Program-made: the position numbers and the translations under genes | The notes under the pieces: model-generated | What the model was told of the DNA's origin: nothing | The model's database searches: none | What the model saw: only the letters and a program-made list of their open reading frames with translations | Source: a virus | Length of the DNA stretch: 64,000 nucleotides | Virus record (IMG/VR): IMGVR_UViG_3300042561_001059 | Location: 19,535-83,534 of that record | Strand: one strand, 5' to 3' | Part shown: piece by piece, positions 1 to 64,000 of the stretch | How the letters are laid out: every line of letters begins with the position of its first letter | Numbering within the stretch: position 1 is the first letter of the stretch

Positions 1-1374
1 TACTGTAGGCAAGACGTATCAGTTACCTACAAACTATTTCAGCACATTCAAAAACAAAACTATCCAGAACCAGCGCTTAAGTTGGAACATGACTTTGCTT
101 TGGCAATTGAAAGACAAATTAGATCAGGTTTTCCTTTTGATGTTGATGCATGTCTTGATCTGGTGGATGATCTCCGAACAAAAGAAACAGAACTTGCAAC
201 ACACTTAAAACAAATCTTTCCACCTATTGAACATAAAGAAGTATTTGTACCCAAGGTAAATAACAAAACTCGTGGTTATGTTAAAGGCGTACCATTTGAA
301 AAAATTCGTATAGAAGAATTTAACCCTGGATCCAGGCAACAAATTACAGATCGATTAAAACAAAAGTACAATTGGCAACCTGAAAAATTAACAGCAAAAG
401 GTAATCCAATTCTTGATGATGAAGTCATTGAGAAGTTGCCATATCCAGAAGCTAAACCGTTAGCAGAATATATGTTGATTGAGAAACGTCTTGGTCAAAT
501 TGCTGATGGCAACAATGCTTGGCTCAAACTTGTTAACAATGACACCGGTTGTATCCACGGTGATCTTATTACTAACGGTTGCATTACTGGGCGTTGCGCA
601 CACCGCAATCCAAATATGGGTCAAGTCCCTGCTGCTTACTCCCCATATGGAAAGGAATGTCGAAGTTTATTCCATGCTCCTGACGGGTGGTCTCTCATTG
701 GTGTTGACGCTAAAGCACTTGAGTTACGTTGCCTTGCTGGATACCTTGCCCTCTGGGATAATGGAGAGTATGCCTCTGTTGTGACTAATTCAGATGTTGA
801 CATTCATACTTATAACCAAGAAAAGTTTGGTGTTGCTACCAGGGACATTTCAAAGCGACTTTTATATGGGCTTCTATATGGATGTGGATCTTTGAAGGCT
901 GGAACAATTATTAATCCAGATGAAAAAGATGTAGAAGTTCTGCGTCACTTAGGAAGTAATGCAATCAATTCATTCATGCGTGGACTGCCAGCTTTGAAGC
1001 GATTAAAAAATGAAATCGCTTTATCTATTCAACAGCGTGGTTGGTTGTATGGATTAGACAAACGTATTCTTTATTGCAGATCTGACTTTAAAGGATTGAA
1101 TGTATTATTACAATCTTCTGGTGCATTAATTATGAAACAAGTTGTTATTAACTTGCATCAATTAATGGAAGAGGCTGGTTATCAATATGGAGTTGACTGG
1201 CAACAACAAGGCATGATCCATGACGAAATCCAGTTGAGTTGTAAACCAAACCTTGTGGAAACATTAAAAGAGCATGCGTTAAATGCATTTCCTGCAGCGC
1301 AACAATTCTTTGGATTTCGTTGTCCCATTGAGGGCGATGCCAAAGTAGGATACACCTGGCTTGATACTCATTAA
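1..1374 (+). CDS. polA: Family A (T7-like) DNA polymerase, 5'-truncated by window edge
   Basis: Frame is open from base 1 (YCRQDV = ExoIII-like). Motif A DAKALELR, motif B RDISKRLLYGLLYG (Tyr at the E. coli 762 position), motif C HDE. Confidence 0.95.
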   Translation, partial: YCRQDVSVTYKLFQHIQKQNYPEPALKLEHDFALAIERQIRSGFPFDVDACLDLVDDLRTKETELATHLKQIFPPIEHKEVFVPKVNNKTRGYVKGVPFEKIRIEEFNPGSRQQITDRLKQKYNWQPEKLTAKGNPILDDEVIEKLPYPEAKPLAEYMLIEKRLGQIADGNNAWLKLVNNDTGCIHGDLITNGCITGRCAHRNPNMGQVPAAYSPYGKECRSLFHAPDGWSLIGVDAKALELRCLAGYLALWDNGEYASVVTNSDVDIHTYNQEKFGVATRDISKRLLYGLLYGCGSLKAGTIINPDEKDVEVLRHLGSNAINSFMRGLPALKRLKNEIALSIQQRGWLYGLDKRILYCRSDFKGLNVLLQSSGALIMKQVVINLHQLMEEAGYQYGVDWQQQGMIHDEIQLSCKPNLVETLKEHALNAFPAAQQFFGFRCPIEGDAKVGYTWLDTH

Positions 1375-1390
1375 TAAAATATTAACTATT

Positions 1391-1417
1391 CGTCCTAGGC
1401 ATGACGCTAAACTGCCT
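1391..1417 (+). promoter_or_regulatory. Conserved pseudoknot-forming leader motif, copy 1
   Basis: CGTCCTAGGCATGACGCTAAACTGCCT; CGTC/GACG and AGGCA/TGCCT can pair; 21 nt before ATG 1439. Confidence 0.75.
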
Positions 1418-1438
1418 TACCACCTGACTTCTGATCCA

Positions 1439-2251
1439 ATGAATCTTTCATTTCTTTGTGCACAAACGGTTGGCGTACCAAAAGAAAAAGCTATTAGCGA
1501 AAATTCTTTTGCAACTGTTTGTGATTTGTTGTTGCCTCCTGTAGGTAACAAAGCTCCAACACCTATTCAACTTAATGTTTATGGCAAAGCTGCTGAGCGT
1601 TTTGCTCGTGTACCAGCGGGTGCACAGATTTACATCCATGGTTCAAAGCTTCGGTACGATTTGAATTCAAAGACTTATTCATTGCAAGGGGGAATTGTTA
1701 CCCAGGTTGATACTGCATTTCCAATTTTGAACACTGTTGTTCTTAGTGGTCGTTGCGTTAAAGACATCGATCAAGAAGATGCACGTGCATTCAAAACAAC
1801 CGCAGATGGTTTGATGATCTGCAATCAAACTCTTTCTGTTAATACAGGAAGAAACCAAGCAGATTTGTTTAACTTCTATGCAATTAATACAGCAGAAGAT
1901 AAGTTAAACAATGCAGAACTTCTGGTTAACTTTACACGCAAAGGAACGGGTCTTAGCATCCAGGGTAAGTTGGTTACTGATTCTTGGGTTGATAAAGAAA
2001 CCAAAGAAAAAAAGAATCTGACCAAGATTCAATTGGTGTCAATGACCTTGGCTCCCAAGGGAAATACAGAGTCAAAGCCAATTACATCGCAGACAACCGT
2101 TGCATCTTCTACAGATGTTGGGAGTTTGTGGGGTGGCAAGGTTGCAGAAGATCTTGCGGAACCATGGGGATCTCAACATGGTGCATCTCTTCCTGACCTC
2201 CCTGGCTATGCTATGGCTGGCGCTAACGACGACTCTGACCCTCCGTTCTGA
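1439..2251 (+). CDS. ssb: Single-stranded DNA-binding protein, probably two tandem OB folds
   Basis: LNTVVLSGR...KGTGLSIQGKLVTDSWVDKETKEK is SSB-like; the N-half has a similar VYGKAAE..GAQIYIHG pattern; acidic tail DDSDPPF. Start moved to ATG 1439. Confidence 0.8.
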   Translation: MNLSFLCAQTVGVPKEKAISENSFATVCDLLLPPVGNKAPTPIQLNVYGKAAERFARVPAGAQIYIHGSKLRYDLNSKTYSLQGGIVTQVDTAFPILNTVVLSGRCVKDIDQEDARAFKTTADGLMICNQTLSVNTGRNQADLFNFYAINTAEDKLNNAELLVNFTRKGTGLSIQGKLVTDSWVDKETKEKKNLTKIQLVSMTLAPKGNTESKPITSQTTVASSTDVGSLWGGKVAEDLAEPWGSQHGASLPDLPGYAMAGANDDSDPPF

Positions 2252-2256
2252 ATCCA

Positions 2257-2490
2257 ATGACTATTTACAATCATTACGAATTTAAACATGTTGATGATTC
2301 CACCACTTACTTGGTTTCGTTTAACGCCGATCTTGGATCAAGTATTATTGATTCTTTTATTAACTTCATGAGCGGCTGTGGGTTTGCAAAATCATTTGTA
2401 ATTAATTACATGGAAGAACTTGTTGAAGAATACAGAGATGCGCAAAAAACACTTGCAAAAATTGAAGACGAACTTATTGGTCTTGATTGA
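2257..2490 (+). CDS. Hypothetical phage protein
   Basis: ATG-started ORF tightly packed in the operon. Confidence 0.65.
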   Translation: MTIYNHYEFKHVDDSTTYLVSFNADLGSSIIDSFINFMSGCGFAKSFVINYMEELVEEYRDAQKTLAKIEDELIGLD

Positions 2491-2495
2491 TTAAC

Positions 2496-2522
2496 CGTCC
2501 TGGGCATGACGTTAAACTGCCT
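2496..2522 (+). promoter_or_regulatory. Conserved pseudoknot-forming leader motif, copy 2
   Basis: CGTCCTGGGCATGACGTTAAACTGCCT; 21 nt before ATG 2544. Confidence 0.75.
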
Positions 2523-2543
2523 ATCACTCAACAACAAACCATC

Positions 2544-3635
2544 ATGACTTCTATTCTTGATGCTCTGAGACAACCTGATCCTGACACTGAACAAACCTCT
2601 GAACCTACTACTAAAACATCTGCAAAAATCATGACTACTAAGAAGACATCTGCATTGGCTACTCGTGGACTGGAATCGTTCAAACTTTTTCAAGATAAGA
2701 AGTTTGTTTCCGGGTACCAAAATCTCGTCACCATCCAGCCCCTTAACAAGTCAAAGACAAGAGGTTGGTTCGTGCGGAACTCAGACTTGGATACTTGCGG
2801 ATGGAGTGCCACTGAAACTGACTTTGCTAAAGGTTCAGTTCTCTGGAACTACAAGCAAACTTTTGGTATGGCTCCCAACACTTCAGTGGAAGAAGGACTC
2901 AATTTTGTTGAGCCTCGCATTCAAATCCTTTTACGTTCTCCCCTCATGGTTGAGGAAACTACTGGGATGAGGCAGACGATTGGAACCTTTGAGGATCCAG
3001 ATGTTAAAGAATTGTTTGAAGCAGATAAAATTGCGTCGGACCTTGCTAATAGCAAAGGTGAGATGTACAAGCGTAAGTACAGTGTACGTACAAAGTATCT
3101 TGTTTATATTCTGACCCAGGAAAACAAGCGTGCGCATAAGATTCCAATGGTTCTTACCCTGAAGGGATTGAATGGCACAGATGTTTCCGACAAGGTCAAG
3201 ATGTATGAAAAAGAAATGTCCAAGTGTTTGAGCAAGGCTTTGGATTCGGAGGTGCCTCTTGCATTCAATGAAAAGTTTTACGCAACTACCGTATTTGCTC
3301 CGATACTTGCCAACGAAATGCGTGGCGCCAACAACGTTGAGATCTGCGCAATTGAATCTTTTAACATCCCTGATTACAGCAGCCAAGAAACCGCAATCGA
3401 ATCACTAAATCAGATGTCAATTCCTGATGAAGATCGGGAATCAACTTGGAAGTATCAAGACATGTTTGCGGATTATATTAATCAGCATGCACGTCAAGAC
3501 GCTGAAAAACTTGGTGGTGCTTATGGAATTAAAGAAGGTGTTGAAATTCTTCCGGCATCCAGGAGCATTGATGTAGAAGCAAAGCTTTTAACTTCTGCAC
3601 AAGATCCTGATACGGGTGAGAACTTTAGTTTCTAA
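2544..3635 (+). CDS. Hypothetical protein (DUF5895-like cyanobacterial family; possible ssDNA-binding/annealing role)
   Basis: Long ORF in the replication operon with acidic/aromatic tail DPDTGENFSF; family call from memory; start moved to ATG 2544. Confidence 0.55.
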   Translation: MTSILDALRQPDPDTEQTSEPTTKTSAKIMTTKKTSALATRGLESFKLFQDKKFVSGYQNLVTIQPLNKSKTRGWFVRNSDLDTCGWSATETDFAKGSVLWNYKQTFGMAPNTSVEEGLNFVEPRIQILLRSPLMVEETTGMRQTIGTFEDPDVKELFEADKIASDLANSKGEMYKRKYSVRTKYLVYILTQENKRAHKIPMVLTLKGLNGTDVSDKVKMYEKEMSKCLSKALDSEVPLAFNEKFYATTVFAPILANEMRGANNVEICAIESFNIPDYSSQETAIESLNQMSIPDEDRESTWKYQDMFADYINQHARQDAEKLGGAYGIKEGVEILPASRSIDVEAKLLTSAQDPDTGENFSF

Positions 3636-3886
3636 GACTTAAGTTCAGGGTTGGCAATTTCATTTGCATCAATCAACACATTGTTGAATAAGTGAATGTC
3701 TTTAACCAACCCTTTTATTACACCTTGACGTTGTGTGGCGATTCTTGCTAAAAGAGTCGCCATTTCTTTTAATGCATTTACGGAGTTACAATCTTGAATT
3801 GCACGTTTAATTTTTTCTTCCCAAAATAAATCATCAATTGATGGTTCAATATCAAACTTACTAAGTGGCACGTAATGCTCTTCCAT
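3632..3886 (-). CDS. Small helical protein, weakly NblA-like
   Basis: EPSIDDLFWEEKIKRAIQDCNSVNALKEMATLLARIATQRQGVIKGLV fits a helix-loop-helix NblA-like pattern; start ATG 3886. Confidence 0.45.
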   Translation of the reverse strand: MEEHYVPLSKFDIEPSIDDLFWEEKIKRAIQDCNSVNALKEMATLLARIATQRQGVIKGLVKDIHLFNNVLIDANEIANPELKS

Positions 3887-3929
3887 AAATAACCATGGAG
3901 GATAATCAATTCTACACATAACTAAACAA

Positions 3930-4121
3930 ATGAAACATGAAGAAAAAGTTGCGTTGGCTACAGGAACAGCAGTTATGTTGATTGCTGGTCCCATAGCTCT
4001 TGCACTGGGAACACCAGTTGCCTTTGGTGCCCTTGCTTTTGGTACGTATCGAACTGCAAAGTCTGCCTATGATCGAGCCTTGTTTCGTAGTAAAGTGAAG
4101 CCGCCCCACGGGGAACTTTAA
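3930..4121 (+). CDS. Small membrane protein
   Basis: Hydrophobic Ala/Gly-rich stretch followed by a basic tail. Confidence 0.55.
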   Translation: MKHEEKVALATGTAVMLIAGPIALALGTPVAFGALAFGTYRTAKSAYDRALFRSKVKPPHGEL

Positions 4122-4144
4122 TTAACTCAACTTTTAATCAAACC

Positions 4145-5113
4145 ATGGAAAACCAATTAGTAACGCAACTCAACACAGCACAACAATTTATTTACTCTCG
4201 TTCAAATATTAGGAGAGCTTATTTAGATTTTGATGATACTGACATTGCAGGAATTAATCTTTCTGATAAAGATATTATTGTTATTCGCAATGACGGTACA
4301 AATCAAAAGTATGACAAGCAATTGGTTTGTAGTGCGTACCAGGCATATACAGGACGCTTAAAAGACTTCTTTGCTTACTTGGGACCTAACTATCGTGGAC
4401 CATCAATCTGGCGAAACAATGCCTACATCATGTTTAAAGGTTGGCACTACAACCATAAGCTGGGATACCTTACGCAATCTGCACAAATACAACGTGCGTG
4501 GGCTGATAAATTCATTCACATATCAGATCGAACCAAGTTGGTTCAATTACTTCAATCAGATCAAACTGACCTTGGGCACCTGGTTGCCCCTGATGGTTTC
4601 CACGAAATTAATGATGCCATTGACTTTGATGCTCCTGAACCAGAATCGGATGTTGAGGCTAGTAGCTTACAAAAACTTCAGGCAAGTCCATACTGCTCTT
4701 GCGGTTCGTTCCAAAAACAACTGAATAATCTATCTGAGTTCCAGGCTGAGATTGAAGGTTACAAGCCTTGGTGTATTCATTTAACATGGATGCAACGTTA
4801 TCGTCAGCTCCTTGTTAAACGTGGTGAAGTCCGTTCGCAATGCCGTGGTCAAGTTGCAGAACATGCTGTGGCTTGGTGGTACGCACCACCAGAAGGCAAG
4901 TCTGATGAAGGGAGGTTTGTTGTTTTATACACCAAGCAAGGCTCTATGGCTTCACTTAAGTCTTGGCGTACCTACAAACCAAAAGAAGTCTTTACTCAAA
5001 AACATGTTTGGGATTTATTTGATAACATGTTAGATAATGGCTTTGTTCCGTTTCCAGGTACTTCTCTTCCTCAATTAAAAAACGCATGGAAAACAACGCC
5101 AAAGAATACATAA
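4145..5113 (+). CDS. SWIM zinc-finger-containing protein
   Basis: CSCGSF...WCIH (CxC-xn-CxH). Confidence 0.65.
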   Translation: MENQLVTQLNTAQQFIYSRSNIRRAYLDFDDTDIAGINLSDKDIIVIRNDGTNQKYDKQLVCSAYQAYTGRLKDFFAYLGPNYRGPSIWRNNAYIMFKGWHYNHKLGYLTQSAQIQRAWADKFIHISDRTKLVQLLQSDQTDLGHLVAPDGFHEINDAIDFDAPEPESDVEASSLQKLQASPYCSCGSFQKQLNNLSEFQAEIEGYKPWCIHLTWMQRYRQLLVKRGEVRSQCRGQVAEHAVAWWYAPPEGKSDEGRFVVLYTKQGSMASLKSWRTYKPKEVFTQKHVWDLFDNMLDNGFVPFPGTSLPQLKNAWKTTPKNT

Positions 5114-5343
5114 CTCAAATGCAGTTTGAATGTGCTGACCCTGCTTCTGTATTTAAACTTGACATTAAATACATTGAAGAAGAAAATGGAGGCGGTACTA
5201 TTCAAATTGAATGGGACGAAGAAGATGCTGATCTCCAATGGTGGAATAACCTTGGAGAAGAAAAGCAACAACAATTTATTCTTGATGCTTTAACTGCTGC
5301 TATTTCTAATGCACTTGATGAGGATGAATCTGATGGGATTTGA
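5086..5343 (+). CDS. Acidic hypothetical protein
   Basis: ATG ORF overlapping both neighbours. Confidence 0.6.
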   Translation: MENNAKEYITQMQFECADPASVFKLDIKYIEEENGGGTIQIEWDEEDADLQWWNNLGEEKQQQFILDALTAAISNALDEDESDGI

Positions 5344-5701
5344 AACTTACGGCTTGCCTGAAACTGAGTACTACAAAATTTTAAGTAGTAAGTCTCAGTT
5401 TATTCTTAACTGTTTAGCAGTTATGACAACTGAAGCTTCTAATAAAGGCATTAACCTTCAAGGGTTTAACGACAAATTTCTTTGGGATATGTTTATGGAA
5501 TGTGTGTATTCTGCTGATGAGGAAGCACGCATCATTCAAAAAGAAAACAACCCAGATGAAATTAAAGCTAGATCGTGGGATCCAGGCCCTAGTCGAGATG
5601 AGCTAATGGAAGAAATTAAATCTGTCAACGCTAAAACAGAAGCATTGACTGATTACATTGCAGAGTTAATAACTAAATTTTTTCCTAAAGTTACAGATTA
5701 A
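5333..5701 (+). CDS. Hypothetical protein
   Basis: ORF track, start shifted to ATG 5333. Confidence 0.6.
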   Translation: MGFETYGLPETEYYKILSSKSQFILNCLAVMTTEASNKGINLQGFNDKFLWDMFMECVYSADEEARIIQKENNPDEIKARSWDPGPSRDELMEEIKSVNAKTEALTDYIAELITKFFPKVTD

Positions 5702-5706
5702 TTAAA

Positions 5707-5733
5707 CGTCCTAAGCATGACGTTAAACTGCTT
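5707..5733 (+). promoter_or_regulatory. Conserved pseudoknot-forming leader motif, copy 3
   Basis: CGTCCTAAGCATGACGTTAAACTGCTT; AAGCA/TGCTT is a compensatory change relative to copies 1-2; 22 nt before ATG 5756. Confidence 0.75.
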
Positions 5734-5755
5734 GCAACACAACTTATTACCACTC

Positions 5756-5869
5756 ATGTTTGAAAGCATTTTGTCTGCTGTTCTTCCGATTGTTAAAGAT
5801 TTACTTTGGACAGCATGCGCAGCACTGCTGGCCTATATGGTAAACAAACTAACCAATCAATTTACTTGA
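5756..5869 (+). CDS. 37-aa hydrophobic peptide (below ORF-track cutoff)
   Basis: MFESILSAVLPIVKDLLWTACAALLAYMVNKLTNQFT; fills the gap between the leader motif and ATG 5871. Confidence 0.6.
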   Translation: MFESILSAVLPIVKDLLWTACAALLAYMVNKLTNQFT

Positions 5870-5870
5870 C

Positions 5871-6590
5871 ATGAAACCAACTCAAATTACTAAAACAAAT
5901 CTCAAAGAACTGACCATTTTTAAACTCTATGAACATTATGCTGCCCTGGACAAGTCTATTCCTTTATTGGTTTCTGAGTCCCAAGAGTTGGTCAAGGCTG
6001 AGCTTGAACAATGCCTTGAGCTCAGGTCTGAAAAAATAGACCGGTTGTATTACGCATGGGCACATCATGAAGATGCTGTTGAGCGTGCCAAGAAAGAGCA
6101 AGAGCTTTTGTTGGTAGCACGCAAGCACCATGAGTCACAAGTTGCCAAGATTAAGGGTCTGGTTAATTGGTTAAGACGTGCCGCACCACTGGACTCCAAT
6201 CGTATTGTTGGTAAGAACTATGAGTTTGTTCTTAGTAAAAAACGTGAGTTGACTGTAGAAATTTCTATTCCAGTAGAGGAATGGGAAGAAGCAGACATCA
6301 ATGAATTTTGCTTGCAACAAACCGTTACCACAACAAAAGAAACTGTGGTAACTTCTATGAGTGGTGACGTAATCGAACGCACTACAACACCAGTTACAAA
6401 AACAGAAATTATTCCAAATGCCGACAAGCTCCGCCGTGCTTACCAAGAAGGACAACGAATCCCACAAGGTGTCAAAATCCAACAAGACTACAACATCAAA
6501 CGGAATCGAGTCGTCCACACAAGGGGAATGGACAATCTTCCATCCAAATATTCAGAAGAGTTTCTACCAGAACTTGAAGCCGCCGACTGA
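5871..6590 (+). CDS. Siphovirus Gp157-like coiled-coil protein
   Basis: Coiled-coil N-half (EKIDRLYY..), C-terminal PNADKLRRAYQEGQRIPQGV. Confidence 0.65.
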   Translation: MKPTQITKTNLKELTIFKLYEHYAALDKSIPLLVSESQELVKAELEQCLELRSEKIDRLYYAWAHHEDAVERAKKEQELLLVARKHHESQVAKIKGLVNWLRRAAPLDSNRIVGKNYEFVLSKKRELTVEISIPVEEWEEADINEFCLQQTVTTTKETVVTSMSGDVIERTTTPVTKTEIIPNADKLRRAYQEGQRIPQGVKIQQDYNIKRNRVVHTRGMDNLPSKYSEEFLPELEAAD

Positions 6591-6831
6591 TCTTGATGAT
6601 GCGCATGTCATGTGCCGTTGTCATGAACAAGCTGTAGATGACTTCCAACTACAGATTGAAATGGTAGATCTTGAGTTGGCAATGCTTTGTGATAACGGAG
6701 ATACTCTTCCGTATAACGAAGCAAAGGCGCAAGAGCTTGAGGAAAAAAAACTTAAGCTTCTTGGTGGCAAACGTTTTCATCTCAACTCCAGGAATGCGTA
6801 CTGGTTTTATCTGATGAAAAGCAAAAACTAG
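6418..6831 (+). CDS. Hypothetical protein (true start uncertain, probably downstream)
   Basis: Only ORF covering 6590-6831. Confidence 0.5.
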   Translation: MPTSSAVLTKKDNESHKVSKSNKTTTSNGIESSTQGEWTIFHPNIQKSFYQNLKPPTDLDDAHVMCRCHEQAVDDFQLQIEMVDLELAMLCDNGDTLPYNEAKAQELEEKKLKLLGGKRFHLNSRNAYWFYLMKSKN

Positions 6832-6863
6832 GGAGTATAAACTGAAGAAAAGATTAGGGTGCC

Positions 6864-7124
6864 ATGACTGACGACGGTTTGACGCGTTTGTTTGATTCGT
6901 TCACGCAGGGTGGCACCCCCCTTCCTGCGTTGATTGGAAACAAGATGGAGTGGCAAGTCACCGTACTTACCGCTGCCATGATCGCTAATGAAAACTTAGC
7001 TGCATCCATGACCGCAGAGGAAATGGTTGATGCCTCTATTAACTACACTCATGTCATTCAAGAAAGGCTTGGTTACTACCAGCAAAACCAAATGCATTCT
7101 TTAGAAAGACTGCTAGAAAAATAA
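6864..7124 (+). CDS. Hypothetical protein
   Basis: ATG ORF, operon packing. Confidence 0.6.
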   Translation: MTDDGLTRLFDSFTQGGTPLPALIGNKMEWQVTVLTAAMIANENLAASMTAEEMVDASINYTHVIQERLGYYQQNQMHSLERLLEK

Positions 7125-7134
7125 AAACCTGCTA

Positions 7135-7356
7135 TTGTTTCAGGGTTCCACACTTCTAGTAATGGAAGCACCCCCTAAGACTCTTGTAACAATCAACGTT
7201 TCATTTAACATTGATCTGGAGTATGACTCATTTACAGGTCGTACTCTTAGTGAATTCTTAACCTTGATTGAAGACGATCTCTTTGATGCTGTCAATGAGT
7301 TGCGTCCTGAGATCCAGGATATTTACCACATGCAAACCAGACTCGTCAATGACTAA
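7135..7356 (+). CDS. Hypothetical protein
   Basis: ORF track; stop overlaps the next start. Confidence 0.5.
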   Translation: MFQGSTLLVMEAPPKTLVTINVSFNIDLEYDSFTGRTLSEFLTLIEDDLFDAVNELRPEIQDIYHMQTRLVND

Positions 7357-7585
7357 TTCATTTGATTACCAAGAGATTTTGAATAGTTGGGATGTAAATC
7401 TCGAACAACAAAAAGCAGACTTTCAAGAACATTTGTACAATGTGTATCGGCCTAGTAGTCAGACATACACCGGCCTATGGGAACGTTTCTGTATTACGGA
7501 AGCTGGTCCGTTGGCTCGTTCGCAATTCTTTGAAGCTCTTAAAGCAATTAAAGAGTATGAAGAATTGCAAAAACAAAATAAATAA
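7349..7585 (+). CDS. Hypothetical protein
   Basis: ATG 7349; EQQKADFQEHLY..YTGLW. Confidence 0.6.
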   Translation: MTNSFDYQEILNSWDVNLEQQKADFQEHLYNVYRPSSQTYTGLWERFCITEAGPLARSQFFEALKAIKEYEELQKQNK

Positions 7586-7636
7586 TTGACATTATTAAGG
7601 CCCACTGCCAAAGTGGGTCTGACTAAAACATTTGTT

Positions 7637-7855
7637 ATGGACAAAGAAGAAGTTGAAGCCTTATTAAAAAAAGTGCTTTGGTTTTTAGATCTGGGCTTGC
7701 TATCACACATTGGGTATCCACCTGATGAAGATGTGCCAAATCCAGAAGATTTTATTGAAGGCTACGGCAAATGTATTGAAGATTTTCTTTATGAAACTCA
7801 ACGACTCGGATTTGATCTCAGATTACAACTCAACCAAGAGACTGGGGAATCCTGA
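7637..7855 (+). CDS. Hypothetical protein
   Basis: ATG 7637 in frame with the track ORF. Confidence 0.5.
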   Translation: MDKEEVEALLKKVLWFLDLGLLSHIGYPPDEDVPNPEDFIEGYGKCIEDFLYETQRLGFDLRLQLNQETGES

Positions 7856-8120
7856 TACTCCAGCCGCTGGTGACTCCAAACAACTACGTGAAAACATGCA
7901 CAACACTACCAACGTTGCTATTTCGGAATTTGATTCGTTAATGGAGCAACGTGCTTATAAAGAATTTATTGATCACTTTTCAGATACTGTTGTATCTGCT
8001 GAAGACTTGTTAAGTCCAGATCGTTTAGCAAAAGCAATTATTGAAGTGCTCCAAGAACAACAAACATATCACTTAAAACAAGCTGAGCACTATAGCAACA
8101 TCATTAAAGCTATCCAATGA
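7791..8120 (+). CDS. Hypothetical protein
   Basis: Stop overlaps the next ATG (ATGA); start uncertain. Confidence 0.5.
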   Translation: MKLNDSDLISDYNSTKRLGNPDTPAAGDSKQLRENMHNTTNVAISEFDSLMEQRAYKEFIDHFSDTVVSAEDLLSPDRLAKAIIEVLQEQQTYHLKQAEHYSNIIKAIQ

Positions 8121-8317
8121 AACCTAAAAAATTTCAATGGGTATGTCATGATTGTGGTCTGAAATATGGTAGGTGGTACCAGGGGCGTGTGTACTCTGGT
8201 CCACCAAATCACTGTGCTACTTACCACATGGGTACATGTGATGTTTGTAATGAAATCAATGTGTCTGTGACTGAAACCAGGGACTACGGTCAGTTGGTTA
8301 CTTCGAAAATACCTTGA
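8117..8317 (+). CDS. Small zinc-ribbon protein
   Basis: CHDC and CDVC pairs. Confidence 0.6.
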   Translation: MKPKKFQWVCHDCGLKYGRWYQGRVYSGPPNHCATYHMGTCDVCNEINVSVTETRDYGQLVTSKIP

Positions 8318-8344
8318 ATAGAATAAAAGAAATGAATTAAGTCA

Positions 8345-9664
8345 ATGCCGTTATACAGAGATCCAGGTACAAGCAATCTTTACGAAGTTGTTAAAGTACA
8401 AACATGTAGCGGTAATCCGCTTGAAGTAACAACTGCAAGTGGTAGTACTGTTTATATCCAGCCAGCTACAACAGCAGGTGATGCGTTCGGTAGATTACGT
8501 ACGTCATCACCTTTAACTCTTTTCGATTCAAGCCATCGTTATCGTGACAACGGGCTGTGGGCTACAGCTACAGGAACAGGCGGTACTTATACATTTAGCA
8601 GTGGCGAAGGTCTTGTAAACCTTAATGTCAATACAGTATCTGGTGCAAAAGTTCTTAGAGAAACAACAAAAGTTTGTTCATATCAACCAGGGAAATCCTT
8701 GCAGATTATGAATACTTTTGTTATGGCTTCTGGTAAAACAAATCTGCGACAACGTGTTGGATATTTTGGAGCTGATAATGGCATCTACTTGGAAGTAAGC
8801 GGTACTAGCTCACCAACTTTTGTTGAGCGCAATTCGGTTTCAGGTTCTCTTGCAGAAACGCGAGTAGCCCAAGCTAATTGGAACATTGATAAATTAGATG
8901 GTAATGGCCCTTCTGGGTTTACTCTTGACATTGCTAAAGCTCAAATCCAGTGGGCAGATATTGAATGGCTTGGCTTGGGAACGGTGCGTATTGGATTTGT
9001 TATTAATGGTCAACTTGTTCATTGTCATTCTTTTCATCACGCTAATTTAATTACATCTACTTATATGACAACAGCATCTTTGCCGTTGCGTTATGAAATT
9101 GAAAATCTTGGAACTACAGCAAGTAGCAGCACATTAAAACAAGTGTGTTCAACTGCAATATCTGAAGGTGGCTATGAATTGCGTGGTGCTCAAAACGCTG
9201 TAGGTATCCCTGTTAATACGCCGTATACATTAACAACTGCACCAACTGTTTACCCTCTTGTTTCTCTTCGTCTTAAGTCCACGCGGTTAGATGCCATTGT
9301 TATTTTGACTGCACTGTCCCTTATGGGGATTACCAACAATGCAAGTTATAACTGGAAAGTTGTTCTTGGTGGTACCACGACGGGTGGTACTTGGTCGAAC
9401 TTAGGAGATGATTCATCTGTTGAGTACAAGATTGACGGTTCTTCCTTTACGCAAGGTACTGGACGTATCCTTGCTAGTGGGTTTACCAACGGTTCAAACC
9501 AGGGTTCTGCTGTAGTTGATATCCTTAAAGAAGCTTTGTTTAAGTTTCAATTAGAACGAAATAGTTTTACTGGAACAACAACTGAATTAACTCTAGTTTG
9601 CAGTAGTGAAGATAATAATGCACAAGTGTTAGCTGCTATGGACTGGGAAGAAATTAGCCGTTGA
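8345..9664 (+). CDS. Putative virion structural protein (beta-rich, lectin-like)
   Basis: DAFGRLRTSSPLTLFDS..YQPGKS..EWLGLGTVRIGF resembles a widespread phage structural family; T/S/G rich; preceded by a TAGAATAAAA box. Confidence 0.6.
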   Translation: MPLYRDPGTSNLYEVVKVQTCSGNPLEVTTASGSTVYIQPATTAGDAFGRLRTSSPLTLFDSSHRYRDNGLWATATGTGGTYTFSSGEGLVNLNVNTVSGAKVLRETTKVCSYQPGKSLQIMNTFVMASGKTNLRQRVGYFGADNGIYLEVSGTSSPTFVERNSVSGSLAETRVAQANWNIDKLDGNGPSGFTLDIAKAQIQWADIEWLGLGTVRIGFVINGQLVHCHSFHHANLITSTYMTTASLPLRYEIENLGTTASSSTLKQVCSTAISEGGYELRGAQNAVGIPVNTPYTLTTAPTVYPLVSLRLKSTRLDAIVILTALSLMGITNNASYNWKVVLGGTTTGGTWSNLGDDSSVEYKIDGSSFTQGTGRILASGFTNGSNQGSAVVDILKEALFKFQLERNSFTGTTTELTLVCSSEDNNAQVLAAMDWEEISR

Positions 9665-9705
9665 GGTGTTAACGGCTGATAAACTGGAAGTACTGATAGA
9701 AACTT

Positions 9706-10257
9706 ATGTATACCCCTGGTCCTCAAACAGTTCCTGTGCCCCAGGCTCCTGTGGTACAAGAGGTTCCTCAACCACAAGAGAAGCCCAAGACACCTGCTAA
9801 ATCCAAAGGCAATGATGTTGGTGGGTTCATCCAGCAGGTGATTGGACTGGCTGCGTACGTGCATCAACTGCAGGTGCAATCACACTTACTTCATTTCAAC
9901 TATGAAGGATCAAACTTTTTAGGTGTTCATAAGTTTTTAGGTAAACAATATGAAGCCCATCAAGAACAATTTGACAAGTTAGGTGAGTTTATTCGTTCGA
10001 TGGATTATTTGCTTCCACAGTGTTACAACGGTTTGATAGATGCAAGCCCTGAGTTTAAACATGTATCTAGTTATAAAGGTACAGAAATGCTTGGCGTGTA
10101 CTATAAAAACCTTGAAGAGCTTGGCATGAAAACTAAAAAGTTAGAACCTATTGCCGCTAAAGTTGGTGCAATTGATATTCAAAACTATATGGCTGAGTTA
10201 TGTGGTGAAGCATTTAAAGCAGCCTGGATGATTAAAGCAACACTTAGAAACGGTTAA
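9706..10257 (+). CDS. dps: Dps/ferritin-like protein
   Basis: HLLHFNYEGSNFLGVHKFL..YE..FDKLGEFIRS..AWMIKA matches the Dps signature. Confidence 0.75.
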   Translation: MYTPGPQTVPVPQAPVVQEVPQPQEKPKTPAKSKGNDVGGFIQQVIGLAAYVHQLQVQSHLLHFNYEGSNFLGVHKFLGKQYEAHQEQFDKLGEFIRSMDYLLPQCYNGLIDASPEFKHVSSYKGTEMLGVYYKNLEELGMKTKKLEPIAAKVGAIDIQNYMAELCGEAFKAAWMIKATLRNG

Positions 10258-10505
10258 TCGCTCCAGTGTTCAAGTCTGTGGCAGTTACAACAAAGTGGAA
10301 TGCATTTACTAATCTCTTCTTCTATTCTTTCCCAGCCATAGCCGTGATTGACCATATTTGATATATTGTGATCCTTGTCACCAATGTGATGAAACTCAAG
10401 GACACGATGATCGACTATGCCGCATTTGTTGCAGGACAAAGTCTTTTTATATTCCAAGAACTTGTTACGATTTTTTTGAAGTTTTTGCTTAGAAGTTGGC
10501 AACAA
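10254..10505 (-). CDS. HNH endonuclease
   Basis: CNKC..LEFHH..CIPLCCNCHRLEH. Confidence 0.8.
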   Translation of the reverse strand: MLPTSKQKLQKNRNKFLEYKKTLSCNKCGIVDHRVLEFHHIGDKDHNISNMVNHGYGWERIEEEISKCIPLCCNCHRLEHWSD

Positions 10506-10536
10506 GTAAACAAATAACTTGCGTAAGTATAGTCAA

Positions 10537-11076
10537 TTAATTGTTGAAATATTGTTTGACTGTGTCGATAGACACAGGCGTAAAATCATTGCGTTCTACA
10601 CATGCGTTGAAATATCTTTTATCGGGTTCATCTCCATCCATCACAAGATGGCAATGGGTATGACCGTGAACATTTCCTCGATAGTGACCAGATAAACAAG
10701 AAGGGTGGACAGGGATGTGTGTAAAGATCAGGCCACCAAGAAAGTCAGAGCCTGGCCTGAAGAAAAATGCACCGCGTACATCTTCAAAGTACTGAGAGAA
10801 ATCTTTTAATTGACCCTGGTCATGGTTACCACGGATCAAAATCTTTCTGCCGTTTAGGCGGGTGAGTAATTTAAGGCTTGGTCTAGGTATAACAACATCG
10901 CCTAGGTGATACACAGTGTCATGGTTACCCACGGTGTTGTTCCAGTTGGTAACTATGGTTTCATCCATTTCTTCTACGCAAGAGAATGGACGCAACAACT
11001 CACCATTAGGGTCAACAAAAGAAAGACTTTTGGCGTGACCAAAGTGTGTGTCTGCAATAACAAAGATATTTGCCAT
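10537..11076 (-). CDS. Calcineurin-like metallophosphoesterase
   Basis: DTHFGH, HLGD, GNHD, THIP, HGHTH motifs. Confidence 0.9.
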   Translation of the reverse strand: MANIFVIADTHFGHAKSLSFVDPNGELLRPFSCVEEMDETIVTNWNNTVGNHDTVYHLGDVVIPRPSLKLLTRLNGRKILIRGNHDQGQLKDFSQYFEDVRGAFFFRPGSDFLGGLIFTHIPVHPSCLSGHYRGNVHGHTHCHLVMDGDEPDKRYFNACVERNDFTPVSIDTVKQYFNN

Positions 11077-11091
11077 GCATCTAGTTTAGAG

Positions 11092-11192
11092 TCGTCTGTA
11101 TGGGATTTGAACCCACATCGCTTATCCCACTGAAAGCGCTGCGTCCAGCACCCAGGTGAAAGGCCGCCTTATCCGTTAGTTCGCAACAGACG
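11092..11192 (-). ncRNA. tRNA-like RNA with non-canonical anticodon arm
   Basis: Acceptor CGTCTGT/ACAGACG, T-arm GTGGG-TTCAAAT-CCCAT, D-loop-like AACGGATAA; the middle is a long hairpin with a GACG loop. Confidence 0.55.
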
Positions 11193-11206
11193 AAAGTTGT
11201 AGCAAT

Positions 11207-11234
11207 AAAAATTCCTGGTTGCTCAAGCCAGGAA
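11207..11234 (-). terminator. Probable intrinsic terminator
   Basis: TTCCTGG..CCAGGAA hairpin followed by a T-run on the - strand. Confidence 0.5.
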
Positions 11235-11285
11235 CAGCAATCTCGGAATCCCATCCTAATGGATAGTTGAGCAATGTGATTATAA

Positions 11286-11456
11286 CTACTTTTTCTTGGC
11301 CGCAGCTTCTTTCTTTTTAGCGATCATCTCTTTGAACTTGTCACGAGCGGCAGCTTGTTTGTCGGTAGCGCCAGCCTTGCCTTTAGCAGGAGCGGCCTTA
11401 CCTTTCATCTCAGGCTTCATTTTGCCTTTGGCGGCAGGAGCTTCTTTCTTTTTCAT
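11286..11456 (-). CDS. Lys/Ala-rich histone-like small protein (below cutoff)
   Basis: MKKKEAPAAKGKMKPEMKGKAAPAKGKAGATDKQAAARDKFKEMIAKKKEAAAKKK. Confidence 0.65.
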   Translation of the reverse strand: MKKKEAPAAKGKMKPEMKGKAAPAKGKAGATDKQAAARDKFKEMIAKKKEAAAKKK

Positions 11457-11485
11457 GATGTTTTAGGAGCTATTACAATTTTAAC

Positions 11486-11680
11486 TCACTTCTTTTTGCG
11501 GGCAGCTTTACTAGCTTTCTTTGCTGCTTCTGTATTAGGAACAAACTGCTTGCCTTGTTTGCTGCCAGCTTTTTTCTTGGCATCTGTTTTGATACGTTCC
11601 TCTTTTGAAAGAGCAGCCCATGCTTTCTCTGGGAGGTAACGTTTGGTTTGTCCTTTCTCAATCGCTTTATCGGCTGCCAT
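11486..11680 (-). CDS. Basic protein, C-terminal half of DUF5872-like family
   Basis: RYLPEKAWAALS.EE...TDAKKKAGSKQGKQFVPNT. Confidence 0.65.
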   Translation of the reverse strand: MAADKAIEKGQTKRYLPEKAWAALSKEERIKTDAKKKAGSKQGKQFVPNTEAAKKASKAARKKK

Positions 11681-11682
11681 TG

Positions 11683-12642
11683 TTAACGAATGTTAATGGG
11701 ATATGTAAATGATTTATCAGGCATTTTCATTACAATTGAACGACCAAAAAAAGTAAGTGGATGACTTGTTGTTGAAACTGTTTGCTCTTTTTTGTTAGAT
11801 AGTTGTATTTCTTTTGCAGCATTTAAAGCCATTTCTTGAGAAGGATCTGGAAGAATAACACCCCCAGGAAGTGGTCCAATAGGAGCTTTTGCATCTGCAG
11901 CTCCATAAACAAAATCGTATTTTTCATTTGCGGTATATCCGTCTTTAGTTGGGTTAAACCATAAACTTCCAAAAGAAGTAGCAGGGGAAGTTAAAGGATT
12001 ATTATCAAGAGCAGAGTATGCATAAAAAGGAACGTCTCCTTGCTTAATCCTATTTAACTTGCTTTTTTCTTGAGCAAGTGCATTATTTATCTCTTGCGGC
12101 TGTGGTACATACCCACCAAATGGACCTGATGCAGTTGCTTGTTGTAGTGGAAATTTATTATTACGCAATGCATCCAGCATTGAAGATAAATTTTCTACAA
12201 GTGATTGGGATTCTTTAATTCTTTTGCCGGTATTAACAACAGATGTATCTAAAATTTCTTTAATGCCACGTGTTGCGCGTTCAGGTATTTGAAGATTTTT
12301 ATTACCTAAACCTGTGTAATATCTACTAAATAAATTAACGCTAAAAGGAAGTGCGTTTAATCCAGAAGCAATTGCATCTTGTACTGGTTCTGGAGATGTT
12401 TTAATAGTTCTCTCAACAAAAGGCTGGGCATTGGCTATGCCAGTAGCTGCTGAATCAATTAAAGCTGCTTTCCTCCGTTCAAAACCACTAGGTTGTTGAT
12501 TTTTAGGAATACTCGATCTTTGGAAAGCTGCTCCAATAGGTGTTGCTGCACCGCCAGGAAGAAATCCTCCAAAAACATTTTTATCTACCTGACCGTAACT
12601 ACGGTTTACGCGATTAAGAAACTGTTGAAATAAATCGCTCAT
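11683..12642 (-). CDS. Hypothetical protein (possible virion protein)
   Basis: 319-aa ATG ORF coupled to both neighbours. Confidence 0.65.
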   Translation of the reverse strand: MSDLFQQFLNRVNRSYGQVDKNVFGGFLPGGAATPIGAAFQRSSIPKNQQPSGFERRKAALIDSAATGIANAQPFVERTIKTSPEPVQDAIASGLNALPFSVNLFSRYYTGLGNKNLQIPERATRGIKEILDTSVVNTGKRIKESQSLVENLSSMLDALRNNKFPLQQATASGPFGGYVPQPQEINNALAQEKSKLNRIKQGDVPFYAYSALDNNPLTSPATSFGSLWFNPTKDGYTANEKYDFVYGAADAKAPIGPLPGGVILPDPSQEMALNAAKEIQLSNKKEQTVSTTSHPLTFFGRSIVMKMPDKSFTYPINIR

Positions 12643-12926
12643 TATTTTGACTCCTTATACTTTTTGGCCGCTGATTTAGCTTTAGATCTTTTTTCATACT
12701 CTTCTCGAGTGCTCCATTTTTCCTTGCCCCACTTCTCTAAATTTTTTTGCTTCTCACCCTTACCACCCTTGTATCCGCCACCAGCTTTCTCATATTCCTG
12801 AGCAACCAGTTGAGCCTTACGTGCGCTCCACTGACCTGCTTTCCCGCCACGGGTGCCAGCTATAACGCGATCTTTAATTCGTTCACGCAACTCTGGTTTT
12901 GAATACTTGCTATCGTCTTGCGCCAC
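12642..12926 (-). CDS. Basic protein, N-terminal half of DUF5872-like family
   Basis: YSKPELRERIK..GGKAGQWSARKAQLVAQEYEKAGGGY..LEKWGKEKW. Confidence 0.7.
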   Translation of the reverse strand: MAQDDSKYSKPELRERIKDRVIAGTRGGKAGQWSARKAQLVAQEYEKAGGGYKGGKGEKQKNLEKWGKEKWSTREEYEKRSKAKSAAKKYKESK

Positions 12927-12970
12927 ACGCAGTACTGTTGACCGTACTAACTATTTTAAGTCAACAGTAT

Positions 12971-13192
12971 TTAACCCATAAAGAATGGGGGTTTGCTGCC
13001 AGGGTTCTTGGATTTTTCTTCCATGTGACGCATTACATCCTCAAGAGATTCAACTGCTTCAAGCCTCATCAACATGTCGGTAAGACTTGAAATAACAATG
13101 GGATGCTCAGATCTTGCAGCGAAAGCAAGTGCATCACGCAGATTGTTCGTTGCTTGAGTAATTGATTCCTTGACTTGACTGCTCAAAGCCAT
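12971..13192 (-). CDS. Hypothetical cyanophage protein
   Basis: MALSSQVKES..NLRDALAFAARSEHP; start ATG 13192. Confidence 0.6.
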   Translation of the reverse strand: MALSSQVKESITQATNNLRDALAFAARSEHPIVISSLTDMLMRLEAVESLEDVMRHMEEKSKNPGSKPPFFMG

Positions 13193-13388
13193 TTGAGATT
13201 CCTTGGGTTTCGTTGTCAGTATAAACATTGTTTTTTGCATTTTGTTTGGATAAGGTCAAACTTTGAAGCAACGCATCGTGTTGATTCAAGAATTCAAGGC
13301 CTTGTGCCAGGGTCTCTTGATATTGTTGCATATTCAGTGACCTTACAAAATACGGGAAACTTTAATTAATTGTAGTGGTTTAATCCTT

Positions 13389-14126
13389 TTAAGACAACTT
13401 GTGTAGCACTGGAATGTTGTACATACCAATGTTTCCGTAGCCGCTATCTTCAAAGGCAAAGCAGATGTTTGTGGTATCGCAATCCCAGGTGAGAGTGCGG
13501 GGGTTTACACCTGAGAAACGCAATCCCTGAGCAAACGGAAGTGCTTTGTAAACACAAAAACAATTAAAGGTGGAAGCAACGGGAAGAAGATCAGGAAGTT
13601 CTGAGACTTTGGGGCCTTTATATTCGGAATCATCTGGGTTGACACGTGTTGCCCAACTGTCATAAATCCAGTCAGCCACACCAAATCCATGGGGGAGAAC
13701 ACTGTAACCAGAAGCAATATCTAAGTCTGAATACAGAAGAGGACTGATTTGCTCTGGGCTATACAAGATGTCTGGCTCGATGCACACAACCTTGTCGAAT
13801 AAAGCAAGTCCATAAAGATCATTGATTTGATCCAGGGTTTTGTTTCTAGCTTCTGCCAAATAGCGAACCCTTTCTTCTGCTTTGATTGAACCGAAGTATG
13901 GCCAACCAAGATCAGAGGTCGTCACTTTTACGGCCTCAAAATGGTTCTGAAATTTTTTTTCGACTAAACGCAGGACTTGTTTGGTGTTATCCTCTGAGTC
14001 ATTCTCAAATACAGATAAGTAAAATTTAATGTCTGGGTTCTGTTTGATAAGTAAAATTAATTGATCACACCATGTTGGTACATGTGGGCCACGGTTGCGG
14101 ATGATGGTTGAGATCAGGCAGCGCAT
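13389..14126 (-). CDS. Glycosyltransferase (GT-A fold)
   Basis: FENDSEDNT, RVRYLAEARN, EPD, YDSWA. Confidence 0.75.
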   Translation of the reverse strand: MRCLISTIIRNRGPHVPTWCDQLILLIKQNPDIKFYLSVFENDSEDNTKQVLRLVEKKFQNHFEAVKVTTSDLGWPYFGSIKAEERVRYLAEARNKTLDQINDLYGLALFDKVVCIEPDILYSPEQISPLLYSDLDIASGYSVLPHGFGVADWIYDSWATRVNPDDSEYKGPKVSELPDLLPVASTFNCFCVYKALPFAQGLRFSGVNPRTLTWDCDTTNICFAFEDSGYGNIGMYNIPVLHKLS

Positions 14127-15286
14127 TTGTAAAGCTCCTTTGCCATACGGATGATTTGAGATTCAGTTACGAAATGGTTGTTGCCAATATAAAAAGAGTT
14201 CGTGTGAATCTCTTCGCTATTGGGAAGGTAAGGATCTTGTTGGTAATCATGCATAAATGGTTGCTTTAATAGGTTACCAACGAGGAATGGACGTGTTTCT
14301 ACGCCAAGAAAATTGAGTTTGTCTTTGAGAACTTGTTTTGTTCTTTCGGTACTGCAATGAAATGGTAGGGTCATGGCACTGTTTCCTGTGGGACATGGCA
14401 TGTATTTGATCCAAGGGTGTCCTACCAGCTCATGGAAGAACGTTGTGTAATTACGGTTGCGCTGTTTGATAAAGCTATTGAGTTTCTTGAGTTGGACCAG
14501 GCCCAAGACTGCGCCTAACTCCGTGTTCCTGAAGTTGTAGCCTTCGGTTGGGAACAGGAATGAAGGGTCAATATCAGGTGCCAAATCTTCTTCTAGCTTG
14601 CGATAACGAGGAAGCATCTCCCTTGCTAAACCATGAGAACGTTTGGCACGCATCAAATTGTATAAATCGATACTATCAGTGGAGACCATGCCACCCTCAA
14701 TGGTTGTCATGTGGTGACCAAAGTAGAAGGAGAAGGTTGAGCCAAGGCCTTCATTTCCTACTTTTTTGTTGCTGCCATTGAGAGCGCCATGTGATTCACA
14801 GCAGTCTTCCAGGATGTGGGCATGCGGCCAATACTGTTTGATCTGTTTCAAGTTGTTGGCAAACCCCATGATGTGTGTTACATACACAATGTCAGGTTCA
14901 AAGCCAACTTCTCTGAGGCGTTTTAGAGATTCGTAGGTTGGGCTGTAGGTTGCATAGTCAATGTCGTAAAAGAAAATTGAATGGCCCTGTTGCCGGAACG
15001 TTGAGATGTTGGTTGCCCAGTTGACGGCAGGGCAAAGAATTTTTAGCTTTTTGTTCTTGTTGAAATATAAGTCTCGTACTGCGTCCAAGAGAAGGGTGTT
15101 GGCAGTTGATCCACTACTTACAAACAAAGAATATTTTCTTCCCTGCCAGGAGGACCACTCTTTTTCAAGTTGGAGACACTTGGGACCGTTGGTGAAACGG
15201 TCACTGGTAAGAATAAATTTGATTAGGGCAAACTTTTCGTCAAAACCAATGGTGTTTTTTTGAAGCGGCCATTTGAATTTCGACAT
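14114..15286 (-). CDS. DegT/DnrJ-family PLP enzyme, ColD-like 3-dehydratase
   Basis: SSGSTAN, EDCCESHG, STFSFYFGHHMTTIEGG (His at the usual Schiff-base Lys position), GYNFR, ETRP. Confidence 0.8.
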   Translation of the reverse strand: MSKFKWPLQKNTIGFDEKFALIKFILTSDRFTNGPKCLQLEKEWSSWQGRKYSLFVSSGSTANTLLLDAVRDLYFNKNKKLKILCPAVNWATNISTFRQQGHSIFFYDIDYATYSPTYESLKRLREVGFEPDIVYVTHIMGFANNLKQIKQYWPHAHILEDCCESHGALNGSNKKVGNEGLGSTFSFYFGHHMTTIEGGMVSTDSIDLYNLMRAKRSHGLAREMLPRYRKLEEDLAPDIDPSFLFPTEGYNFRNTELGAVLGLVQLKKLNSFIKQRNRNYTTFFHELVGHPWIKYMPCPTGNSAMTLPFHCSTERTKQVLKDKLNFLGVETRPFLVGNLLKQPFMHDYQQDPYLPNSEEIHTNSFYIGNNHFVTESQIIRMAKELYKCAA

Positions 15287-15337
15287 ACTGCACCACATAA
15301 ATTCTTGGTTATAGTGTCAGTATAAGGAATAATTTCC

Positions 15338-16378
15338 ATGAAAAAAGCAATTATTACTGGAATTACTGGCCAAGATGGCGCATATCTTGCCAGGTTGCTT
15401 TTCGATCAAGGGTACGAAATCCTTGGCCTGGTTAGGAATAATGCCAATCCAGGAAGTAAAAATAAATTGAAGTGGATATTTAATGGCTACATCCCAGAAC
15501 AGATTAAGTTTGAATACTCGGACATGATGGATGCTACATCCATGCATCGGGCAGTAGATAACTTTGGTCCAGATGAGGTTTATAATCTGGCGGCCCAGAG
15601 TCACGTAGGTGTCAGCTTTAAATCTCCAGGGAGTACTGCACACATCAATGCACTGGGCGTACTGAACATCTTGGAAGCATGTAGGAATGCAGGTAAAATG
15701 CCCAAGTTTTATCAGGCATCTACATCAGAAATGTTTGGCAAGGTCCAGGAGGTGCCGCAGTGTGAATCAACGTACTTCTATCCGAGGAGTCCTTATGGTG
15801 TCGCCAAGTTATTTGGGTACTGGCTGACGGTCAATTACAGGGAAAGTTACGGATTGTTCGGTTGTAATGGCATCCTCTTTAACCATGAATCTCCGGTGAG
15901 GGGAGAAGAGTTTGTGACACGGAAGATCACGAAGGGTGTTGCACGCATTGCCAACGGGAAACAAGACTGTATTGAGTTGGGAAACCTGGATGCACGCAGG
16001 GATTGGGGCCATGCACGTGACTATGTGGAAGCCATGTACTTGATGTTGCAACAACCAAAGGCTAAAGACTATGTGATCTCGTCTGGTATCCAGACCAGTG
16101 TTAGGAGGTTTTGTGAGATGGCATTTAAAGCTGCAGATCTTCCCATCATTTGGAAAGGGTCTGGCATTGATGAAGTTGGGTATTGCCCCAGGTTGGAGGA
16201 AATTGTGGTCCGTATTAATCCTGAGTACTACCGTCCGGCAGAAGTAGACATGCTTTTAGGTGACGCAAGTGCAGCTCAAGTAGATCTTGATTGGCAGCCA
16301 CGGACTACACTGAATCAGTTAGTAGAAGAAATGGTTGCACATGATTTGCGTCAAGAGTGGGATGCCACTACTTGTTAA
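15338..16378 (+). CDS. gmd: GDP-mannose 4,6-dehydratase
   Basis: ITGITGQDGAYL, YNLAAQSHV, QASTSE, PRSPYGVAK, FNHESP, RDWGHA. Confidence 0.97.
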   Translation: MKKAIITGITGQDGAYLARLLFDQGYEILGLVRNNANPGSKNKLKWIFNGYIPEQIKFEYSDMMDATSMHRAVDNFGPDEVYNLAAQSHVGVSFKSPGSTAHINALGVLNILEACRNAGKMPKFYQASTSEMFGKVQEVPQCESTYFYPRSPYGVAKLFGYWLTVNYRESYGLFGCNGILFNHESPVRGEEFVTRKITKGVARIANGKQDCIELGNLDARRDWGHARDYVEAMYLMLQQPKAKDYVISSGIQTSVRRFCEMAFKAADLPIIWKGSGIDEVGYCPRLEEIVVRINPEYYRPAEVDMLLGDASAAQVDLDWQPRTTLNQLVEEMVAHDLRQEWDATTC

Positions 16379-17219
16379 TAAAGGTTGCCATTTGTGCTTC
16401 CTTGAGTCGTTTGCGATGTAGCTCAATGACGCTTGGGTGAGGAACAACTTCTTTTTTGTGGATGATTTCAGCGTGAAGCGTGGGGTCTGCAATGACCAGG
16501 TAACCATTGTCTCGGATTCCACGACAGAATTCCCAATGCTCCACGCCATTAATGACAGCCCAACTCACATCGTCCAAGGCCTCTTCTTTGATCATGGCCA
16601 TTGAACCGAATGCACTATTGCAGACCACTGGTTCTTGATTGTCCCAGGCTTGGCGATCTTCTGGATTCAAGAATGGGTTGGCGGCAAACGTCATTGCCTG
16701 TTCACCATTGGAATCAAGAAGGGACCAACTATCAAAGTAAGAAGAACGCTCCGTATCCTCAATAAAATCACGAACGTTCTGCACAGTATTTGGTGAGACC
16801 ATCCCCCAATTTTCATTGGTATCCAGGCGGTCGATCATATCAATGATGAGGGTTGGCTCCCAGTGCACATCGCTGTCTGCGGCTAAGAGATAGTCAAAGT
16901 GGTAATAATTGTTAAGAAAGTCAAGAGCAATGTTTCGGTACCTGGCTTGATAACGGACTCGATCCAGGGATGCAACACTTCCCCATTTAGGAGCACCGAT
17001 GCGTTCTGAAATGACAAAACCTAGGCGTTCGGAGAGCCAGGACTGGAGAAGTTGTGGGGTCTTGTCTTGAGAATCATTCTCGAAAAAAGCGTATACGCAG
17101 TTGATTCCTTTTTCGAGAAGAGCTTCTTCCATGGCTTCAAATTGAGCCAACGAATACTTGAGGTAAGAAGAACTGTCCCGCCAGAGGGAGAGAATGGCTA
17201 AAGTCTTGGTGCTCATCAC
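16368..17219 (-). CDS. Glycosyltransferase (GT-A fold), paralogue of 13389-14126
   Basis: FENDSQDKT, RVRYQARYRN, DSD, FDSWS, SAFG. Confidence 0.75.
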   Translation of the reverse strand: MMSTKTLAILSLWRDSSSYLKYSLAQFEAMEEALLEKGINCVYAFFENDSQDKTPQLLQSWLSERLGFVISERIGAPKWGSVASLDRVRYQARYRNIALDFLNNYYHFDYLLAADSDVHWEPTLIIDMIDRLDTNENWGMVSPNTVQNVRDFIEDTERSSYFDSWSLLDSNGEQAMTFAANPFLNPEDRQAWDNQEPVVCNSAFGSMAMIKEEALDDVSWAVINGVEHWEFCRGIRDNGYLVIADPTLHAEIIHKKEVVPHPSVIELHRKRLKEAQMATFINK

Positions 17220-17392
17220 AGATCCACGCGAATATAATCAATGCTTTTTTGCTGGAGACTCTTTTCGTATGCATCGGCCTCAAGAGTTTCAACGTCTTGG
17301 ACCACGGCGGACGAGTACTCTTCCCAATCATCCTCATCTGTTTGTAATCCTGTTGATGGTTCCAGGTAAAAACGCGTGAGATTTGAGGTCAT
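17216..17392 (-). CDS. Small acidic protein (below cutoff)
   Basis: MTSNLTRFYLEPSTGLQTDEDDWEEY...; stop overlaps the next start. Confidence 0.45.
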   Translation of the reverse strand: MTSNLTRFYLEPSTGLQTDEDDWEEYSSAVVQDVETLEADAYEKSLQQKSIDYIRVDL

Positions 17393-17470
17393 TAGTAAGA
17401 AATCTCTGAAGAAAGACTAGCGCATTAACAGTAAAAAAGATTAAAATATAAGGAATATACACAATCTTTC

Positions 17471-18322
17471 ATGGTTGTTGCTGATATTCCGACTGAACCT
17501 TGGTATAAAAAATACTCAGAAGAGCCGGAGCTTTTTGATGAGCTGAACTCAAAACCGGCCAGAGTCACAATCAATGGTAAGCGCCATTACCATACTCCGT
17601 TCCTGACGGGTCCAGCGCCATCAGTAACAACCATAATTTCTGAGACCGCATCAGAAGCCAACAAAAAGAAGTTAGAGATGTGGTCCAAGAATAATCCAGG
17701 CATGAAGGAGGCGGCAGCAGAGAGAGGAACTGCTATCCACTCATGTATGGAGCATTACCTCAAGAAAGAAATTGTTGATGTGCCGGAAGAATATGAAGAG
17801 TTTTGGTCCGGGATGCCACAGATTTTAGACCAGTTTCAAGAAGTAGTTTGGGCTGAGACTCCTTTGTGGGAAAAACATAAATTTGCTCTGTCGGAAGATG
17901 GTGTGGGAAGAGTGTGGGGATGTGATGAAGAAGGGCGAGCATGGTCTGGATCTCCAGATATTATTGGGGTAGCCGGTAACAAACTGACGCTTGCCGACTT
18001 AAAGACATCGAATGGACCCTATTACAGACGATGGCCCAAGAACCTAGAGAAAGGGTCGCCTGAATGGAGAGCTAATCTAGCAGGGTATATGAAATTTTCC
18101 AAGTGTTGCTTACAATTGGGAGCATACGACTTGGGAATTGAACAGACTTTAGGGATGAGGGTCCAGCAGGGGGCCATCATTGTTTCGACGAAAGATAAGA
18201 CGCAACTCTTCTTAATTACTAGGAATCACCTCAACATCATGAGAGAAAAGTGGTTGAAGGTGGTACAAGAGTACTATGAACAAATCAAGGTGATGGACGA
18301 TTATGACCCCGATCTTGTCTGA
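17471..18322 (+). CDS. PD-(D/E)XK exonuclease
   Basis: PSVTTII, ERGTAIHSCME, GSPD..DLKTS, QLGAY. Confidence 0.85.
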   Translation: MVVADIPTEPWYKKYSEEPELFDELNSKPARVTINGKRHYHTPFLTGPAPSVTTIISETASEANKKKLEMWSKNNPGMKEAAAERGTAIHSCMEHYLKKEIVDVPEEYEEFWSGMPQILDQFQEVVWAETPLWEKHKFALSEDGVGRVWGCDEEGRAWSGSPDIIGVAGNKLTLADLKTSNGPYYRRWPKNLEKGSPEWRANLAGYMKFSKCCLQLGAYDLGIEQTLGMRVQQGAIIVSTKDKTQLFLITRNHLNIMREKWLKVVQEYYEQIKVMDDYDPDLV

Positions 18323-18602
18323 GATTTGGAAAGAACTGATCAAATGGTGGAAGAAGGTTTGGTTTGAAGCCAGGCTGAAGGCTAGGCTGCAGATGATCGA
18401 ATGGCAGACGCAAGTAGAGGCTGAGCTTGAAAGGAAGGAAAGGTTTGAGCCTGTCTACCAGGAGAAGCCGGTAGATGAAGAGTTGCAAACAGGAGAGTCT
18501 CAACTGCTTGGTGGTGAGATGAGATTGGCGGCCAAGTGGGTGATTGAAGAAGAGAATGTAAGAAAAAGTAATGAACAGGATAGGTCTAATGAGACCAACT
18601 GA
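18303..18602 (+). CDS. Hypothetical protein
   Basis: ATG ORF overlapping the exonuclease stop. Confidence 0.6.
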   Translation: MTPILSEIWKELIKWWKKVWFEARLKARLQMIEWQTQVEAELERKERFEPVYQEKPVDEELQTGESQLLGGEMRLAAKWVIEEENVRKSNEQDRSNETN

Positions 18603-18671
18603 TCTTTGGAAAGTGATAAGAATTGGTCAGGGTTGGGGACATTAGGATAAAAGAAATACAACCTCACTCTC

Positions 18672-18860
18672 ATGGAGATTCCGGTCTCGGTCGGGGAGTG
18701 GATGCAAGACCTTTGTTTTCGCATGGATAATGCGGAAGAGGGGGATTGTTTTCTTCTCCCATCACCAATGCACCTTCACGCTTATGAGCTAGTTAAGGAA
18801 GCGCAATTTCCGGAAAAGAATTTTAGAGTTAAGGTAGGGAACCTGGAGTGTCTGCTGTGA
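18672..18860 (+). CDS. Hypothetical protein
   Basis: ATG ORF coupled to the primase. Confidence 0.55.
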   Translation: MEIPVSVGEWMQDLCFRMDNAEEGDCFLLPSPMHLHAYELVKEAQFPEKNFRVKVGNLECLL

Positions 18861-21538
18861 CCAGTGCAAATTTACTAACCTTGAAACCGGGCGAAATTAA
18901 CCTCCAGTGGATCCCGATCGAGTGGCCTCTTACTCCACTGGGGGAGAATAAAAATCCATATCTGACTGGTTGGCAGAACAAACCCTGCACTCCACATGAG
19001 ATTGCAAATGAGATCCAGGGGGGAGAGTGTAAAGCTGTTGGCCTCATTTCAGGTCCTTGCTACAACGAACCATATGGTCACGTTTGGGTTGACGTTGACG
19101 GACCCAGTGTTTACCAGTTGGTAGAAGAAGTTTCGGGGCATCAATTTGAGCAGGCACTCCCTGCTACCTTGACAATCTGTAGCGGTAAGAAGGGTAGGGA
19201 ACGTCGCCTATACCGCATCAATAAAAAAGATTGGGGTCATTTTGTACGTAATAAATATGTATGGCATGCATCGGCGGAAAAGGAGAAACTTGAGATCCTT
19301 TGGCAAAAGCACCAGGGTGTCTTGATGGGGTCTCACCCTGAGACTGATGGTTACTACACGCCTGAAGGGTTGGGATTTGAGTGGGTGCTAAGCATTCCCT
19401 ACTTACCTGCTTGGATTCTCGAAGGAATTAAAGATAAAAACAAGAAGCAAGGTAAGCCTTCCACTGAGCAGGGCAGGGTTGTTGGCCCAGGGTTTGCAAT
19501 TAATACGCGCATTTCACTTGAAAGGGACATGCAACTTGCTGTTGAAGCAACGTGGGCTATGCCTCCAGAAGCTGCAGATGATTACGATATTTGGATTATG
19601 GCGGGCCAAGCTCTCCATGAATTGGACGAATCGCTTCTTGATGTTTGGGATGATTGGTCTAAGCAGAGCGATAAGTACAAGCCAGGAGAATGTCAGAGGA
19701 GGTGGCAATCCTTTTCGAAGGGTGGTGGCAGAAGCATTGGATCGCTAATTCATATTGCCAAAGAGAATGGTTGGAAGCCAAGTGAGAACTATAAAGCGAT
19801 GAACGTTGATGATGAAACACTTGAACACGTATCCAAAGTCCTTGAGGAAATTGAAGAAGACATGGAACTCACCATTGAACCAGAGCGTGAATTAGTTGAG
19901 CTGAAGAGAGCTGATGTAAATATCCAGGCAAAGACAAAGAGTAAGAAAGGGAAGGATGGAAGTAACGTAACTCGCAACGCATCATCTGATGTCATTGCCG
20001 ATTTGTTGCTTCAGATGTACAGGGGCAACCTTTTGTACAGCCTTCCTCACGGTCAATTTTTTCTTTATGAGAAAGAAGGAAAAGGGCTCTGGTCTCCCAT
20101 GCAGAAGGTTGAGATCCTTGGTGACATCCGCGATAAGTTAAAAGAAATTAAAGAGTCTGGTGATTTGTTGCCAATGGGCTTCAGCTCCAGGCTGATGACC
20201 GATATGAGTGAACATCTTCAGTCGGCACTTTGTTTTAACGGTTGGTATGAAAGTGGTGATCTCCTCCTTTTCACCAATGGTATTTTGAATGTTGAGACCA
20301 GGGAGCTTCTTCCATTTAAGAGGGAGAAGTACATGACTCAGCAGATGCCATATGACTATGATCCTGCGGCTACCTGTGAAGATATTGTTGTTTGGTTAAA
20401 GCACACTCAATACAACAACTGGCAACGTGCTCAGGTACTCAGGGCTTGGTTAAGGGCCACATTGTTGGGTCGCTATGAATTGCAAAAGTTTCTTGAAATT
20501 GTTGGCCCAGGTAAGTCTGGTAAGTCAACGTATGCAAACCTGGCAGTTGCCTTGGTTGGCAAGAGGAATGTGTACTCAACTGACTTTGAGAACCTGGAGA
20601 AGAATAGATTTGAAGCCGCTGGTTACATGGGTAAAAAGCTGTTGCTGTTCCAGGATGCAGATCGTTGGGGTGGCTCTGTTTCGAGATTGAAAGCAATCAC
20701 CGGTAACGACTGGATTCGTTCTGAACGTAAGTATCAGCATGAAAATAATGAACCATTTCAATTCAAAGGGTTGGTGATGATTACTGCCAACGAAGCTATT
20801 CAGACAACAGACTACACCTCTGGTTTGGCCAGGCGGAGACTGACGATTCCATTTGATCGTCCTTTTACTGGATCACAGAAAGAACAAAAAGAACTCATCA
20901 AATTCAATACGAAAGGTGAGCCGCAAGGTGAGTTTGCTCCGCTGTTACCAGGGCTGGTTAATTGGTTGTTGGATATGAGTGAGGATGAAATGAGGGAATA
21001 CCTGATGGAAACCAATAAAAAAGTTGAGTTCTTTGGTAAGTATGCACACGTTCAAAACCTGAGGTCAAACCCAATCCTGGACTGGATGGAACACAAGATT
21101 GTTTTTGATCCGGGCGTTAAGTCGTGCATTGGTTTCTTGACTGGTAGCGCCAGTAATCAGTCATATGACAACCACACGCGTTGGCTGTACGCAAGCTATG
21201 CCGAATTCTGTAAACGGTGTAACGTTCACTCCATGAGCAGGAGCAGGTTCGAGGTTGTGTTCCTTGATATCTGCAGAAACCAGTTGAGTTTAAACGTATT
21301 TAATAGGAGGAATAGCAAAGGGTTGTTGTTCTTTAATGTGGCCGTTCGTGAATCTGATGGGAAGTACGATAACTATCCAAGTATCGTGACGGTTGCATCC
21401 GATAAAGAAAAGTATGAAATTGAATATGGCGTAAAGATTTCTGTGAATAGAGATGCGAGAATTGAAGATCAAGAAACTGTACTAGAAGCTGATGAACAAT
21501 ACGGGTCGACACCTGATCCTGGACCTTTATCGATGTGA
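18848..21538 (+). CDS. Primase-polymerase / PriCT-2 / D5-like SF3 helicase
   Basis: WVDVDG prim-pol motif; DDYDIWIMAGQALH..WDDWS..SDKY (PriCT-2); GPGKSGKST Walker A; ITANE..SGLARR. Confidence 0.92.
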   Translation: MSAVTSANLLTLKPGEINLQWIPIEWPLTPLGENKNPYLTGWQNKPCTPHEIANEIQGGECKAVGLISGPCYNEPYGHVWVDVDGPSVYQLVEEVSGHQFEQALPATLTICSGKKGRERRLYRINKKDWGHFVRNKYVWHASAEKEKLEILWQKHQGVLMGSHPETDGYYTPEGLGFEWVLSIPYLPAWILEGIKDKNKKQGKPSTEQGRVVGPGFAINTRISLERDMQLAVEATWAMPPEAADDYDIWIMAGQALHELDESLLDVWDDWSKQSDKYKPGECQRRWQSFSKGGGRSIGSLIHIAKENGWKPSENYKAMNVDDETLEHVSKVLEEIEEDMELTIEPERELVELKRADVNIQAKTKSKKGKDGSNVTRNASSDVIADLLLQMYRGNLLYSLPHGQFFLYEKEGKGLWSPMQKVEILGDIRDKLKEIKESGDLLPMGFSSRLMTDMSEHLQSALCFNGWYESGDLLLFTNGILNVETRELLPFKREKYMTQQMPYDYDPAATCEDIVVWLKHTQYNNWQRAQVLRAWLRATLLGRYELQKFLEIVGPGKSGKSTYANLAVALVGKRNVYSTDFENLEKNRFEAAGYMGKKLLLFQDADRWGGSVSRLKAITGNDWIRSERKYQHENNEPFQFKGLVMITANEAIQTTDYTSGLARRRLTIPFDRPFTGSQKEQKELIKFNTKGEPQGEFAPLLPGLVNWLLDMSEDEMREYLMETNKKVEFFGKYAHVQNLRSNPILDWMEHKIVFDPGVKSCIGFLTGSASNQSYDNHTRWLYASYAEFCKRCNVHSMSRSRFEVVFLDICRNQLSLNVFNRRNSKGLLFFNVAVRESDGKYDNYPSIVTVASDKEKYEIEYGVKISVNRDARIEDQETVLEADEQYGSTPDPGPLSM

Positions 21539-21851
21539 TCCGGAGGTTTTGGATGATTATGAGAAGTTGGTTGATGTGCTGACCCAGGCATTGGTGTTGT
21601 CTAGGGCAACGGTGCTTCAGGTTGTTGGTCATCGGTTTCAGCCGCAGGGCGTGACTCTGTTGGTACTACTGGCAGAATCACACGCTTCCATTCATACCTG
21701 GCCGGATGAACGGTATGCGGCAATTGATTTTTATACCTGTAACTCCATGACGGATACGGAGGGGATCAAAGCATTGTTGAAGAAAGAATTGAAGGCGGAA
21801 AGTTTTATAGAGAGGGAAATTACTAGATCAATTAATGAAAACATTCGTTAA
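21492..21851 (+). CDS. speD: S-adenosylmethionine decarboxylase proenzyme
   Basis: GRHLILDL, FQPQGVT, LAESHASIHTWP, DFYTC. Confidence 0.93.
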   Translation: MNNTGRHLILDLYRCDPEVLDDYEKLVDVLTQALVLSRATVLQVVGHRFQPQGVTLLVLLAESHASIHTWPDERYAAIDFYTCNSMTDTEGIKALLKKELKAESFIEREITRSINENIR

Positions 21852-21887
21852 TTAATTGGATATAATCGGACAAGTTCTGATTTTCCA

Positions 21888-23150
21888 ATGACTAAACCAA
21901 AGCTTTTGTGGATTGGCGATATTATCGCTCGCACCGGATTTGCTCGTGTAACAGAAAATGTTCTTGAGCGAATCAAAGAAGAATATGAAGTGGTTGTATT
22001 GGGATGTAACTGGCATGGTGACCCACATCCTCTTCAGAACACATACAAAATTTTTCCAGCTACCAACAGGTTTCAGCAGGCTCCGTTTGGAGAGGACCGT
22101 ATTCGTGAAGTAGTGGAGGGCGAAAAGCCTGACGTTATCTTTACGATTAATGACATCTGGATTGTTAATGAACAGTACCGACGTATCGAGGATCTGCATA
22201 AGGCTGGTCGGTTTAAGTTTGTTGGCTACTGCCCCATGGATTCGTATGGCTGGATTGGGGGCATCAGCGATACTGCTAATGAATGGGATGCGTTGATTTC
22301 CTATACGGAATTTGGTGCATACGAATTTATTAAGGGTGGTATTCGTAAGCCGATTACTGTTATCCCCCACGGGATTACTGATGGTCAGTTTTATCCCAAG
22401 GATAAAGCGCAATGCCGAAAGGAGTTGGGCCTGAAGGAAGAAGACTTTATTGTTTTCAACGGGAATAGGAATCAGTTCAGGAAAAGGATTGATATCACTA
22501 TTTCTGCGTTTGCTGAGTTTGCGAAGGAAAGGCCTAATGCAAAGTTGTATTTGCATATGGGTACCAAGGATCAGGGCTGGGATGTGATGCAGGTGTTCGG
22601 TAGGGAGATGGTTCGTAGGGGACTTGATCCCAACGGAAGGATCATCATGACCGCCCAGACGCCTAACCCTCCTGCTGTCGAAGTTGAGCTGCTTAACACG
22701 ATTTATAACGCGGTTGACGTTGGTGTCAATACGTGTAAAGGGGAAGGATGGGGGCTCGTCAATTTTGAGCACGCTGCCTGCAGGGTGGCTCAGGTGGTGC
22801 CAGACCATACGTCCTGTAAAGAGATCTTTGAGGGCTACGGGAAGCTGATTCGGTGCGACCACGTGGATGTGGACGTGAACTTCGCCAGGGAGATGCCATG
22901 CCCCTCTGACGCCCACCTGGCCGAGATTCTGGCTGAGCTGTACGAAAGTCCCGAAGAGCTGCTTCAGACGGCTGAGAAGTGCTACCAGAGGGCTACGGAC
23001 GTTGCCTTCCAGTGGGACACCGTTGCTGCCGAATTCCACAAGGTGTTTCAAGAGGTGCTTTCTGATACGTATGAACTAGAGCAGAAGGAAGTCTCACCTG
23101 TCGCAATTGAGAAGAAAAGTAAGAAGGGAAAAGGGAAGAAAACTGCTTAA
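21888..23150 (+). CDS. Glycosyltransferase family 4 (GT-B)
   Basis: TGFARV, IPHG, NRNQFRK, GEGWGLVNFEHAAC. Confidence 0.88.
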   Translation: MTKPKLLWIGDIIARTGFARVTENVLERIKEEYEVVVLGCNWHGDPHPLQNTYKIFPATNRFQQAPFGEDRIREVVEGEKPDVIFTINDIWIVNEQYRRIEDLHKAGRFKFVGYCPMDSYGWIGGISDTANEWDALISYTEFGAYEFIKGGIRKPITVIPHGITDGQFYPKDKAQCRKELGLKEEDFIVFNGNRNQFRKRIDITISAFAEFAKERPNAKLYLHMGTKDQGWDVMQVFGREMVRRGLDPNGRIIMTAQTPNPPAVEVELLNTIYNAVDVGVNTCKGEGWGLVNFEHAACRVAQVVPDHTSCKEIFEGYGKLIRCDHVDVDVNFAREMPCPSDAHLAEILAELYESPEELLQTAEKCYQRATDVAFQWDTVAAEFHKVFQEVLSDTYELEQKEVSPVAIEKKSKKGKGKKTA

Positions 23151-23472
23151 CCTTTTCTTAGCCAAAGTCCTACCACCCATCCCCAAGACCAGGCCCATCA
23201 CCAAAACGTAGTGGTGGCAATGGTTTTGGGGATTTTTACCAGGGATGAGAGGGTGGAGAAGGGCGGACTTTGGGGGGAATTGGGCTACTTGACCCCCCCC
23301 TTCAAACAACCCTTCACAATACGTGAACGTTTTGGTGCGAATGTACACAGGTTGTGTGTACAATTGGACTAAATCATTCACGTGCTACGAAAAGAAATTA
23401 AAAGGGGGGTATTCTCGTCAAACTCCGACCAAGTCCTACCAAAAGCCTTTCCACCCATCGCAACTGAGTCTC

Positions 23473-24126
23473 ATGTTGAAACTGCTATTTCGTTACATCC
23501 CGAACATTGATGAGCTGGATGTCGAGCAACTAGATCGTTTGAACTACTATCGTGGGTTCCCATGTGCTCACGGCCATACCATTCGTGACTCGAAGAAGCA
23601 CTGGTGTTATCACTGTGCCCTTAAGATCCAGACCAACGTCTGTGGGTTTGACATCAACTACCTGCACCGCGACTACAAGATCAGATATGAGACTCTCTGG
23701 AGGAGCATCCCCCAGGGTCCTTTTGATGAGTGCTGGGAGGTCGAGGAAAAAAAGAGTAGGATCACCTTCCCGTCCTACAGGTCCCTGTACAGCCAGCGAT
23801 TCACGGAGTACGTCAACGTTCACAAGCTGATCTATCAGTGCGCCTGGGGAGACATAGGCAGTACATGGGTGACAAGGACATGTAAGAACCCCAAGTGTTT
23901 CAATCCCCTACACATGAGGTCTGCCTGGAACCAAGCCAACCCACCTAAGTCAATCTCACCATTCGCAACTGAGTTTCAATATGAGAAATTAATGTTGGCT
24001 GGCAATCGAGATCGTTTGAATCTTCCAACTGATGGACCAGTGTCAGCTCAGTTCAAAATGCCGATAACTAATCCACAACACAATAAAAAACTAAAGAAGC
24101 TGAGGAGTAAAATAGAAAAAAAGTAG
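23473..24126 (+). CDS. Zn-binding, HNH-like hypothetical protein
   Basis: CAHGH..CYHC; ECW..HKLIY..CKNPKCFNPLH resembles a degenerate HNH; start moved to ATG 23473. Confidence 0.55.
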   Translation: MLKLLFRYIPNIDELDVEQLDRLNYYRGFPCAHGHTIRDSKKHWCYHCALKIQTNVCGFDINYLHRDYKIRYETLWRSIPQGPFDECWEVEEKKSRITFPSYRSLYSQRFTEYVNVHKLIYQCAWGDIGSTWVTRTCKNPKCFNPLHMRSAWNQANPPKSISPFATEFQYEKLMLAGNRDRLNLPTDGPVSAQFKMPITNPQHNKKLKKLRSKIEKK

Positions 24127-24134
24127 ATAGATAA

Positions 24135-25058
24135 ATGGCACGAGCTAGTTCTCGCTCTTCTGTTTCTCAACGCCAAAGAACTGTAAACAACCCTCTTTCC
24201 CTGGGTACCTTTAGCGAAACTTCTTTGCGCTATCTGCAGGGAACACTGCAGGCAACTTATCAATTACAAGAGAATGGCTTTGGTGGAGGTTCATATAACC
24301 ACTGGTTCTCCGTTGAAATTACTTCACCTGCCTGGATAATCCTGACTAAAGATGGAGATCGTTCCAAGTATGTGCAGATTTCTTGCTATGACTTGAATTT
24401 GATTCCAATCGAAGGGCGTTCTATTTTCCAGGCCGATAGTGTACCTGAGACTTTTTTGACGGGAGGTCAAGAAGAAATTTTTTATCCGTTTGTTGGGCAC
24501 GTAATGTCTGCCCAATCGGATCTCTATAACACCTTTAGTCAATACAGTCTTTTCAAGGGCGACGACAGATATTATCCCCTGGGTGCAGGAAGATATTTGA
24601 TTTGTGTTTCCAGCACGCGAAACGAACCTATTGATTACAACGTTGGACTTGTTATTGAATTTCCTTCTGAAGATTTGTTTATTCTTCTTGAGGATCTAGA
24701 TGGTAGCAAGCTTGCCCTTGAGGATGCTGTTGACCCAAGTAACACTAACCTTATCGGCCCGACGTTCTCTGTTGATTACATTATTCCATCAGGCGTGAAT
24801 GCGGCAACTTCATTTGTCGCACAAATTGATGCTGGTGTGACTGTAACTGTGTCCGCTGGTTCAACTTGGCTAATCGGATCGTTCGAACCAGGCAATAGCA
24901 TTCCGCAGAATATCTTTCTTTTAGACCCAACTTCGACTTATGACTTCTATAGTGATCATGAACACTCAAGGGCTGAGTGGGTAAATGCCTGGAACAGGGA
25001 ACATCAAGACACTGACAAATTCCCAGCGGTATTTGAACCCTTACTTACAGGCCCGTAG
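24135..25058 (+). CDS. Hypothetical (possible structural) protein
   Basis: 307-aa ATG ORF, beta-rich, preceded by TAAAATAG. Confidence 0.6.
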   Translation: MARASSRSSVSQRQRTVNNPLSLGTFSETSLRYLQGTLQATYQLQENGFGGGSYNHWFSVEITSPAWIILTKDGDRSKYVQISCYDLNLIPIEGRSIFQADSVPETFLTGGQEEIFYPFVGHVMSAQSDLYNTFSQYSLFKGDDRYYPLGAGRYLICVSSTRNEPIDYNVGLVIEFPSEDLFILLEDLDGSKLALEDAVDPSNTNLIGPTFSVDYIIPSGVNAATSFVAQIDAGVTVTVSAGSTWLIGSFEPGNSIPQNIFLLDPTSTYDFYSDHEHSRAEWVNAWNREHQDTDKFPAVFEPLLTGP

Positions 25059-25079
25059 CTTTTAGACTGAACAAAAACT

Positions 25080-25886
25080 ATGACTACTCTAGTTGCTAAC
25101 GTACCACCTGTAAAAGTGTGGGTCAGAAAAGAATATTTGTATGACCTTCAAAAAGGACATGGAGAATATACGCCTGGTTATTGGGTGACATGCAAATCTC
25201 TTACTGGAAGGGCTTTGTATTTTGAAACGTACCTGACTGAGTACGGCGCTTTATACGACAAACTGCCTATCAGTGCCTTTTTATCGTGGGACTCTGACCA
25301 TCCAAATGAACCCGTTCCGCCCACACCTGATTTGGAACTAACCGATCTTCAGTTTTGGAACGGCTTTGATCATGGTCTTACGGTGGTAGAAAAGAATCTT
25401 ATTTTTAATATGCGTTTTGAGGTCCTGACAAGATCTCAAGGTGTAATGCAGGGCACATACTTATTCACAGTTGACAATTACCATCCTCATCGTAACGAGC
25501 CTGACTTTTATTTCTCGGAGTTTCCAGATGAGCACAAATCGCACAACATTGTGGCTTTGGACAATGGCCAAATTGGGGCTTATCCTAACAATCGTTGCCG
25601 AATGGTCGACCCATCATTGACAAACAATGATCTAAAGACGCCTGACTTTAAGGTTTCAACTAGATACTTCGATGTCGAAAGTGCACCTAAATGGGGACGC
25701 CTAGGCGAGTGTGACGATTATTTTTGGAAAACACCTAATGAAAAAGAAGTAGAAACAGAAGAAATTACCTGTCGCTCTCAGGGGCAATGGGAATCTTTTT
25801 TTGATACTGATGATTCTCTACTTGAAAAACAATGTGGAGACGACATGGCTTGCCTGATTGCAAACAGGAAAAAACAAAAGATGTAA
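25080..25886 (+). CDS. Conserved hypothetical phage protein
   Basis: VRKEYLYD..GALYDKLPISAF..EHKSHN..YPNNR. Confidence 0.65.
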   Translation: MTTLVANVPPVKVWVRKEYLYDLQKGHGEYTPGYWVTCKSLTGRALYFETYLTEYGALYDKLPISAFLSWDSDHPNEPVPPTPDLELTDLQFWNGFDHGLTVVEKNLIFNMRFEVLTRSQGVMQGTYLFTVDNYHPHRNEPDFYFSEFPDEHKSHNIVALDNGQIGAYPNNRCRMVDPSLTNNDLKTPDFKVSTRYFDVESAPKWGRLGECDDYFWKTPNEKEVETEEITCRSQGQWESFFDTDDSLLEKQCGDDMACLIANRKKQKM

Positions 25887-25939
25887 ATAAAGAACTTAAA
25901 TTGAGATACGTAGAATAAAAGAAGAGTTACCGAATACTC

Positions 25940-26104
25940 ATGGACAAACTTAGCCATTACATTGAGATCGCTCTGGCCATTCACGCCGCTGCGTCAATTA
26001 TCTGCGCCTTAACTCCAACCAGGAAAGACGATGATTTTCTTGGTAAAGCCTACAAGGTACTTGAATTTCTTGCTTTGAATATTGGTCGCGCTAAGGATCG
26101 CTGA
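25940..26104 (+). CDS. Small holin-like membrane protein (below cutoff)
   Basis: MDKLSHYIEIALAIHAAASIICALTPTRKDDDFLGKAYKVLEFLALNIGRAKDR; TM segment then TPTxKDD; near the endolysin. Confidence 0.6.
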   Translation: MDKLSHYIEIALAIHAAASIICALTPTRKDDDFLGKAYKVLEFLALNIGRAKDR

Positions 26105-26263
26105 TTATTCAACTGGTTGAAACCACATTACGATTCCGCCTTCACGTTCGGCCCATTCTCTTGTTGCGTACGCTTCCTCTTTTGGAAGTGTTGCGCATTT
26201 TTTTTCATCACCTACATGCCAACAGATATTTACCCTGATCTTCGGGTCTCTTTTTGCTTTCAT
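26105..26263 (-). CDS. Small hypothetical protein (below cutoff)
   Basis: MKAKRDPKIRVNICWHVGDEKKC...; ATGA overlap with the endolysin stop. Confidence 0.55.
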   Translation of the reverse strand: MKAKRDPKIRVNICWHVGDEKKCATLPKEEAYATREWAEREGGIVMWFQPVE

Positions 26264-27354
26264 TTCTCAACAAGAATTGCCCATCCTGTATTTGGCCCGT
26301 CTACTTCCCAGCGACGCAACCAATTTTTGCGGCTGTATTTAATACCTTGTCCAGATTTTGGTTTTGTACTCACATAACCACCATTGCTCATATCTGCTTC
26401 TCCGTAAGGATCGTTAAAAACAAAATGCGTTGGTGTAATCCCTTTGATTACAGACCAATGTCCTCCACCGGAAGGTTTGGCAATGGATCCTTGGTGCAGC
26501 CAACCGACAGCAAGTGGCTTGCCACTATTGATTTCACTTTCAATTAATTTTGTATTTCCATTGGAAACAAACCTTGCATTGAGTCCCAGGTGTCTCAGTG
26601 TTTTTAGCTGAGCCATTGAATCAGTTGTATCACCAAAATTTACACGAATCTTGTTGTATTCATCATCAGAAGCTACCTTCCCATAGAAAGCTGCAATCAT
26701 TGCACAGCTAGAGGAAAAGCATTCCCTAAACCCTTTACCAGACTTATTGTCTAGTTGATAAAAATATGGAACCGTCAATATTTTTTCATTGCTGGTAATC
26801 GGTAATGATCCCAGCTTTTCATTCATAATATTAATTAATTTTTTTGCGTATTCTGGATCTGTAGCATATTGCTCTGTGACTAAAAGCTGGGCGCATTCAT
26901 TTCTATTACTTGCTCTATTTACACCTTTATAAGTGTTGTAGTCTTTATACCAACGATCTACCAGATACTGAACACACGATTCAAGATCTGGAAAATCCAT
27001 GAAATCATCTTTGATTTCAATCCATTTGTTATTGATAAATTCTTTTGTGCCTGCCGTACTTCCTTTACCTTTTAATCCAAAAAAATTGTTTGTGCCAGAG
27101 GTGAACTTACCGTATCCACTTTCTAGCGCCCATTGAGCAGCAACAACTTCTGGAAATTTGGCACCTGCTTTCTTTGCAATTTTTACTAGGTCGTCCCAGG
27201 TGTTGGTTGAGTTTTCTTTTGTTCCTTGTCGGTACTGGGTGGCAAATTCCTCTAAAATTTCAGGTGAAATATTTTTTTGCAGCCACTCCCATGCATCAAT
27301 TTGATGCTTTAAGTCCTTGAAGTTCTTAGCGGCATCAATAAGTTTTATTGACAT
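26260..27354 (-). CDS. Endolysin: GH73 glucosaminidase plus C39-like peptidase
   Basis: AQWALESGYG..NNFFGLK..YATDPEY; VPYFYQ..CFSSSCAM..GHWSV..NDPYG. Confidence 0.88.
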   Translation of the reverse strand: MSIKLIDAAKNFKDLKHQIDAWEWLQKNISPEILEEFATQYRQGTKENSTNTWDDLVKIAKKAGAKFPEVVAAQWALESGYGKFTSGTNNFFGLKGKGSTAGTKEFINNKWIEIKDDFMDFPDLESCVQYLVDRWYKDYNTYKGVNRASNRNECAQLLVTEQYATDPEYAKKLINIMNEKLGSLPITSNEKILTVPYFYQLDNKSGKGFRECFSSSCAMIAAFYGKVASDDEYNKIRVNFGDTTDSMAQLKTLRHLGLNARFVSNGNTKLIESEINSGKPLAVGWLHQGSIAKPSGGGHWSVIKGITPTHFVFNDPYGEADMSNGGYVSTKPKSGQGIKYSRKNWLRRWEVDGPNTGWAILVEK

Positions 27355-27368
27355 TTTATTTAAACAAA

Positions 27369-27968
27369 CTAGTTCTCAACTGTTTCAACAAGGTCCCACT
27401 GTTGTGCTTCTTCGTTCCATTCATATTCACCAGTCTCAACTGGTTTAGCAACAGGTGCTTCCCATTTACCAGTCATTGCAACCTGGATCCAACTTGGATA
27501 AGGTTGGGTTGCATCTGAAAGTTGCGGCCAGACTGGATATTCAGGCCCGGTGATAAATGCTGCTAACTCGTCGGTTGTCGTCGTTGCTTCAATAGCCGTA
27601 ATTTTGGTGGTACATGCAAGCCGAATTGCTTGACGCCAATTCTTTGTTTCTGTATCTATTGCAATTCCTTCGTCAACTTGCCTGACGATCATCCAATCGG
27701 TTGGCAACAAAAGAGTGTATGCAGTTTGATTTGTGTTTTGGTCCCAAGTGGAAACCAATTGTGTGTGATCTTTCGGAATTAAGTGCCCTTCCGAATCGTA
27801 CCCCCAATAGAACCTTTGGTCCCAAGTCGGGGGATCTGGAACTTCTTGAATGCCAATAGCTTGTTTTTCTTCCCAAGTACTAAGCTTTAGCCAATTGGCA
27901 GGATAATTAATGCCATTATGACTAAAAGCTGAGTCGGGCGCCAAGGGCCTACCATCTAAAACAAACAT
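27369..27968 (-). CDS. Tail-fibre-associated/assembly protein
   Basis: YPANWL..DQRFYWG..LLPTDWMIVR..WRQAIR, typical of tail fibre chaperone-like proteins. Confidence 0.65.
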   Translation of the reverse strand: MFVLDGRPLAPDSAFSHNGINYPANWLKLSTWEEKQAIGIQEVPDPPTWDQRFYWGYDSEGHLIPKDHTQLVSTWDQNTNQTAYTLLLPTDWMIVRQVDEGIAIDTETKNWRQAIRLACTTKITAIEATTTTDELAAFITGPEYPVWPQLSDATQPYPSWIQVAMTGKWEAPVAKPVETGEYEWNEEAQQWDLVETVEN

Positions 27969-28061
27969 TGCTTTTCTATTCTGTATATTTATTTTAACCT
28001 AGTTTCTTATTGACTTCATCTCTAACAGCTATTAAAATTTTGACACTTAATATTTCAAACT

Positions 28062-28916
28062 ATGTCAACTTCGATCCAAGAAGCCTGGGCCAACTTTAAA
28101 ACAGAGCGCTCAATCGTCCTTTGCCCTACAAGTTTAACTTCTGATTATGTGGTGGTTGACAAGTGGTTAAAAAAATGTCCGATAACTGATCTTACTCAAG
28201 GAAGACAATTAATGACCTGGGTGCTCCAGCAGAAGCCAACCAAAACAAGTAGGCGAGTGGCTATGTATGTCAAAAGCCTTTATCGATGGGCAACCAACGA
28301 AGATATTGCATTGGTAGAAAGAAATCCAATTTTGTCTTTTAAAATGCCCAAGGCGCCCCAGGAGGATGAAGAAATTATTGTCATTCCTCGTAATGAGGTT
28401 TCAATTGTTATTTCAGCCCTGGAAGGAAAGTTAAGAAAACCTAAATACAATTGGGCCTTCTATTCAGAATTCATGCTGCAAACTGCCATGAGAACTGGTG
28501 AAGTAAGAGCGTTGCGCTGGGAGGACATTAAAGACAACAAGATTCTTGTCCATTCAAACTACACTCTTACTCATGGACACAAAGATTCAACAAAAACAAA
28601 TCGTAAACGATGGGTTCCTCTCAACCAGCGTTGCCAAGAAATCCTAGACAAAACACCAAGAGAAGATTCCTACATCTTTCCTTACAACAGATATGCATTT
28701 CAAAGTTATTTTTACGATCGCATGAAAGAGTTAAAGAAAGAAAACGTAATTACACATCGTTATCGTCCTTATGATTTAAGGCATACCGCAATCTCTCGTT
28801 GGATTGAATCACAAATTCCTGTTGCGCAAGTTGCTTCATGGGCTGGCAACAGCTCAGAAGTTATTTGGAAACATTATTGCAATGTGACCCAGGAATACGA
28901 AATGCCTGTTCTTTAG
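28062..28916 (+). CDS. Tyrosine recombinase (core-binding plus catalytic domains, no evident arm-binding domain)
   Basis: TAMRTGEVRALRW (R), TKT (K), YDLRHT (HxxR variant), AGNS, WKHY (Y); 284 aa. Confidence 0.92.
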   Translation: MSTSIQEAWANFKTERSIVLCPTSLTSDYVVVDKWLKKCPITDLTQGRQLMTWVLQQKPTKTSRRVAMYVKSLYRWATNEDIALVERNPILSFKMPKAPQEDEEIIVIPRNEVSIVISALEGKLRKPKYNWAFYSEFMLQTAMRTGEVRALRWEDIKDNKILVHSNYTLTHGHKDSTKTNRKRWVPLNQRCQEILDKTPREDSYIFPYNRYAFQSYFYDRMKELKKENVITHRYRPYDLRHTAISRWIESQIPVAQVASWAGNSSEVIWKHYCNVTQEYEMPVL

Positions 28917-28925
28917 TGGAAGCGA

Positions 28926-29078
28926 CTACTGGGCTTTACCAGCAAGCGCCATTGCTCGGTTTTCTTCGTCTTTGACTGCTTGTCGGATCTGGCAAAGCAC
29001 ATGCTCTTCAGCCTTGGCGTTGCCGGAATCAATGGCAATCAAAAGCCTGATACAGAGTGAACGGTAATCAGCAGGCAT
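28926..29078 (-). CDS. 50-aa cassette-like ORF (below cutoff)
   Basis: MPADYRSLCIRLLIAIDSGNAKAEEHVLCQIRQAVKDEENRAMALAGKAQ; its stop TAG is one arm of site 28914. Confidence 0.6.
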   Translation of the reverse strand: MPADYRSLCIRLLIAIDSGNAKAEEHVLCQIRQAVKDEENRAMALAGKAQ

Positions 29079-29092
29079 AAAAGTTGGAATGA

Positions 29093-29320
29093 CTACTGGG
29101 CTTCAAGCTCGGTGGCGATGGCGAGGAGTTCTTCGCGAGTGTCTTGCTGAGCGATCCAAGTTGCCTCTTCCCAGTTATCCGCGTCCATGGGCTTCCGACG
29201 CTGCGGCACCACCTCATCCGCAACAGCTCGCAGGGCGGCGGCAATCTCGTCAGCAGGTGCAGGGCAGATTTCACGCACAGCATCCAACACCGCCTGCGCG
29301 GCGGGGGAGAGGTCAGTCAT
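29093..29320 (-). CDS. Small hypothetical protein
   Basis: MTDLSPAAQAVLDAV..AAALRAVAD..ELEAQ; its stop is one arm of site 29081. Confidence 0.65.
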   Translation of the reverse strand: MTDLSPAAQAVLDAVREICPAPADEIAAALRAVADEVVPQRRKPMDADNWEEATWIAQQDTREELLAIATELEAQ

Positions 29321-29666
29321 TGATCTGCTCAAGGGCACGGAGAAGGATGTTGTAGTGAGCTGCGTCCAGTTCAGCATCTTCCAGCACTGCGATGGCCTGC
29401 TCCTTCAAGCTCTGCGGCTTGGGGCGGCGGGCGGCGCGGAGTTGCCGAGATTCACCAGACCAGCCTTCTTTATCCAGCCACTCACAGCACGCCTCCAGCT
29501 CCTGGTCGGCAGCGGCCTGGATTTCAGGTTCGCGTCGCCACCAACCCCATTGGGCAGCGCAACGGGCAATGTGATGAGCATATGGAATCGAACGATCGTC
29601 ATACGCTGTGGTTTCCCACTGATGCACCAGCTCTGGCGGCGGGGTGGTGGGGTGTTGGTTAGTCAT
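29313..29666 (-). CDS. Small hypothetical protein, paralogue of 29659-29994
   Basis: HPTTPPPELV..DQELEAC..RRPKPQSLKEQA. Confidence 0.65.
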   Translation of the reverse strand: MTNQHPTTPPPELVHQWETTAYDDRSIPYAHHIARCAAQWGWWRREPEIQAAADQELEACCEWLDKEGWSGESRQLRAARRPKPQSLKEQAIAVLEDAELDAAHYNILLRALEQIND

Positions 29667-29994
29667 CGAGTTGCTCCAGGGCGAGGCCAATGATCTGAAC
29701 GGCTTCAGTTGTGTCCATCTGAGATGCAGTGGCATCATCCAAATGCTCTAGCGCAGCCAGCGCCTGCTCCTTTAAGGTCAGCGGTTTAGGGCGACGGGTT
29801 TTGCGCAGGTCACGAGCCAGACTTTCGCCTTCGTGGAACTTAACGAACGTCACGCACGCCTCCAGCTCCTGGTCGGAACCCCATTGAGCAATAGAGGCAA
29901 AGACATCCGCGATGCCATGAGGCTCGACAAGCGAAGCCCATGCTCGTACCAGCTCTTCTGGTGGCGTGATCGGGTGCTTGTAATCTTGGGTCAT
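29659..29994 (-). CDS. Small hypothetical protein, paralogue of 29313-29666
   Basis: HPITPPEELV..DQELEAC..RRPKPLTLKEQA; GGAGG upstream of the ATG. Confidence 0.7.
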   Translation of the reverse strand: MTQDYKHPITPPEELVRAWASLVEPHGIADVFASIAQWGSDQELEACVTFVKFHEGESLARDLRKTRRPKPLTLKEQALAALEHLDDATASQMDTTEAVQIIGLALEQLDD

Positions 29995-30200
29995 CGTCGA
30001 TCCTCCAATCGGCGGTCACAGGGGCAGGGTGTTAGCGCACCGCTGCTCCACCACCTTACCACCCTGCCAAGCCAGCTAACACGTCCAGCACCACGTGTTA
30101 AGAAATTGGCGTTTTGTTAACTTCAGGGGCTTGTATTGTCAACCCTATTGTCAACCTCGTCATCGTGCGCGGGCAGTAGAAGGCTTGTTCTCTAGTGGGG

Positions 30201-33200
30201 TCAGCGGGCGCGGGCGTATTGGAAGGGCGATTCGGCGAAGGCGGCGTAAATAAAAGTTGCTCCAGATGCGTTGACGCGAGTGTCTGATGAGCGAGCTTTA
30301 AATCCATTGGAAACAATGTCAAAAGGCCATATATCTGCATCCGCCTGCGAGGAATTGAATAGCAGGTCGTTGCCTGCTGTGTTGTACGGACTCCGCGCAG
30401 CGTCGTAAACACGCCAATCGCCGGTTGAGTCGGACCTCTTGATAAAGAAATACCTCGGCCTAAACCCGGTGTACACAAACGGCCCATCCGCGCTGCCGTT
30501 GCCGGTGTAGCTGCCGAAACTAGAGTACCCGGCTACTGGGGTAAAACAGTAGCAAATATGGTCAAAGCTGTTGCCCCACCATGAGAGATCACCTCCTGTA
30601 AATACTGTTGATGTTGGTTCTGTGTTGTTCCAAGGGTATGTTTGCGTGTCTGCAGCGTTTGTCAGGTTTAACCGCAGGAATTTTGTAGCTCCTAGTGCAG
30701 AGTGGTAAACAGACCATGCGCCGCCAGCCCCTGTCGCCTTGTCGATAATCAGAGCCGGTTTGGCGCCCAAACCATGCCCCACGGTGAACGGTGATGACGT
30801 TCCCGTGTTGAACTTGACAATTGAAAATCCCGCCGTCGTGTTGGCCCTGACACTAGAAGTGATGGAGCCTTGTGTGTTCGTGACGGTGGAGCTTCCGGCG
30901 TCCCAGGTCCAGGCGACGTAGGTATTACCAGAAGCATTGACGTCACCGTCAGGATTAGAGCCCAAGGAAAACCCGCCTGAATCAAAAGACGTAAGGGAGT
31001 TGGTAAATGTCGCTTCTGCGCTTGTAGTGCTGCTGGCTAAGCGCTGTGTGGCACCTCTAACAATGTCATAAAGGGAATGGTTGCCAGTAGTATTTCTGAC
31101 CTTTGCCCACACCAAATCAGGGCTAAACGCAAGCCCGGTGATGTTTTGTGTTGCCCCTGTGCCCGTATACAGCTTCACGTCCATCACCGTATTAGGCTTT
31201 GTGACTAATGGCGCGGGCAAGTTTGTCGTGCAGAGCGCTTTGAAGCCGCTGGGGGCCGTGTAGGCGAAGGGGCGGGCACCTGCGTTAAAGACCGCACTTG
31301 TGCTGCCACCATTTCCTGTGGCGAACGTATACGGCCCGTTTGTTAGACCCGAATACGCCTGCCCTTGACTCGCGCCGTTTTTGTAAAAAGTAAGTGTTCC
31401 AGCGTCGGCATCAAAAGCAACACCGATAACATCGTTTGTAGTGTATGAGGCGCCGTAAGATGTTGCGCTGTTATTTGTGTACTTGTTCCCGTTGTCTGCG
31501 TAGTAACCCCAGCTATCAGCGTTGCCACCGATAAAAGTTGTTGCAACCGTGCCCGCGGCTCGCTGTAAGCCGAACATATTAGAGACGCTAGTGGCCGTAA
31601 ATTCGCAGTACCATTTGCCACTGCTAATAGCGATAGTGCTCTGAGCGATGACCGACCCAGTGCTAGTGGCGGTCCAGTCGAGGTTTCCGTTGCTCAACGT
31701 GCAGTTGGCTTGCTTGCTGAGGGGATTGAGCGTCGCATAATTCCCCCTAACCTCACCCCCCACGCCCGTATCCGTCTGCGCCCCATTAGTGGGAACGTCT
31801 ACGAGGGAATCGTTAGCCGCTGCAACCGAGCCGATAACGGTGGAACTGGGCGGGTTGAAATTGCCGGTGTACTTAGCTGCACCTACATACACACGGAAAT
31901 CCTGCAGCGAACCATTGAAGTTTTGAGCTGCACCGCCATCAGTGGCGCCAATACGAATGGTAATTGAGCCTGAATCTCCGACGCTGCTTGCACTGCTGTA
32001 GGTGGATGTTTGCAGACCATTGATGTACATCGCCCAGGATGAGCCAGATCTCACAACAGCGAAGTGGCTCCACGCTCCTTGGGTCAGGTTTGTGTTTGAG
32101 CTAAGGATTGCTGAGCCGCCGCCAATTGAGTTCACAAACCAACCAAGAATTGTGTTGGCGCCTTGGCCGCAGGTCAGGTTGTAACGCCCAGCTTGCCATG
32201 TATCAGTGTTGCTGAAGATTGAACCGCCGGTTGAAGCGTTTGGATAAATCCAGCCTTCAATCGTAAAGTCAGATGAGCCAAAAACTATGTCATGCGTACC
32301 TGCAATACTCAGGAAATCGCCTGAGCCATCAAGCAAACCGCTGCTGCCATAAAACTTGCTTAGCCCGGTATTGGTCTTGGCATTACCGTTTGCCGTTACC
32401 GTTTTGGCGCTTCCACTGCCTTTGATCGTTGCGCTCTCGTCGGTAAATGTAGTCCCGTTATTAGCGCCATCCATTGGAAGCGCTAGACGAATCGAGCTGC
32501 TGTTGCTGTCTGTGCGGGTGCCGGTGCCTTTGGTTGTGCCGTAGGTGTCGGTGGTGTTGTAGATCGGCAGCGCACCAGATGCTGCAGCAACGGAAGTTGG
32601 GCCACCAGTGTTAATGCTGACGTTAAACGGGGTCCAGTTGTTCCCGTTGCCACTAGTGTCCTTCCCTAATGTGGTCGCGGTATTGCTGCTGTTGTCCGCG
32701 AACTCCAGATGCCAGCCTTGCGAGCCGTAGCTGCCGGTGTACGCCTTGGGGATAAGCTGGCCGGTAGTGGCGTCGGTTTCGGTGAAGCTGCTGGGGGTCA
32801 GCGCTTGGCCGTCGATGAAGTAGATGTCGGCTAGGTAGCCGGGGAAGAAGTTAGAAGAATTGAAAGTGTTTCTTCCAATATTGTGTGAAAGGGTAGAGTT
32901 TACGGCTGTATCTAAATTCAGTGTTGGAGCTGCGTTCGTGTCAAAGACGGTAATCTCTTCTCCGTTGACGTACATTTTTACTCTATTAGATGCGGTCGCC
33001 TGTGTGGTATCTACTGCAACCATTACATGATACCAAGCGGAAACATCCCTATAAACAGCAGTTGTACGCCTTAGCTCAGCCGATCCAGTGCCGCATGAAA
33101 ATTTATCGTTGGTAAAAGAAACCTGAAAATAGGTTCCTTCCGCCAAAGACGTTCCAACAATAAATAGTGCGTGCTCTCCTGATGCTTGGAGCCCACTCCG

Positions 33201-33374
33201 CTTCACCCATCCCGCCCAGGTCCAGGTGGTGCGGTTGCCCGCAGATGCGGGGGTGCGGGACAAGTAGGCACTGTCACTACTATTGAATCTGAGACTTCTG
33301 GAAATAGAGTATCCTCCAGCACCGCCTCCTTGTCCAGACGCGCCAATAAGACCGTTGTTGTGGAAGATACTCAT
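30201..33374 (-). CDS. Multi-domain tail/receptor-binding protein (LamG/ConA-like and SPRY-like domains)
   Basis: WTWAGWVKR..WYHVMVA, DFTIEGWIY..WSHFAVVR, SGKWYCEF..DVIGVAFD; ends FAESPFQYARAR. Confidence 0.8.
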   Translation of the reverse strand: MSIFHNNGLIGASGQGGGAGGYSISRSLRFNSSDSAYLSRTPASAGNRTTWTWAGWVKRSGLQASGEHALFIVGTSLAEGTYFQVSFTNDKFSCGTGSAELRRTTAVYRDVSAWYHVMVAVDTTQATASNRVKMYVNGEEITVFDTNAAPTLNLDTAVNSTLSHNIGRNTFNSSNFFPGYLADIYFIDGQALTPSSFTETDATTGQLIPKAYTGSYGSQGWHLEFADNSSNTATTLGKDTSGNGNNWTPFNVSINTGGPTSVAAASGALPIYNTTDTYGTTKGTGTRTDSNSSSIRLALPMDGANNGTTFTDESATIKGSGSAKTVTANGNAKTNTGLSKFYGSSGLLDGSGDFLSIAGTHDIVFGSSDFTIEGWIYPNASTGGSIFSNTDTWQAGRYNLTCGQGANTILGWFVNSIGGGSAILSSNTNLTQGAWSHFAVVRSGSSWAMYINGLQTSTYSSASSVGDSGSITIRIGATDGGAAQNFNGSLQDFRVYVGAAKYTGNFNPPSSTVIGSVAAANDSLVDVPTNGAQTDTGVGGEVRGNYATLNPLSKQANCTLSNGNLDWTATSTGSVIAQSTIAISSGKWYCEFTATSVSNMFGLQRAAGTVATTFIGGNADSWGYYADNGNKYTNNSATSYGASYTTNDVIGVAFDADAGTLTFYKNGASQGQAYSGLTNGPYTFATGNGGSTSAVFNAGARPFAYTAPSGFKALCTTNLPAPLVTKPNTVMDVKLYTGTGATQNITGLAFSPDLVWAKVRNTTGNHSLYDIVRGATQRLASSTTSAEATFTNSLTSFDSGGFSLGSNPDGDVNASGNTYVAWTWDAGSSTVTNTQGSITSSVRANTTAGFSIVKFNTGTSSPFTVGHGLGAKPALIIDKATGAGGAWSVYHSALGATKFLRLNLTNAADTQTYPWNNTEPTSTVFTGGDLSWWGNSFDHICYCFTPVAGYSSFGSYTGNGSADGPFVYTGFRPRYFFIKRSDSTGDWRVYDAARSPYNTAGNDLLFNSSQADADIWPFDIVSNGFKARSSDTRVNASGATFIYAAFAESPFQYARAR

Positions 33375-33380
33375 TTCAAA

Positions 33381-33689
33381 TCACCAAGGAACGCCTGCTG
33401 CTTTGCTGGGACGACGCTGTTCTTCAAGTTGTGACTGAAGTGCGTCTTCAATTTCAGCCACTTTTTCGTCGCCAAATTTTTCTTTCACCCAACCAATGAC
33501 CATGTCTTCGGTCAGATTGGCGAAAGAAACCATAGGAGTTTCAGGGCGCTCCAGGCCAATGGAGCCATAAGCACCAGCGGAGTAGGTATCGTCTTTGGCG
33601 TCGACGGTGTAGTGGACGGTAAACACATAACCGTCACTGGTTTCGCGCTCAAGCTGAGCAACTTTCCAGGTAAAAGCAGTAGTCGTCAT
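33381..33689 (-). CDS. Small tail-fibre-associated protein
   Basis: FTWKVAQLER..FANLTEDMVIGWVK..GVPW. Confidence 0.65.
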   Translation of the reverse strand: MTTTAFTWKVAQLERETSDGYVFTVHYTVDAKDDTYSAGAYGSIGLERPETPMVSFANLTEDMVIGWVKEKFGDEKVAEIEDALQSQLEEQRRPSKAAGVPW

Positions 33690-35080
33690 GAGTAGTTGGC
33701 AGTAAAGACCGTGTGGATAGACGTGGAACTACGAACAATATAGTCCACCCTATCTACAGCGTTGGCAGCGGTACTTAGCGTGGGCGCCGTGCCACCAGGG
33801 AAGTCCCAGTAAGAACCCCAAGAAGCTGTCCTACCACCAGTTCCATCTTGAACGAGGAAGATACTTCCGCTTTGACCGGCGGTAATATTCGTGGGGTTTG
33901 CGATTGTACGTGCTCCACCCAATGTGACTGTAAAGTTACAATCTGCTGCTAAATCGGGGGTTATCGTTGCGCCATCGGTCAGTGTACCAATGACAGCAAC
34001 AGCGCCATTTTGAATAGTGACAACACCATTCTGTGCAATCCTCATCCTTTCTGTTGGAGAAGAAGCGCCGTCAGCAGTAGTGGAGAACACTAGTCTGCCC
34101 GGCATATCGTTAGTGCCGGGGGTGCCGTCTACACGGCATTCAATAAGTGCAGCTCGGATGTAACCAGTTCCGTCCGCACCCGCAAATCGAATATCTCCAA
34201 GGAAATCACCATCTACAACGGAAGCAAATCCACCCGCCGTTGTTGAGCGTGTCTTTTTAAAATAAACTGCGCCAGCAAAAGCGTCATTTGAAAAATGCCC
34301 AAAGTCCGCTGTGTAATAGTTGCTGCTGTTGGTTGTTACTTGAAGCCTTGCATCTCCTTGACCATTGGTAACGCTACTAGACGTGCCAACTAAGAGCCTG
34401 CCGGAGTTGTCGATGCGGGCGCGTTCTGATGCGGCGTTAGCCCCTCCGGTATGGATAGCAAGTGCTCCGTTGCTTCCCGAAGGTACAAGCAGTTTGGCAT
34501 AATTAGAGCCCGTGATATTAAAGTTAAACGCTCTGGCTGAGTCCGCTGCTGCACCAGGGTCAAATTCAATAGTTCCCCCAACCACATCAAGGCGCCCTAC
34601 AGGGCTCGTAGTGCCAATCCCTAGTCGGTTATTGGTCGCATCAAAGAAGACGCCACTTGACCCGCCAAGCTGAATATCACCGTCCGCTTGTATCTCTAGT
34701 CTCTTGGTCCCATTAGTTGAGATGGCTACTTGGTCAGCGCCTGGAGAGTAAAGACCGGTGTTGGAATCGCCGGTAAATGAAATCGAAGGGCTTGCTGCTG
34801 AACCAGCCGCAAAAACACCAGAAGTAATGGTATATGTGCCGCCACTGATATTGGTAAAGTTACCGCTCGTAAAGGTTGCCGTGGTGCCAGTTACGGTAAT
34901 ACCGCTAACAGTTGTAAATGCTCCAACGGTTCCGGTAACTGTTACGCCGGAAATAGTTCCGGTACAAGTTACGTTTCCACTAAATGTTGGGTTTTGAACT
35001 AATCCAGAAATCTGAATGCTTTTGTCGACACCAGCATCTGTAAATGTGATGGTATCAACTTTAATAATTCCGTACGGCAT
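33686..35080 (-). CDS. Tail fibre protein
   Basis: T/G-rich shaft, NTGLYSPGADQVAIST, RLGIGTTSP, ERARID..GRLLVGT, GRLVFST, QDGTGGRT. Confidence 0.8.
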   Translation of the reverse strand: MPYGIIKVDTITFTDAGVDKSIQISGLVQNPTFSGNVTCTGTISGVTVTGTVGAFTTVSGITVTGTTATFTSGNFTNISGGTYTITSGVFAAGSAASPSISFTGDSNTGLYSPGADQVAISTNGTKRLEIQADGDIQLGGSSGVFFDATNNRLGIGTTSPVGRLDVVGGTIEFDPGAAADSARAFNFNITGSNYAKLLVPSGSNGALAIHTGGANAASERARIDNSGRLLVGTSSSVTNGQGDARLQVTTNSSNYYTADFGHFSNDAFAGAVYFKKTRSTTAGGFASVVDGDFLGDIRFAGADGTGYIRAALIECRVDGTPGTNDMPGRLVFSTTADGASSPTERMRIAQNGVVTIQNGAVAVIGTLTDGATITPDLAADCNFTVTLGGARTIANPTNITAGQSGSIFLVQDGTGGRTASWGSYWDFPGGTAPTLSTAANAVDRVDYIVRSSTSIHTVFTANYS

Positions 35081-35116
35081 GGCAGTTCTTTTTCTTTTAT
35101 TATTTTACTTTAAGTA

Positions 35117-36928
35117 TTAAGGCAAAATAATTAACGGTCCTTTGATAATAAATCCGCTGGTGCTACCAGAAACAACACCTGAGCATGTAATCGCTACTGT
35201 TGAACCAGAAGGCTGCGTAATATGAAGCGTTTGTCCCGTTATGTTTGTAAATAAACCCGCAGTTCCTGTAATTGTTTGACCAGATACGGTTCCGGTGACA
35301 CTTATACCAGAACCAAAAAATCCAGATCCAAGGGTAAATGTATTACCGGAGAAAGTAAAGTCTCCAGAAAAACTTTGATTTGCAGCTTGTAGATATTCAA
35401 ATACGCCTGAAGTACCTCTAATAATATTGCCGGTGATTGTTTGACCTGAGACTTGAGTTGTGAAGATGCCAGAAACACTGGTAAGAGTGGTGCTGTTAAT
35501 TGTGTTACCAGTGATCGTGTTGCCGCTTATCTGTGTAGTAAATACGCCGCTTACACCGCTAATCGCTTGGAAATTAATTGTTCCACCAGTGATCGTGGCA
35601 CCTGTAATGCTATTGAATCCAGCAGACTGACCAGTTAACGTCGTGAACTGTCCGGTATTGCCGGTAATTGTGGCACCTGAAATCTGAGTAGTGAAGACGC
35701 CTGATTGAAAATTTGCTATTGTTCCGGTAACGGAAGCACCTGAGATTTGAGAAGTAAATACTCCAGAAACTCCAGTGATTGTGGTGGCACGTACCGTATT
35801 TCCTGTAATGACCAGGCCGCTTAACTGACTGGTAAATACACCAGATACTCCTGTAATAGTTGTTGCATTTACCGTATTTCCGGTAATTGCGGCGCCAGAG
35901 ATTTGGCTGGTAAAGACTCCTGAAACAAAATTAGCAGTTGTACCGGTAACCGTAGTTCCAGTTACAGTAGTAAACCCTGCTGTATCACCCGTAATAACCG
36001 TGCCACTTAACCGAGTAAAAACACCGGAAGTGAAATTAGACGTGGTTCCTGTAACCGTTACTCCACTTAAAGTTCCACTGATATTGACGCCTGACGAAAA
36101 GAATCCAGATCCAAGTACAGAAAGATTGCCTGAAACGGTCAGGTTGTTTTGAACGGTATGGCCACTGGTAACCAGAGTTCCAAAGGTTCCCGTTGTTGCG
36201 TTTACTGTATTTCCAGTGATTGTGGCCCCTGAAATACGATCGGTAAACGTACCGCTAACAGCAACAACGTTGGTAAATCCACCGAGACTTCCGGTTACAA
36301 GCGTTCCGGAAACCTGGGTAGTAAAAACGCCTGATTGGAAATTAGCCGTAGTTCCGGTAATGGTTGTACCAGTTACGGTTGTAAATCCGGCCGTATTTCC
36401 TGTTAAAGTACCAAACTGACCAGTGGTGCCAGTAATTGTCGTTCCTGTTAACGTCCCACTTACCGTTACGCCAGACGTAAAGAAAGAGTTGCCGCGTGCA
36501 AATAAAGTTCCACTGACAGTTAAATTATTTTGAACGTTGTGTCCACTGGTGGTTAGTGTTTGGAACGTTGCGTTTGTAGCGTTTACATTAGTTCCGGTCA
36601 GCGTGGTACCACTGATCGTACCTGTGACTGTTAAATTATTTTGTACAAAAACGGCATTGAAGTTAGCAATGCCATTGACATTAGCAGCACCAAGGGTAGT
36701 TGTTCCAGTAACTTCAAGAGTGCTGTTGATTAAAAGTGGTCCAGTCAGTACACCGCCTGTGAAAGTTAAATATTTTGTATTTAAGTAGTTTGCAAATTCA
36801 GTTAAGGTAATTTTTTTATTTTTAAGCGTCGGGTCAACTTCGAATACGTGAACAATCGTCAGCAAATCGTCCTCTGCTAACGACCCGCCCTGAATTGAGG
36901 GCAATTCCGTAATCCTTCTATTTGACAC
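35117..36928 (-). CDS. Long T/G/S-repeat tail fibre shaft protein
   Basis: Many SGVFTxQISGxxITG / TGTT repeats. Confidence 0.75.
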   Translation of the reverse strand: MSNRRITELPSIQGGSLAEDDLLTIVHVFEVDPTLKNKKITLTEFANYLNTKYLTFTGGVLTGPLLINSTLEVTGTTTLGAANVNGIANFNAVFVQNNLTVTGTISGTTLTGTNVNATNATFQTLTTSGHNVQNNLTVSGTLFARGNSFFTSGVTVSGTLTGTTITGTTGQFGTLTGNTAGFTTVTGTTITGTTANFQSGVFTTQVSGTLVTGSLGGFTNVVAVSGTFTDRISGATITGNTVNATTGTFGTLVTSGHTVQNNLTVSGNLSVLGSGFFSSGVNISGTLSGVTVTGTTSNFTSGVFTRLSGTVITGDTAGFTTVTGTTVTGTTANFVSGVFTSQISGAAITGNTVNATTITGVSGVFTSQLSGLVITGNTVRATTITGVSGVFTSQISGASVTGTIANFQSGVFTTQISGATITGNTGQFTTLTGQSAGFNSITGATITGGTINFQAISGVSGVFTTQISGNTITGNTINSTTLTSVSGIFTTQVSGQTITGNIIRGTSGVFEYLQAANQSFSGDFTFSGNTFTLGSGFFGSGISVTGTVSGQTITGTAGLFTNITGQTLHITQPSGSTVAITCSGVVSGSTSGFIIKGPLIILP

Positions 36929-36981
36929 CTATATCAAGCCAGTGCGTTACTTATGATTATAATCGGCACAATTTTGAAAAC

Positions 36982-37284
36982 TTATTTTATTCTGATTTCA
37001 ATCTTGGGAAGATTTTCGGAAGCCACCTTCCATGCGAACTGAAAGCCTGTTACAATTCCGGTTGAAATACAAAGAATTAATAAAAGTTCTGCAACAGTCA
37101 GATTGCGCCTAACGTAAACAACTTGCGGGGCTGGTCCCAGGGGGCGTTGAATGCGTCCTTCTTCTAACAAGGTTTGTTGGATAGCAAGCTCTCGTGCTTT
37201 CGCCTTCATTGCTTCAAGTTGTTCAGGTGTGATCTGAGGGGGCAGCGGGGGCTGGCTGGTAGGAACTTGTTCTTCCATAATCAT
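36982..37284 (-). CDS. Small membrane protein
   Basis: Pro/Gln-rich N-terminus, one TM segment near the C-terminus. Confidence 0.6.
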   Translation of the reverse strand: MIMEEQVPTSQPPLPPQITPEQLEAMKAKARELAIQQTLLEEGRIQRPLGPAPQVVYVRRNLTVAELLLILCISTGIVTGFQFAWKVASENLPKIEIRIK

Positions 37285-37332
37285 GCAAAACGTTTACAAA
37301 AAGACTAGCATCTAAACAGATTAATTGTTGTA

Positions 37333-37818
37333 ATGACTCAAGGATTAAGAAAAGGATTGCTAGACATTGCACATGAATTGAAGGGAATTAGGAATATCCT
37401 TTCAAGTATGTGGCATTCACGTTACCAAGACGGAGAAACGGACCGCATCAATCCTGAAGTTTACGCAGATGAATACATCTCTACTGATGAGTGCGCCCGA
37501 AGGCTGGGCGTATCTGATCAGACGATTAGGAACTGGATTCTTACAGGAAAAAAACGACCGGATTCTGGCTGGGTGTACGGGTTACACTACATCAATATCA
37601 GTCCTGTCGGTGGAAACAAACAGATTATTCGTATTCCTTGGAATAATTTGATCCAAAGTTTCACAAAGGATACCATTCCTGGGTACAGGAGCTTTATGGA
37701 GAAAGATGTTGTCAAATATAGCTCTCAAATTCGAGAAGAAAAAGATTCTCACATCCCCAACCCCTCTGTTCCCAAGACTCCTGACTTTGACGACCCGGAT
37801 ATTACAGAGGAGTTGTGA
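37333..37818 (+). CDS. HTH DNA-binding protein (excisionase/MerR-like)
   Basis: YISTDECARRLGVSDQTIRNWI..GLHY. Confidence 0.75.
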   Translation: MTQGLRKGLLDIAHELKGIRNILSSMWHSRYQDGETDRINPEVYADEYISTDECARRLGVSDQTIRNWILTGKKRPDSGWVYGLHYINISPVGGNKQIIRIPWNNLIQSFTKDTIPGYRSFMEKDVVKYSSQIREEKDSHIPNPSVPKTPDFDDPDITEEL

Positions 37819-38276
37819 TGACGCACCGATTTGACGGCTGGTCTATAGAAGATGTAACAATTGAAAACTTCACGGATCTACTTCCGGCCTCCCTTTCGGT
37901 GCAAATAGAAATTTTTTTGCCTCCTTCTGGGTCCTTTGATACTCCCATCCTGCGCAGATACCTCGAAAACTTAAAAAATTATGAAGAAGAAGACCCTACT
38001 TTTGCTATGACACTAGCAAACAGATTGCGTGTGGCTTTCCAGGACATGGGACCAGATACAATCTGTGGTAAATTCCCCAACGCAGATTTGCCTTTGAAAC
38101 GTAGGCTCAGATGTGTTGCCGAATATTTGATTAGAGCCGGAGAATTTGATAAGCTTCGGGATGAGAACGGCAAACTAATTAAAAAACGGGGAATTCTCGG
38201 AAAACTTGTCGTTATCTACCAGCCGCTACCTAAAATGCGGGAAACCCTAGTTCGTCAAGGATTGATAAAGAAATGA
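37815..38276 (+). CDS. Hypothetical protein
   Basis: Coupled ORF. Confidence 0.65.
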   Translation: MMTHRFDGWSIEDVTIENFTDLLPASLSVQIEIFLPPSGSFDTPILRRYLENLKNYEEEDPTFAMTLANRLRVAFQDMGPDTICGKFPNADLPLKRRLRCVAEYLIRAGEFDKLRDENGKLIKKRGILGKLVVIYQPLPKMRETLVRQGLIKK

Positions 38277-38659
38277 ACCGACGCGAAAAATTGATTGCCT
38301 CTGTGATTGGTCCGGAGCTTGATCAAGATAAAGCAAAGATGCTGGATACGACGCTTAAATTAATCCTTGGCGATATGGGCCAGATGTTTTCTAAGTTCTG
38401 GGAAGCTGAAGGGCCTGGCGTTATGTGCTTTCAGCCTGAGCAAGTTGAGAAATCAATGTTTTATTTGACATTGAAAGAGCTTCACAGTGCACAAGAGGAG
38501 TGCGAGCGAGAAAATAATGGTGATCTTGCTGAAACTTTTGGGCGCATTCTCCAGGCTGCACAAAAAATTGACCCAGAAGAAAGCGCTGGTTACATCTTGA
38601 ACGACAAAGACGGCATTCGTTTTCTTGCTGTTGATTACAACAAGGTCTCTGAGTCCTGA
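38273..38659 (+). CDS. Hypothetical protein
   Basis: Coupled ORF (ATGA overlap). Confidence 0.65.
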   Translation: MNRREKLIASVIGPELDQDKAKMLDTTLKLILGDMGQMFSKFWEAEGPGVMCFQPEQVEKSMFYLTLKELHSAQEECERENNGDLAETFGRILQAAQKIDPEESAGYILNDKDGIRFLAVDYNKVSES

Positions 38660-39252
38660 TGGCTGCTTTTATTGGGAACAAATTAGTTGAAGACTATGAG
38701 TGGATCAGCTCAAGAGATATGATTGACTCTGCTCATCTCGTGATGGGTGGCGTTGATTTGGATCCGGCTAGTTCAACTAAAGCAAATGAATACGTCAACG
38801 CAAAAAAATACTACACTCCCCTTGAAGACGGATTAAATGAACAGGAGTGGTTTGGAAATGTTTATTTATTTCCACCAAAACACTCTTATTTCTGGCATAG
38901 CAAATCTCAACGATGGAAAATGACGCGTGGTTTGTCTCCTACGTTGACTTCTAGCTATTCCATTTGGTGGAGAACGCTGAAAAGAAAGTGGCTATCTGGT
39001 GAAGTTGAGCAAGGTATTTATTTTGCTAATGCACCAGACATGTTTATGTATTGCCAGGACATATTCGATCACCCCATTTGCATCTTCAGAACTCGTCCAA
39101 TGTTGACGCAACATTTTCACCACACTGGTGAAATAAAAACACGTACGACTTGTACTTCGTTTGCAATCTTTTTGCAGCCCAGAAGGAATGTAGAGGATGC
39201 CAGGCAACATTTTGTTGAAGTCTATGGCGAAATGGGTCGCATTCTTATTTAA
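38659..39252 (+). CDS. Phage DNA N6-adenine methyltransferase-like protein, catalytic motif altered
   Basis: EW..VDLDPAS..AN..DGL..W.GNVYLFPP (usually NPPY). Confidence 0.65.
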   Translation: MAAFIGNKLVEDYEWISSRDMIDSAHLVMGGVDLDPASSTKANEYVNAKKYYTPLEDGLNEQEWFGNVYLFPPKHSYFWHSKSQRWKMTRGLSPTLTSSYSIWWRTLKRKWLSGEVEQGIYFANAPDMFMYCQDIFDHPICIFRTRPMLTQHFHHTGEIKTRTTCTSFAIFLQPRRNVEDARQHFVEVYGEMGRILI

Positions 39253-39285
39253 ACAAGCTAAGATCTTAAAGCTTCAGTCAAATTT

Positions 39286-39873
39286 ATGAGCATTCTCTCT
39301 GATCGTGAAATCAAAGAACTTTCGATTGAGCGGGGGATGATCCAGCCGTTTCAGGATCGTCTCATCAATGAAAGTAATGGACGCAAATTACTGAGCTATG
39401 GGCTCAGTTCTTATGGGTATGACATTCGTTTGTCGCCCAAACAGTGTCTAATCTTTGGTCGCACGCAATCAGGTGATTGTGATCCTAAAGATTTTGATCA
39501 AAGTATTCTTCGTCCAGCCGAATTACTGGAAGATGAGAAGGGCCAATACTTTCTTTTGCCTCCATATGGCTACTGTCTTGGCGTTGCAGAAGAATACTTG
39601 GATCTCCCAGAAGATGTGACCGTTGTTGCAGTTGGGAAAAGTACTTATGCCCGATCGGGAATTCTCGCCAACATTACTCCGGCGGAGTCTACGTGGGCCG
39701 GGCACTTAACACTGGAGATCAGTAACTGTACTGGGCTCTTTAATCGTATTTATGCCAACGAAGGCATCTGTCAACTCCTCTTCTTCCGTGGCGAGAAGTG
39801 CGACGTGAATTATAAAATGCGCAAAGGTAAGTACCAGGATCAACCCAAAGAGGTTGTCTTCAGTAAGGTTTAA
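39286..39873 (+). CDS. dcd: dCTP deaminase
   Basis: ILSDREI, SYGLSSYGYDIRL, GKSTYARSG, LEISN, YANEGICQ, GKYQDQ. Confidence 0.95.
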   Translation: MSILSDREIKELSIERGMIQPFQDRLINESNGRKLLSYGLSSYGYDIRLSPKQCLIFGRTQSGDCDPKDFDQSILRPAELLEDEKGQYFLLPPYGYCLGVAEEYLDLPEDVTVVAVGKSTYARSGILANITPAESTWAGHLTLEISNCTGLFNRIYANEGICQLLFFRGEKCDVNYKMRKGKYQDQPKEVVFSKV

Positions 39874-40262
39874 GCAAAACCTCTAAAGGTACCAGAGAAT
39901 CGCTGGGGCTTGCGTGCGTAGCTAACGGCGCCCGTAGGCCCGGCAGTATCTCCTTGGCTTGGTAGAGACACGCCGTCAAGAACAGCCTCGTTCCTGGGCG
40001 TCCTACCCCTGATCTGTGGCTCATCAATAGATGCTCTTTGTCTGTATGCTCCAGCAGTCTTTGCTGCTGACATAAATTTTGCTACACGATCTTGTTGCCT
40101 GATGTTGCGAATATCAACTTCATCAGCAATGCGCCTCTCTTCTTCATCAAGACGCCTTATATCTGTGTCGTAAGCCTGTTCTGGATTTAAGTCCGAGACT
40201 TCAGCGCCGGAAGTACCAGAGCGCTGTCCACTGTTATATGTGGGGTCGAAAAATCTTGCCAT
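39870..40262 (-). CDS. Hypothetical protein
   Basis: ATG ORF with an upstream TAAAATAA box. Confidence 0.6.
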   Translation of the reverse strand: MARFFDPTYNSGQRSGTSGAEVSDLNPEQAYDTDIRRLDEEERRIADEVDIRNIRQQDRVAKFMSAAKTAGAYRQRASIDEPQIRGRTPRNEAVLDGVSLPSQGDTAGPTGAVSYARKPQRFSGTFRGFA

Positions 40263-40298
40263 GATATTATTTTAAATGAAGGAAACCCGAGGAAAATA

Positions 40299-40658
40299 AT
40301 GATGCATGCGGCGATGACACCAGATGCATTCTTAAATCAATTTGTCATTAATGACGAAGTTATCAATCGTTGCCTCTGTGAAAGCGACTTTGGTCAGCCT
40401 TTGGACAACGAAAAGCACGACGTTCCCCTTCAAGATATGTACAATAGGGGTTTAGTGCTCACACAACAAGGTCGTGAGCGCACAAACCTACAAATTGAAG
40501 GAGCAGAACGATGTGGTATGACGGGTTACATTCCGAGTATGGAACAGGGACTTGCGATGGGGGCATCACCCAAGCCGAAAGCATTAGTTTTGGATCTGGG
40601 GGAAGTGGACGAGGAGGAGATGGAGCAATCTCGCAAAAGACGTGGTTTGAGCCGGTAG
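40299..40658 (+). CDS. Hypothetical protein
   Basis: ATG ORF with GAGG upstream. Confidence 0.55.
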   Translation: MMHAAMTPDAFLNQFVINDEVINRCLCESDFGQPLDNEKHDVPLQDMYNRGLVLTQQGRERTNLQIEGAERCGMTGYIPSMEQGLAMGASPKPKALVLDLGEVDEEEMEQSRKRRGLSR

Positions 40659-40969
40659 ATTCGACACTGGACTCAATTGTCTTTTTAGACTCACCTACTG
40701 TTTTTTCTGGGTGCACGGATGGGTTTTGTCCCATGCCCACCCCAAAAATTGATTCAGTTAATCATCCTCCTCATTACACTTCTGGTCGGTTTGAAGCAAT
40801 TGACGTGATCGAGGATGCCGTGCAACACGCTCCTGATTCGGTTCTTGGCGCTCTCCAGTGGCAAACGCTCAAGTATCTGCTACGTATGTGGACCAAGGGG
40901 AACTCTTTGGAAGACGCTAAAAAAAGCATGTGGTATTTAAATCGCCTTATTCAAAAACTAGAAGACTGA
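40511..40969 (+). CDS. DUF3310-like protein (true start probably downstream)
   Basis: VNHPPHYT..EAIDVIE..KYLLR..KG..EDAKKSMWYLNRLI. Confidence 0.75.
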   Translation: MWYDGLHSEYGTGTCDGGITQAESISFGSGGSGRGGDGAISQKTWFEPVDSTLDSIVFLDSPTVFSGCTDGFCPMPTPKIDSVNHPPHYTSGRFEAIDVIEDAVQHAPDSVLGALQWQTLKYLLRMWTKGNSLEDAKKSMWYLNRLIQKLED

Positions 40970-41260
40970 AAACTCTCTATCGTCATCTTCATCATCCTCA
41001 TCATCTTCATCTCCTTCGCACATCATTGCCAGCTCAACTAATTCCAGTTGGGTTGGCAAATCAAATTCAAGTTCAATATTTTCATCAGCAAGAATATCCT
41101 TAACAGCAGCCCACTCGATCAAACGGCGCTGATAAAGGTTTAAAAGAGCAGCGTAAAGTTGATCCCAAGTCATTTCTTGGGCTTCCAGCTCTGCTTTACG
41201 CATTGCAAACTGCAATTGAAGCGGTAGCTCTAATTCGCGGGGACGAACTGTCTCTTCCAT
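40958..41260 (-). CDS. nblA: NblA-like phycobilisome degradation adaptor with acidic tail
   Basis: ELPLQLQFAMRKAELEAQEMTWDQLYAALLNLYQRRL parallels the NblA pattern (ELSLEQQF..QVQxMSxDQ..LVxLY); start ATG 41260. Confidence 0.7.
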   Translation of the reverse strand: MEETVRPRELELPLQLQFAMRKAELEAQEMTWDQLYAALLNLYQRRLIEWAAVKDILADENIELEFDLPTQLELVELAMMCEGDEDDEDDEDDDREFSVF

Positions 41261-41285
41261 TTCTGTTTGCTGATCTCCAAATATT

Positions 41286-41951
41286 CTAATCCCAAGAAGC
41301 AAACTCGGTATCGGTTTCTTCGTAGTCGATGTCTGATTCTAAGAAATGCTCCTTACTAAAACAGTTTGAGAACTCTGCCAAAATATAGGGATTGCTGTTT
41401 GCTTCCAGGTTTCTGATCGCCTGTATTTGATGTTTGGCACCCGAATAAGTTCTGAATGCGTTAAGCAAAATCTCACCAGGTTGACAAACAGGCTTCTTGA
41501 CTTCCAGGAGAAACAGGTGGGCTTCTTCTCTACGTCTATCTACCAGGCCGCCAATCACCTTGTGGTACGGATCAAAAATCCAATGGGTGATTTCTTCTGC
41601 CGCCTGGCCCCAATTTTCGTTTTCAATTGCGTCAATAATTTCACTATATAAGAATGGTTCCCATCCAATGGAATGAATGAAAGAAATAAGAGCTTCCTTC
41701 ATGGAAGGGTCAAGACCTAGATTTAAACGTGTCAGTTCATCATCGATAAGCTCTACTTCGTGAAGCAAATATTCAAGAGCTTTGTGTTGTGTACAGCGAT
41801 GTCCTTGTTTTACTGGGGAACCGTCTGGGTAATACTGTGTTCCATAACCAAAAGTATAGGGAGCGCAACCTGTGCTTACATCCGGGTATGCTTTTTCGCT
41901 ATACCCCTCATATTTTTTGATGATATTAATGGCACGCAAAAAATCGGCCAT
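41286..41951 (-). CDS. GH24 phage lysozyme
   Basis: IKKYEG..AYPD..TFGYG..ALISF..GLVDRRREE. Confidence 0.85.
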   Translation of the reverse strand: MADFLRAINIIKKYEGYSEKAYPDVSTGCAPYTFGYGTQYYPDGSPVKQGHRCTQHKALEYLLHEVELIDDELTRLNLGLDPSMKEALISFIHSIGWEPFLYSEIIDAIENENWGQAAEEITHWIFDPYHKVIGGLVDRRREEAHLFLLEVKKPVCQPGEILLNAFRTYSGAKHQIQAIRNLEANSNPYILAEFSNCFSKEHFLESDIDYEETDTEFASWD

Positions 41952-42000
41952 GGAAAGTACAGCAATTACTCTCCATAATAGTGTTAATTAAATTAAAGTG

Positions 42001-42129
42001 TTAACCTTTGCCTTGCCCTCTGGACTTTTTACGTCCATGAGAAGGTTTGGAATTCTGTCCTTGACCTTGCCTCGTGAGCTTGGGTTGTGATTCTTTTTTC
42101 TGAATCGTGTTGCCTTTTACTTTACCCAT
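42001..42129 (-). CDS. Small basic protein (below cutoff)
   Basis: MGKVKGNTIQKKESQPKLTRQGQGQNSKPSHGRKKSRGQGKG. Confidence 0.55.
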   Translation of the reverse strand: MGKVKGNTIQKKESQPKLTRQGQGQNSKPSHGRKKSRGQGKG

Positions 42130-42134
42130 TTAAG

Positions 42135-42437
42135 TCACCATTTTTCACGATTTGCCCAATAGGCAGCGGACATTTTTCCTTTGGCAATATTTTTGGAGTG
42201 CCTAGCTTTAAAACTTTCTCTGCGTTTGCGATATGATTCTGATTCACCTTCTTTTTTGGGACTGCCACTAACTCCTTGTTGGCCAAAGCGAATAATTTTT
42301 TCTTTTCCACTCTCACACGCTTTAACTACATGGGATTTTGTGGGGTGCCCAGGGGTTTTCTTTGGTTTGTTGCAAGGCATTGAGTCCTTGTGTAATTTTG
42401 CCGCAGTAGCAGCTTTTTTACGTTTATCAGGCATCAA
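42135..42437 (-). CDS. Basic hypothetical phage protein
   Basis: KIIRFGQQG..RRESFKARH..SAAYWANREKW. Confidence 0.7.
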   Translation of the reverse strand: MMPDKRKKAATAAKLHKDSMPCNKPKKTPGHPTKSHVVKACESGKEKIIRFGQQGVSGSPKKEGESESYRKRRESFKARHSKNIAKGKMSAAYWANREKW

Positions 42438-45013
42438 CCAAATCCCTTAAATAAAGAAGTGAACTCATCCAGGAAGCCTTGACCAGATTTAGATTTTCCT
42501 GGTAGTTCTTCATCTAAGTCAATTGTAAAATAACTTGTACTTGGCTCAGACGTTTCTTCTGTATCTTCTGTGCCTGTATCAAAGAAACTTTCAAGAGTCT
42601 CAAGAGAGGCATATGGGTTTTCAAGATCTAGACCTGTAGTTTTTAACGCTTCATCCCTACCTGCTTTTGTTAAGGCAATTTGTTCGGACCTATCTATATC
42701 AGGGAAAAAGTTTTCGTAAAACTCATCTTCTGTTCCCTGGAACCCAGAGGATTGAAATATTTTATAAAGTTCAGTATCTGCTTTAATTGTGGCATCAGGT
42801 TTGTAATCTTCTGGTCGCTCAATATAAGTAACACCCAAAAGTTCTTGGGTGGGTTTTTGTCTTTTTTCATTAAGATACTTGATGTTCTCACGGATTTCCT
42901 GTGCTGATCCCGTTCTTAATGCTTCAACAATATATGCGCGTAAGTCATCGATTGTTCCTTTGAAATCAGTAAGTCCATATCTTTTTAATACGTCTTCCCA
43001 TGTTGTCTTGTCGTCTGGATTCAAGCCTTTTAACATCTCATCTGCAAACTCTTCAGGCAAGAGGAAAGGTCCAAACACTAACTCAGTATTCTCAACTTTA
43101 TTTTTTACAGCCGGAAGAATATCGTTATAAATAAAGTCATTGATTTTACCAGCATTTAAATAATCTTCAGCGGAATCATACCCTCGCCCTTGACCTCTGA
43201 TCTGATAATGCATCTTCGCAAACTGCTCTTTATTATTAACATCTACACCAAAACGATACGCCTGAGAGGTCCAATAAGGATCTCCACGCTTTGCTGCTTC
43301 CCAATCTCCTTGAACAGTTCTAGCTTGTTCTGAATAAACTTCTTGCTTGCCAATGTTACCCGTTGGGTTGATATAAAAATCAGCATTAAAATAACGAGTG
43401 GCAGCATTTTGAATTTCATTAAGATATTGTGTTGCTTTAAGATCGGCAATCTGCTTGGCAGCGTTAGCAAGATCTTGTGTTTGAAATGGGTTCTGTTCAT
43501 CTTCTTTAACGTCAATGTAATCAACAAATTCGTTCATTGATTTCGATTGATTAAAGCGAGGAATCAGATAAGTATCTAAAAACTTTCTGGCAAACTGCCC
43601 TTCAATTTTTAAGTTTTCACTTGCCGTTCCAGCATCAAGACCGAGTTGTATCTCTTCGTCGTAACGTGTTTTCAACGCATTATCAAACCACTGTTGCCAG
43701 TTGTAAGTAACAGAGTTATTTATTCCACTGATTCCTTGGAGCGACTTCTCTAAAGACTCTTGTCCCTTGTTGCCACCAAGAAAAGACCATACGCCACCAA
43801 CTCCGGAATCGCCCAGAATTGAATTGGCTAGATCCTTGTTTAAATTTGTAATTTCACCAAAAGCACCAAAGCCCGAGAACATTGCTAATTCTTGTTCTTT
43901 TGCTTTTGCTTTCTTCATTTCAGCAATTGTTTCTTTTAAAACATCTTGCGTCAATGCTTTAAATTTTTTAACGTCTCTAAGTGTTCTTTCTCCAATTGCT
44001 AATTCAACTTCACCTTCTAATCCTTCGCCAAGCTGAAGATCCCTAGCTTGTTGCATCTCGAGATCTGTTGGTCTTTTCTCCGTATAAGAATTAGCAGCAG
44101 AGAGTTGTTCCGCTGGATTGGCGCGTCTATTCTCGTATCTACCAGTAGCAGTGTAATGATATAAATAAAAACTACCTTCGCTATCAAATCGACCAAGAAT
44201 ATCTAAGTCGTCATTTCTTGCTGCGTTACGCCAGGCATCAGCTACGTCTGGGTATGTGTTCCGGTAAAAGTTTGAATCAAAGTCTCCATAGGGTGGCTTA
44301 GCCCCTAAAGATGTGCTCCAGGGTTGGAGCTTTTCAGTTGAGTAGTATCTTTTGAAGTTATCTTCAATTGATCTTTTTAAATCATCGCTAACTCCCGAAA
44401 TACCTCTAATTAAATTTCTTTGCTGTACATAGTCACCGCCGCGAGTAGAGTTAACGGCTTGCATTGTACGATCGTAAGCCGCATTCTTCGCTCTATTTTC
44501 ATTTTCTTCCTTTTGTACTTTTTCATTTTCAACTCTATTTCTTTCATTTAAATCTCTATTTCGATTACTGTAATAAGTAATTTCATATGCTTTTTGATTA
44601 ACTGGATTTGCAATGCCACTTAAAGCGGACTCAAGATCTTGAGTTTCTACATTTCCTCCATAAACATTGGTGTCAACATTGACGCCAAGAGAGCGTAGAG
44701 CACCAGCAATAGCCCAAGTCGCCCCATTCCTATCAACGTCTCTAGGATCTACGTTAAACCTGATTTCTCTAGTTGGATAAAGAGGATTACCCGATTCATC
44801 AGTTGGTATTCCATAGTCTACCAATCTGGTAATCGTTGTCCCAGGCTGGTATGGGTCGTCTATAAATGAAAATGGAGGAGGTGAATCATAAACAGATACC
44901 GTCACTGGTATTGGCTGATCTGCCGTTGGATAATCGGTTCTTAGGCGTGGAATATTTTCCCGCTCGCGAATAACATTCCATCTGCGGGCACCAGCATCAT
45001 ATGAAATTCCCAT
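42434..45013 (-). CDS. Large putative virion (internal/ejection-type) protein
   Basis: 859 aa in the late region; FDSNFYRNTYPDV..HY and FNADFY..HY internal repeat. Confidence 0.55.
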   Translation of the reverse strand: MGISYDAGARRWNVIRERENIPRLRTDYPTADQPIPVTVSVYDSPPPFSFIDDPYQPGTTITRLVDYGIPTDESGNPLYPTREIRFNVDPRDVDRNGATWAIAGALRSLGVNVDTNVYGGNVETQDLESALSGIANPVNQKAYEITYYSNRNRDLNERNRVENEKVQKEENENRAKNAAYDRTMQAVNSTRGGDYVQQRNLIRGISGVSDDLKRSIEDNFKRYYSTEKLQPWSTSLGAKPPYGDFDSNFYRNTYPDVADAWRNAARNDDLDILGRFDSEGSFYLYHYTATGRYENRRANPAEQLSAANSYTEKRPTDLEMQQARDLQLGEGLEGEVELAIGERTLRDVKKFKALTQDVLKETIAEMKKAKAKEQELAMFSGFGAFGEITNLNKDLANSILGDSGVGGVWSFLGGNKGQESLEKSLQGISGINNSVTYNWQQWFDNALKTRYDEEIQLGLDAGTASENLKIEGQFARKFLDTYLIPRFNQSKSMNEFVDYIDVKEDEQNPFQTQDLANAAKQIADLKATQYLNEIQNAATRYFNADFYINPTGNIGKQEVYSEQARTVQGDWEAAKRGDPYWTSQAYRFGVDVNNKEQFAKMHYQIRGQGRGYDSAEDYLNAGKINDFIYNDILPAVKNKVENTELVFGPFLLPEEFADEMLKGLNPDDKTTWEDVLKRYGLTDFKGTIDDLRAYIVEALRTGSAQEIRENIKYLNEKRQKPTQELLGVTYIERPEDYKPDATIKADTELYKIFQSSGFQGTEDEFYENFFPDIDRSEQIALTKAGRDEALKTTGLDLENPYASLETLESFFDTGTEDTEETSEPSTSYFTIDLDEELPGKSKSGQGFLDEFTSLFKGFG

Positions 45014-45014
45014 A

Positions 45015-45377
45015 TCACACAGCCGGTTTCAATACTGAAGATTGGTAGTAACAGATATCAACAACTTCTTGTGACATCCATGCTTTTATTTTTTCCATCC
45101 TAACCTGAGTAAAGAATTCTTGCTGCTTGTACCACTCTTCAACCTCAGTACTTCCTTTATTGCTATTGCAGCGTCTACATGCAGGAATTAAGTTATTTCT
45201 ATTACTTGACCCAGACTTAAATCTAGGGACAATATGATCAAGGCTCGTTGCAAAATCTTCGCAATAAGCACACTTGCTTTCCCATTCTTCGTAGATAGAT
45301 TCTCTAAACTTTCTTTTTGCTAACCTTGGAGTTAATTCGACCAGCAGAGCAAGAGGCGCGTGCTCGTCATGGAACAT
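45015..45377 (-). CDS. HNH endonuclease
   Basis: CAYC..SLDHIVP..NLIPACRRCNSNKG. Confidence 0.88.
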   Translation of the reverse strand: MFHDEHAPLALLVELTPRLAKRKFRESIYEEWESKCAYCEDFATSLDHIVPRFKSGSSNRNNLIPACRRCNSNKGSTEVEEWYKQQEFFTQVRMEKIKAWMSQEVVDICYYQSSVLKPAV

Positions 45378-45449
45378 ACTCTTTAGTTGCCGTTACCTTA
45401 TTCTAAGATTCCTAAGCCAATCTTAAATTTTAAAATTTCATAAAGACCC

Positions 45450-45477
45450 TTGACAGAACCTTTTATATCGGTAGTGT
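45450..45477 (+). promoter_or_regulatory. Sigma70-like promoter
   Basis: TTGACA-16 nt-TAGTGT upstream of ATG 45502. Confidence 0.5.
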
Positions 45478-45501
45478 ATATCTGAACACGCCCTGATTTT
45501 T

Positions 45502-45774
45502 ATGGCGGCATCAACAGGTTGGGTTTCAGCCAACAAAGCGTGCGAGTCCCTGGGACTGGACAAAAAAACGCTCTTCAAAATGCGCGATGATGGAACCCTT
45601 CGTTTGGGACCCCATTATGCCGCATTTAAAGATACGTTCTCCCGTGACTCCTATCGCTGGAACCTTAATAGCGTGCGGAAAGAACTAAGGAAAAAGGGGA
45701 TTGCGTTTGCTGATCCTCTTTCTTCGGTAGGTACAACCCTTTCCTCAACTGATACGCAAGCTGTAAATCAGTAA
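45502..45774 (+). CDS. Excisionase-like winged-HTH protein
   Basis: WVSANKACESLGLDKKTLFKMR..GPHY..YRWN. Confidence 0.65.
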   Translation: MAASTGWVSANKACESLGLDKKTLFKMRDDGTLRLGPHYAAFKDTFSRDSYRWNLNSVRKELRKKGIAFADPLSSVGTTLSSTDTQAVNQ

Positions 45775-46105
45775 GGTTCAAGGAAACCTTTTGTGTTTCA
45801 ATAGCCTTATTCAATTTGCTCTTAATCTTTTCAAAGCAGTCTTCAATATCTGAAGGCTGCTTTTCTTTTAGCTGAAATAAAAATGTCCACTGAGGATGTA
45901 TTGGTTTGATTTCTTTCTTTTTGGTACAGATTTTAATTGTGTTATTTAAATTCCATTTAAAATCTTTTAACTCTTTCGGATGAACGCCGTAGGTAGCGAT
46001 CATCCCATAGAGCCAGGCTGCCGAACCAAAACCTTTAATTCTAGATAGCTGAAAGTAGTCGTCTACTATCGCCTGATCAGGCGGCGGGGGATGGATTGGT
46101 TTCAT
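45665..46105 (-). CDS. Truncated, degenerate tyrosine-recombinase-like protein
   Basis: WLYGMIATYGVHPKEL resembles cyanobacterial integrase WxxGxxATYGLRPxE with Arg replaced by His; TDLQLAY where HxxR is expected; no catalytic Tyr region. Confidence 0.5.
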   Translation of the reverse strand: MKPIHPPPPDQAIVDDYFQLSRIKGFGSAAWLYGMIATYGVHPKELKDFKWNLNNTIKICTKKKEIKPIHPQWTFLFQLKEKQPSDIEDCFEKIKSKLNKAIETQKVSLNLTDLQLAYQLRKGLYLPKKEDQQTQSPFSLVLSARY

Positions 46106-46210
46106 TGGTCTCTGGCGTGTAGGCCAATCAAACCTTAAACCTTACCAGGCCCAGGGACGCATATAAAGGAAAATCTTTTTGAGTCTTAATAGACTCAATA
46201 CAAGTATACA

Positions 46211-47737
46211 CTAATTCAACATTGTAAAGTTTTCTATTAATATTTTATTTGTTGCAATGTTAAACAATTTTTGAATTACGGGAAACAAAATAGGAGACTG
46301 AGCATTATAAGGAGGAACATCCATAACAGAAAGAGAACGAACAGTTTTTAAATATTCTCTATCTTTTTGAATTTTAATTTCTGTTTGTTTTACAAGTTTT
46401 TGCTCCCATTCAACCATGCCAGTAATTCCTACAGGAAAATCAGACGGTTCTGGAGGGAATAATTTATCTCTAAATTTAAGGGCGTAAATATGTTTGCAAT
46501 ACCTCAACTCGTCTAGTAGTGGTGTCCAGTTATCTGAAATCGAAAGAATAACGTCTTGGGGAATTGAGTTGCCATCAGTCACTGATAAAAATGAACTGTA
46601 ATCATCGTATCCAGGCATACCTTCTGCTGTAGATCCAGGAGTAGAAATGTTAGAGGTACTTCTTTTATAGATTGAACCAAACTCTCTATATACTCCAGGG
46701 TTATCTCGTGTTGCCTTTAAATCTGTGTTAGATGCATTAGTAACCGTGTAATCTAATTCAAATCCTTTAGGTGCATAAATATCTAAATTACGATTTACAC
46801 CTGGTTCGGTCATTGCACTGTTATCAACAACACCGTCAACTTGAGTAACCTCAAAACGACCCGGCTTAATAACAGATGCTCTTGTTCGGGGAAATTGCTT
46901 TTGATTTGAATTTGATTGACCCATTACAAATGAATAATCTCTTCTTGTAAAATCTTGACAAGTGCATGCGTACCTCGAACCTGTGATCAAGAATCTTCCC
47001 GGAGTAAAGCCAACGGGAGAGGGTGAAATAAATTGTTTATCCGGTGATACATAAACAGATCCAGCTTTTTTAAATGTCAAAACACCTGTATCTTGATTAA
47101 TTGCAACAACTACAGCTTGAACATATCCATATCTAGTTTGTGTTTGCGGGTTAATTGTATTACTTGTAATAATAATCCCATCTTCAACAAGAATGCGATC
47201 TTCAAAAATCTCTGTATTAGCAGGTTTTAAACCATTAATTTCCCCTGAAACTGGTATATAAAATGGAGCTGGAAGTGGGTTTGCAGAACTCCAAGTTCCT
47301 GCTAACTTTATATACCAATAAATTAAATCTTCTGTAACACTTTCAACGAATAGTTTTTGAGTGCTAACTGGGTCTGTTAGTTTATCTGTACGAACAGAAC
47401 CCGCATAACGCCAAATTGCCCAGTGCATCCCAAGTTCTTTATTACTTGTTGGAAAACCAACGAATGCGCCAGAAATTACAGTGTTTGGATTTCCAGGACT
47501 TGCGGTATTTGGTGCTTCATAATTAAATGAAAATGTATATTCGTTGTTATATGTGTAAGCATTTGCAAGTTCGTATCCTTTTCTCCACCTAGACCAAGCC
47601 GACTCTCTATTGGCAGCGTAGATTGAATCTGGAACACTACCCTTAGAGAATTCCGTTGTAATTGGCTTAATAATACCAGGATTAAATGGCTTTACTTTTT
47701 GGAAATCACCAAAGTTATTACCACTTTTTTTGGCCAT
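46211..47737 (-). CDS. Late-region protein with split SWIM-like motif
   Basis: CTCQDF ... about 150 aa ... YCKHIYA. Confidence 0.6.
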   Translation of the reverse strand: MAKKSGNNFGDFQKVKPFNPGIIKPITTEFSKGSVPDSIYAANRESAWSRWRKGYELANAYTYNNEYTFSFNYEAPNTASPGNPNTVISGAFVGFPTSNKELGMHWAIWRYAGSVRTDKLTDPVSTQKLFVESVTEDLIYWYIKLAGTWSSANPLPAPFYIPVSGEINGLKPANTEIFEDRILVEDGIIITSNTINPQTQTRYGYVQAVVVAINQDTGVLTFKKAGSVYVSPDKQFISPSPVGFTPGRFLITGSRYACTCQDFTRRDYSFVMGQSNSNQKQFPRTRASVIKPGRFEVTQVDGVVDNSAMTEPGVNRNLDIYAPKGFELDYTVTNASNTDLKATRDNPGVYREFGSIYKRSTSNISTPGSTAEGMPGYDDYSSFLSVTDGNSIPQDVILSISDNWTPLLDELRYCKHIYALKFRDKLFPPEPSDFPVGITGMVEWEQKLVKQTEIKIQKDREYLKTVRSLSVMDVPPYNAQSPILFPVIQKLFNIATNKILIENFTMLN

Positions 47738-47740
47738 TTA

Positions 47741-48520
47741 TCAGAAGAATCCACCCTGAGCAGTTACGTGAGCACCAGGAATATATCCGGAAATGTTAGG
47801 GCCGTCAGGGAAAACGCCAACGTAAATGCGATCGCCACGCTCTAAATAAATTCCTTTATTTCGTAAAGGAGAAGCATTACCAAGACCAGTGGTATTGCCA
47901 GCAGAAACAGTAGGGGCACTCAACTCAGGCATAACGTCTGAGCAGTCTACTCGCTGGGTATTTGCAGGGACTTGTTTTGCGAAGATAACTTTGTAATCAC
48001 CAGATGCGGGCACCGGGTTGGTCGTACCCCTGGTCTGATAGAAAACAAAAGTTACCTCAGGTTGATACGCATAATTAACCCCGTTAAACACAAAGCCACT
48101 ACTGGTACCACCCGAATAAACAAGCGAAGTATTAATTCCAGTTAATGTTGTTGCGCCTGTGTAAGTGTAGTAACCAAACCCACTTGCTGCTGGGGTAGAT
48201 AAAACGCCCGTTTGAAAAATTAAAACGACTTGACCACTGACAAATGAAACGACAGTTCCAGAGGTTGTAGAAGAAACAACGTAATCAGCATCCCTGTAGT
48301 AGTCGTTCCTGACAATAGAGATTGAATCAATTACGCCGCCATTATTATTATCTTCACTTAAAGAAGCATCCATGTCAACCAGGATTGCCGGGACCTGACC
48401 ACCCTGCACAAAGAGAGTGTTATTGGTTGCACTGCCAGCAATCTGAGTTGTCACCCTGACCGAATCGTAAAGCGGCCTGTCAATAAAGAGGGGACTTTTG
48501 TTGGTAGCGGTTGACGACAT
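47741..48520 (-). CDS. Putative virion structural protein
   Basis: Beta-rich T/S/G composition, late cluster. Confidence 0.6.
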   Translation of the reverse strand: MSSTATNKSPLFIDRPLYDSVRVTTQIAGSATNNTLFVQGGQVPAILVDMDASLSEDNNNGGVIDSISIVRNDYYRDADYVVSSTTSGTVVSFVSGQVVLIFQTGVLSTPAASGFGYYTYTGATTLTGINTSLVYSGGTSSGFVFNGVNYAYQPEVTFVFYQTRGTTNPVPASGDYKVIFAKQVPANTQRVDCSDVMPELSAPTVSAGNTTGLGNASPLRNKGIYLERGDRIYVGVFPDGPNISGYIPGAHVTAQGGFF

Positions 48521-48556
48521 GTAGCCTTACCTGATATTAGTTTTATTATAGGTTAT

Positions 48557-48820
48557 TTAGATGCCTGCGTATCCACTTAAATTCCCAAAAGGAGTATCGG
48601 GCATTTTTGCTGTTGAGCGGAAGAGTCTTTCTGGATCTCCTTGTAGAGCTAAAAAGTTTTGGAATAAATTAATATTTTCCTTCGGTTGAAATTTAAATCT
48701 TTTATTTCGTATATATTCTGTAGCTAACTGTGGATATTGTTGATATTCACTTAGACCAGCACGAGCCACGTCCCCAGGAAGATAGCCGTCGTAGTCAAGG
48801 TATTCAGAATAACGTGCCAT
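48557..48820 (-). CDS. Hypothetical protein
   Basis: Coupled ORF. Confidence 0.55.
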   Translation of the reverse strand: MARYSEYLDYDGYLPGDVARAGLSEYQQYPQLATEYIRNKRFKFQPKENINLFQNFLALQGDPERLFRSTAKMPDTPFGNLSGYAGI

Positions 48821-49491
48821 TATGCAAACTCCTCATCTTCAAAGAATTTACGATACGTATTTAAAAAAGTTTGGCTATCAGGAAGTGGCATGTCTTCTAC
48901 AGAAGAGAGACTTGGCATTGTTCCAACCATAGGTATATACTTCAAAATATTTTGAAGCAACGACTGCCCCTGCTGGTTCCCCTTCTCAACTTGAGTTGCA
49001 GCTACAGGTGCTACTGATTGCCCTGGTGCACCGCCAAGTTTTTCAAGAAGAGATTTTGCCGCCTTTGGATCTTTAGCAAAATAAAAGTTTCCGCGAGGAT
49101 CAAACATTACATCCTCGGGTCTTTTATTCTTCAGAAGAGATTGTCCCCTGAACTGAAGTGCGCCCCCATGCTTTTCAAGCACAGGACGCAACTTAGAAGG
49201 ATCTTCAAACTTCTGAAGCATCTGATCGTAACGAGACCCGTAAACCTTGCGGCCAAAACTAGGATCTGCTACTTGAGATGCGCTATAAGGATCGTTCGCA
49301 ACAAATTGAGAGGGAGCCTTAACAATGTCTACGATATTTTTACCGTATTTTCCCGTTTGTTTTCTTGAAAGAATTGTAGAAAAAACACCATAGGGATCTT
49401 GTCCAGGACCAGCCTCACCCAATGCTGTAAAAGCTGCAGCATAAAGTTCGGGGCTGGATAAACCTAAGAGCTGCGAAGTCTTTGGCGCCAT
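48820..49491 (-). CDS. SleB-like cell wall hydrolase domain protein
   Basis: ALGEAG..STILSR..YGKNIVDIVKAPSQF. Confidence 0.6.
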   Translation of the reverse strand: MAPKTSQLLGLSSPELYAAAFTALGEAGPGQDPYGVFSTILSRKQTGKYGKNIVDIVKAPSQFVANDPYSASQVADPSFGRKVYGSRYDQMLQKFEDPSKLRPVLEKHGGALQFRGQSLLKNKRPEDVMFDPRGNFYFAKDPKAAKSLLEKLGGAPGQSVAPVAATQVEKGNQQGQSLLQNILKYIPMVGTMPSLSSVEDMPLPDSQTFLNTYRKFFEDEEFA

Positions 49492-49726
49492 TTCAGTTTT
49501 TTCCTTATTCTCCTACCCAATTCGAATCTGCCTTAAGACCAGGGACGAATACTGCTTGAAGAGCCACAACTAAACTCAGTTTGGCAGTAAGACGGCGAAG
49601 GAAATTACGGCAAATAATCATTAGGTTAATGCAAGAACACTGGTCTCCGCAGATCAAAAGATCAATTACCCAGCAGGTGGACTTACCCACGAATGTGGCG
49701 CCAAGTAACCTTAGTTTACCAAAGGG

Positions 49727-50509
49727 TTATTTTAAGCGTCCTTCAAACGCACGCTTAAGCAACGCAAGTTGCGTCTGTGTTAAATCTTCAGAGGAAGGTG
49801 GTTTAATGCCGCGCTTAAACACATCCTCTCCAATCATTGTTGGAGGAATCTGACCTGGTGCACTTACGCCAAGTTGCTGTGCGTTTGCACCAAGGCCAAA
49901 GGCATTTATACTTGCGCCCTGAGCTGCTCCAGGGAATGGAACACCTGCTTGCTCACTGGCTTGTTGATAAAAGGTTTGCGTGATTCCAGGGATGTCCTTA
50001 CCAAAGACCTGAGAACCTGACATTGCTGCCGATGTTTGGTAACCTGTCTGCCCTGGACGTAAGCGAGAAGCAAGGCTTGGGTTTGTGGTGGCCCAGATCT
50101 GCAAACCAATCCGTTCTTTTTCTTCTGGTGTTGTAGCCGTGTTATATGCCTTTGTTAAGTCTGCAACTTGATATTTTTTAAAGAGCGGATCTTGCTCTGT
50201 CATCTGAGCGATACGAGAACGCTCTTGGCTTTCTGCTCTTTGCTCTGGGGCACTCATGGGCGGAGAAGCTGCTTGTGCAGGTGCTTTTCCCATCTCTTGA
50301 TATTGAGCAAACCTTTTATTGCGATCAGCTTCACCAGAAGGATTTCTTTGAAGAAACTCTGGGTTGACAACGGGACGATTTTGAATATTTGATATGTTCC
50401 CTCCAAATTCAGTTGTAATACCTGTACGTGGTAACAAACCAAACCTACGAAGCTGGCTCGTGATTCCCGTCGAAACGTTTAAAAGAGGATCAAAAGCAAT
50501 CATCGCCAA
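49727..50509 (-). CDS. Hypothetical (possible virion) protein
   Basis: 260-aa ORF coupled to the upstream gene. Confidence 0.6.
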   Translation of the reverse strand: MAMIAFDPLLNVSTGITSQLRRFGLLPRTGITTEFGGNISNIQNRPVVNPEFLQRNPSGEADRNKRFAQYQEMGKAPAQAASPPMSAPEQRAESQERSRIAQMTEQDPLFKKYQVADLTKAYNTATTPEEKERIGLQIWATTNPSLASRLRPGQTGYQTSAAMSGSQVFGKDIPGITQTFYQQASEQAGVPFPGAAQGASINAFGLGANAQQLGVSAPGQIPPTMIGEDVFKRGIKPPSSEDLTQTQLALLKRAFEGRLK

Positions 50510-50961
50510 ACCTGGTGTAAATAGATGCGAGAACCTACACTTGTATCGGCAGGACCTGGAAGCGCCTGAATAAATTCAGCACCAGATCTTTCATACCGAT
50601 AGCGTGCTTGAAAAGGATCTTTGTAGTTGGGAACGTAAAGAATATGTGCTAAACGATTTGTTTCGTACAGATAAATTTCATCCCAAACTTTTAATGCCTC
50701 TTTGGCATTACTAGAACGAATCGTACGATCAACGTCGCCTACGATATTCTCAACGCGAGTAGAAGGCGTGAGTGCAACTTCGGTTTTCTTTTCAGCCGTA
50801 TCACAACGACCTAATTGAATAACGATTTTGTCATAGAAGTACGAATCAGGAACTGTATTCATAGCTTCTTCCAGACGAGCGTAGTCACCCGCTGGAACAG
50901 AAACCACGTAGTAACCTAGATGGTACCTGACTCTACTTTTTTCAAAATCACTGAGCTGCAC
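50500..50961 (-). CDS. Putative head-tail adaptor
   Basis: LSDFEKSRVRYHLGY N-terminus, helical, positioned after the capsid genes. Confidence 0.5.
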   Translation of the reverse strand: MQLSDFEKSRVRYHLGYYVVSVPAGDYARLEEAMNTVPDSYFYDKIVIQLGRCDTAEKKTEVALTPSTRVENIVGDVDRTIRSSNAKEALKVWDEIYLYETNRLAHILYVPNYKDPFQARYRYERSGAEFIQALPGPADTSVGSRIYLHQVWR

Positions 50962-51001
50962 AGCTTGCGCCCTATTTAATTTTTATTATAAGTTGACGTA
51001 A

Positions 51002-51688
51002 TCAAGCAAATAGTTGCATTGCCTGTTCTGGACTAATTCCCATGGAAGAATAAGGAGTTAAAGTATCAAGCAATGATTGCTGTCTGTTTTGCTTTGCTTG
51101 ATTAAGTGCATTAGAAATTAAAACATCTTTTAAGGTCTGTTGCTTACCAAATAAAGCATCCATCAACCTATCATTTCTTTCTTTATTTTGTTGCGTATTG
51201 TCACCAGGGAGAGCTAGTGGGTTAGGTACTGCAGAAGAACCAACTGCTGCTTTCTGACCAGGTTCTGTGTGTAAAAATCTAATTTCGTAAGGATTACCTT
51301 GGGTATCTGTGGTTTGCAGTGATCCAAACCCTGCATCTGGTCTGTATGTTCCATAGCCTTTATAGGCGAGTGGTGTACCAGCGCTTAAGCTGATATCAAT
51401 ACCCTCATGAAAGGTTGAAGCTCCTGCCGTAGGTGCAGCCCTCTTACCGTATTCAGACGTAACTGGAAAATTCCACTTCCAATCTTGGCCTTGCTGTTGA
51501 ACTAAAGGGATTTGATCTTTACCAACTAAAACATTCTGAAGCAGAGTCTTAGCTGTTCGTGGATCAATCTTTTTACCTTTCTGAGCCCCAAACTGAGGTA
51601 TAACCCTTACGTCCAGGTGAGCACCAGTAGATGGAAATATGTCTTTACTTGGATCAACAATCCTACCCGCTGGAATTAAACCTGCCAT
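51002..51688 (-). CDS. M23-family peptidase-like protein, circularly permuted
   Basis: STGAHLD near the N-terminus precedes VTSEYGKR..FHEGID..FLH. Confidence 0.65.
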   Translation of the reverse strand: MAGLIPAGRIVDPSKDIFPSTGAHLDVRVIPQFGAQKGKKIDPRTAKTLLQNVLVGKDQIPLVQQQGQDWKWNFPVTSEYGKRAAPTAGASTFHEGIDISLSAGTPLAYKGYGTYRPDAGFGSLQTTDTQGNPYEIRFLHTEPGQKAAVGSSAVPNPLALPGDNTQQNKERNDRLMDALFGKQQTLKDVLISNALNQAKQNRQQSLLDTLTPYSSMGISPEQAMQLFA

Positions 51689-51710
51689 TATCTTGTTTTC
51701 TTTTTATTCT

Positions 51711-51739
51711 AAAACTAAAAACCCCTGGTTTCCCAGGGG
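51711..51739 (-). terminator. Intrinsic terminator
   Basis: CCCCTGG/CCAGGGG hairpin followed by a T-run on the - strand. Confidence 0.7.
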
Positions 51740-51756
51740 CGAACAGGAGATGTAGT

Positions 51757-52188
51757 TTAGACTCGAATTAAATCAGCGGCAAAAACCGAATCCCAATCAA
51801 CTCTTTTAATTTGGCGTAACTGTTCGAGGTTACTGAATCTTTCACCGGAAAGTGACAGTTGCAAATCTTTAATTTCTCGAGCAGTCTTGAGACCAATTCC
51901 CTTAATATGGTCTGCAATCATCTGTGCAGTAGCACCGTTGATATTAAGACGTGTATCGGGAGGGAAGTTGCGTGGCTCTTCGTTAGCCGCCTTATCTTTT
52001 ACCTGAAGAGTTTTTACTTTCTTTGTTGCAGGTTCGTCAGGCGAAAGTTCGGTTCTATAAGCGGTGTAAAGACGACCGTCCTGGTCTTCAACCATAAACC
52101 AATCGCCGTTATCCCATTCGCTAATGATTCGAACTCTCGCACCTGTTTTACAGTGACGATGTAAGATTTCTTCAGAAAGAATTGACAT
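51757..52188 (-). CDS. Helix-hairpin-helix (ComEA/PsbU-like) protein
   Basis: LNINGATAQMIADHIKGIGLKTAREI..FSNLEQL. Confidence 0.7.
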   Translation of the reverse strand: MSILSEEILHRHCKTGARVRIISEWDNGDWFMVEDQDGRLYTAYRTELSPDEPATKKVKTLQVKDKAANEEPRNFPPDTRLNINGATAQMIADHIKGIGLKTAREIKDLQLSLSGERFSNLEQLRQIKRVDWDSVFAADLIRV

Positions 52189-52225
52189 GGGACCAGAAAA
52201 TATGTCTGGTCCCAGTTTAGCCTAA

Positions 52226-53017
52226 TCAGCTAACAGTGCGACCCAGGAGGTAATCTTCGATGTCCTCGTAGCCAGGGGCTTCATCAGGTTGGATGTAGCA
52301 CACTTCAACAACGAAGTAGCCAGTGCGACCGGCGTTCTTGTCATCAGAAGAAATGTACCAACCACCAGAAGTGACGATACCAGTGGCAGTATCACGGGAC
52401 AGCACTTTATAAGTTGCTGCACCAGTGAGCTGCTTGTAGACGTTGCCAGCGTTAACACCAGCAGCACCAGTAGCAGTCAGAGCAGGAACTGCGCTAACAG
52501 AAGCCGAACCACCGGCAAAGAAGATTTCACCAGCTTGACTACCCGCAACAGTAGAAGTCAGGTTAGCTTGTGAAACAGCTTCACCGACGCCACCGCTGGA
52601 GGTCAGGCCAGTAGCAAAGGTCATGGTGTTACCAGTGGCAGCATAGATGCCAGAAGCAACACGACCGTCACCCCAACCGGAGGCAACCGAAATGGTAGCG
52701 CGATAAACGTAAACGGGAAGAGTGGAAGAACCGCTAATCACCATTCCAGTGATATCGGTACGGGTGTCATCGTTCCTGTAAGGGGAGGGAACAATAACAT
52801 TACCGGAAGCAATGGCGCCATCACCAGAGATATTGGTAACGGCAACATAACCACGCTGTTGGAAATAACGATAGCCAGGGATAGCCAGCACCGAAGTGGG
52901 GCCACCTTTCGAACCATCATTGCTGCCGCTGCCATCGGTATCAATGTTCTTGTACCAACCGTTCAGCGGTTCTGCCCAGTTGCCGGGGAAGATTTTTTTA
53001 GACGAGAGATAGGTCAT
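52226..53017 (-). CDS. Abundant virion protein (capsid decoration-like)
   Basis: Directly follows the MCP, with similar biased codon usage and G/S/T richness. Confidence 0.55.
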   Translation of the reverse strand: MTYLSSKKIFPGNWAEPLNGWYKNIDTDGSGSNDGSKGGPTSVLAIPGYRYFQQRGYVAVTNISGDGAIASGNVIVPSPYRNDDTRTDITGMVISGSSTLPVYVYRATISVASGWGDGRVASGIYAATGNTMTFATGLTSSGGVGEAVSQANLTSTVAGSQAGEIFFAGGSASVSAVPALTATGAAGVNAGNVYKQLTGAATYKVLSRDTATGIVTSGGWYISSDDKNAGRTGYFVVEVCYIQPDEAPGYEDIEDYLLGRTVS

Positions 53018-53051
53018 TTATTTCTCCGTATGGTTTATTTATGTTTACTTA

Positions 53052-54215
53052 TCAAACAGTGCCGTCGTCAGAAACGAAGCTGTAGGCAGTAGTGATGAAG
53101 TCTTTGTTAAGAACTTCGAAGCCAGCATACAGTTGCCAGATCAGAATAATAAAGCGACTGAAGTCGTCGTTATTGTTGATCAGCACCTGAGCGTTAGGAC
53201 CACCAATGCCAACACCAACGGCCTGGGGACCGAAGAAGAAACCTTGAGCAACTTCCTGGGCGCTGTAAGAAGCGATATCAGTGAAAGAAGCTTGAATGGT
53301 TTTGCTGGGGAAGTTGGTCGACTCGAAAAACTTCACGCCTTCAAACTGGACGCCAGTCGGCATGACGGGTTCACCAGCCAGGAAGTAGGCCTGACCAGCC
53401 TGCGGACCCATATAGAAGCTGGCATTGTTAGGCATCATGGGGTTGCCCATGTACATGCCTTGACCAGGGTTACCGGCGTAACGAGCGATCTCACGGAAGT
53501 CAGGATCACGACGCAGATGCATCATGAAAGTAGGATCGCAGATGCAACGATACAGACCATCAGTAAAGGTCGGAACGTTACGCTTACGCATATCCTTAAC
53601 AACAGTCAGCAGGTCGGTACGAACCGAAAACTGTTGAATATCTGCAGTGTATTGAGCGGCGGTGTAAGCGATTTGACCAGAAGAGTTTTTGGTCTTACCA
53701 CCAGGGAAGTAGTAACCACCTTGGCTGGTAGAAGCAGCGCCATTAGCTTCGGCTTTGGCAAGTTCGTCAATGAAGACGCGGTCACGCCAACGGCGATAGT
53801 CGTCAAGCAGAGTCAGGCTGCCGATCGACTGGTGGAACATGTTCAGGTTGCCGGTATCCAGCAGCAGGCGCTGGGCGGTAACCAGAGTTTCACGAGCAAT
53901 CTTAAAGGTAGAAGGCTGGGTCGGGTCGCCCGGATCAGCGGGGCCAGTGTATTCCTTAAGCACCACCAGGACTTTCTCCTTGGTGATGTTACGGCTATTG
54001 GCAGTACCAATGGTTTGGTCAGCAATACGCTCACGGCTGTCCTTAGTACCAGGGGTACCCCAGAACTTATAGCGATCGAGCTGAACGGTTTGACCAGGTT
54101 GACGAGTGAAGTCGTGAACAACAACAGGCTCTACGGCCATTTCGCAGATGTATGCCGGGTGGGGGCGATACAGTTCTGCACCCAAAATCTTGGGGAAATC
54201 GGTATCAAGAAACAC
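53052..54215 (-). CDS. Major capsid protein (N4 gp56-like, HK97 fold)
   Basis: GQTVQLDRY, LKEY, YRCICDP..LRRDPDF, GVKFFEST, FFGPQAVG, DDFSR..W; synteny after the scaffold. Confidence 0.85.
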   Translation of the reverse strand: MFLDTDFPKILGAELYRPHPAYICEMAVEPVVVHDFTRQPGQTVQLDRYKFWGTPGTKDSRERIADQTIGTANSRNITKEKVLVVLKEYTGPADPGDPTQPSTFKIARETLVTAQRLLLDTGNLNMFHQSIGSLTLLDDYRRWRDRVFIDELAKAEANGAASTSQGGYYFPGGKTKNSSGQIAYTAAQYTADIQQFSVRTDLLTVVKDMRKRNVPTFTDGLYRCICDPTFMMHLRRDPDFREIARYAGNPGQGMYMGNPMMPNNASFYMGPQAGQAYFLAGEPVMPTGVQFEGVKFFESTNFPSKTIQASFTDIASYSAQEVAQGFFFGPQAVGVGIGGPNAQVLINNNDDFSRFIILIWQLYAGFEVLNKDFITTAYSFVSDDGTV

Positions 54216-54309
54216 TTTAGTTTATCCTCCAGTACGCAGGACTTTGTCGGGTGAAAGATTCAGACAAGAAATGTCTTATCTAAAACAAATTTTAGCAGTT
54301 GATAATTTA

Positions 54310-54942
54310 TCAACTAATGTAACGCAAAGTAGGAGTACTTGCGCGTGCCATAGGTGTATTACTAGACCCCGCAAGTTCGGGATCAGTAATTACATTTTGA
54401 TTGAATCCAGGGAGACCAGTCATCTGTGCGATGTTTGAAACACCGCCACCAACCATGCCACCTAAGGCTCCAGCTCCTAATAGATAGCTGGGAATACCAA
54501 CGGCATTTTGAGCTGTCTGCATTCTTCGCAAACCGGTTTTCATGTCTGCTCTCATTTGAGCGGGATCGCCTCCTTCGCGCACAGCAGAGTTTAAAAAGTC
54601 TCTTACAATTTCAGCTTGTTTAATTTCTTGAGGAGACATTTCGGCCTTGCGTGCAACAGCTCCGGGATTCTGCAGGCTAACATTGCCAATGTTTCTCAAA
54701 GCACTTGTTGCGCTAGTGCGAAATCTAGGAATTTGACTTCCTAAGGCCGCTCCGAGTGCACCAGCACCAATAGCTTCAGTAAGTAAACGACCTTGTTCTT
54801 CTTTATTTGCCTCACCAGTTAACACATTACCGGCGGTTGCTAAACCACCGGCAAGTGCAGCACCAGCTAAGGCTGAAGGGATGGGTCGTTTGCCAATAGA
54901 AGCAGCGATATCGCTGGCATATTTACCGGCTAAATTGAACAT
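54310..54942 (-). CDS. Gly/Ala-rich (glycine-zipper) protein
   Basis: ALAGAALAGG, GAGALGAALG, GAGALGGMVGG. Confidence 0.6.
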   Translation of the reverse strand: MFNLAGKYASDIAASIGKRPIPSALAGAALAGGLATAGNVLTGEANKEEQGRLLTEAIGAGALGAALGSQIPRFRTSATSALRNIGNVSLQNPGAVARKAEMSPQEIKQAEIVRDFLNSAVREGGDPAQMRADMKTGLRRMQTAQNAVGIPSYLLGAGALGGMVGGGVSNIAQMTGLPGFNQNVITDPELAGSSNTPMARASTPTLRYIS

Positions 54943-54943
54943 C

Positions 54944-55909
54944 TCACTCCATCACAAACAGTTTGTTAGCCAGGACTTGAGGCTGAGCTTGGTTGATGAC
55001 GCGCCAGGCATTCTGGGGATCGCGTGCCATCACTTCGTTAAAGGTGCCCCAGAAATTTTCAGGTTGCTGAGGAGTGGCGGCAGTAGGGGGAGCAGGGAGT
55101 TGGCCGTATTGGGGATTAACGGGTTCCGTGCGGTAACCAGGAGTTTCCAATTGTTGTTCGTTTTCGTAAACGGGATAGGGACCTTCAGGACCGAAGAACT
55201 TCAGCGTGTAATCGCTGAGAACATCGGGGTTGGTCAGAATTTCGTTATAAGCTAGGTTCTCTTGATGCTCGTTGACTGCGAACTGAGCGTATCCCTGGAT
55301 CGTCTCACTTGCGCGGCTTCCCCACGCGACGGCGCTGTCCAGCATTTGCTCCAGGTTCAGAGCGTAGTTGTTCAGAATTGCCGGAGCTTCGACCCCGAAC
55401 GCGTCCATCACCTGACGGCTTTCCTGGCTCATTCCCACCAAGTCGGCTACCTGCTCCAAGGACGGAGCTGAGGAGGTTTGGGAAGAGTTGGGCGAGTAAG
55501 CCTGGTTGGGCGACCATGTCTGCGGAGCCGATTGTTGCGTAACTTGGCTGCTGACCTGACCGTAATTCGCCGGGGTAAACTGAGTCGTCGGCGCGGAGGA
55601 CTGACCCTGGAACGGGGATTGAACTGGTGCGCTCAGTAGATTCACCACCTTGTTGAACGCCGATTCCCACGGGTTGCCCTGGGCTTCCGCTGGTTGGGAT
55701 TGGGGGGCGTACTGAGTAGGGGCGGATTGGTAGCTGGGGCTCGCCTGGGGTACCGCTTGGGGGTAACTCGTACCCACCTGATACGCTTGAGGCGCCACCT
55801 GGTAGCTGACCTGTTGGTTGGACGGAGCCGGAGTCACGTAACTGCTGGGAGCTACGGCCACTGGTGCTTGGCTCGTCTGTGGGATCGATTGGACGGTAGC
55901 GTCCTGCAT
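54944..55909 (-). CDS. Putative scaffolding protein
   Basis: Q/P/S/A low-complexity N-half and helical C-half; lies between portal and MCP. Confidence 0.65.
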   Translation of the reverse strand: MQDATVQSIPQTSQAPVAVAPSSYVTPAPSNQQVSYQVAPQAYQVGTSYPQAVPQASPSYQSAPTQYAPQSQPAEAQGNPWESAFNKVVNLLSAPVQSPFQGQSSAPTTQFTPANYGQVSSQVTQQSAPQTWSPNQAYSPNSSQTSSAPSLEQVADLVGMSQESRQVMDAFGVEAPAILNNYALNLEQMLDSAVAWGSRASETIQGYAQFAVNEHQENLAYNEILTNPDVLSDYTLKFFGPEGPYPVYENEQQLETPGYRTEPVNPQYGQLPAPPTAATPQQPENFWGTFNEVMARDPQNAWRVINQAQPQVLANKLFVME

Positions 55910-57659
55910 AACTCATCTCCTTTTGTAAAGCTTCGAGAGTTCGATACAGATAAGGGGTTAAATCCAGTCTTGGATCCGCAGCCATCGGTAAGTCCGGTGA
56001 TTGCGGGTGAGGGGTCTGCATCATGCCTCCCACCAAGCGAGCGAATGAAGAATATGCATTCTGCAATTCACCCACCATCCTGAACGGGAACCCAGATAAC
56101 ATCTCGGCCCGCTCCTCATCCGTTTTTGACGGGAAGAGGTATTTCAGTGCTTCAATGCTATCAACACCTAATTCTTGTAAGTTGCGTACCACGATGGAGT
56201 TGTTAAGGATGTCCTGAGTGGAATCCTCGTAAACGGGACCAAGCCAACGCCACTGAATCGTGATGTCACCATCGGGAATAAGGCCCAACACTCCTGGTGG
56301 AATTTGTTGGGTCTTAACGCAAGCCATCATCAGACGTTTGATTTGTTCATCAAACCCACTAAGAGCGGCTCGATATAGCTGCACTTCATCTGATGACGCG
56401 TCATCGGGTGGCTCGATGGGTTTTTCAAGTCCTGCAGCGGCAGCAAGTGTTTCCTTAAATAAGCGCTCTTCTTGGAAAATGATTAGCTCAAGGCAGCGGC
56501 AAATACCGTACGTATAAACGGCAGTTGCTTTTTTCTTTGATGTAGCAGCTACACGACCAAATAACGATTTGTATTCCGTTGCTGTGACACCAGCAGAAAT
56601 TGAAAGCTCGTCAACACCACCCAGGGCGGTACGTATCTCTTCTCGATACTGACGAGCAAATGCGTTTTGATCTCCAGTAATGGCATCTGGAACGATATAA
56701 CCAACTCGATCGTTTGGTTCCAGGTTTGCAATAATGCGTGGAACCCTGATCTGACCATCAACACCTCGACTGATGGGATCAGATTTAAAGGTTGACCGAC
56801 TCAATGCGGAGCCACTAGCAAAGCCTGAGTTGGCTGCAATGGAAGGACGCTGGACGACACCATCCCCACCTGACTCAATCAGATCAGTCTTGGGACGGGA
56901 AGAAAGAAGAGTTGGGTTGCCAAAGAATTGAACGTTTTTCCGCATCGTGCGGATCATTTCATCGTGCGTAACAATGTGATTGGCAAGAGCATCAAACTCA
57001 CCAATACCTTCTGTAGAGAAGCCTTTAGGATTGTTAAAGATTTCTACACAGGGAATAAACCCGAGGGTATTTCTATAGGTCTTTGTTTTACCAGGGGCAA
57101 TGCCCATTGGTTGGTCAAAAGAAATCTCACCTTCAGAATGAGTTTCTTCAATGGATTTTCTTTTGATTGACAATCGAATATATCGTTTAGTGCCTTGACC
57201 GCCTAACGTTTCAAGACCAGAGACTGAAGACTGATTAATGTCTTGATTAAAACCAAAACCATTTTTGACTTTATAGCTGTATATGATGACGACCTCATCA
57301 AGCTCTCCATCGATGTTGTAATAGGAACGATACTCGTGTTTACGAAAGAAGTAAAGACGGTAATTATTTTGAGTAGGCCGAATATAAAACAATCCCTGGC
57401 CGTCGCACAAAAAGTAGTCCCAAATTGAATCGAGATGAGTGTCGATCTGATTGTATTTAATTACACGATCAATAAAATCTTTTCGTTGATTACCAAAATT
57501 GTCCTGAGCTGGAAAAAATTCGACACCCTGCCGGATGCCGAACATTTTCATTTGCGCCAGGTGGGCCGCAACAACGCCAGTATCTACGCCAATTCCACCG
57601 TCTTTTTCAAGGTAGGAATCAACAATTTCTTTGAGACGAGATTTAGCGTCGACAGCCAT
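55305..57659 (-). CDS. Putative portal protein with long C-terminal extension
   Basis: LCDGQGLFY, NTLGFIPCVEIFN, FFGNP; synteny TerL-portal-scaffold-MCP. Confidence 0.75.
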   Translation of the reverse strand: MAVDAKSRLKEIVDSYLEKDGGIGVDTGVVAAHLAQMKMFGIRQGVEFFPAQDNFGNQRKDFIDRVIKYNQIDTHLDSIWDYFLCDGQGLFYIRPTQNNYRLYFFRKHEYRSYYNIDGELDEVVIIYSYKVKNGFGFNQDINQSSVSGLETLGGQGTKRYIRLSIKRKSIEETHSEGEISFDQPMGIAPGKTKTYRNTLGFIPCVEIFNNPKGFSTEGIGEFDALANHIVTHDEMIRTMRKNVQFFGNPTLLSSRPKTDLIESGGDGVVQRPSIAANSGFASGSALSRSTFKSDPISRGVDGQIRVPRIIANLEPNDRVGYIVPDAITGDQNAFARQYREEIRTALGGVDELSISAGVTATEYKSLFGRVAATSKKKATAVYTYGICRCLELIIFQEERLFKETLAAAAGLEKPIEPPDDASSDEVQLYRAALSGFDEQIKRLMMACVKTQQIPPGVLGLIPDGDITIQWRWLGPVYEDSTQDILNNSIVVRNLQELGVDSIEALKYLFPSKTDEERAEMLSGFPFRMVGELQNAYSSFARLVGGMMQTPHPQSPDLPMAADPRLDLTPYLYRTLEALQKEMSYAGRYRPIDPTDEPSTSGRSSQQLRDSGSVQPTGQLPGGASSVSGGYELPPSGTPGEPQLPIRPYSVRPPIPTSGSPGQPVGIGVQQGGESTERTSSIPVPGSVLRADDSVYPGELRSGQQPSYATIGSADMVAQPGLLAQLFPNLLSSVLGAGSRLGGNEPGKPSGDGRVRGRSSGNSEQLRSEPGANAGQRRRVGKPRK

Positions 57660-57700
57660 TAACTATTTTCAACCCAATGGAATTAGTTTAACAGTTTTGA

Positions 57701-58033
57701 TTAGAAAATATATTTATTTTGAAATCCTGCTGGAAGTTGCTGACCAAGTTGAGGTCCCATGTAAAATCCTGCATTGCCCATGGGATTCATACCTTGTGAT
57801 CCCATCGCAAGAGGAAGTTGTGGACCGGCTCCTGGCATAATTCCACGGCGCATTAGCTCGTCGTTTAGCTGTTGATTTTGTTGTGTTCCTCCTTCATAAA
57901 GGCGTTTGAGCTGCTCTCCTGATCTTCCTCCTAAAGCGCCTCTACCTTTATTAATATCAAAACTTGGATTACCAGCAACGAGCCTACCTGCGTTACCTAA
58001 ATAACCACCTTGAACACCTGGAGTACCAAACAT
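57701..58033 (-). CDS. Gly/Gln-rich hypothetical protein
   Basis: ATG ORF with an upstream TAAAATAG box. Confidence 0.55.
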   Translation of the reverse strand: MFGTPGVQGGYLGNAGRLVAGNPSFDINKGRGALGGRSGEQLKRLYEGGTQQNQQLNDELMRRGIMPGAGPQLPLAMGSQGMNPMGNAGFYMGPQLGQQLPAGFQNKYIF

Positions 58034-58058
58034 ACGACTAACTTTTTCTGTTTCTATT

Positions 58059-58247
58059 TTACTCTTCTATTACTTCGTATCCGCTTTCGTCGTTAACACG
58101 AGAAAGAACAATGCCGTTTCCTTTCAAATCCCACGAAAGGATGTCGCCTTCAACCCAGCCAAGCTCTTCGATTAAATCATCTGGAAGTTCAATAAAGCAA
58201 TCGCCGTCACTACCTTCTTGAACTTCAATAATGTAATTGGCGCTCAT
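58059..58247 (-). CDS. AbrB/MazE-like small DNA-binding protein
   Basis: IELPDDLIEELGWVEGDILSW. Confidence 0.7.
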   Translation of the reverse strand: MSANYIIEVQEGSDGDCFIELPDDLIEELGWVEGDILSWDLKGNGIVLSRVNDESGYEVIEE

Positions 58248-58534
58248 TTGAAAAGTCGTTCCATCATTTTGTCCAGCTTACTATTAATCTGCTTGAAGTT
58301 GTCATGCATCTGTTGAATTTCTCTAAGAAAGTCAACTTTTAATACGTATTCCAACGGCATGCGATTGATTTGATCTTCAAAATGGTCAAGCTTAGTTCCT
58401 TGATTTTTGGTGAGGTCTGATAGTTGTTTCATTCGTTCGTGGAACCTAGAAAGAATCTTGTTCGCAGTCCAGGTTCCGCCAGAAACACCAGCAACAATTG
58501 CTGTTACTGTAAGAGCAAGATACTCTGGTCCCAC
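58244..58534 (-). CDS. Membrane-anchored coiled-coil protein
   Basis: N-terminal TM segment; MPLEYVLKVDF..KLDKM. Confidence 0.6.
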   Translation of the reverse strand: MGPEYLALTVTAIVAGVSGGTWTANKILSRFHERMKQLSDLTKNQGTKLDHFEDQINRMPLEYVLKVDFLREIQQMHDNFKQINSKLDKMMERLFK

Positions 58535-58563
58535 GGGCGTAAACTTTTTTCTTATTCTACGAT

Positions 58564-60090
58564 TCAGTAATCAACCTGCAAATTACCCTTCTTAGCCAAG
58601 CCATTGACAAGCCACACCAAGGCGTCAACGCAATCATCGTGTCCGCTAACACCAAAATTAGTAAGCTCATCAAACATGGCGGTAAAATTTCGATAACGAT
58701 TAAAGATAATTTTTCGGTCTTCAAACATACCCATGATGCCCCTAAACCTTGCCAACTTGTCCGCTCTAAAGCCTTTGACGGGGTGCCAAATTAAATTATA
58801 GAGATTGTCTCCGTTCAAACAAATTCTTTTAAAGTCTGCCTCCAAGGAAGCCTGATACTGAACAGCTTCCCCCCAAATATCACACGTATTGTAAGTTGGG
58901 AAATAATTACCGTTAGCGTCTCGCCCAACAATCGACCAATCATTAAGTAATTCTTTAAGTGCATCTAATTTTTCTAAGTTGCCCATGACTCGCATGCGGC
59001 GATAATCAATAATATGAACCTTGTCTCCAATTCGTCCACCGAGAACAAAGACGGTGTAATCGTTCTTTTCTTTAGTTCCAGCAGACAAGTCCACTCCAAC
59101 ACCCAGAGCATCAAACTCAGTTGCAATCTCTGCTTTGACAACAAGTTCAGGCGCAAGAGACAACTCATTTTGCCTGACGATTTGATTCATGTACTGGAAA
59201 GAAAAAGCAATTGGTGCTTGCCGTTTCTTCTCTTTTAGATAATCAAGAGACCACATCTCTGGCCAATAGGATTCTTCATCTCCTGTTTCGGGATTGTTTT
59301 GAATTGCTGGAAGAACAATTTGCGTCCAATTGTTTTGTGAATTAAACGTGGTTGCGTGAATATCATCATGCCTAAAGCGAGTGCCAAGACAAATGGCCCT
59401 GGCACCTTCAAACATAGTTGGTGAAATAACAGCATTCCAGTTATCCTGCATCATTTTCCTGATGTCAGGATTAGCTATGTCCGCTGAACTTTTGATCGGG
59501 TCATCGACCAACACTAGCTGACTACGCTTGGATGTAACTGAACCCTTTAGACCTGCTGCACAAAGAGTAAATTGTTCGTCACCAGTAACATCAATACCTG
59601 CAAAGCGGTGATCAATTGACCAATATTCATTACTGGTCACATTCTTAAGAAGTTTAACTACCGGAAAAACCTCTTGGTATTTTTTACTTTCAATAATTCG
59701 TTTAATGGTTGCAGATTTAGAGCGTGCAATATCAACTGTATATGACAAGTAAAGAATTTGAAGAGGCTTTTTTGCTGTGGTGTGGATGCCTATAGCCCAA
59801 GCAGTAAACAAACCAAGTACGCTCGACTTGGCTGAACCACGAGGTGCCAATAAATCAATATTTGGACCAGCGATCTTAAGAAGACAAGAGCTGTCTTGAT
59901 TTGTTATTAATTGACGATGCCATTCAATATGGTGTTTAGCCGGAGGTTTATCTGCTACGTAATCACAAAAGAAACCAAAGTCTTCCCTAGCTCTTTCAAG
60001 AAGATCTTCATCTTTATGCTTCTTAACGCGATGTTTCTGTGCTGCTGCTTGAGCATTGCGTCGATAAGCTTGATGAAGGTATGCAGGCAC
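58564..60090 (-). CDS. terL: Terminase large subunit
   Basis: APRGSAKS (Walker A), LVLVDD (Walker B), GTRF, GVDL, HDDCVDA. Confidence 0.93.
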   Translation of the reverse strand: MPAYLHQAYRRNAQAAAQKHRVKKHKDEDLLERAREDFGFFCDYVADKPPAKHHIEWHRQLITNQDSSCLLKIAGPNIDLLAPRGSAKSSVLGLFTAWAIGIHTTAKKPLQILYLSYTVDIARSKSATIKRIIESKKYQEVFPVVKLLKNVTSNEYWSIDHRFAGIDVTGDEQFTLCAAGLKGSVTSKRSQLVLVDDPIKSSADIANPDIRKMMQDNWNAVISPTMFEGARAICLGTRFRHDDIHATTFNSQNNWTQIVLPAIQNNPETGDEESYWPEMWSLDYLKEKKRQAPIAFSFQYMNQIVRQNELSLAPELVVKAEIATEFDALGVGVDLSAGTKEKNDYTVFVLGGRIGDKVHIIDYRRMRVMGNLEKLDALKELLNDWSIVGRDANGNYFPTYNTCDIWGEAVQYQASLEADFKRICLNGDNLYNLIWHPVKGFRADKLARFRGIMGMFEDRKIIFNRYRNFTAMFDELTNFGVSGHDDCVDALVWLVNGLAKKGNLQVDY

Positions 60091-60115
60091 AATAAAACCA
60101 ATCAGTTAGTTAATA

Positions 60116-61285
60116 CTAACCGAAAGCAGAAGTTCTGAACGGATCTTCTGATTGCGAAGAACGTCGATATTCATCTGCTGCTTTAGAGGCAACCAGGGCA
60201 CGTTGCTTATCAAACTCCGGTTTAGTTTCTTCTTCTTGATTTTGAGAAAGACCGGGTCCTGTTTGAGGAGAACGGTTAAACGGATTTTGAATCATCCAAC
60301 CCTCTCCTGGACGCCACTTTGATCCAGGCGTCTGTAAAGGCATAATATTACGTGGGTTATTAGTGCCTGGGGCTCTCTCCATTCCACGGGGACCCGAAGG
60401 AAGAGGATCTAAAGGAAGTATCTGTGCAATATCCTCTCCTCTGGGCCCAAACTGAGACTGTGCGACCGCTTCTCCCCTGGGACCCGTCTTTGCTTGCTTT
60501 AAGATTTCTAATAAAACTTTTCCAGGTTCTACGTTCGGTACATATTGCTTCATCACCGGATCGTATTTGACTGGTGTTGAAGGGCCACTAGGTTTCTGAG
60601 GTGTATCAGAAGAAGCAATTAAAGTTTCTGTTTCTTGTGGAGCATTATTTAAACTTGTTTCTTTGTATTGGTCTAGAAAAGACTGCGGTTCTTTAGTTTC
60701 TAGTGTAGTTTGACTTTCAACGATTGGAAGGTTTTTTTCTGGTTCGGCAAATGTTTTTGGAATGGGGTCGGCACTCTCTTTATATTGATCCAAAAAAGCT
60801 TGTGCTTCTTCGCTGCCTGATGCTGCTTGGTCTTCAACGATTGAAAGATTTTTTTCTGATTCAGGAGATTTTCTTAACGTAGAGGTATCACTTTGGATAT
60901 CAGTAAAATCTAGTTCTTCTTCTTTTGCAGGTTCAACGGGACCAACGGCTTGAATTGAAGAATAACTAACTGGCGGCGCTACAGATTCATTTTGAGTTGC
61001 TTGTGGTTGAACCGTATTTACAGGTTTATCAGTTGCTGTTCCTTGTTCTGTTTTTGATTTAAATTCATTTAAATAACTAGTTAAATAATCAATTTCCTTC
61101 TGTCTTTCAAGTACTGGAACATCTGGTCCTTTAGGTCTTAGATCAGGACCACCTCTCGCAATAATGTCTGCATACATTGGCTCCATTTGAAGCCTTTGTT
61201 GCCGAATGGTCTCTATTTCTTTTTGTAAAATTTTAATTTTTTCTTGAAGGCCTTGTTGCGTTTGTCCGTATAGTATTGTGGCCAT
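60116..61285 (-). CDS. Low-complexity hypothetical protein with internal repeats
   Basis: EKNLxIVExQ..FLDQYKE occurs twice; GPRG occurs three times. Confidence 0.6.
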   Translation of the reverse strand: MATILYGQTQQGLQEKIKILQKEIETIRQQRLQMEPMYADIIARGGPDLRPKGPDVPVLERQKEIDYLTSYLNEFKSKTEQGTATDKPVNTVQPQATQNESVAPPVSYSSIQAVGPVEPAKEEELDFTDIQSDTSTLRKSPESEKNLSIVEDQAASGSEEAQAFLDQYKESADPIPKTFAEPEKNLPIVESQTTLETKEPQSFLDQYKETSLNNAPQETETLIASSDTPQKPSGPSTPVKYDPVMKQYVPNVEPGKVLLEILKQAKTGPRGEAVAQSQFGPRGEDIAQILPLDPLPSGPRGMERAPGTNNPRNIMPLQTPGSKWRPGEGWMIQNPFNRSPQTGPGLSQNQEEETKPEFDKQRALVASKAADEYRRSSQSEDPFRTSAFG

Positions 61286-61443
61286 TATTTTGATTCTTTA
61301 CGTTTTTGTTCTTGATATTTACGAGCTTTATCTAGTGCAGCTTTACGCTTCTCCTTATCGTTCATTTCTGAACCGTCTTCTTTCTTTGCTTCTTTTTTAT
61401 TAAAATATTCCACCAACTGCGGCGGCATCTTGCCCTTCGTCAT
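61285..61443 (-). CDS. Small charged protein (below cutoff)
   Basis: MTKGKMPPQLVEYFNKKEAKKED...; coupled at both ends. Confidence 0.55.
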   Translation of the reverse strand: MTKGKMPPQLVEYFNKKEAKKEDGSEMNDKEKRKAALDKARKYQEQKRKESK

Positions 61444-61589
61444 TTGTTATTCTCCACAACGCCACGCATCCGCTCAACAAGCTGCTTATATTCAGGAGTA
61501 CCAGGATCTGGTAAACGGGCTGCTCTTCCTGGACCAAAAATGATTCCAGAACGAACAGGAATATTCTCAGGCTGTTTTTGTGGTTGCAT
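61440..61589 (-). CDS. Small hypothetical protein (below cutoff)
   Basis: MQPQKQPENIPVRSGIIFGPGRAARLPDPGTPEY...; ATGA overlap. Confidence 0.5.
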   Translation of the reverse strand: MQPQKQPENIPVRSGIIFGPGRAARLPDPGTPEYKQLVERMRGVVENNK

Positions 61590-61594
61590 CTGGT

Positions 61595-62113
61595 TTACTC
61601 ACTTAATTGCATTTTAGCCCATACAGACATTGATGCTTCTTGCAATGGGGCTTCAATTGGATCATCTTTAAAAATAGCCAATAACTCACGTATGGCTTGG
61701 TCAGCACCAGCCATCAGTAAGCCTTTGCGATCTTTTGCAGATGTATAGGATTCAACTTGGTTAATAGTTCCGCGCAACTCTTTTGTCATCGCTGCCAGAC
61801 GAGCAACACCTGCATCTCGTTTAACAGCAAAATTTTCAATATCTTCACGCAACTTTCTCATGTCTTCTTGAATTTCTTGGATCTCATTAATAAGAATTTT
61901 ACGATGGTCTGGTTTTTTATAATTAGCAGATGTCCAACCATTACAACTTGAAATAGATCCCCTGTAACCAAGGAATCTTGAATAGAGGTAAATTTCAATT
62001 ACAGAGTAAGTATTCTTAGCAAACTCAAGAAAACTTTCTTGGGTAGAGGAATCTAAATTGTCTACCCACTGATCAAATAACTCAATATCGATAAGCTCGT
62101 TGGGACTGAGCAT
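61595..62113 (-). CDS. Helical protein, candidate terminase small subunit
   Basis: Start ATG 62113; coiled-coil; lies upstream of terL. The function is a guess from position. Confidence 0.4.
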   Translation of the reverse strand: MLSPNELIDIELFDQWVDNLDSSTQESFLEFAKNTYSVIEIYLYSRFLGYRGSISSCNGWTSANYKKPDHRKILINEIQEIQEDMRKLREDIENFAVKRDAGVARLAAMTKELRGTINQVESYTSAKDRKGLLMAGADQAIRELLAIFKDDPIEAPLQEASMSVWAKMQLSE

Positions 62114-62330
62114 AGTCTCTTGCTTCGTCCGCTTGCTTAAACTCTTGCTGTTGTCCAGCAGAAGTTCGTTGCTCTCCTGCTCCTTTTCCAATAGTTTCTC
62201 GTTCTTGCTCACCAGCAGTCTCCATTTTCTTTTTGGAAAATTCGTAGGCAACACCAGCCGCCTGACGATATTTGTCTAGATCAAACCAATCGTCAATATC
62301 AGTTTGTCCAGCGGGTACACTGCTAGTCAT
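62082..62330 (-). CDS. Small protein, paralogue set member
   Basis: GQTDIDDWFDLDKYR. Confidence 0.6.
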   Translation of the reverse strand: MTSSVPAGQTDIDDWFDLDKYRQAAGVAYEFSKKKMETAGEQERETIGKGAGEQRTSAGQQQEFKQADEARDYAQSQRAYRY

Positions 62331-62340
62331 GATAATAGAT

Positions 62341-62487
62341 TTATTCCGGTTGCTGTGGAGCAGTTAAGGGTGCGTTCTTATCCATCTGTTCTTGACGACG
62401 CTTGGATTGCTGCAAGCGGTCAAGGAGAACGCGATAGTCGTCAAGATTAAAACCTTGTCCTAAAGAAGAGGAATTAGCGGTTTGCAT
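62341..62487 (-). CDS. Small protein, paralogue set member (below cutoff)
   Basis: GQGFNLDDYRVLLDRLQQSKRRQ. Confidence 0.55.
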   Translation of the reverse strand: MQTANSSSLGQGFNLDDYRVLLDRLQQSKRRQEQMDKNAPLTAPQQPE

Positions 62488-62492
62488 TTTAA

Positions 62493-62669
62493 TCAGAAGT
62501 TAGACATCATGCTTGCAAGGCCAGTGGCAAAGATGTCGCGACGACCTTCAAGAGATTTTTGACGTTGTTGACGACCTTTTGAAGATTCAAGGCGAGCAAG
62601 AAGTTCTTCAAACTTATTAATATCAAAATAGTCGTCAGCAGTCGACTGACCAACAGGAGTAGAAGTCAT
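62493..62669 (-). CDS. Small protein, paralogue set member (below cutoff)
   Basis: GQSTADDYFDINKFEELLARLESSKGRQ. Confidence 0.6.
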   Translation of the reverse strand: MTSTPVGQSTADDYFDINKFEELLARLESSKGRQQRQKSLEGRRDIFATGLASMMSNF

Positions 62670-62713
62670 TATGAAACAAAAACAGTTTCTTGATTAATTA
62701 TAGCAATCTTTAT

Positions 62714-63670
62714 TTATCCCCAGAATCCAGACACAAGATTGGAATAGAGGCTACCAGCAGCAGCAATCTTAGAAACTTCTTTAGTTCCTTCATTCTTTAA
62801 CTTCTGAGTTTCTTTGTCAATCTCACCTTGAAGATTAGTCAAACCAGCACTAAACAAATACTGCCTAGTATCACGAATATTTTGAACCTGTTCTTGAAGC
62901 TCAAAAGGAGTACCTGTAATCTCGCTTTGGAAATCAGGGGTGGCTACTTTAGTCCTACTGCCAAGATCTCCTGAGTATTGGGGAAGAAGCGACTTATCAA
63001 ATTTAAAAGTACGTTTACCACTTCGTTCGCCTTCAGCAGTAACGGTCTGCTTTCCGAACATTGTGTCATAGTAATTATCTAAATAACTTTGATTAAATTT
63101 CTTTTGATATTCCGGACTCTTGGAAAGAGAATCACGGAACTCATCAATAGAACCATAGACTTGATTCTTGAAACGCTCTTCTGCCTTAGAGATTTCTTCT
63201 TCCGAAGCCTGCCTGCCTAACGTCTCTTCATAAGCAGCCTGAATACCTGCTTTGCGCCTAGTGGGAAGCAGCCCACTGTAAGTTCTACTAAGTTCTGAAA
63301 TATCTGCTTCAATTCCTACGGGTGTATAACCCTCGCCAGAAACTACAGTATTGCCAGTAGCATCTTTGTAATCAACAGCAGCTTCTGCAGTACCAAGATC
63401 ATATTTACTTGCATAATCAGAAAGGCGCCTTTCTGCAACATCATACGTAATTAAACCTTGGTTAAGTTCTTCCAGGGTTCTTTGCTTTAAGGCGGGAAGA
63501 CCAGCAGCACCGGACTTCTTGCGAGCAATTGTTTGAATCCTTTCTTCTGCCTTGGTTTTTCCAGCCTGCTCAGTAATTCTGGCTTCTTTTTCTGTTTGTG
63601 ATTTTAAAAAGTCGGCAAAGGTTGTATCCGGCGGCGGCGGATTATATGTAACAGAAGTACCACCGTACAT
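62714..63670 (-). CDS. Hypothetical (possible virion) protein
   Basis: 318-aa ORF; AYEETLGRQA..LSKSPEY resembles a DUF4214-like motif. Confidence 0.6.
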   Translation of the reverse strand: MYGGTSVTYNPPPPDTTFADFLKSQTEKEARITEQAGKTKAEERIQTIARKKSGAAGLPALKQRTLEELNQGLITYDVAERRLSDYASKYDLGTAEAAVDYKDATGNTVVSGEGYTPVGIEADISELSRTYSGLLPTRRKAGIQAAYEETLGRQASEEEISKAEERFKNQVYGSIDEFRDSLSKSPEYQKKFNQSYLDNYYDTMFGKQTVTAEGERSGKRTFKFDKSLLPQYSGDLGSRTKVATPDFQSEITGTPFELQEQVQNIRDTRQYLFSAGLTNLQGEIDKETQKLKNEGTKEVSKIAAAGSLYSNLVSGFWG

Positions 63671-63671
63671 A

Positions 63672-63953
63672 TTATTCTCCTAGTTGTTTTTTAAACAACG
63701 AACGAACGGCAACATTTATTTCTTTCATTTTAAAATAACCTTGCGTTAATAGGGCCACTAAGGGGAGAACTTCGTTAATGTAATCCCTTAGAACATGGGC
63801 GTAAATTTTATCAACACTATCTCCTGACTCTAAAACGTTACTAATTTCCCATGCATTCCACATCGTAACATGCTGTGAAAATAACAAGTCTTTATGCTCG
63901 CAATAAAATTTGTTTGCTGGAAGCCTTACGAAAAAAATTTCTACAATAGTCAA
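63672..63953 (-). CDS. Hypothetical protein
   Basis: ORF track only. Confidence 0.4.
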   Translation of the reverse strand: MTIVEIFFVRLPANKFYCEHKDLLFSQHVTMWNAWEISNVLESGDSVDKIYAHVLRDYINEVLPLVALLTQGYFKMKEINVAVRSLFKKQLGE

Positions 63954-64000
63954 AAGGTCTTGTTTGGTTATTGTTTCAAACTCATCAAAAATATCATCAA

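Follow-up and report, generated by a model that had tools for sequence, protein, structure and literature searches.

Known systems at host-recognition genes

In the R64 shufflon (Rci) and in invertase systems of the Gin, Cin and Hin type, a recombinase gene lies beside tail-fibre genes, and short sites are repeated within genes. The core sites of tyrosine recombinases extend over far more than 3 bp per arm. The locus described here resembles these systems in that a recombinase gene adjoins fibre genes and short repeated sites, of the pattern TAG-N9-CTA, lie within coding sequence. It differs from them in having no inverted alternative segments, in arms of 3 bp, and in the presence of the sites in recombinase-free genomes as well.

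In the distal fibre and gp38 adhesin genes of T-even phages, hypervariable segments are separated by glycine-rich motifs (Tetart 1996/1998, cited in Trojet 2011, PMC3157838). As far as the relevant sections of that source go, the likeness is twofold: a gene for host recognition is built of short conserved boxes interspersed with variable segments, and exchanges appear to fall within or near conserved motifs without a dedicated recombinase. The proteins are unrelated, however, as those of the present locus comprise LamG, SPRY and DUF7483 domains and the cyanophage fibre repeat, and palindromic TAG/CTA ends at 9-bp spacing are not described in those sections.

According to excerpts of a study of cyanobacterial regulation (PMC13249358), the operator consensus of the LysR-type regulator NdhR/CcmR is ATAG-N8-CTAT. 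Both patterns belong to the same host group and place TAG and CTA half-sites roughly one turn of the helix from each other, but the spacer is 9 here instead of 8, there is no flanking A or T, and the sites are intragenic rather than promoter-proximal. Lastly, the integrase of T7-like cyanophages works with an attP matching the host tRNA-Leu gene, as stated in the sections used of Shitrit 2021 (PMC8776855). In P-SSP7 and S-TIP37, as here, a PF00589 integrase is carried by only some lytic-looking cyanophages. The present gene differs in lying downstream of a fibre module, and no tRNA-like attP was found beside it.

Enrichment of TAG-N9-CTA in two fibre genes

The window is the whole 64,000-nt stretch that was analysed, part of a virus record of 83,534 bp (Table 1). 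It contains 15 copies of TAG-N9-CTA, whereas window-wide dinucleotide shuffles average 8.46 (sd 2.62); the full record holds 19. The first-pass annotation had reported 13 copies within 28914-34728, none in the flanks 26260-28913 and 34729-36928, and an extension to TAGT...ACTA at 28914 and 34078, all of which was verified. No consensus beyond 3 bp per arm was found across the sites. Twelve of the 13 lie inside the two fibre genes, in both codon phases, and one (28914) at stop codons.

Table 1. Coordinates of the features of the fibre locus and of its TAG-N9-CTA sites (positions in the window)
Feature	Position	Strand	Remarks
284-aa tyrosine integrase	28062-28916	+	PF00589 E 2.2e-16; PHROG integrase phrog_1 E 1.2e-37
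Site	28914-28928		two convergent TAG stops: integrase (+) and 50-aa ORF (-)
Imported GC-richer fibre module	28917-34900		GC ~0.49-0.59, backbone ~0.40
Four small GC-rich ORFs	28926-29994	-	downstream of 1057-aa gene: 28926-29078 (50 aa), 29093-29377 (94 aa), 29313-29738 (141 aa), 29659-29994 (111 aa)
1057-aa fibre or virion protein (A)	30201-33374	-	Pfam, PHROG
Site in A, SSFGSY	30508-30522		conserved, 17/74 distinct homologues; overlaps next site
Site in A, VAGYSS	30521-30535		conserved, 22/74 distinct homologues; overlaps previous site
Site in A, LASSTT	31025-31039		rare, 2/74 sequences counting this phage
Site in A, LVTKPN	31193-31207		linker before DUF7483; conserved, 24/74
Site in A, DSWGYY	31501-31515		inside SPRY domain; rare in relatives, common to L010
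Site in A, VDVPTN	31787-31801		after optional LamG domain; most conserved site, 41/74
Site in A, LGKDTS	32654-32668		before optional LamG domain; conserved, 21/74
Site in A, SSDSAY	33265-33279		near N-terminus; conserved, 24/74
102-aa DUF7936 protein	33381-33689	-	between the two fibre genes; PF25590 E 6e-33
464-aa tail fibre (B)	33686-35080	-	PHROG tail fibre
Box in B, LVFSTT	34078-34092		same 15-mer in 6/11 long homologues and S-CBP3
Box in B, LVGTSS	34378-34392		same 15-mer in 5/11 long homologues and S-CBP3
Box in B, [LV]GIGTT (class a)	34609-34623		codons GGG ATT GGC in 10/10 peptide-selected repeats
Box in B, VAISTN	34714-34728		

The spacing is specific. Within the island of 5815 nt, which contains 76 TAG and 49 CTA, the predicted spike occurs at k=9 only: 13 copies, versus 0-2 at each other spacer between k=0 and k=30. 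Spacers of 6, 12 and 15 keep the codon-phase relation of k=9, yet give no spike. When all pairs of 3-mers were combined with spacers of 0-24, TAG-9-CTA ranked first (13 versus 0.65; Poisson 3e-13), and the runner-up unrelated pair reached 8e-6.

As had also been predicted, the enrichment persists after codon-preserving synonymous shuffling (3000 shuffles), the two fibre genes having 12 sites versus a mean of 1.46 (maximum 6). The 1057-aa gene has 8 where 0.67 are expected (maximum 5 in 3000), and the 464-aa gene 4 versus 0.80, with 13 of the 3000 shuffles reaching 4; none occur in the adjacent 603-aa Thr/Ser/Gly-rich gene, where 0.26 are expected. Shuffles that additionally keep junction context raise the expectation to 1.2-1.8 for the 1057-aa gene (0/2000 reach 8) and to 0.9-1.2 for the 464-aa gene (2-23/2000 reach 4). 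The enrichment of TAG-N9-CTA and the common TAG/CTA ends are real.

Conserved boxes in relatives

Relatives of the 1057-aa gene number 387 in viral contigs; the best 80 were analysed, with 74 distinct homologues used for site counts. Six aligned positions with identical 15-mers account for 149 of their 194 sites, and positions common to at least 15 sequences number six at k=9 versus 0-1 at other spacers. Outside these six columns, whole genes contain 45 sites where 50.9 are expected; therefore, sites are not being generated now. The remaining ORFs of the 80 loci have 60 sites versus 54.8 expected, 11 of the 60 being located in two homologues of the gene cut by contig ends. In three of the six columns, 16-18 sequences carry TAG...CTT in place of CTA, and the family also has other frozen boxes that lack the motif. 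A homologue from a Roseobacter phage (43% identity) keeps the peptide VxGYSxFGSY without TAG-N9-CTA, so the protein does not force the motif.

In the family of the 464-aa gene, 10 of 20 distinct homologues have 3-5 sites versus 0.23-1.32 expected. The 11 long genes total 38 at k=9 versus 0-13 at other spacers, and 119 further genes, with the ascertained box removed, total 314 versus 4-92. Of 441 sites in this family, 429 share one phase and one structural motif. The class a box has the Thr codon ACT in 8 repeats and the Ser codon TCT in 2, with unrelated flanks; it is present in S-H1 and S-B28, and its 17-mer in at least 120 viral contigs. In divergent contigs of the runs X3, X5 and X10, the box at 34378 forms a 21-nt identity island, and similarity to X5 and X10 contigs begins exactly at 34078. 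These same boxes are found in the cultured Synechococcus phages S-H1, S-CBP3 and S-B28.

The suggested synonymous conservation at the sites holds for this second family and not for the first, where site windows rank at 13-91% of all windows. Among peptide-picked repeats of the second family, the major-codon fraction is 0.88 in the box (30 columns) versus 0.67 in conserved-residue flanks (67 columns), with a Mann-Whitney value of 4e-6 for related sequences and columns that are not independent. Immediately outside the box the base is variable, switching Leu and Val, but the synonymous A within it stays the same. The alignments indicate that five in-box codons are frozen while the flanks drift, i.e., extra synonymous conservation inside the boxes. 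Altogether, these comparisons point firmly to two fibre families with about 12 independent boxes that are conserved at the nucleotide level and inherited at homologous positions.

Mosaicism around the boxes

The first-pass annotation proposed exchangeable receptor-binding modules bounded by crossover sites. The genes are indeed mosaic, with segments that vary or are optional separated by conserved boxes in which the sites occur; the crossover mechanism did not stand. Between sites 32654 and 31787, some sequences have and others lack a whole LamG-type domain (approximately codons 255-515 of the 1057-aa protein), the junctions of the long and short forms being at 32628 (26 nt from site 32654) and 31814 (13 nt from site 31787). 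At site 31193, this phage changes from L010-like to L013-like within a 33-nt interval that holds the site and is identical in all three. In 2701 pairs, similarity segments end at least as often in random conserved windows as at the six conserved sites, and the contigs of four runs include none joined site to site. Linkage across the six sites is weak (r 0.04-0.37, and -0.09 at the sixth), the same as across 12 motif-free conserved control boxes (r -0.16 to 0.47). Judging from these sequences, linkage is lost across conserved boxes in general, with or without the motif. Most related sequences are metagenome assemblies, possibly chimeric at shared words; three isolates carry the boxes.

The adjacent integrase

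PF00589 confirms the 284-aa protein as a tyrosine recombinase, and site 28914 takes its left arm from the TAG stop of this gene. This stop-codon site is private to this phage, because four full integrase homologues (L013, L026, L055, L076) end in TGA or TAA. The co-occurrence of recombinase and sites expected by the earlier reading breaks down: neither PF00589 nor PF00239 has a match in the complete DTR genomes G001 and G002, which carry 8 and 7 sites, and an integrase homologue adjoins the fibre gene in four full and three fragmentary cases among 80 loci (the best 80 of 387). The boxes are independent of any recombinase gene. The integrase is best explained as an ordinary, sporadically carried integration gene, neither maker nor user of the sites.

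Possible origins of the boxes

In this freshwater cyanophage, the sites are real inherited 15-base boxes of two mosaic fibre genes, and crossovers do not favour them. With about an even chance of being correct, they are short homology boxes interspersed through two mosaic families of tail-fibre genes in picocyanobacterial phages, the 13th site being a pair of convergent stops. When relatives co-infect a cell, the boxes would offer short stretches of identity for general recombination, homologous or of annealing type, which may reassort variable fibre segments, as the mosaic patterns suggest. Lineages keeping the common spelling would remain exchangeable, and all 15 bases could be frozen in this way. 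Fifteen identical bases are short for efficient homologous recombination. The same TAG/CTA ends on about 12 different boxes are left unaccounted for by homology boxes as such; the best guess is that these ends are half-sites of some symmetric protein that binds DNA or cuts junctions and whose gene lies elsewhere, in phage or host.

A rival reading, itself doubtful, makes the 15-mers the sites of a symmetric binding, nicking or junction-resolving protein (from phage or host, not an integrase) that starts or resolves exchange, with spacer identity providing register. That about 12 independent boxes share only palindromic ends at fixed spacing, in both codon phases, argues for it, as do the frozen spacers of the 464-aa family and the inner A retained beside a variable outer base. 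Against it, the sites are no better as junctions than motif-free boxes, the CTT variants are common in the 1057-aa family, no new sites arise in its 74 homologues, and the carriers have no candidate protein in common: this phage, G001, G002 and S-H1 share only the 464-aa fibre and a small helical protein without fold match, so that no reader was found among their common proteins. Just as doubtful is a coding by-product, in which conserved peptides ([LV]-x-h-x-T-[TSN] strands, domain linkers) have codons fixed by translational selection, e.g., on paced folding or trimer assembly, and the palindromic look would stem from xTA-G and xCT-A junctions. The single phase and structural motif of nearly all sites in the 464-aa family agree with this, as do three sites of the 1057-aa gene at domain junctions and end codons finishing in A or T in a GC-rich gene. 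Yet shuffles keeping protein, codon usage and junction context expect 1-2 sites versus 8 and 4, in-spacer codons are mostly common GC-ending ones that differ by box class, and the Roseobacter-phage homologue has the peptide without the motif. Moreover, 9 of 11 xTA-G positions with a compatible +4/+5 residue pair also use xCT-A, a coupling beyond what independent codon choice gives.

The original proposal, cutting and rejoining at TAG-N9-CTA by the adjacent tyrosine recombinase, is now highly improbable. The PF00589 gene abuts the module with its stop as a site arm, sites flank the optional LamG domain, and the conserved spacer is particular to each box, as expected of register-keeping crossover sites; on the other side stand G001 and G002, lacking tyrosine and serine recombinases alike, the scarcity of integrases beside fibre genes, the unconserved site 28914, the 3-bp arms, the breakpoints and joints, and the tRNA-Leu attP of the T7-like integrase. 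Integrase-driven swapping is already contradicted on co-occurrence and breakpoints. Equally improbable is an operator role, in which a LysR-type regulator of the host would bind the sites and tune fibre-gene expression, despite half-sites resembling the NdhR consensus: besides the differences of spacer and flanks, the island has a single site at k=8, the sites are not upstream of operons, and a frozen spacer is unexpected for such an operator. A spelling accident multiplied by inheritance is very unlikely too, already on the counts. The relatives' excess does consist mostly of six inherited positions, with none elsewhere, but two unrelated families each have 6-7 independent boxes versus fewer than one expected per gene, and, of about 100,000 combinations of pattern and spacer, the runner-up unrelated pair trails TAG-9-CTA by seven orders of magnitude.

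The GC-rich module

The GC-richer island noticed earlier is evident, with 0.49-0.59 GC over 29000-34999 versus 0.37-0.47 in the flanks, and this module probably carried the twelve intragenic boxes into the phage. In relatives, both fibre genes have a GC of about 0.5, in loci spanning 0.39-0.58. The first ~74 codons of the 464-aa gene are of backbone type and the remainder lies in the imported part; near-identity to L012 fades at approximately 34860-34906. Compared to a 96%-identical relative, the island edge is not at any site, the nearest being at least 130 nt away. The 1057-aa protein has two Laminin_G_3-type domains, SPRY and DUF7483 (Pfam). The 141-aa and 111-aa ORFs are paralogues of phrog_32006, and contigs of runs X3 and X5 omit 28937-29080, between direct repeats. 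A 67% identical copy of the DUF7936 protein adjoins the fibre gene of S-H1.

A Single Overrepresented Spacing

The TAG-N9-CTA observation is real. A pattern search of the 64-kb window places 13 of its 15 sites in the island at 28914–34728, where the first-pass annotation had located them, and returns zero sites in the two control stretches named there. The whole 83,534-bp record, of which the window covers positions 19535–83534, holds 19. The 5815-nt island contains 76 TAG and 49 CTA, giving approximately 0.65 expected pairs at any single spacing. As had been predicted, the spike occurs at a spacer (k) of nine bases alone, with 13 sites vs 0–2 at all other spacers from k = 0 to k = 30, including k = 6, 12, and 15, which have the same codon-phase relation as k = 9. 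The rest of the window has 2 sites at k = 9 and 0–12 at other k. Among all pairs of 3-mers at spacers of 0–24, TAG-9-CTA ranks top (3e-13), the next unrelated pair reaching 8e-6.

The enrichment also survives codon-preserving shuffles, as the same annotation had expected. With synonymous shuffling within each gene, virion protein A has 8 sites vs 0.67 expected and tail fibre B has 4 vs 0.80 expected; the total for both genes (12 observed) never exceeds 6 in 3000 shuffles. Additionally keeping the first base(s) of the next codon gives expectations of 1.2–1.8 (A) and 0.9–1.2 (B). The spacer scan, the scan of 3-mer pairs and the shuffles together lead to the rejection of base composition, codon usage, context at codon junctions and plain chance as sources of the sites.

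Nine intragenic sites are read as xTA Gxx xxx xxx xCT Axx, encoding [LV]-x-x-x-[TSP]-[TSN], and three as xxT AGx ... xxC TAx, encoding S-x-x-x-Y. With one representative for each of 41 aligned positions, no base is conserved beyond TAG and CTA. The reported extension to TAGT...ACTA does exist at 2 of the 13 sites, but it is not a general feature of them. The conserved 15-base sites, further called boxes, are not paralogues of one another, since their spacers are unrelated. That some 12 boxes would by chance start with TAG, end with CTA and have 9 bases in between is very unlikely, and these shared ends are not explained by coding or by the context at codon junctions either.

The genes of the locus are listed in the table. 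The minus-strand ORFs form an unbroken run from 35080 to 28926, convergent with the integrase gene. The GC-richer island noticed earlier is confirmed, with a GC content of 0.49–0.59 over 29000–35000 vs approximately 0.40 outside. The stretch that separates the stop codon of A from the small ORFs has an inverted repeat of 12 nt (30023–30034/30057–30068) and an exact 11-nt tandem pair (30134–30144 and 30146–30156), which may be terminator or promoter elements.

Genes of the fibre locus, with the number of TAG-N9-CTA sites within each fibre gene
Feature	Position	Strand	Sites	Annotation
Tyrosine integrase	28062–28916	+		PF00589, E 2.2e-16, residues 129–276; phrog_1 integrase, E 1.2e-37
Four small ORFs	beyond A, toward the integrase	-
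Protein A, 1057 aa	30201–33374	-	8	LamG-LamG-SPRY-DUF7483; Pfam Laminin_G_3, SPRY, DUF7483
DUF7936 protein	between B and A	-
Tail fibre B, 464 aa	33686–35080	-	4	Pfam: no match
Fibre-like gene, 603 aa, low GC	35117–36928	-	none

Inheritance of the Sites in Two Fibre Families

In viral contigs, 387 relatives of A were found, of which the best 80 loci (43–72% identity) were analyzed. Summed over these best 80 of 387, there are 306 sites at k = 9 vs 26–140 at other spacings, an excess that arises because sites are inherited at homologous positions. When 74 distinct sequences are aligned by codon, six aligned positions, each with its own nearly invariant 15-mer, account for 149 of the 194 sites. 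In this phage, these positions are codons 32, 236, 525, 723, 947, and 951, and the site is present in 24, 21, 41, 24, 22, and 17 of the 74 sequences, respectively. At spacings other than k = 9, at most one position is common to at least 15 A sequences. Outside the six hot columns, 45 sites were counted vs 50.9 expected over the whole A genes, which rules out ongoing creation of sites. The other ORFs of the 80 loci contain 60 sites vs 54.8 expected, 11 of the 60 being in two A homologues cut by contig ends. As there is no excess in either compartment, no new sites are being made.

The six positions of A lie in blocks with 60–90% nucleotide conservation, and other, equally conserved blocks exist without the motif. 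For synonymous conservation, the site windows of A rank just 13–91%. At three of the six positions, 16–18 sequences have TAG...CTT instead of CTA. A homologue of A in a Roseobacter phage (43% identity) has one site vs 0.86 expected and encodes VxGYSxFGSY without the TAG-N9-CTA motif; the protein therefore does not force the DNA pattern.

The B family is an independent replicate of this pattern. Ten of 20 distinct B homologues have 3–5 sites vs 0.23–1.32 expected, and the other ten, which are short or low in GC, have none. The 11 long B genes contain 38 sites at k = 9 vs 0–13 at other k. A further 119 genes were found via one box; after removal of that box they have 314 sites at k = 9 vs 4–92 at other k, and 429 of the 441 sites in these further B-family genes share one phase. 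The boxes fall on a recurring strand motif of the fibre repeat, i.e., VAISTN, LGLGTS, VGIGTS, VGIGTT, LVGTS[ST], LVFSTT, and LVQNPT. The same 15-mers are present in cultured phages: the tail-fibre CDS of S-H1 holds 4 of its 6 genomic sites, a single gene of S-CBP3 holds 5 and gp08 of S-B28 holds 3.

Spelling within the B boxes was compared with that of their flanks in repeats chosen by peptide, not by DNA. The major-codon fraction is 0.88 in the five box codons (30 columns) vs 0.67 in the conserved-residue flank columns (67 columns), with a Mann-Whitney value of 4e-6, not to be taken as a real probability because the sequences are related. VGIGT has one and the same spelling in 10 of 10 repeats (for the Thr codon, in the 8 having Thr), with flanks that are approximately 39% identical and a freely varying third base in the codon after the box. 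With the spacer as sole anchor, four boxes preserve TAG and CTA in 80–96% of copies, the final A of CTA going down to 61% in the LVGTS box, and the upstream third positions are 41–70% kept. Islands of 15 nt stand amid otherwise unalignable flanks in the B family. In prokaryote genomes, the 15-mer of the [LV]GIGTT box (34609–34623) has at least 120 matches, but approximately 1000 are expected by chance in 596 Gb and only 12 of 82 of its prokaryote contexts look fibre-like, so that these matches carry no information on the box.

Sites and Exchange Points

The sites had been proposed as crossover points at which fibre modules are swapped. The HSP map shows that the A and B genes are strongly mosaic. 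This phage is identical to one related locus (L010) upstream and to another (L013) downstream of a 96-nt shared block holding site 31193. The switch falls in a 33-nt stretch around this site, but all three sequences are identical there, so the case speaks neither for nor against the site. In 2701 sequence pairs of the A family, the ends of segments with high similarity cluster at codons 696–703, 178–182, 57–61, 821–823, and 838–839, and also close to some of the sites. The six sites are not enriched in such ends relative to comparably conserved random windows, the fraction of random placements reaching the observed value being 0.06–0.83. Cross-site linkage, i.e., the correlation between pairwise identity upstream and downstream, has an r of 0.04–0.37 at five sites and -0.09 at the sixth, which equals that at 12 conserved, motif-free anchors (r -0.16 to 0.47). 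Because sites and controls behave alike, linkage breaks at conserved boxes in general and the palindrome adds nothing measurable. Individual boundaries do not coincide with sites either. The optional LamG domain is bounded 26 nt from site 32654 and 13 nt from site 31787, and near-identity to L012, a 96%-identical relative, fades at approximately 34860–34906, inside B and at least 130 nt from the nearest site. Judged from these comparisons, exchanges probably occur within or near conserved boxes.

The Neighbouring Integrase

Core sites of tyrosine recombinases consist of inverted binding arms, several bases long, around an overlap of 6–8 bp. The arms of the TAG-N9-CTA sites share only TAG and CTA, with no wider consensus, and the sites do not qualify as core sites of the lox, att-core, dif or sfx type. 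The expected co-occurrence with a recombinase fails as well: two complete DTR relatives, G001 (8 sites in the A gene) and G002 (7 sites), have 0 hits to PF00589. Of five related records searched whole, only G005 has such a hit, and among the 80 loci an integrase homologue adjoins the fibre gene just 4 times in full length and 3 times as a fragment. Serine recombinases (PF00239) are absent from G001, G002 and the record of this phage. Site 28914 had been read as a recombination site with the integrase stop as its left arm. The left arm is indeed the TAG stop, but the right arm is the TAG stop of a convergent 50-aa ORF, and the role in recombination does not hold; the integrase stop is TGA or TAA in all four full-length homologues.

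The integrase has a PF00589 catalytic domain. Phage integrase genes have an attP beside them that equals a portion of a host gene, in most cases one for a tRNA. For T7-like cyanophages, PMC8776855 describes such integrases as acting together with an attP that matches a host tRNA-Leu gene. No tRNA was found in the window and no tRNA-like Rfam hit in 27000–35200, where Rfam gave nothing but a noise-level match to a CRISPR-DR model (E 4.7). The four homologues have no conserved sequence downstream of the integrase. Inverted silent alternatives are missing, as first annotated: no alternative C-termini were found, and the minus-strand ORFs are continuous over 35080–28926. In this respect the locus differs from a shufflon or invertase fibre switch, which has inverted silent segments. 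The integrase is not involved with the sites, and a mechanism based on a recombinase and crossover sites is not supported.

Interpretation of the Shared Ends

A search for a protein reading the ends found none among the products common to the four box-bearing genomes (this phage, G001, G002, and S-H1), which are only the B fibre and a small helical protein. The latter, considered as a candidate reader, is represented here by two paralogous small ORFs of 141 and 111 aa (29313–29994) that belong to phrog_32006, a family of over 1000 unnamed proteins; the model is all-helical (pLDDT 81), with no Foldseek match in the PDB at E <= 0.001. A known sequence of similar appearance is the operator of the cyanobacterial LysR-type regulator NdhR, given as ATAG-N8-CTAT in PMC13249358. 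This operator has an N8 spacer and A/T flanks and lies upstream of operons, whereas the sites described here have N9, flanks that are not A/T and an intragenic position. The differences in spacer (k = 8 gives 1 site in the island) and flanks rule it out. A bipartite restriction-modification target, for which the cognate enzyme would set occurrence or avoidance throughout the genome, is not supported, the sites being confined to two genes, with 60 sites vs 54.8 expected in other ORFs of the 80 loci. The boxes might instead belong to an undescribed register-keeping exchange system. The frozen spacer of each box would then be a positional address, and a symmetric enzyme of phage or host that nicks DNA or resolves junctions, not the integrase, would recognize the palindromic ends. 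Variable receptor-binding segments would be swapped in frame between co-infecting phages of quite different families and GC. Such a system seems rather improbable.

Most likely, the sites were inherited as copies of short boxes that two mosaic fibre families conserve at the nucleotide level, and the A and B families most likely travel together as a GC-rich module between phages that differ widely in size and GC. Only 27 of the 278 ORFs of the record (at least 60 aa) match G001, G002, or S-H1 in tblastn, mostly in the fibre-lysis block, and the record measures 83.5 kb vs 39–47 kb for the genomes of relatives with the same fibre module. Phages with widely differing backbones therefore use one and the same fibre module. 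It is inferred that these inherited boxes act in general recombination as short identities, and that the need to stay exchangeable freezes their spelling.

The module begins inside B. The first approximately 74 codons of B (34860–35080), and the sequence onward up to 38000, are approximately 96% identical to L012, indicating a conserved N-terminal anchor and an imported distal part. L012 itself has a fibre of 337 aa that is low in GC and carries no boxes.

Among known arrangements, that of T-even gp37/gp38 comes closest. According to PMC3157838, T-even fibre adhesins combine conserved motifs with hypervariable segments, and exchanges occur in or near the conserved motifs. Similarly, short conserved boxes alternate here with variable or optional segments, as seen from the conservation profile, the HSP map, the optional LamG domain and the 15-nt islands of the B family. 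In contrast, there is no homology with gp37/gp38: the Pfam matches of A are Laminin_G_3, SPRY, and DUF7483, and B has none. In the literature searched, no mention was found of the TAG-N9-CTA pattern or of such boxes in cyanophage fibres.

The finding is thus a fibre-gene architecture of a known kind with one unexplained sequence signature, the shared TAG/CTA ends. Tail-fibre mosaicism sets phage host range, and fibres are known to be kept exchangeable by conserved boxes that separate variable segments. Here, some dozen distinct boxes, spread over two fibre families with no relation to each other and over phages of 39–83 kb, have one three-base inverted end pair at a fixed spacing. In one of the two families, the boxes are frozen at synonymous sites. 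This freezing and the counts in both families speak against a mere accident of spelling. A protein reading the ends, if there is one, would be a new component, open to testing, of how host range evolves in the abundant cyanophages of aquatic habitats. If there is no reader, the case is a warning that an integrase next door and a conspicuous number of palindromes can together suggest a nonexistent system.

Variation in Lake Populations

The stretch is present in lake-water metagenomes. Contigs of four runs, each with pieces at least 99% identical, were compared. No joint linking one site to another occurs in these contigs, a material in which rare forms and molecule ends are invisible. Contigs of two lake runs (X3 and X5) skip 28937–29080, so the 50-aa gene is present or absent in the population. 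The skipped segment lies between direct repeats (28915–28936 and 29082–29103, 82% alike with 13 bases exact) that flank the 50-aa ORF. In one contig from X3, one of the two paralogous small ORFs is lacking (joint 29388 to 29756). A short form of A without the LamG domain (31814 to 32627) occurs in a contig from X5. This whole LamG-type domain (31815–32627) is optional; most relatives have the short form, with the flanking boxes starting 84 nt apart. In contigs of relatives, similarity begins exactly at 34078 or is limited to a 21-nt island over the box at 34378–34392.

Follow-up and report, generated by a model that had tools for sequence, protein, structure and literature searches.

The window, that is the whole stretch of 64,000 nt analysed here, contains two fibre genes, both located on the reverse strand. 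The first (30201..33374) encodes a fibre-like receptor-binding protein of 1057 aa with an N-terminal domain followed by LamG, SPRY and DUF7483 domains. Its Pfam matches were PF13385, PF00622 and PF24299, and its PHROG matches comprised tail fibre and virion structural families. The second (33686..35080) encodes a 464-aa tail fibre (phrog_18345, phrog_9942 tail fibre). A 284-aa Xer-like tyrosine recombinase (28062..28916, forward strand; PF00589 at 2e-16) is encoded 1.3 kb from the fibre gene. Matches to XerD, XerC and XerA were weak and far below the cut-off, and 1375 relatives were found.

Twelve intragenic copies of the interrupted palindrome TAG-N9-CTA were present, all within the two fibre genes, eight in the 1057-aa gene and four in the 464-aa gene; on recheck, the coordinates listed for them in the initial annotation were all correct. 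Synonymous-codon shuffling of the two genes gave on average 1.45 sites with a maximum of 7 (5000 runs). The whole genome holds 19 sites, and the 7 outside the fibre genes are close to the chance level. Among the TAG-to-CTA start-to-start offsets, N9 was represented by 12 pairs vs 0-3 for all others except for the trivial CTAG overlap. Counted as spacings from 0 to 30, those other than 9 yielded 0-2 sites in the two genes, and spacing 9 alone was enriched. The ratio of exact to one-mismatch sites was 12:10 in the fibre genes vs 3:166 in the rest of the window.

The same was found in relatives. Eighty homologous loci contained 198 intragenic N9 sites, whereas each of the 30 remaining spacings had 23 on average, and the surroundings of 125 occurrences of the GIGT word (see below) contributed 387 more vs 19-112 at other spacings. 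The signal was present neither in four distant isolates nor in cellular genomes, and thus the protein does not impose TAG-N9-CTA. The sites are real and their clustering is far above chance.

Sites and domain structure of the 1057-aa fibre

The AlphaFold model of the 1057-aa protein showed domains at aa 44-224, 343-510, 545-698 and 728-1049, separated or preceded by low-confidence segments (aa 1-43, 225-342, 511-544 and 699-727). The model of the 464-aa fibre was poor (mean pLDDT 46), and junction mapping was thus limited to the 1057-aa protein.

Each low-confidence segment contained one site. The site at aa 32 (33265..33279; SSDSAY, phase 2) is part of the N-terminal leader and is located at the 5' border of a conserved block whose end is 8 nt off; 24 of 74 homologues have it. 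Between domain 1 and LamG, the linker carries the site at aa 236 (32654..32668; LGKDTS; 21 of 74 homologues), and one contig matches the window from 32646 on, 8 nt before this site, with unlike sequence before. The site at aa 525 (31787..31801; VDVPTN) is located in the LamG-SPRY linker, 5 nt from the end of a conserved block; it is carried by 41 of the 74 homologues, 37 of which have the core ACGTTCCCA. Within the SPRY-DUF7483 linker the site at aa 723 (31193..31207; LVTKPN) is shared by 24 of 74 homologues, and similarity on its 3' side is lost in 56-62 pairs.

The remaining four sites are situated within folded domains. The site at aa 947 (30521..30535; VAGYSS; 22 of 74 homologues) lies inside DUF7483, 6 nt from the end of a conserved block, and has its CTAG in common with a tandem partner at aa 951 (30508..30522; SSFGSY, phase 2; 17 of 74). 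Two further sites are private, with 2 of 74 homologues each: aa 620 in a SPRY strand (E621-625; 31501..31515; DSWGYY, phase 2) and aa 779 inside DUF7483 (31025..31039; LASSTT). The proposal that the sites sit at domain junctions is thus supported by aa 32, 236, 525 and 723, and not by aa 620, 779, 947 and 951. Four of the six family-conserved sites fall in linker or leader segments.

Across the 1057-aa family, conserved blocks (aa 30-55, 180-241, 521-543, 696-728, 821-845 and 943-969) alternate with variable stretches, and identity switches at the block edges. Five of seven sites were at most 8 nt away from such an edge. The sharpest mosaic edges (aa 55, 180, 538 and 696) had no site, and a LamG insertion is located about 12 codons inward of the sites 236 and 525, not at the sites. 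Out of 20 frozen islands common to at least 25 loci, one contained a complete site and three more touched one. An island scan also yielded many non-site 15-mers with equally diverse flanks.

Landmark words of the 464-type fibres and their cores

The four sites of the 464-aa fibre encode the landmarks VAISTN (aa 118; 34714..34728), LGIGTT (aa 153; 34609..34623), LVGTSS (aa 230; 34378..34392) and LVFSTT (aa 330; 34078..34092). The LGIGTT 15-mer occurred in at least 120 viral contigs, with an open frame in 123 of 125 matches and [VLI]GIGT read in all 125. Both 60-nt flanks were at most 60% identical in 8849 of 8911 pairs of these contexts, which leaves too little homology for ordinary homologous recombination.

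For the coding of the other four landmark peptides, loci were ascertained on the GIGT word only and contexts were conditioned on the peptide only. Site coding was found in 57 of 67 (LVFSTT), 59 of 91 (LVGTSS), 49 of 52 (VAISTN) and, for the fourth peptide, 54 of 73 distinct contexts vs about 10% expected from codon use. Third-codon letters were 86-100% fixed inside the 15-mer, with one exception of 45%, and mostly 43-81% outside, while the NTA codon could begin with T, C or G and the letters past CTA were free to vary. The suspicion that such peptides are kept for DNA-level reasons is supported by this excess of site coding and by the fixed third letters. In more than 120 viral contigs, the 15-mers of all five landmarks have frozen synonymous positions, and their flanks have diverged on both sides. 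Their N-to-C order was constant in the individual loci read, and the same vocabulary recurs across the fibre family.

Divergence points were obtained from lake-metagenome contigs compared with the window. One contig departs exactly at 34623, the edge of the LGIGTT site, and others at 34379, 34393 and 34396 (four runs) by the LVGTSS site. The near-identical relatives L016-L018 and L031 leave the similarity at 34859, 130 nt from any site.

With respect to codon phase and cores, the initial annotation was accurate in its counts and less so in what it drew from them. Nine of the 12 sites are indeed in phase xTA-Gxx..xCT-Axx and three (33265, 31501 and 30508) in the other, and the peptides named under the sites were confirmed. 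The 9:3 split, regarded there as suggestive only, carries no weight, since 74 homologues of the 1057-aa gene have 40 distinct site positions that are divided 22:18. Only two phases avoid an in-frame stop. In the 464-type family the split was 451:31, because the five landmarks share a single repeated motif of the protein. The 13 cores of the window are all different as stated, but this is trivial for 13 random 9-mers and does not hold as a rule: identical 15-mers formed direct repeats in 22 cases (14 of 250 loci), so that a block of deletion within a genome by distinct cores is not supported as a rule. Inverted duplicates of any 15-mer were absent from the 250 loci. Across genomes the cores are position-specific, each position retaining its own 9 bp, and in the 464-type fibres five paralogous boxes retain the TAG/CTA arms with wholly diverged cores.

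Cassette borders and the tyrosine recombinase

Outside the fibre genes, a site whose TAG is the stop codon of the recombinase (28914..28928) forms the boundary of the cassette array, and contigs depart from the window next to it, at 28912. A degenerate AAG-N9-CTA is located at a cassette boundary (29081..29095; repeat D10; joint 28936->29081 in two runs). Another one (30180..30194), 6 nt past the stop codon, is the fibre 3'-end site in degenerate form. Of 18 loci chosen out of 80 for a site just beyond the gene end, at least 14 had the intact form TAG[TA]GAACAAG[AC]CTA at this place, with synteny broken directly after CTA.

Integron attC sites are folded structures of 57-141 bp in which only short inverted triplets are conserved. 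Similarly, small accessory genes are gained and lost here at a boundary element that is short and repeated and lies next to a recombinase or a plastic region. Unlike attC, this element is an unfolded word of 15 bp, which is also found inside coding sequence; its 3-bp arms do not provide the attC hairpin, and a repeat search of the boundaries yielded no attC-like palindromes.

Is the neighbouring recombinase the enzyme? If so, TAG and CTA would flank its overlap and the cores would have to match like lox/FRT spacers, resulting in natural cassette exchange between heterospecific sites. Besides its closeness to the fibre gene, the enrichment of N9 sites between -3 and +3 kb when loci are ascertained by the recombinase (52 loci; e.g. 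29 vs 6.9; 20 vs 3.6) speaks in favour of this, as does its stop codon, which serves as the TAG arm of the fibre 3'-end site in 9 and as a TAA arm in about 15 of these loci. The conservation of the 9-bp core by position across genomes also fits the need for overlap identity between partners; its length is atypical, as the usual overlap of tyrosine recombinases is 6-8 bp. Against it, a search of 15 further viral records with sites, six of which are 90% complete or more, gave no PF00589 match (positive control: the own genome), and homologues were found in only 9 of 103 fibre loci. The fibre gene of genome G001 carries 8 sites although this genome has no recombinase, and the prediction that conserved cores occur only in recombinase-bearing genomes is not supported by these findings. 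Furthermore, the arms comprise 3 bp vs 11-13 bp in lox, dif and sfx, and the gene may simply encode an integrase and behave like a cassette itself. We consider it a candidate enzyme, not a required one, and its being the actual enzyme rather unlikely.

The word also differs from lox/FRT/dif/sfx-type core sites in general: inverted arms of about 11-13 bp were not found, TAG/CTA alone being common to the positions and the outer flanks not being conserved between them, and a recombinase accompanies it in the window and seldom elsewhere. In shufflons the sfx site has a 12-7-12 layout with conserved core and right arm, is arranged as inverted repeats and is used by the tyrosine recombinase Rci for inversion within one replicon, according to the portion of the source available (PMC11852207). 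Measured against that portion, several short sites in adhesin coding sequence beside a tyrosine recombinase gene are a shared trait, a host- or recipient-recognition protein being diversified in the shufflon; unlike there, the arms are 3 bp, cores differ by position and most site-bearing genomes have no recombinase. The inverted repeats of a shufflon are missing from the 250 loci, and the window cores are all distinct.

Proposed exchange joints and other explanations

Direct observations are the motif itself, the position-specific conservation of its cores and the location of sites in linkers between domains and at conserved-block edges. Exchange exactly at the sites is suggested by the data. 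Our preferred reading, to which we assign a probability of roughly 0.5, is that TAG-N9-CTA represents DNA-level joints for the in-register exchange of modules by a putative enzyme; the word probably guides the swapping of fibre parts. It would be under selection at the DNA level and provide fixed addresses where exchangeable parts meet in the receptor-binding genes of a community of cyanophage-like lake viruses, and it appears to mark the borders of small-gene cassettes downstream of the fibre gene as well. The palindromic arms would be the common recognition feature and the position-specific core, common to different viruses, the address. Co-infecting genomes could then join at the same address only, whereby a variable domain would be swapped and the frame kept intact. 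That the word as such is the place of exchange, and that its arms are read by a protein, we infer; this reader might be a nuclease, a host enzyme or a recombinase of the Xer-like family that acts in trans. Evidence against such joints comes from the three conserved bp per arm, far below any known recombinase arm, and reciprocal exchange inside a core was seen in no read or contig. The site-free mosaic edges and mostly site-free frozen islands of the 1057-aa family, the offset of the LamG insertion, the divergence of near-identical relatives at 34859 and the direct repeats of identical sites also count against it.

Alternatively, homologous recombination could occur anywhere in short conserved boxes, the palindrome being an incidental spelling accident that hitch-hikes. 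The boxes of the 1057-aa family are up to 50 nt long and mostly palindrome-free, and their site-free edges are equally sharp or sharper, as this explanation would expect. A comparable design is known from the long-tail-fibre and gp38 adhesin genes of T-even phages, where hypervariable segments lie between short conserved motifs (GRMs, His boxes) exchange at or close to the motifs gives rise to chimeras, and the interchangeable parts form a community-wide pool; in the available portion of that study the motifs are described as structural cores of the protein that homologous recombination makes use of (Trojet et al. 2011, PMC3157838). As in the adhesins of that portion, short conserved motifs alternate with hypervariable segments here, and block-edge switches, contig divergence points and HSP ends place exchanges of relatives in or near motifs. 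Unlike the motifs described there, the unit conserved in the 464-type fibres is a 15-nt interrupted palindrome, exact to the letter and frozen at synonymous positions between unrelated flanks, and the same word form bounds intergenic gene cassettes. About 500 nt of frozen sequence should by chance contain only about 0.1-0.3 palindromes (an arithmetic estimate) vs the 6 or 7 found. The recurrence of the word form in an unrelated gene, the arms kept by paralogous boxes despite complete core divergence and the low share of one-mismatch forms argue in the same direction. On the whole the 464-type data speak against an incidental palindrome and the 1057-aa data are partly consistent with it, and we regard it as clearly unlikely.

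Still less probable is a target of a DNA-binding dimer in another role (restriction-modification or methylation, a regulator, a packaging or replication factor) that involves no recombination joint. Half-sites of 3 bp at a fixed distance give the interrupted palindrome the classic form of a dimer target, and the 3+9+3 layout is known among restriction sites (XcmI recognises CCAN9TGG), but neither the synonymous freezing of the 9-bp core nor the confinement to fibre genes and cassette borders would be explained. The chance-level number of sites outside the fibres indicates neither genome-wide avoidance nor enrichment and does not fit a restriction-modification target. An endonuclease or methylase of TAG-N9-CTA specificity was not identified, and the sole nuclease seen, a 120-aa HNH protein, occurs in site-free loci too. 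A signal at the RNA or translation level (rare NUA/NCU codons that pace how the fibre repeats fold, or a motif for mRNA binding or cleavage) would suit the five landmarks on one repeated structural motif in one phase, but is very improbable given the phase-2 and intergenic sites, the first codon varying between TTA, CTA and GTA (three different tRNAs) with only TA fixed, a 3-bp stem unable to fold and no Rfam match at E<=1.

Returning to address-coded joints, a close parallel is artificial. In engineered recombinase-mediated cassette exchange, the same arms combined with different lox/FRT spacers form incompatible sites and permit an in-register swap, with 13-bp arms and a known enzyme. TAG-N9-CTA likewise has identical arms and differing spacers, here known from sequence alone, with arms of 3 bp and a putative enzyme. 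In the literature searched, a natural counterpart of heterospecific-site cassette exchange was not found. It is possible, although on the doubtful side, that the word is such a natural, community-wide code, in which a trans-acting enzyme cuts or exchanges strands at TAG/CTA, the 9-bp cores pair as addresses between co-infecting genomes, and domains and cassettes are reassorted in frame and in order. This would be the biological counterpart of heterospecific-site cassette exchange or of ordered sticky-end assembly.

How phages reshuffle host recognition fast and without breakage is a long-standing question, and homologous recombination between conserved motifs is the usual answer. In the fibres studied here, an exact interrupted palindrome of only 15 nt can make up the whole conserved unit; more than 100 otherwise unrelated fibre sequences share it to the letter, and it bounds accessory-gene cassettes as well. 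If no enzyme reads the word, it nevertheless remains a clear example of strong synonymous-site selection that needs explanation. If an enzyme does read it, it would represent a new kind of address-coded in-frame exchange and offer a simple handle for predicting or engineering the host range of environmental phages.

Occurrence of the motif TAG-N9-CTA

The window belongs to a single viral record of 83,534 bp, which is present in lake-water metagenome runs and gave weak nucleotide matches to the Synechococcus phages S-CBS2 and S-CBP42. Two fibre genes are located on the minus strand, one coding for a 1057-aa protein (30201-33374) with the domains Laminin_G_3, SPRY and DUF7483, the other for a 464-aa tail fibre (33686-35080). 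A 284-aa tyrosine recombinase is encoded on the plus strand (28062-28916), 1.3 kb beyond the 1057-aa gene and separated from it by small unannotated ORFs. A Pfam search with the cassette ORFs, a 199-aa neighbour and the 859-, 508- and 603-aa proteins gave no match except an HNH domain.

The 15-mer TAG-N9-CTA, consisting of two arms and a 9 bp core, was found 15 times in the window, and 12 of these sites were inside the two fibre genes. Coordinates and codon phases of all 12, as well as the peptides listed, agree with the initial annotation. The region 30201-35080 contains 68 TAG and 46 CTA; with the trivial CTAG overlap set aside, 12 TAG/CTA pairs had the N9 start-to-start offset and 0-3 each had any other. 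Across the whole genome, spacings from 0 to 30 other than 9 gave 0-2 sites in the two genes, while N9 sites outside them (7 genome-wide) were as frequent as those of other spacings. When synonymous codons were shuffled within each gene (5000 runs), 1.45 sites were obtained on average and never more than 7, versus 12 observed. One-mismatch forms were not enriched, with 10 versus 12 exact sites in the two genes and 166 versus 3 in the rest of the window. Based on the spacing, shuffle and one-mismatch counts the motif exists and is kept exact. An extended motif TAGT/ACTA fitted 12 of the 13 sites tabulated for the window, but in the wider set it was present in just 70 of 129 distinct 15-mers, approximately as expected by chance, and was discarded. 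Elsewhere in the genome, copies of the words that could serve as guides or donors did not exceed chance at up to 2-3 mismatches.

The 9:3 distribution of the sites between two codon phases, previously considered suggestive, is uninformative, since the third possible phase would place a TAG in frame and the 40 distinct site positions in 74 homologues of the 1057-aa gene were split 22:18. That all cores differ is true within the window, but trivial, and is no rule elsewhere: identical 15-mers occurred as direct repeats in 22 cases, in tandem paralogous fibres of 14/250 loci.

Between 30000 and 34000 the GC content was 0.51-0.54 in the two fibre genes compared to mostly 0.38-0.46 in the rest of the window. 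Fibre homologues on other contigs were similarly raised (0.47-0.57), which suggests a shared circulating gene pool. A fine GC profile along the 464-aa gene had no sharp switches at the sites.

Site positions in the 1057-aa protein and words of the 464-type fibres

The 1057-aa protein was folded with a 34-sequence alignment (mean pLDDT 69). Confident domains of the model (residues 44-224, 343-510, 545-698 and 728-1049) are separated or preceded by long segments of low confidence (1-43, 225-342, 511-544 and 699-727). The sites at residues 32, 236, 525 and 723 fall into these segments, one per segment, with all four segments filled. For these sites the earlier assignment to domain junctions was supported, while those at 620, 779, 947 and 951 lie inside domains. 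Four of the six family-conserved sites are in linkers (binomial p ~0.04, 25% of residues being of low confidence). In the predicted fold the linker enrichment is modest, although it is striking that each linker has exactly one site.

The matched genes of 80 loci on viral contigs (197 kb) contained 198 N9 sites versus a mean of 23 for 30 other spacings; their flanks had 127, compared to 29-143 for other spacings. Six positions were site-bearing in 17-41 of the 74 sequences and had a core particular to the position, and sites 620 and 779 were private to 2 sequences each. The six conserved sites sit where nucleotide identity is high over a short block; such blocks alternate with hypervariable domain bodies. 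For 5 of 7 sites, including a degenerate one at the 3' end, a block edge taken from BLAST segment ends was at most 8 nt away. The opposite edges (aa 55, 180, 538 and 696) were equally sharp or sharper without carrying a site. Among 20 frozen islands common to at least 25 loci, one contained a complete site and three more touched one, and many non-site 15-mers had equally diverse flanks. In a k-mer island scan of loci L001-L161 the palindromes did not rank as the top islands of this family.

The LamG domain (aa ~250-515; 31802-32653) is an insertion compared to most homologues, which are ~2.4 kb long and carry sites 236 and 525 just 84 nt apart. The borders of the insertion lie ~12 codons inward of these sites. 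Contigs of the short form lacking LamG, with the joint 31775->32646, were present in two lake runs. A motif imposed by the protein family itself was rejected: the distant isolates MEP301, ACG-2014e, MW202481 and SS120-1 had 1, 1, 3 and 0 N9 sites, like other spacings.

These data on the 1057-aa gene are in part consistent with palindromes that merely hitch-hike inside recombination boxes. However, the 464-type fibres and the chance arithmetic disagree with such a passive origin, which we consider rather improbable.

The 464-type fibres gave a cleaner picture than the relatives of the 1057-aa protein. The LGIGT word of the window was found in at least 120 viral contigs; the 125 matches listed all read [VLI]GIGT, and 123 of them had an open frame. 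Around these listed matches, at distances up to 1.5 kb, there were 387 further N9 sites versus 19-112 for spacings 3-18. The same 15-mer had 120 matches in cellular genomes, 59 of them in open frames and in mixed contexts, with no N9 excess (35 vs 9-36).

Loci ascertained through GIGT were dominated by five 15-mers coding for VAISTN, LGLGTS, VGIGTT, LVGTSS and LVFSTT. These landmarks had the same N-to-C order in the individual loci that were read, and four of the five are held by the 464-aa gene of the window. When conditioned on the peptide only, the other four motifs were site-coded in 57/67, 59/91, 54/73 and 49/52 distinct contexts, compared to a prediction of ~10% by codon use. The NTA codon began with T, C or G (Leu, Leu, Val), and the letters past CTA varied as well. 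Third-codon positions inside the word were 86-100% fixed, with one exception of 45%, versus mostly 43-81% just outside. For the GIGT word both 60-nt flanks were at most 60% identical in 8849/8911 pairs of distinct contexts. Since the flanks have diverged around it, the frozen unit is the 15-mer itself, including the core.

A universal codon rule for the peptide VGIGTT.P was excluded by an unbiased, degenerate scan over all viral contigs, in which 37/212 occurrences were site-coded and 3/212 had the codons of the window; an excess of GTA plus ACT was confounded by genome composition. The feature is specific to one virus community or lineage and is no property of the protein motif. The AlphaFold model of the 464-aa fibre (mean pLDDT 46) was too poor for site mapping.

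In tandem paralogous fibres (L165, L170, L239 and 11 other loci) the series of landmark 15-mers was repeated with matching spacing. Locus L165 carried three words, each duplicated ~2.1 kb apart.

Boundaries, divergence points and candidate enzymes

The 3' end was examined in 18 of the 80 loci, picked because a site followed closely on the matched gene. At least 14 of the 18 had TAG[TA]GAACAAG[AC]CTA shortly past the stop codon of the fibre gene, with a different sequence past CTA from locus to locus. In the window the corresponding copy, at 30180-30194, is degenerate. Among 52 loci collected through the recombinase, N9 sites were enriched up to 3 kb away on either side; the recombinase stop codon formed the TAG arm of a 3'-end-type site in 9 loci and a TAA arm in ~15. 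Because its stop codon doubles as a site arm, the recombinase gene sits like a cassette at the boundary.

A gene whose product begins with MF(I/V)L opens a few nt past the fibre 3'-end site in several of the other loci. A 199-aa protein without family (27369-27968, minus strand) had relatives in 69/103 fibre loci. In the window, cassettes and the recombinase are wedged between its gene and the fibre 3'-end site.

Contigs of at least 95% identity to the window were obtained from four lake-metagenome runs; such contigs are blind to rare recombinants. Among the divergence points listed, 28912 (two runs), 34393 (three), 34396 (two), 34379 and 34623 were exactly at site edges. Others in the same list were 8-17 nt from sites (32646, 31775 and 31176) or far from them (30861, 31274, 31723, 32724 and 34877). 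The joint 34093->34373, present in three lake runs, skips 279 nt (93 codons) in frame, so that 6 nt remain between the LVGTSS and LVFSTT sites. Its shorter matched side comprises just 21 letters, and it is regarded as a lead, not as evidence. The near-identical relatives L016-L018 and L031 (96-98% over 7-8 kb of structural genes) ceased to resemble the window at 34859, close to codon 74 in the 464-aa fibre gene and 130 nt from the nearest site. Hence, some module borders lie away from sites.

The recombinase family is large (1375 matches), with many relatives at 66-98% identity on contigs up to 60-86 kb. Matches to the XerD, XerC and XerA models were weak. In the last catalytic box, read by eye, AGN appears to stand in place of the usual GH before the KHY tyrosine. 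PF00589 was found in none of the 15 other site-bearing records searched, 6 of which are at least 90% complete, while the same search recovered the recombinase of the window as positive control. This rules out the recombinase as a requirement for the sites and contradicts the earlier expectation of conserved cores only in recombinase-bearing genomes. One of the 6 records at least 90% complete, a 45.5-kb genome with terminal repeats, had 9 sites, 8 of them located in its fibre gene.

A 120-aa HNH endonuclease (45015-45377, minus strand; PF01844 at 5e-10), whose HNH part resembles that of IscB/Cas9, was considered as well. In 44/80 loci, and in a single locus from the other fibre set, homologues were located downstream of the fibre gene at a distance of 0.07-6.4 kb. 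It was rejected as site enzyme since it was also found in site-free loci, leaving no association.

Putative function of the words

A stretch of 15 bp with unrelated flanks is below the minimal homology for ordinary homologous recombination. As the simplest account, to which we give a probability of roughly one half, the words would be DNA joints for exchange, at which two DNA molecules would have to pair core to core. The arms TAG and CTA would be the common recognition feature. A reader of the arms alone is insufficient, because the core is frozen by position although it would be free at synonymous sites. The putative reader could be a host factor, a nuclease or a recombinase that acts in trans when viruses co-infect, or there may be no enzyme; somewhat less than half of the probability of a joint function falls on the neighbouring recombinase family as the enzyme.

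Still less probable than hitch-hiking is a binding site, for a dimer or otherwise, without a role in recombination. An RNA or translation effect is very improbable; no RNA family matched 27000-36000 at E<=1.

In membership tests the words fit no known site family. Core-to-core pairing of the proposed joints would work like cassette exchange with heterospecific spacers. The nearest described counterpart is the design of T-even adhesins, for which PMC3157838 describes conserved motifs and hypervariable segments, exchange taking place within the motifs or close to them. The sfx sites of the shufflon, as outlined in PMC11852207, have a 12-7-12 structure, function in inverted orientation and require Rci, features unmatched by the words. 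In the text of open papers and preprints we found no description of an interrupted palindrome in fibre genes.

The tandem paralogous loci are substrates in which deletion or fusion at equal addresses may be sought.
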